Part shown: positions 1 to 6,269 of the stretch, one piece after another
Layout of the letters: each line of letters starts with the position of its first letter
How positions within the stretch are numbered: the first letter of the stretch is position 1
DNA from: Promethearchaeota archaeon
Lineage (GTDB): Archaea > Asgardarchaeota > Thorarchaeia > Thorarchaeales > Thorarchaeaceae
DNA length: 6,269 nucleotides
Direction of reading: 5' to 3'
NCBI GenBank assembly: GCA_027031765.1
Contig: JALVPN010000045.1
Coordinates: forward strand, 1-6,269
Notes under the pieces: model-generated
Databases searched by the model: none
Told to the model about the DNA's origin: nothing
What the model saw: only the letters and a program-made list of their open reading frames with translations
Translations under genes and position numbers: made by a program

Positions 1-2
1 GC

Positions 3-956
3 GGAGAGTCGTTGCTCGTCGTGACGGATGATGTCCGGCAGGATGTTGGCAGCGCGTTCGCCCGGGGTGCCCTCGCCCTTGGCCTGTGGACGAGGATGGT
101 AGTCCTTGAGACCAGTGAGATGGCCCGTGAGACCGTCCCGGAACACCTGTTGGAGATACTCAACTCGGCAGACCCACCTGACATCTATATCAACACCCTG
201 CGTGGGCCCGCCCAGGAGACCCCGTTCAGGATTGAAATAATCCACCTGGAAACAAGGAAGCGGCGGTCGCGGCTGGGCCACTGTCCAGGGATCACCATGG
301 ACATGTTGACAGAGGGGGCTCTGGCCCTGACACAACAGGAGCACAGGCAGATGCAGGCACAGGCTCGCGAGCTGCTGGCCGTGCTCCAGGGGGTCGAGTC
401 AGTACATGTGCAGGCCCCTACTGGCTCTGACTTCACGCTCGGCGTCAGGGGACGCACCTGGTTCACTGACACGTACGTCGACTGGAAGACCATGAAGTGG
501 ATGAACCTGCCCACGGGCGAGGTGCTTGTCGGGCCTGTCGAGACATCAATGGACGGTACGCTTGTCTGCGATGTTGCCATCAGTGGTATCGGCCCTGTCA
601 AGAGCCCTGTGACCTTGGAGGTACGTGGTGGGCGCGTGGAGAAGGTCAGGTCGGACGACAGGCATGCGGTCAGGGTGGTACAGCAGTCCCAGTCTGTGGA
701 CGCAATGGCAAGGCACGTCGGCGAGTTTGCCATCGGGCTGAACCCGAGGGCCAGAGTTGTCAGGGAGTTCCTCGAGTCCGAGAAGGTGGCCAACACGGTC
801 CACGTGGCCTTCGGGAACAACATGGACTACCCGGGCTTGGTCGCCAACAACTCAGCAAACCACCAGGACTTCCTCATAGCACGGCCGACCGTGACTGTCA
901 CTTACAGCGACGGACACACGCGGGTGGTCGTGGAAGACGGCAGGACCGTCATCTGA
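3..956 (+). CDS. M29-family (aminopeptidase T / thermophilic metalloprotease-like) aminopeptidase, 5'-truncated
   Basis: The frame is open from the window edge (3-11 reads G-E-S before the TTG at 12). GESLLVVTD resembles the usual N-terminal GExxLIVTD segment, so the true start lies upstream. Family motifs in the translation: NLPTGEVLVGP, GEFAIGLNP, ESEKVANTVHVAFGNN and SANHQDF, carrying candidate Glu/Glu/His/His/Asp metal ligands. Stop TGA at 954-956. Confidence 0.88.
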   Translation, partial: GESLLVVTDDVRQDVGSAFARGALALGLWTRMVVLETSEMARETVPEHLLEILNSADPPDIYINTLRGPAQETPFRIEIIHLETRKRRSRLGHCPGITMDMLTEGALALTQQEHRQMQAQARELLAVLQGVESVHVQAPTGSDFTLGVRGRTWFTDTYVDWKTMKWMNLPTGEVLVGPVETSMDGTLVCDVAISGIGPVKSPVTLEVRGGRVEKVRSDDRHAVRVVQQSQSVDAMARHVGEFAIGLNPRARVVREFLESEKVANTVHVAFGNNMDYPGLVANNSANHQDFLIARPTVTVTYSDGHTRVVVEDGRTVI

Positions 957-1590
957 ACCAGTCCCCAAGGTCCCTGCGCAGGGCGGCTGCGGCGACCCGG
1001 GCCACTCGTACGGGTTCCGGCACCCGACCGTGTACCGTGAACATGTCGAGCAGGGACTTCGCACGTCTCGTGGAGATGCCGACCGTGTTCACAAACACCT
1101 CGTGCCCATTGTTCAGGCGCACGGCCTGCCGCTCACCATTCCTGCGTACGGTGTCCCAGCGCGCCTCCCAGTCGTCCGGGAAGTACTCCTTGAGGTACTC
1201 CAAGATGCCCTCTGACGCATAGTATGACACACAGACGACAGGGACACCACTGACACGGGAGAGCTCGTGCAGGTCCACTATGTTGAACCATGACACCACG
1301 CTGCCACCAAGCACCCACACACGGATGTCCTCGCGGCCGAGGGCCGAGAACATCGACAGCAGCTGAGAGGTCACATCAGTGCCGCCGACCGTGGGGCGAC
1401 AGTAGCCGAGCCCATCAATCATCAGGTCGCCACGCATGACCACGCCGACTGTGTTACTGTACCGGTCGCCCTTCACGAAGCTCTCGGCGACACCGAGCAC
1501 ACGTACACCACGTTTCCACGGGGCATGGCTGTGTCTGTCGTCAGCGTGCTGCCCCGGCTCGGATGACGTGATCTCCAACAATGCCTGCAC
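949..1590 (-). CDS. DUF99 / UPF0215 family endonuclease V-like (RNase H fold) protein
   Basis: Motifs KRGVRVLGVAESF, VGVVMRGDLMIDG, TVGGTDVT, VLGGSVVSWFNIVDL, GVPVVCV and GRVPEPVRVARVAA match DUF99. The start is uncertain: GTG at 1590 gives ~25 aa of extra N-terminus, and TTG alternatives lie just downstream. Stop TGA at 949-951 overlaps the aminopeptidase 3' end. Confidence 0.85.
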   Translation of the reverse strand: MQALLEITSSEPGQHADDRHSHAPWKRGVRVLGVAESFVKGDRYSNTVGVVMRGDLMIDGLGYCRPTVGGTDVTSQLLSMFSALGREDIRVWVLGGSVVSWFNIVDLHELSRVSGVPVVCVSYYASEGILEYLKEYFPDDWEARWDTVRRNGERQAVRLNNGHEVFVNTVGISTRRAKSLLDMFTVHGRVPEPVRVARVAAAALRRDLGDWFR

Positions 1591-1772
1591 CTCGTCAGGT
1601 CCTCGTCCGGATGGACGCTATACACCGCTGCATATAGGTGCTGGCACGTACCGGGAGTGGGCAACAACAGGACGTGGCACGTTGTGGCCCCTGTTCAGGA
1701 GTCCATGGCATCGGACGGGAGCACCGCAGTGGTGCAGTGACCCGGCATGGACAGCACCACCCGGACCCGATA

Positions 1773-2732
1773 TCACCCCTTCTCCTCCGGTGGCCCCTCC
1801 AGCTCGTACACGGCCACCGTCTTGAAGATGTCGCGCAGCTGCTCGCAACGGTCAATGTCGGTCGCGACCATGTCGTAGGCCTCGATGCCGAGGAACCGCG
1901 ATACCACTGGTGGTGGTACTGCACCCTCGACGTCCTGAAAGTTAGCTATCGCAATGACAGAACGTGGCAGGAAACGCCTGTGTGCCATCAGCAACCTGCG
2001 TGCCTCCACCACCCCCAGTTTAGAGCTGTCCAGTACCAGTACTGCGACATCAGCGCGCCGGAGATAGGAGCGCCAGGCACGCTGATAGGGGCGCCTGCCC
2101 GGCAGGTCGTACAACATGATGAGCTTGTTCGATACGTGGAACCACTCCTCTGACGCGCTCAGGTCGTCCATAGCGACCACGCGCCAATAAGCACCCACGG
2201 GTGGTGCCTGGGCCACTCTTGTGCTCGGGACATAGTCGTTGACCACGGAGCCCCGGCTCGCCAGGCGGAACACTGAAGTCTTCCCCGTCCGCGCACCACC
2301 AAAGAGGACAATCTTCACCCGTTCAAACACGACCTCGTTTATTGAGGAGATGAGGTCTCGCCGCTCGGCCCCATCAAGTGAGGGTACCGACCCCTCTTCG
2401 AACCGCGACTGCAGTTCCGCAAGGACCATGCCGGCACGTACGCGTACTGAAGCTGGTGGCTCAAGGGCATCGCCAACGACGACGACTGCGGTCCCCCTAT
2501 CGACCGCCACGCCCACCGTGAGCTCAAGACCGGATGGCATCTCAAGCCTCATGGTAGTGAGCCGCATCATGCCGAAGTCGGGGTCAATCCCAACGACCTC
2601 CTGCTGACTGGTCCTGTGCACGAGCTGCTGGAGCTGGTGAGACTCCACAGCCAGAGGGGCATGGACTATCCTGATGACCTCGGTCGTCAGTGGTGAGAAT
2701 ACCAGTACCTGGACAATCAATGCGTCTGTCAC
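1773..2732 (-). CDS. Ras-superfamily (Arf/Rab-like) small GTPase with ~135-aa N-terminal alpha/beta extension
   Basis: G1 GGARTGKTS, G2-like DYVPST, G3 YDLPG, the following strand ADVAVLVLDSS, G4-like IANFQD and G5-like MVAT appear in the correct order. The GTG at 2732 sits inside an SD-like GAGGGGTGA, so the true start could instead be the in-frame TTG four codons later. Confidence 0.85.
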   Translation of the reverse strand: MTDALIVQVLVFSPLTTEVIRIVHAPLAVESHQLQQLVHRTSQQEVVGIDPDFGMMRLTTMRLEMPSGLELTVGVAVDRGTAVVVVGDALEPPASVRVRAGMVLAELQSRFEEGSVPSLDGAERRDLISSINEVVFERVKIVLFGGARTGKTSVFRLASRGSVVNDYVPSTRVAQAPPVGAYWRVVAMDDLSASEEWFHVSNKLIMLYDLPGRRPYQRAWRSYLRRADVAVLVLDSSKLGVVEARRLLMAHRRFLPRSVIAIANFQDVEGAVPPPVVSRFLGIEAYDMVATDIDRCEQLRDIFKTVAVYELEGPPEEKG

Positions 2733-2838
2733 CCCTCTGGTGTGAGAGCCGTAAGGGATTCTACATACTAGTCTTTGTAACTTCCGCAGATGTACAGGCG
2801 GGCATCACTCCCAGCGTACGGACAGCGGCGGGGCCAGG

Positions 2839-4998
2839 CTACCTGAAGCCGCCGGAAACACACGCGGAGTGACATGCGGAGTGACATGCGGAGTGGCACA
2901 CGCATGCGGAATGGCACGCAGAATGACATGCGGAGTGACACGCATCGTGCGACACACACTTGGACGTGTGTTCGAGGAGGGGTGCAAACGGTGCCGAGAT
3001 TGTCTTTGCGACACCGGACACTATCTCACCGACCGTAGATGTCACTTTCCCGACGACCTTGGCGGTGGTCGCAGCAACATCACCAACTATCTCTCCGGTG
3101 GTCGAGATGGTCCGTCCGGCAGCGTCGGCAATGCCAGAGAACCATTCGGGGAGCCTGATCTCACCACCGACAGCCCCCGGTTCGGTAATCGTCCTGTCGA
3201 TGTGGTCGTGGCCCCTGTGCAGGTACAGCCAGTACCATGCCCAGTCGTCACCGTACGTGCCGTCAAGGTAGTACTGTGTGCGTCCATCAATGGTGGGCCT
3301 GCCCTGTAGCTCGTCCCACGCACCATCAATACGCTCCCTGTGCCGGTCCATCGTTGCCTCGAAGTCAGCGTCCCATACCTTCCCCTGTACCCGTTCTGCC
3401 AGGGCATCTAGCATCTCGTCGACCCGTCCAGGGTCCAGCTGGTCGTCAACGATTGCGTTGACAAACATCTCCTCGTAGTACGTTAGGTCTTCGAACCTCA
3501 GACCGGTCACAGACAGGCGCAGTGGGTCTGTCGACAGTACACGCACGGCACCCTTCCTGACACATGACATCAGTATCATTGAGACAATCTTCTGGCGGGT
3601 CTCGTTGGCGAACAGTGCAGACTCTACTGGGTCGAGGTCGGCAGCCTCACCAGGCTGACCAAAGGTCTCGACTGTGATCTCAGGACTGATGTACACCGAC
3701 GTTGTGTCCTCGCTGGTCCAGTCTGCACCATACCGGCGGCGCACGAGCCTGTACCATGAGACGACAACCCCCAACAGCATCAGCGAGAGGCCACCGAAGA
3801 AGATGGCCCTGAACAACGGCGTGTCCACTGGTGACGGTGGCGCCTCTGAGATATAGACCGATACTGTGAACCTGAGCCAGTCCGTCATGTTCACGTCCGA
3901 CGCGGACACTGTGAACTCAATGTCCAGCACCTGTCCTGCGTCGCTTGCGAGGAGCTGGTACGTAAGGGTGGTCTGTCCGCCATCGGGGAGCGTGCCAATA
4001 TCGGTGACCGTCTCGCCAGAAACGAGGGTCAGGTTCGCCGGCAGCGCCATGTTCACCACAACGTCGTGTAGTGCAGAGTCACCGTCATTGTACACAGAGA
4101 GGAGCAGCCCGAACTCCTGCTGAGCGTATGCGTTCACCGTCCGCTGCACGTCATAGCCCAGATGGCCGGGCCGTACGAACGGCGCATAGAAGGCCCAGTC
4201 AGTGTACTGGAACACCAGGAACTGGAACTCTGTGTCGACCGGGGAGTGTTGCATGACCACGCTGAAGTACCTCGTGGTGGCCGAGGCATCGTGAGGATAT
4301 GCCAGCAGCTCCACGCTGTCGAACGGTGTGTGGGACGATGTGTCCAGATCCCAGACCCCCTGACGTGAGTCTGTGATGTAGTGCGCGTGGTCTGCGCCAG
4401 CAGGGAGGACACCACCCTCTGGAGTGATCCACGACGAGTTCAGTTCAATCGGGTACACCACCGTGACCCTCTCGAACTCAACTGGCACCGACCACCGCAC
4501 AGGGGCCCAGTGGAGGACACCGAGGTCACCGGCAGTGTCGTCGTAAGTATGTTCTATGACGCGGGAGGTGCTATAGTACCCGAACACGACGGTACCGGTC
4601 TCGCCGGCCTCAATCCTACGGGTCCAGTCGAGCTTGTAGCCGTCCGCGGTCACTGTCACCATCAGGTCCTCGCGCTCGCCGTCGACCTCCACATACGCCC
4701 GTCCCGTGTCGTACACCGTTGACTCCTCTATGCCGAAGAGGTCGAAGCCCCCGACTGACCCGGTCTGCACACTGATGGCTATCCAGTAGGTGACGTTTAC
4801 GCGTCCGTTCGGCAGGACGACGAGCAGCACTTCGATGCTGTCAAGGGTGAGTTCCAGGTCCTGACTGGGCTCTGCACACACTGCTGACAGCACGTGGGGT
4901 GATGCCTGTGTCGGGGCCGTTTGGAGGGACAGACACAACACTGTGGTCAGTACGAGCAACACAAGGACCGTGTACACTCCAGTCTGACGACGCCCCAT
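2839..4998 (-). CDS. ~719-aa type I membrane protein (signal peptide, DUF2207-like N-domain, Ig-like CARDB/DUF11-type domain, single TM helix, cytoplasmic domain) ending in a Cys/His-rich CHSA-repeat tail; candidate radical-SAM substrate
   Basis: The ORF track gives 2839..5103. ATG 4998 is preferred because SD GGGGGTGA lies 5 nt upstream and it begins a signal peptide (MGRRQTGVYTVLVLLVLTTVLCLSLQTAPTQA|S). LDSIEVLLVVLPNGRVNVTYWI resembles DUF2207 N-termini. FGLLLSVYNDGDSALHDVVVNMALPANLTLVSG...IGTLPDGGQTTLTY (~3850-4140) is Ig-like. The TM helix LFRAIFFGGLSLMLLGVVVSWY (~3751-3816) is followed by RLVRRR (positive-inside). LDPVESALF...IVSMILMSCVRKGAVRV resembles DUF2207 C-terminal regions. The CDS is firm; the domain names come from pattern recognition, not a search. 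Confidence 0.85.
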   Translation of the reverse strand: MGRRQTGVYTVLVLLVLTTVLCLSLQTAPTQASPHVLSAVCAEPSQDLELTLDSIEVLLVVLPNGRVNVTYWIAISVQTGSVGGFDLFGIEESTVYDTGRAYVEVDGEREDLMVTVTADGYKLDWTRRIEAGETGTVVFGYYSTSRVIEHTYDDTAGDLGVLHWAPVRWSVPVEFERVTVVYPIELNSSWITPEGGVLPAGADHAHYITDSRQGVWDLDTSSHTPFDSVELLAYPHDASATTRYFSVVMQHSPVDTEFQFLVFQYTDWAFYAPFVRPGHLGYDVQRTVNAYAQQEFGLLLSVYNDGDSALHDVVVNMALPANLTLVSGETVTDIGTLPDGGQTTLTYQLLASDAGQVLDIEFTVSASDVNMTDWLRFTVSVYISEAPPSPVDTPLFRAIFFGGLSLMLLGVVVSWYRLVRRRYGADWTSEDTTSVYISPEITVETFGQPGEAADLDPVESALFANETRQKIVSMILMSCVRKGAVRVLSTDPLRLSVTGLRFEDLTYYEEMFVNAIVDDQLDPGRVDEMLDALAERVQGKVWDADFEATMDRHRERIDGAWDELQGRPTIDGRTQYYLDGTYGDDWAWYWLYLHRGHDHIDRTITEPGAVGGEIRLPEWFSGIADAAGRTISTTGEIVGDVAATTAKVVGKVTSTVGEIVSGVAKTISAPFAPLLEHTSKCVSHDACHSACHSACHSACVCHSACHSACHSACVSGGFR
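2857..2940 (-). repeat. Coding tandem repeat: six 12-nt units encoding CHSA, arranged as two 42-nt blocks of (CHSA)3-CV
   Basis: Units read on the minus strand: tgtcactccgca (2929-2940), tgtcattctgcg (2917-2928), tgccattccgca (2905-2916), tgccactccgca (2887-2898), tgtcactccgca (2875-2886) and tgtcactccgcg (2863-2874). All differences fall at third codon positions. Confidence 0.95.
3007..3105 (-). repeat. Three degenerate 11-residue repeats (STTGEIVGDVA / ATTAKVVGKVT / STVGEIVSGVA) within the membrane protein
   Basis: Aligned by eye from the translation. GEIV recurs exactly 22 aa apart. A weaker fourth copy (SGIADAAGRTI) lies at 3106-3138. Confidence 0.7.
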
Positions 4999-5011
4999 CC
5001 TGCTCACCCCC
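4999..5011 (-). promoter_or_regulatory. Archaeal-type Shine-Dalgarno site (GGGGGTGA) for the membrane protein
   Basis: tcaccccc at 5004-5011 reads GGGGGTGA on the minus strand, with a 5-nt spacer to ATG 4998. It resembles the archaeal GGAGGTGA consensus. Confidence 0.65.
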
Positions 5012-5111
5012 AGCAGGTGTCCGGCCACTGTAGACGGTCGCCGGGAGGTGGCCGTAGGCACGCGACACGGGAAGTGCACACAGTGGTCACCCCTCTCATT
5101 CATGGGGCCAG

Positions 5112-5510
5112 TCAGTCGCCCCGCCGGGCACGGATTACCTCGGCCTGTGCAATGGTGAGGTTTGACAGGTCGGCCTTGGCAGCAGCCCAGGTCTCGAGGT
5201 CTGGAAAGTTCTGGACCATCCCGCTCCAGACAAGGTGGTACGCCCGCTTGAGGACAGTTCCCACATCCCCGCCCGTACCAACATACTCAAAGAAGCACTT
5301 GACAACGGCAGGCCTCTGTGCTGACATGTCCTCCGGCACCTCGGTCCCGAAGCCCGCAAAGGCCACGTCGAGTTCACGCAGGACATCTATCCGTTCGCGG
5401 ATCCCCGCTGCTATCACAGGGAGGTCGATGTCAAAGGCTGAGAACGTCATCACAAGCTTCCTGCCGCTGATCACACCGTAGGGCAGCCGTGTCTCGCCAG
5501 CACTCATCAC
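5112..5510 (-). CDS. Hypothetical protein, ~131-132 aa, no recognised family
   Basis: Clean ORF with globular-protein composition. GAGGAG lies upstream (ttgaggagagaaa-GTG-ATG), and the start is GTG 5510 or ATG 5507. It is co-oriented with the membrane protein. Confidence 0.75.
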   Translation of the reverse strand: MMSAGETRLPYGVISGRKLVMTFSAFDIDLPVIAAGIRERIDVLRELDVAFAGFGTEVPEDMSAQRPAVVKCFFEYVGTGGDVGTVLKRAYHLVWSGMVQNFPDLETWAAAKADLSNLTIAQAEVIRARRGD

Positions 5511-5554
5511 TTTCTCTCCTCAAGTAAGCTACACCGGTTGTTGTACGCATGGAC

Positions 5555-5567
5555 AGATAAGGCTTTC
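5555..5567 (-). promoter_or_regulatory. Possible BRE/TATA-like promoter for the leftward gene run
   Basis: The minus strand reads GAAAG-CCTTATCT about 45 nt upstream of the 5510 start. This is a weak match to archaeal BRE plus TATA in the divergent intergenic region. Confidence 0.35.
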
Positions 5568-5595
5568 ATGTCGACCTGAGTACCAGGTCATGTCA

Positions 5596-5615
5596 CCCCA
5601 GTAGCTCTACTGGGG
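5596..5615. promoter_or_regulatory. Perfect inverted repeat CCCCAGTAG-ct-CTACTGGGG in the divergent intergenic region (possible operator)
   Basis: 9-bp arms at 5596-5604 and 5607-5615 with a 2-nt spacer. The repeat is directly visible; its function is inferred. Confidence 0.45.
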
Positions 5616-5660
5616 GCACGGCACAAGACCTATGACGGGACGTTGCAACGGGGTCACAAG

Positions 5661-6269
5661 ATGCACGACAGCTCGTATGACTATACTGTTGACGACCTGA
5701 GCTGGGTGCCGCGGTTCATGAGTGAGGTCAGGGACTACTTCTTTGCCAGAGAGGAGGACAACCTGCTCATCCTGCGGCCGAACCGTGTCATGCACCTCAA
5801 CGAGACTGCCACGCTGATGCTGAGGATGCTACTCGATGGTGCGTCCCCGGAAGAGGTCGTGCAGCACTTCGTTGAGCAGCGTGGTGCAGACAGGCAGCGT
5901 GTGGTCAACGACCTCATGGCCTTCGTGAGCGACCTGCGTGACATGACCTGTGGTGTGACCAACATATACGCGCTCAGGACCGCCCGGACTGCACCCTTCG
6001 GCTCCCAAGAGGTGAGGTACCCGGTGCTGAGCGAGATAGCAGTGACATACCGTTGCAACAACAGGTGCCTGTTCTGTTATGCGTACTCGCCCTACCGGGA
6101 GAGCGGTGAGATGACAACCGAGCAGGTGAAGCGCGTCATCGATATCATTGCGGACGACGCCCACGTACCGAGCCTCTCCTTCACCGGTGGCGAGCCCACA
6201 CTGCGGGACGACCTCCCCGAACTCATCCGCCACGCACGCACAAAGGGCCTGAGGCCCTTTGTGCGTGCG
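5661..6269 (+). CDS. PqqD/RRE-domain radical SAM protein (probable peptide/protein maturase), 3'-truncated; absent from the supplied ORF track
   Basis: Manual translation from ATG 5661 (GGGGT 6 nt upstream) stays open to the window end for 203 codons: MHDSSYDYTVDDLSWVPRFMSEVRDYFFAREEDNLLILRPNRVMHLNETATLMLRMLLDGASPEEVVQHFVEQRGADRQRVVNDLMAFVSDLRDM...PVLSEIAVTYRCNNRCLFCYAYSPYRESGEMTTEQVKRVIDIIADDAHVPSLSFTGGEPTLRDDLPELIRHARTKGL. The PqqD-like LNETA...LDG..EEV motif lies at ~5736-5945, CxxxCxxC (CNNRCLFC) at 6054-6077 and GGEP at 6186-6197. Confidence 0.93.
   Translation, partial: MHDSSYDYTVDDLSWVPRFMSEVRDYFFAREEDNLLILRPNRVMHLNETATLMLRMLLDGASPEEVVQHFVEQRGADRQRVVNDLMAFVSDLRDMTCGVTNIYALRTARTAPFGSQEVRYPVLSEIAVTYRCNNRCLFCYAYSPYRESGEMTTEQVKRVIDIIADDAHVPSLSFTGGEPTLRDDLPELIRHARTKGLRPFVRA
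6233..6269. other. Perfect 18-bp fold-back palindrome at the sequence end, probable assembly or library artefact
   Basis: cgcacgcacaaagggcct (6233-6250), then g, then aggccctttgtgcgtgcg (6252-6269). The right arm is the exact reverse complement of the left and ends at the last base of the window. Confidence 0.8.

Follow-up and report, generated by a model that had tools for sequence, protein, structure and literature searches.

A Cys/His-repeat membrane protein paired with a PqqD-radical SAM enzyme in Archaea and Bacteria: a candidate for undescribed protein tail modification

Why does a radical SAM enzyme with a peptide-binding domain lie next to a large membrane protein that ends in a dense Cys/His repeat, with no small peptide gene in sight? 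The window analysed here, 6,269 nt in length, is one entire archaeal contig. A preliminary description of the locus had named a two-gene unit with a membrane protein gene (hereafter the carrier) and a divergent PqqD-radical SAM gene, and had proposed that the enzyme modifies the carrier tail. The ORFs match that description.

Anatomy of the enzyme, the carrier and its tail

Only the 5' part of the enzyme gene (~197 codons, 5661-6250, forward strand, ATG start codon at 5661) is contained in the window. Positions 6233-6269 are self-complementary and the contig end departs from both contig C170 and a Logan contig after ~6250-6254; the final ~15-19 nt (6251/6255-6269; annotated as 6251-6269) are an assembly artefact in which the preceding bases are copied as a hairpin. 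C170 overlaps positions 6125-6254 and extends the gene, and the join is bridged by an independent Logan contig. The missing remainder, in which a SPASM/Twitch domain was to be looked for, was recovered in C170 (L004:2-958) with the full SPASM motif, and the joined translation gives a complete enzyme of 473 aa.

Pfam assigns both a PqqD and a Radical_SAM domain (E 1.2e-14) to this protein. The PqqD-like RRE domain (5769-5942, forward strand; PF05402, residues 43-100 of the TTG-started frame, E 1.2e-9) also matches the NCBIfam lasso PqqD chaperone model NF033530 (E 9.2e-11). The CX3CX2C cluster motif can be read directly as CNNRCLFC (6054-6077, forward strand), its three cysteines are invariant among 59 enzyme homologues, and seven SPASM cysteines are conserved. 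Among relatives with solved structures, the thioether-forming SkfB matches best by sequence (E 1.2e-36), and CteB, anSME, PqqE and SuiB match as well. No curated NCBIfam cut-off is reached: PqqE, MftC, HxsB, HxsC and HxsC4 models match below threshold and the scores are far under the PapB, StsB and AlbA cut-offs, so family membership does not reveal the reaction type. The sole PADLOC match is the generic viperin radical SAM core.

The carrier gene (2839-4998, reverse strand) encodes a single-pass, type I-like membrane protein. Its frame is open to 5103, giving 754 aa from the first ATG, and a start at M36 (4998), giving 719 aa, is likely judging from the orthologue N-termini, which align from there. 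Kyte-Doolittle hydropathy (19-residue window) revealed two hydrophobic segments. One (residues 42-60, score 2.39, preceded by MGRRQ) belongs to an N-terminal signal peptide or anchor (residues 36-67, 4903-4998), and the other is a transmembrane helix (residues 430-452, 3748-3816, score 2.19) followed by RLVRRRYG. The signal segment, single helix and RRR motif claimed earlier are thus all present, and the tail is predicted, on hydropathy and charge alone, to reside in the cytoplasm. The extracytoplasmic part includes a DUF11-like Ig-type domain (residues 326-402, 3898-4128; PF01345, E 2.2e-5, 25.2 bits with the cut-off at 24.6).

A cytoplasmic juxtamembrane domain (residues ~485-645, 3169-3651), conserved in Bacteria and Archaea, is modelled as a winged helix plus helical bundle with a GOLPH3/GPP34- and DUF2207_C-like fold (AlphaFold2 pLDDT >90 in the core). 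GOLPH3 and Vps74 were the top structural matches with two aligners (VIA Z 6.1 and 5.6 for the core), and the carrier fold reached atlas TM scores of 0.57-0.65 to DUF2207 clusters; with Z values of 5.6-6.1, however, the modelled fold assignment stays below a safe level. The label "DUF2207-like" given to the carrier beforehand is therefore supported by fold comparison but not by the Pfam DUF2207 HMMs, which gave no match at any E up to 1. The carrier itself is not named by any model of Pfam or NCBIfam.

The proposed modification site is formed by the last 39 residues, CVSHDA(CHSA)3CV(CHSA)3CVSGGFR (2842-2958, reverse strand), with 9 Cys and 7 His; the remaining 680 residues of the carrier contain only 3 Cys and 15 His. 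Tandem Repeats Finder detected a 12-nt period at 2860-2940. Compared with 41 orthologues, the window tail lacks one CVSHDACHSA unit. Logan contigs also break within the repeats (2941-2949), and the repeat number in the window is uncertain. Among 42 distinct orthologues, 35 of 39 tail positions are invariant while third-codon-position identity is only 0.44, and the Ser codons switch between AGY and TCN. In Thorarchaeota-like relatives the tail is 93-98% identical and the carrier body only ~50%, while synonymous sites are saturated; between Bacteria and Archaea the tail residues are invariant with a carrier body of only 27-40% identity. Tail conservation is far beyond chance, and the purifying selection on its residues is extreme. 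In the AlphaFold model the tail is helical, albeit at a pLDDT of only ~50.

Upstream of the carrier lies the 131-aa accessory gene p132 (5112-5507, reverse strand), followed by a divergent intergenic region towards the radical SAM gene (5511-5660) without any ORF of note. p132 is 65-77% identical in same-family loci and confined to this archaeal family; it has no Pfam, NCBIfam or PADLOC match, and no known structure clearly resembles its alpha/beta model (pLDDT 74.5). A search for a separate small precursor found no precursor-like intergenic ORF at the locus, bearing out the initial impression that none lies nearby.

Pairing of carrier and enzyme across lineages

Of 85 same-family genomes, 58 contain a carrier orthologue. 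Both genes are present in 54 genomes and absent from 19, and most of the 12 discordant cases are contig ends or gaps; in one genome carrier and enzyme are damaged together. The distribution is patchy within genera (e.g. the pair in 1/7 genomes of genus g8). The arrangement with carrier and p132 divergent from the radical SAM gene is kept in 16 same-family loci, while at another one (L041) the radical SAM gene is located ~5.6 kb upstream rather than adjoining. An M29 aminopeptidase gene is found near many same-family loci.

In other Asgard families, proteins of 441-926 aa that end in (CH[SNAG]A)n tails are encoded beside radical SAM enzymes (42-47% identity), with differing gene orders that include an operon in which the radical SAM gene comes first and overlaps the carrier gene. 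Starting from the enzyme, all 11 sampled homologues in three Asgard families adjoin a Cys-tail carrier. Two further families retain both genes unlinked, and no adjacent carrier was present for the sampled radical SAM homologues of families f12 (7/7) and f27 (2/2).

The His-containing form had been suspected to be an archaeal variant, which is wrong, as it is widespread in Bacteria: when 185,579 species genomes were searched tail-first for (CHxA)3C, 63 true tail loci turned up, spread over many bacterial phyla. A radical SAM homologue (40-51% identity) is located directly downstream on the same strand in 51 of them, typically a few tens of nt past the carrier stop. Most true tail loci without it are incomplete; at one bacterial locus (L152) the carrier is directly followed by the third gene, with no radical SAM gene within 4.6 kb downstream. 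In Desulfobulbus, an M48 peptidase gene lies upstream. A sister tail type ending CACACAGCACACAGGGR is likewise paired in Asgard families, Deltaproteobacteria and Zixibacteria, and the CACAC...GGGR relatives mentioned in the preliminary description do exist in these three groups, each beside a PqqD-radical SAM-SPASM gene.

Co-occurrence of enzyme and Cys-tail carrier, on which the preliminary description had made its proposal depend, consequently holds from the tail (51/63) as well as from the enzyme (11/11). Pairwise identities of carrier and enzyme correlate, with r 0.91 overall and r 0.81 for 30 pairs from Bacteria (equalled in 0 of 2000 permutations). However, genes that lie side by side share inheritance and loss, which makes functional coupling look stronger in co-loss and mirror-tree correlation than it is. 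When the ORFs of 64 loci were clustered, only carrier and enzyme proved universal, with no protease, exporter or further tailoring enzyme conserved across lineages. Bacteria and Archaea share the whole conserved carrier architecture of ectodomain, transmembrane helix and cytoplasmic domain. We regard as established the anatomy of the pair, its long-range genetic coupling in several gene orders and the selection on the tail, as well as the fact that no small precursor, protease or exporter is a conserved partner.

Proposed tail modification and its alternatives

These observations are best explained, with somewhat better than even confidence, by a two-gene module of a tail-bearing membrane carrier and a radical SAM enzyme that modifies this tail after translation. 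That the tail is the enzyme's substrate is highly probable by itself, an assignment resting on gene context and conservation alone, as there are no chemistry data.

We consider it unlikely that the tail is an unmodified Cys/His metal-, Fe-S- or heme-type binding or redox motif, in which case the enzyme would be linked but target something else, or use the tail for docking or as a source of clusters or sulfur. In the CHSA units each Cys is followed by His, the four-residue period would align Cys on one helix face, and the overlapping CX3CH spacing is readable in the sequence; CH pairs at such spacing could bind metal or heme without modification. Ligand spheres typically show such invariance of every residue across phyla, and the invariant core fits a metal-binding motif as well as a modified one, given that RiPP cores usually vary. 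However, the sister CACAC...GGGR tails lack His and yet have the same enzyme partner, the enzyme possesses an RRE, and its nearest solved relatives (SkfB, PqqE, SuiB, CteB) modify peptides.

Similarly doubtful is a role of the carrier as giant membrane-anchored precursor, from which the modified tail would be cleaved to release a small cofactor or peptide. PQQ derives from PqqA and mycofactocin from MftA, and the invariant C-terminal core resembles such precursors, by analogy with the sub-threshold PqqE and MftC matches; the M29 and M48 peptidase genes would also suit a release step. On the other hand, no protease, exporter or extra tailoring enzyme is conserved in the 64 loci, and preserving the full carrier architecture from Bacteria to Archaea would be costly for a mere leader.

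A membrane-based defence or envelope surveillance system with an enzyme-matured effector, suggested only by analogy with HXS, appears very improbable. There is a precedent for short-repeat protein effectors matured by radical SAM enzymes (PMC13128918), and the patchy occurrence within genera would be compatible. However, no PADLOC model matches the carrier or p132, the enzyme hits only the generic viperin core, the same-family loci lie in conserved core synteny and not in a defence island, and the HXS parts (two radical SAM enzymes, HxsD, HxS repeats) are absent. Finally, inherited synteny without functional link, to which the wider synteny (M29, p235, p144) within the archaeal family might point, can practically be set aside, as the pairing survives at 32-50% enzyme identity, in both domains and three gene orders, while all other neighbours change.

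If the enzyme indeed modifies the tail, a DUF2207-like single-pass carrier would expose its Cys repeats to the cytoplasm, where the RRE might dock on the C-terminal region, a 5'-deoxyadenosyl radical would abstract hydrogen from tail residues, and two auxiliary SPASM clusters could support Cys-centred chemistry. The inferred product would most likely be an intramolecular thioether ladder of sactionine or ranthionine type, linking the repeated Cys to nearby Ser, Asp, Ala or His carbons, and thioethers as such remain a tentative proposal. As the tail is invariant and not diversifying, the product probably stays on the protein, and the modified tail may be a functional module, e.g. a rigid cross-linked, metal- or redox-active end, instead of a released natural product. 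We found no paper on the carrier/enzyme pair in the literature. That this unannotated pair recurs in Archaea and across many phyla of Bacteria most likely points to a so far undescribed way of modifying the tail of a whole protein.

Relation to known systems

DUF2207 (PF09972/PF20990) and GPP34/GOLPH3 proteins share with the carrier a layout of signal peptide, ectodomain, transmembrane helix, cytoplasmic helical domain and low-complexity C-terminal end; to our knowledge, the tails of ordinary DUF2207 proteins are rich in Gly and have neither Cys repeats nor a radical SAM partner. Cys at every fourth residue alongside a radical SAM/SPASM enzyme is also known from the CXXX-repeat peptide/maturase system (NCBIfam/TIGRFAMs), the target of which is a short peptide. 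No model of that system is among the best 25 NCBIfam matches listed for our enzyme, nor does one match the carrier.

Sactipeptide and ranthipeptide maturases (SkfB/SkfA, CteB/SCIFF, PapB/freyrasin) possess, like our enzyme, an N-terminal RRE, a radical SAM core and auxiliary clusters. Their substrates SkfA, SCIFF and freyrasin are Cys-rich, often with short Cys-spaced repeats as in the tail; freyrasin contains six CX3D units, a pattern that the CVSHD of the archaeal tail repeats. However, the candidate substrate here forms the C-terminal end of a membrane protein of 500-950 aa instead of a 30-60 aa leader-core peptide, its core is invariant rather than variable, and no leader peptidase or exporter is conserved.

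In the HXS antiphage system, a radical SAM enzyme matures a whole protein effector with short repeats (PMC13128918). HxsA with its His-Xaa-Ser repeats is matured by HxsB/HxsC, a combination of radical SAM enzyme and repeat protein as found here. The HXS system, however, comprises two radical SAM enzymes, HxsD and a periplasmic effector with a peptidoglycan-binding domain, whereas our pair has one enzyme, scoring well under the Hxs cut-offs, and a Cys-based repeat in a tail predicted to be cytoplasmic.

Lasting modification of proteins is also known, as QhpD (QhpD/QhpC) introduces thioether cross-links into the quinohemoprotein amine dehydrogenase gamma subunit and anSME acts on sulfatases. In both cases a radical SAM/SPASM enzyme acts on Cys, and the modification is retained by the target protein as part of its function. 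The pair described here differs in substrate, motif and architecture: it has no dehydrogenase or sulfatase context, and the putative target is the repeat tail of a membrane protein.

The cysteine-repeat carrier

The single-pass membrane protein that we call the carrier (window 2839-5103, minus strand; 754 aa, likely 719 aa from M36; ORF and domain search) ends in CVSHDA(CHSA)3CV(CHSA)3CVSGGFR. Of the 39 residues of this tail, 9 are Cys and 7 are His, compared with 3 Cys and 15 His in the remaining 680 residues. Hydropathy indicates an N-terminal signal at residues 42-60 and one TM helix at 430-452, followed by RRR. The ORFs, residue counts and hydropathy all agree with the preliminary description of the carrier, its tail and the neighbouring genes, which was correct as written.

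Same-family orthologues of the carrier were found in 58 of 85 genomes, with an identity of ~50% in the body and 93-98% in the tail; 35 of the 39 C-terminal positions are identical in all of 42 distinct orthologues. The selective constraint acts on the peptide and not on the DNA, because the tail residues are invariant while third codon positions in the same 42 orthologues are only 44% identical and Ser codons alternate between AGY and TCN. The consensus tail equals that of the window plus one CVSHDACHSA unit, which is present in 41 orthologues and absent at window 2929-2958. Logan contigs of the source run end within the repeats, at window 2941-2949, and since these independent contigs break there, the shorter window tail may be an assembly collapse. 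The two database homologues found first are both cut short of the tail. In the homologue P0006 (ENA metagenome, locus L005, 2495-2544) the contig terminates in a Nextera adapter (CTGTCTCTTATACACATCT...), creating a false stop that hides the tail.

Neither Pfam nor NCBIfam annotates the carrier family, and Pfam gave only a borderline DUF11 match for the window protein. A profile of the cytoplasmic part, searched against 1.84 billion proteins, recovered 559 cluster representatives with E <= 1e-3, of which 312 reached E <= 1e-10. The best 150 of these 559 ended in CHxA repeats (37), CACA repeats (30), other Cys repeats (5) or no Cys repeat (78). Since many of the tail-less representatives are evidently fragments, members readable to the C-terminus, within these best 150 of 559, mostly bear a Cys-repeat tail. 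An alignment across Bacteria and Archaea resolves three regions in the carriers: a juxtamembrane domain that is conserved, a linker that varies and the tail, which does not. The domain was modelled with pLDDT >90 across ~160 residues, the tail only as low-confidence helices. The best VIA matches for the domain were GOLPH3 (Z 6.1, 155 aligned, rmsd 4.4) and Vps74 (Z 5.6), the next row scoring 4.2, and Foldseek gave E 0.085-0.2 against GOLPH3/Vps74. Atlas clusters with DUF2207 or DUF2207_C reached TM 0.57-0.65 against the cytoplasmic region, and the Atlas GPP34 (PF05719) cluster TM 0.37/0.51 against the domain. The earlier label "DUF2207-like" survives only in part: the structural and Atlas matches point tentatively to a similar fold, with Z below the safe level, while the Pfam DUF2207 models (PF09972 / PF20990) matched neither five carriers at E <= 1 nor the window protein at E <= 0.01. 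These predicted structures thus give a DUF2207-like carrier tentative support, by fold only.

The window itself is a complete contig (C45) of 6,269 bp, from a 2.95-Mb MAG that is 95% complete. The only public run with this stretch, as contigs, is a hydrothermal vent metagenome, the probable source, and no RNA datasets containing it are listed among public runs; relatives that bear names are "Candidatus Thorarchaeota" or "Promethearchaeota" MAGs. Apart from the carrier, ORF and domain searches located an M29 peptidase fragment (3-956, plus strand), an endonuclease dU (949-1590, minus) and an Arf/Roc-like GTPase (1773-2732, minus). The GTPase gene encodes 319 aa with a C-terminal small GTPase domain (Arf/Roc-type) and an N-terminal extension of ~130 aa that belongs to no known family; it is Asgard-style eukaryote-like in appearance, and its synteny is kept in some relatives (L032, L039, L041).

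The radical SAM enzyme and adjacent genes

The PqqD-radical SAM gene, identified by ORF and domain search, starts at window 5661 on the plus strand and is cut by the contig end, whose last ~15-19 bases (6251-6269) are a hairpin copy of the preceding bases and an assembly artefact. Contig C170 of the same assembly overlaps window 6125-6254 and supplies the remainder, and a Logan contig from the source run bridges the C45-C170 join independently. The joined enzyme has 473 aa. Its N-terminus matches the PqqD-like RiPP recognition element (RRE) PF05402 (Pfam, E 1.2e-9), followed by a match to PF04055 (Pfam, E 1.2e-14) and the CX3CX2C motif CNNRCLFC (window 6054-6077), which is invariant in 59 homologues. 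The preliminary description had left the rest of the gene and a SPASM domain to be sought, and both were recovered on C170: a SPASM pattern of C-x14-C with GX4C, then CX2CX5CX3C, provides the ~7 Cys for two auxiliary clusters. Seven SPASM Cys are invariant or nearly so across the 59 homologues, and full-length orthologues match PqqD, Radical_SAM and SPASM (PF13186) in Pfam. Judged from sequence, the enzyme meets the class criteria of RRE-dependent rSAM/SPASM peptide or protein modifiers (CX3CX2C, SPASM, RRE and a co-occurring candidate substrate), covalent modification being only inferred.

No close functional assignment followed from known families. None of the listed NCBIfam rSAM equivalogs (AhbD, NirJ2, PqqE, MftC, HxsB/C, PapB, StsB, AlbA and others) reached its curated cut-off with the archaeal and bacterial enzymes, the best score for the enzyme being 151 bits for AhbD against a cut-off of 500. 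By profile, the nearest solved relatives are SkfB (1.2e-36) and PqqE (1.3e-30), then BlsE, Tes, an unnamed rSAM (8vpo), SuiB, CteB, MoaA and anSME.

As the preliminary description had noted, there is no convincing small precursor gene nearby: no precursor-like ORF was found near the pair. ORF clustering of the 64 tail loci that remained after 16 of the 80 had been discarded as spurious showed only the carrier and the enzyme to be universal and no conserved leader peptidase or exporter in the cluster. Other neighbours are lineage-specific, e.g. a ~400-aa zinc-ribbon protein in 9 of the 64 loci and a ~300-aa membrane protein from no recognised family that lies directly 3' of the rSAM gene in ~30 bacterial ones (L148, 3880-4818, minus; L160, 3853-4749, plus) and, at L152, directly after the carrier with no rSAM gene between. 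Specific to the archaeal family are p132, an Ala-racemase-N/D-Ser-dehydratase-like gene and p235. The first of these, a 131-aa ORF upstream of the carrier (window 5112-5507, minus), had no Pfam, NCBIfam or PADLOC family, no Atlas feature match and no Foldseek match at E <= 0.001. The second, a PLP enzyme with Ala_racemase_N and D-Ser-dehydratase-like domains (locus L004 on C170, 1096-2238, plus), directly follows the rSAM gene in 12 of 17 same-family loci and not in Bacteria; this may reflect nothing more than synteny, or the enzyme may carry out a lineage-specific tailoring of the Ser-rich tail. Another recurrent feature near the pair is a small membrane protein that ends in a zinc ribbon, namely p235 in the archaeal family (L004, 2253-2960, minus) and proteins of 132-134 aa upstream of bacterial CACAC-type carriers (L213, 5305-5703; L214, 5569-5973), and between these only the zinc-ribbon motif aligns. 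Beyond that motif, no relation was detectable of the ~300-aa and ~400-aa third genes to each other or to p235, and p132 is unrelated to the 132-134 aa TM/zinc-ribbon proteins.

Coupling of enzyme and carrier

Within the family, both genes occur in 54 of 85 genomes and neither in 19, leaving 12 discordant; this count leaves out the window's own genome, which carries both. Nine discordant genomes were re-examined and seven were explained by contig ends, gaps or partial genes. The two unexplained are G366 (71% complete), without an enzyme orthologue, and G383, without a carrier match; in the remaining three (G380, G381, G388) the enzyme match is partial only. The order carrier, p132 and divergent rSAM gene is kept in 16 same-family loci with enough flank, and in one further locus the rSAM gene lies ~5.6 kb upstream. 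In G008 (L043, contig C14, 5771-6469 and 7959-9942) the enzyme ends after ~residue 240 with a stop and the next gene directly behind it, and the carrier has lost its TM-helix segment and still has a perfect tail, a picture that resembles joint decay of both genes, or else an error of MAG assembly. Co-occurrence within the family is consistent but not decisive, because related genomes are not independent samples and adjacent genes disappear together.

The decisive part of the evidence is the coupling of enzyme and carrier across large distances. In other Asgard families, proteins of 441-926 aa end in (CH[SNAG]A)n tails and adjoin enzymes of 42-47% identity, in varying gene orders including an overlapping rSAM-carrier operon; more distant ones have carriers of 500-640 aa ending GGCACACACAGCACACAGGGR, with enzymes of 32-35% identity directly after. 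A tail-first scan with (CHxA)3C against 185,579 species genomes gave at least 120 stretches, of which 80 were obtained as loci. We kept 63 as true C-terminal tails (including the doubtful L118) and set 17 aside, mostly off-frame GC-rich chance matches, L108 and L135 resembling real tails. Among the matches listed, true tails occurred in Chloroflexota, Spirochaetota, Planctomycetota, Myxococcota, Acidobacteriota, Gemmatimonadota, Omnitrophota, Kiritimatiellia, Gammaproteobacteria, Desulfobulbus alkaliphilus DSM 24258 and others. The His-containing tail had been suggested as a possible archaeal variant, an idea that fails, as the same form is present in many bacterial phyla.

Among these 63 listed tails, an enzyme homologue (40-51% identity) lies within the 8-kb locus in 52 and immediately downstream of the carrier on the same strand in 51; most of the 11 loci without an enzyme are cut by locus limits. 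Enzyme-first sampling across the phylum found an adjacent CACAC-tail carrier in 8/8, 2/2 and 1/1 loci of the Asgard families f5, f18 and f9 (11/11 together), and in 0/7 of f12 and 0/2 of f27. CACAC-tail carriers are present elsewhere in 2/5 f12 and 3/4 f27 genomes, i.e. co-occurrence without adjacency. The association of enzyme and Cys-tail membrane protein anticipated in the preliminary description is thus borne out. At one f12 locus (L237, G135:C52, 1654-2040) a second carrier-like gene starts directly after the CACAC-tail carrier, as tandem paralogues, with the rSAM homologue on another contig or 40 kb off. CACAC-type carriers in Deltaproteobacteria and Zixibacteria are followed by PqqD-rSAM-SPASM genes. 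Moreover, identity between carriers rises with identity between enzymes (r 0.91 overall, 0.81 for bacterial pairs), a correlation that 0/2000 permutations reached. The tail to which the enzyme is genetically linked consists of Cys repeats and is predicted to be cytoplasmic.

Possible fate of the tail and known systems

We infer that the RRE-rSAM/SPASM enzyme would act in cis, on the membrane, to modify the carrier tail. Its reaction may be centred on the tail Cys, since Cys is, with Ala, the only residue common to both tail types, and thioether formation appears the most likely reaction given the nearest relatives SkfB and CteB. Freyrasin, the product of PapB, with its repeated CX3D units offers an analogy. 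A complex prediction of the full rSAM (three 4Fe-4S and SAM) with the last 100 carrier residues scored 0.00 without controls and speaks neither for nor against binding.

That His, Ser and Ala do not vary either speaks for an end product of fixed structure, for instance a site that resembles a cofactor or binds metal, and not for a diversifying antibiotic. One rival reading, an unmodified metal or cluster site in the tail, would fit this invariance as well. Release of the tail as a cofactor fits the same invariance, and the cluster holds no conserved leader peptidase that would free it. A defence effector like HxsA (PMC13128918) would share an rSAM partner and a repeat sequence, and PADLOC reported only generic viperin-core similarity for the enzyme. 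Heme-type CX3CH binding was put aside given the predicted cytoplasmic location and sister tails without His. In the reading we prefer, the modified tail would remain attached to the carrier as a functional module. A tentative proposal, which may well prove wrong, is that the rSAM makes of the invariant Cys(-His) repeat a prosthetic group of a new type, derived from protein and tethered to the membrane; it might take the form of a thioether-laddered module for metal binding or electron transfer, placed at the cytoplasmic end of a DUF2207/GOLPH3-like membrane protein. If true, conservation of this group would extend from Asgard archaea to a dozen bacterial phyla, and an orphan family would gain a defined function.

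We found no paper describing this system and no Pfam or NCBIfam family models describing the pair. Most of what is known of radical SAM/RRE enzymes concerns the production of small peptide natural products and cofactors, and here the same machinery appears to serve only the terminus of a large membrane protein. The target sequence hardly varies at all between Bacteria and Archaea, which implies a chemical product that is both precise and important. Once solved, the modification would give the carrier family a function and extend RiPP-like chemistry to whole proteins. The modification is directly testable, given that one host is in culture (D. alkaliphilus DSM 24258, L172) and that the cytoplasmic fragment is soluble and small.

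Among known systems, the HXS defence system combines HxsA, which has HxS repeats, with two rSAMs (HxsB, HxsC) and HxsD (PMC13128918). In contrast, the present pair has one rSAM only and no HxS repeats, and the HxsB, HxsC and HxsC4 models score 33-108 bits on the enzyme against cut-offs of 268-500. Sactipeptide and ranthipeptide RiPPs start from a short leader-core precursor, whereas the Cys-rich stretch here forms the C-terminus of a membrane protein of 719 aa, and their thioether bridges are suggested for the pair only by the similarity of the enzyme to SkfB and CteB. Lacking both a short precursor and a conserved peptidase or exporter, the pair falls outside these classes. Protein-level precedents for rSAM modification are QhpD/QhpC, anSME and HxsA, and the working mode that the pair resembles is RRE-dependent rSAM maturation.

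Follow-up and report, generated by a model that had tools for sequence, protein, structure and literature searches.

The window analysed here, the whole stretch of 6,269 nucleotides of a Thorarchaeaceae contig, carries on its minus strand a gene whose last codons spell six Cys-His-Ser-Ala (CHSA) units, and the question that it raises is whether this repeat is a by-product of slippage or a peptide kept by selection and, if so, what is done to its cysteines and histidines. A preliminary description of the DNA had favoured a selected peptide and had offered three chemistries for it, namely thioethers from Cys to a carbon, three-residue cyclophanes from His to Ala, or a metal-binding tail left unmodified.

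The CHSA repeat and its conservation

The repeat forms most of the 39-residue tail, with nine Cys and seven His, in which a membrane protein of 754 aa (probably 719 aa) ends. Its parts are as follows.

2842-2958, minus strand: Cys/His tail, aa 716-754, CVSHDA-(CHSA)3-CV-(CHSA)3-CVSGGFR, proposed core-like substrate region (codon table; near-invariant in 24 orthologs)
2899-2940, minus strand: module 1, (CHSA)3-CV (codon table; tandem-repeat period of 42)
2857-2898, minus strand: module 2, (CHSA)3-CV, differing from module 1 at nine third positions only (codon table)
2941-2949, minus strand: junction, codons H-D-A, bridged by no independent contig; assembly collapse or real deletion possible (Logan contigs; orthologs)

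Read on the minus strand, the codons give K-CVSHDA (2961-2941), three CHSA units (2940-2905), CV (2904-2899), three further CHSA units (2898-2863), CV (2862-2857), SGGFR (2856-2842) and TAG (2841-2839), in agreement with the two 14-aa modules and the GG-F-R ending described previously, and Tandem Repeats Finder recovers a period of 12 nt with 6.2 copies as well as one of 42 nt with 2.0 copies and 83% matches. Among the six 12-nt units four columns are variable, all of which are third codon positions and synonymous transitions (TGT/TGC, CAC/CAT, TCC/TCT, GCA/GCG), as had been claimed; by a simple hypergeometric count, four variable columns out of 12 would all be third positions by chance in 1/495 of cases. 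The nine sites at which the two 42-nt modules differ are third positions as well, every one of them (P ~4.5e-6). At least three consecutive CHxx units are found in a single reading frame of the whole 2.95-Mb genome, that of the CHSA tail, and the remaining frames of the repeat region, on both strands, encode peptides without repetition.

Comparison with orthologs, which the preliminary description had called for, revealed a tail that is retained without non-synonymous decay. Over the last 33 codons of 25 orthologous tails from Thorarchaeota the protein identity is 98.4% against a mean third-position identity of 44%, with 33/33 third positions variable, and the Ser codons flip between the AGY and TCN families. 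Because the third positions are saturated while the protein is about 98% identical, and because Ser codons switch family, the view of the CHSA repeat as a selected peptide is strongly supported. A slippage microsatellite was set aside, as within the window and likewise among the orthologs only synonymous differences occur. The proposed two-tier duplication holds as an architecture, common to all 24 orthologs, but not as a recent event: the modules share only 5/14 third positions, therefore the DNA bears no trace of recent duplication, and the two-module layout is old and fixed.

The same unit recurs far outside the Thorarchaeota. The consensus of 1178 four-residue units, taken from 161 bacterial and archaeal tails, is C-H-[S/D]-A, with Cys at position 1 in 100%, His at position 2 in 97.3%, Ser (84%) or Asp (12%) at position 3 and Ala at position 4 in 97.5%, so that Cys is the only fully invariant position; in this wider family the number of Cys per tail ranges from about 4 to 18. 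No other part of the protein is as well conserved as the tail, the remainder being ~60% identical among the Thorarchaeota orthologs and ~35% identical to bacterial relatives, and over 537 species representatives possess the tail. Among 66 relatives that reach 110 residues or more beyond a conserved W..D...T motif, 56 end in the Cys repeat. The DNA of the other ten was looked at for P0002/L014 only, where an in-frame stop is followed by an intact tail. P0003 terminates at a contig end in LSLIHI, which we take to be adapter-derived; in P0130, P0133 and P0136 the repeat lies, judged by eye, in a shifted frame; and five others have the Arg/Pro-rich ends typical of wrong frames. Genuinely tail-less orthologs were thus set aside, the ten exceptions being read as a stop, adapter, or shifted or wrong frames.

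As to misassembly, positions 2600-2949 and 2941-3400 are each matched with zero differences by Logan contigs from the run that is the probable source, and the six CHSA units of the window are confirmed by an independent contig. A 42-nt low-depth contig with three mismatches was uninformative, and nothing came from run X3. The junction at 2941-2949 is the exact point at which 24/24 orthologs have ten extra residues (CHSACVSHDA); since no contig spans it, the number of upstream CVSHDA-CHSA blocks is neither confirmed nor refuted. This missing block, and the variation in Cys number across the wider family, are what could be said for a repeat that is neutral low-complexity sequence or an assembly artefact devoid of function. 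The synonymous-only differences, saturated third positions and Ser codon switches in the 25 orthologs, the exact match of the independent contig and the spread of the tail over species speak against it; for the six CHSA units such a reading is refuted, and for the tail as a whole its probability is next to nil.

The carrier protein and the neighbouring enzyme

The protein that carries the tail is divided as follows.

2839-5103, minus strand: whole target ORF, 754 aa from the ATG at 5103; the true start is likely Met36 at 4998, which gives 719 aa (ortholog lengths 705-725 aa)
4909-4986, minus strand: N-terminal hydrophobic signal or anchor segment, aa 40-65 (hydrophobicity)
3817-4917, minus strand: extracellular domain, aa 63-429, with a DUF11 repeat at aa 326-402 (domain search, predicted topology)
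3745-3816, minus strand: transmembrane helix, aa 430-453, followed by RLVRRRY (C-terminus placed inside by the positive-inside rule)
3658-3696, minus strand: juxtamembrane strand, aa 470-482 (V-Y-I-S-P-E-I-T-V-E-T-F-G), predicted RRE docking site (complex model of the ortholog pair of locus L007)
3187-3657, minus strand: conserved globular cytoplasmic domain, aa ~483-639, with an invariant W..D..AT motif (alignment; model pLDDT >90)
2959-3186, minus strand: linker, aa ~640-715, rich in Thr, Gly, Val and Ile and poorly conserved (alignment; pLDDT 40-70)

The tail is predicted to be cytoplasmic from the two hydrophobic segments and the RLVRRRY that follows the second, a topology based on hydrophobicity and the positive-inside rule only. 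In the juxtamembrane strand Y, P, I and T are each at least 90% conserved. The globular domain has a weak match to a GOLPH3/Vps74-like fold, and searches of Pfam and NCBIfam yielded nothing for the target protein beyond the DUF11 repeat. The tail itself was modelled as a helix at a pLDDT of 40-50, a low confidence for which it is not counted as evidence.

Two other genes of the window and its terminal artefact are listed next.

5643-6250, plus strand: N-terminal 202 residues of a PqqD(RRE)-radical SAM-SPASM enzyme, divergent from the target gene (RRE at about 5769-5942; CxxxCxxC at 6054-6077)
6251-6269, no strand assigned: assembly artefact in which the contig end folds back, these bases being the reverse complement of those before them; contig C170 shows how the true sequence goes on
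5112-5510, minus strand: conserved 132-aa gene directly upstream of the target (20 Thorarchaeota loci; 72% mean column identity)

The rest of the enzyme gene lies in this genome on contig C170 (positions 2-955), which contains the C-terminal half with a CX2CX5CX3C motif. The enzyme matches the PqqD, Radical_SAM and SPASM domains, and its CxxxCxxC and seven further, auxiliary, Cys are invariant in 41 enzyme sequences. The solved proteins closest to it in sequence include PqqE (a C-C bond former) and SkfB (second-best, E 3e-19) and are functionally diverse, and among the best 25 of 59-81 NCBIfam matches for full-length orthologs no curated family cut-off is reached and no triceptide maturase family appears. 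Against the thioether families the scores and cut-offs in bits are 75.6/340 for PapB, 85/625 for StsB, 69/850 for AlbA and 69/300 for SkfB, with CteB also far from its cut-off.

An ortholog of the enzyme (460-550 bits on the family HMM) adjoins the target in 20/20 assessable Thorarchaeota loci and in 46/55 other loci from Chloroflexota, Spirochaetota, Armatimonadota, Sumerlaeota, Caldisericales, Nitrososphaerota and Thermoproteota; in 5/5 checked genomes without adjacency it is encoded elsewhere, at 52-58% identity. The two genes are divergent in Thorarchaeota, run target-enzyme-third gene in bacteria and enzyme-third gene-target in a Promethearchaeote, and since the order differs between clades the link is not merely inherited synteny. 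A sister clade with His-free tails (CVCACVSCACAC...), whose repeat is also without any aromatic residue, has kept the orthologous enzyme, 37% identical to that of Thorarchaeota. The overlapping C-x3-C-H strings of the CHSA tail were considered as heme c attachment sites and rejected, given the predicted cytoplasmic location of the tail and the retention of the enzyme in the His-free clade.

A small Cys-rich precursor gene that could serve as an alternative does not recur in these loci. The 132-aa protein has a single, non-conserved Cys; its gene was not found in the bacterial loci, hhalign relates it neither to the target nor to the third gene of bacteria (probabilities <1%), its model (pLDDT 77) has no fold match and a protein atlas search gave no usable match. 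For it and the bacterial third gene, Pfam and NCBIfam returned nothing except weak zinc-ribbon matches. The ORF that lies downstream of the target in L007 is related neither to the window's Arf-like GTPase nor to the third genes of loci L001 and L002.

Modelling of the enzyme-target complex of the L007 ortholog pair gave an ipSAE of 0.84 in three runs versus 0.00 for the best of three controls, a mark that 58/80 solved complexes and 2/110 mismatched pairs reach, the modelling having used its own alignments and ligands, unlike the calibration set-up. The partner has a pLDDT of 71-73, and the runs agree in at least 30% of contacts. The modelled interface sets RRE residues 40-57, 74-94 and 105-119 against residues 1-13 of the target fragment, and the enzyme is accordingly predicted to dock through its RRE on the juxtamembrane strand just after the membrane helix, with the tail outside the active site in the model. 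The score may partly reflect likeness to solved structures, because RRE-leader complexes are well represented among them.

Proposed modification and competing explanations

We propose that the CHSA tail would act like the core peptide of a RiPP that stays attached to a full-size single-pass membrane protein. The RRE of the enzyme would dock on the conserved strand just inside the membrane (Y-x-x-P-E-I-x-x-E-T-F), the flexible linker of ~75 residues would bring the tail to the active site, and the Cys would be modified unit by unit, the likeliest product being a small thioether ring closed between the Cys sulfur and a carbon atom of a residue close by, with Cys(i)-Ala(i+3), Cys(i)-Ser/Asp(i+2) and His(i-3)-Cys(i) as candidate registers. 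The conserved His would probably come into play once the tail is modified, metal binding being one example. To this explanation as a whole, in which the adjacent enzyme docks via its RRE and modifies the Cys of the tail, most likely to thioethers, we give a probability of about 0.6. That the tail is a substrate of the neighbouring enzyme seems to us highly probable, and, if it is, the bond type would be a thioether rather more often than some other bond. Of the three chemistries offered in the preliminary description, a Cys-based radical SAM modification appears to fit best, as the orthologous RRE-radical SAM-SPASM gene travels with the tail; the His-free clade retains this enzyme, which favours a Cys-centred chemistry over His cyclophanes.

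The cyclophanes in question would be of the triceptide type, with the His ring linked to the Ala beta carbon in H-S-A and the Cys employed otherwise. H-S-A does formally fit the aromatic-X-X pattern, His and Ala are each ~97% conserved, and triceptide maturases share the radical SAM-SPASM architecture of the enzyme. The sole invariant position of the unit is nevertheless Cys, the sister clade keeps the enzyme without an aromatic residue in its repeat, and triceptide maturase families are missing from the best NCBIfam matches, which together weaken this option to the point of being very unlikely. If the enzyme acts on the tail, it may also do so by another chemistry, such as a Cys-His sulfur-to-imidazole link, epimerisation or Cys conversion; the placement of the enzyme outside every curated family, its functionally diverse solved relatives and the almost invariant Cys-His pair of the clade are consistent with this, but among tested enzymes the nearest analogue that works on a Cys repeat within a protein forms thioethers (PMC13692751), and we regard other chemistries as rather unlikely.

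The third option, an unmodified Cys/His element that binds metal or Fe-S clusters in the manner of a metallothionein or cluster carrier, would have the enzyme act on another substrate or merely dock. The density of Cys and His in 39 residues at a regular i/i+4 spacing argues for such an element, as do a docking model in which the strand rather than the tail is engaged and the 97% conservation of His, for which we know of no role in thioether chemistry. It leaves unexplained, however, why the enzyme accompanies the tail across many phyla in three gene orders, no recurring Cys-rich precursor is at hand as the other substrate, and His-free tails are still paired with the enzyme; we consider the purely unmodified form quite unlikely, and metal binding after modification possible. 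Returning to modification of the tail, we tentatively raise a new bond type or pattern, for example one Cys-to-Ala or Cys-His ring in each four-residue unit, that would yield a rigid ladder displaying His, a doubtful but not far-fetched variant. If true, the tail would form a metal-binding or redox element that is part of a receptor-like protein, anchored in the membrane and made in place, in Asgard archaea and many bacterial phyla.

Relation to known systems and implications

Ranthipeptide and sactipeptide systems (PapB/PapA freyrasin, CteB/SCIFF, SkfB, AlbA) have in common with this locus an N-terminal RRE, a radical SAM core, a SPASM domain and a Cys-rich core; their enzymes contain a SPASM domain with two auxiliary clusters and form thioethers over short spans. 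Unlike in those systems, the substrate here is not a leader-core peptide bound for cleavage and export. PapB works in a CxxxD/E register (PMC10739248), and its acceptor positions are absent from the tail because position +4 is the next Cys. CrpC of Methanococcus voltae, which combines RRE, radical SAM and SPASM domains and has three [4Fe-4S] clusters, introduces ranthionine thioethers into the C-terminal Cys repeats of the full-size protein CrpA, whose motifs include C-A-G-M and C-A-V-D and whose N-terminal part aids engagement (PMC13692751). As in that pair (TIGR04463), an enzyme of this architecture is encoded near a large Cys-rich protein, on whose tail it would act. The full-length enzyme of the L007 locus (G001:C3:144200-144730) scores 45 bits against a TIGR04463 cut-off of 525, however, with at most 47.5 bits in the whole L007 genome and 23 in the window's own genome. 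CrpA has 17-residue repeats and is not shown as a membrane protein, whereas the repeat studied here has a four-residue unit with His 97% conserved and a single-pass membrane carrier.

Tandem Cxxx repeats beside a radical SAM/SPASM gene are also the mark of TIGR04117 'Syntroph_Cxxx' and PF27846 'tSAM_targ_Cxxx_rpt', families defined in silico for which we found no tested chemistry in the literature. Relatives of the target carry precomputed PF27846 matches. Against the TIGR04117 cut-off of 50 bits the window's tail scores 12.5 (E 0.12) and relatives 17.8-19.5, and the whole target protein matches neither family at E <=0.01. TIGR04117 describes small stand-alone proteins, as its model is 98 positions long, and here the repeat terminates a membrane protein of 719-754 aa. 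The His-Xaa-Ser system (HxsA-D) likewise joins a His/Ser-rich repeat to paired radical SAM enzymes, and HxsC-type models are among the better NCBIfam matches listed. The units here are nonetheless C-H-S-A and not H-x-S, there is one radical SAM gene only, and scores stay below the cut-offs (HxsC 73-76/268, HxsC4 82-106/500, HxsB 33/370 for the window's fragment).

In its layout of an N-terminal extracellular domain, membrane helix, cytoplasmic part and low-complexity end, the carrier resembles DUF2207 proteins (PF09972), with which it shares a C-terminal finish of GG plus an aromatic or basic residue. At the PF09972 gathering cut-off of 24.4, relative P0020 scores 25.4 and P0021 19.8, and the window's protein has no match at E <=0.01; some relatives have hybrid tails, Gly-rich and CACACA. 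A Cys/His repeat and a radical SAM partner are, to our knowledge, not features of typical DUF2207 proteins. A literature search with CXXX repeat, repeat strings, PF27846 and DUF2207 returned nothing on this system.

Nearly all the RRE-bearing radical SAM/SPASM enzymes known to us make small peptides that are secreted, and action on a whole protein was first tested in 2026, with CrpC/CrpA (PMC13692751). In the present system such an enzyme is linked to the predicted cytoplasmic terminus of a single-pass membrane protein. The pairing holds for over 500 species representatives and spans Asgard archaea to Chloroflexota and Spirochaetota, with a target sequence that is near constant across phyla. 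With a defined core and a defined, predicted, docking strand, the system is amenable to a simple assay. If the tail is modified as proposed, this would be a widespread post-translational modification, and it would provide a first handle on the function of DUF2207-like membrane proteins with low-complexity tails.

The conserved Cys/His tail

The CHSA repeat ends a membrane-protein gene, referred to here as the target, which stands next to a gene for a PqqD(RRE)-radical SAM-SPASM enzyme on C45, a 6269-base contig that is present entire and belongs to a genome bin of 2.95 Mb and 59% GC. The best relatives of its genes come from Thorarchaeota (Asgard group).

Genes of contig C45
1773-2732, minus strand: Arf/Roc-like GTPase ORF (319 aa) just downstream of the target, with a small GTPase domain at its C-terminus; the N-terminal half is uncharacterised
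2839-5103, minus strand: target ORF (754 aa), with the flagged CHSA stretch at its 3' end
5112-5510, minus strand: 132-aa gene between enzyme and target
5643-6269, plus strand, divergent: N-terminal part of the enzyme, with the PqqD (RRE) domain and the start of the radical SAM core

Ortholog lengths of 705-725 aa suggest that the true start of the target may be Met36. Read codon by codon, the tail is K-CVSHDA, (CHSA)3, CV, (CHSA)3, CV, SGGFR and a stop. As described previously, the six CHSA units differ at third codon positions only: the four variable columns are all third positions and synonymous, and the nine differing sites between the two 42-nt modules are third positions without exception, the simple hypergeometric odds of such patterns being 1/495 and about 4.5e-6, respectively. 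Tandem Repeats Finder detected both the 12-nt and the 42-nt periods, and no second reading frame with at least three consecutive CHxx units was found in the whole genome. Between the modules, third positions agree at only 5 of 14 codons, so that the protein sequence fully accounts for their similarity; the two-tier duplication proposed in the preliminary description holds as a layout, but would be wrong as a recent DNA duplication.

Relatives were searched with one genome per GTDB species; they occur in at least 537 species, and 80 of the loci were retrieved. Every one of the 24 orthologs from Thorarchaeota and Promethearchaeota whose tail can be read has R/K-CVSHDA-CHSA-CVSHDA-(CHSA)3-CV-(CHSA)3-CVSGG(F/Y/G/V)R, none with non-synonymous decay, which shows the arrangement of two (CHSA)3-CV modules to be old and fixed. 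When 25 sequences are compared over their final 33 codons, all third positions are variable, with a mean third-position identity of 44% against a protein identity of 98.4%, and Ser codons alternate between AGY and TCN, a switch that takes two base changes via non-Ser codons. These data show strong purifying selection on the peptide, and bear out the earlier view of a selected peptide over slippage.

In the wider family, 161 tails comprise 1178 four-residue units with Cys in 100%, His in 97.3%, Ser in 84% or Asp in 12%, and Ala in 97.5%; the tails hold 4-18 Cys and nearly all finish with C-V-S and a short Gly, aromatic or basic end. Phase-breaking elements (C-V-H-D-A, C-V-W-S-A, C-A and C-V) recur among them, so a punctuated repeat is characteristic of the family. 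In one Thorarchaeota locus (L014:4371-4373, protein P0002) the target gene carries an in-frame TAG, where most orthologs have Glu and some Gln, Ser, Asp or Asn, with an intact tail coding sequence downstream; this could reflect an error in sequencing, a nonsense mutation of recent origin or a variant without the tail. In some distant relatives (P0177, P0195, P0205 and P0210) a Gly-rich run leads into a terminal CACACACA-GGGR. Gly-rich tails are typical of DUF2207 proteins, and these ends, hybrids of such tails with the Cys-repeat type, hint at the origin of the Cys tail.

The tail of C45 itself is without one CHSACVSHDA block that is present in 24/24 orthologs, and its assembly was checked independently with Logan contigs built from a hydrothermal vent metagenome, the probable source run. 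These match 2600-2949 and 2941-3400 exactly, which confirms the six CHSA units; the two matches overlap by 9 bases only and no contig bridges that point. A misassembly of the unit number thus finds no support in the six units themselves, but the missing block may be either a real deletion or an assembly collapse; the two block copies of the orthologs are identical at 18-27 of 30 bases.

The carrier protein and neighbouring genes

The target has hydrophobic segments at aa 40-65 and aa 430-453, the second followed by RLVRRRY, from which we infer that the ectodomain, which contains a DUF11 repeat, lies outside and aa 454-754 inside.

Sections of the putative cytoplasmic part, in order
Conserved juxtamembrane strand
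Globular domain with an invariant W..D..AT motif, modelled with pLDDT >90
Linker, poorly conserved
Tail, modelled with pLDDT 40-50

For the conserved cytoplasmic domain (3187-3657, minus strand; model mbfd7112728f6), two independent aligners gave GOLPH3/Vps74, lipid-binding Golgi proteins of eukaryotes, as the top fold matches, which are weak (Z 6.1-6.2, 158-168 residues aligned, rmsd 4.3-4.6, TM ~0.3), and no other fold match stood out. Such a modelled likeness in an Asgard archaeon, weak yet outstanding, is curious. Targets of about 910-970 aa form a subgroup (loci L030, L031, L033, L036, L047, L048 and L052, from Sumerlaeota, Spirochaetota/Leptospirales and one unassigned metagenome assembly; proteins P0008 and P0024), and in some of these a zinc-ribbon-like insert splits the cytoplasmic domain (alignment columns 101-130). 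The third gene accompanying target and enzyme in L033 gives weak zinc-ribbon matches too.

Across 20 Thorarchaeota loci the 132-aa gene is very well conserved, with a mean column identity of 72%; it gave no match in Pfam, NCBIfam, fold or protein atlas searches and was not found among bacterial loci. It may be a partner of the system specific to this clade. In at least 18 Thor loci the radical SAM gene is followed, on its own strand, by a PLP-type gene that resembles D-serine dehydratase and has Ala_racemase_N and D-ser_dehydrat domains (L007:1664-2791, minus strand, for example), and the genome of C45 has it as well (C170:1096-2235, locus L084). It was not seen among bacterial loci; its position may reflect nothing more than synteny, or it may belong to the system. 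The GTPase protein is encoded downstream of the target in only 2 other Thor loci and is therefore probably outside the system.

Linkage and predicted docking of the enzyme

The last 19 bases of C45 (6251-6269) are a contig-end artefact, a fold-back that is the reverse complement of the bases just before. In the same genome, contig C170 overlaps C45 at 6125-6250 and completes the radical SAM gene with a further 318 residues, SPASM motif included, so that the two contigs can be joined. The CxxxCxxC motif and seven further Cys are invariant in 41 aligned enzyme orthologs.

The enzyme gene adjoins the target, always divergently, in all 20 Thor loci with upstream sequence, and a conserved 131-136-aa gene lies between them in each. 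In 46/55 non-Thor loci it is adjacent too, mostly as target-rSAM-third gene with the genes a few bases apart, and one Promethearchaeote has the order rSAM-third-target; the five non-adjacent genomes checked all encode the enzyme elsewhere (52-58% identity). The occurrence of three gene orders over many phyla speaks for a functional link between enzyme and target and against inherited synteny.

The complex was modelled with the full-length ortholog pair of L007, three 4Fe-4S clusters and SAM; this enzyme is 67-76% identical to that of C45 and the tail is the same apart from the extra CHSACVSHDA block. Three runs gave ipSAE values of 0.84, 0.84 and 0.83, compared with 0.00 in the best-scoring of three controls, on a scale whose mark is reached by 58/80 solved complexes and 2/110 mismatched pairs, although, unlike that calibration, our job used its own alignments and included ligands, and the pass may partly reflect likeness to the RRE-leader complexes that are common among solved structures. 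Partner pLDDT values lay at 71-73, and the runs shared no fewer than 30% of their contacts. Confident contacts link RRE residues 40-57, 74-94 and 105-119 with the N-terminal 13 residues of the target fragment, and a helix of the globular domain adds to the interface; the tail is unplaced. The predicted docking strand is thus the juxtamembrane segment aa 470-482 (nt 3658-3696), about 235 residues N-terminal of the tail.

Candidate chemistry of the tail

The enzyme falls below every curated cut-off, scoring 45/525 bits on TIGR04463 (CrpC) and far under those of PapB, StsB, AlbA, SkfB and HxsC, and among solved structures PqqE and SkfB are its nearest relatives. In logic, the tested system that comes closest is CrpC/CrpA, in which an RRE-rSAM-SPASM enzyme forms ranthionine thioethers on a whole protein, in the Cys repeats at its end and at motifs such as C-A-G-M and C-A-V-D (PMC13692751). 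The small Cxxx-repeat radical SAM targets of PF27846 ('tSAM_targ_Cxxx_rpt') and TIGR04117, which were defined in silico, match the tail weakly (12.5 bits against 50), and unlike these the CHSA tail is borne on a large membrane protein.

His is retained in most units of the wider family, but a sister clade with His-free tails (CVCACVSCACAC...ASGGGF) keeps an enzyme 37% identical to that of Thor; both tail types have in common a Cys with Ala, Val or Ser beside it. Taken together with the CrpC analogy, this favours a Cys-centred modification, most likely short-range thioethers, whereas the His-to-Ala cyclophane that had also been thought plausible is rated low. The earlier proposal of Cys-to-carbon thioethers is in this respect strengthened. 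Its candidate registers, equally compatible with the sequence, are links from Cys to Ala at +3, from Cys to Ser/Asp at +2 or from His at -3 to Cys. The conserved His may have a later role, e.g. in metal binding. Our literature search found nothing published on a CHSA tail with a radical SAM enzyme, and we file the system as one that pairs an RRE-rSAM-SPASM enzyme with a Cys-repeat target, the latter here forming part of a membrane protein.
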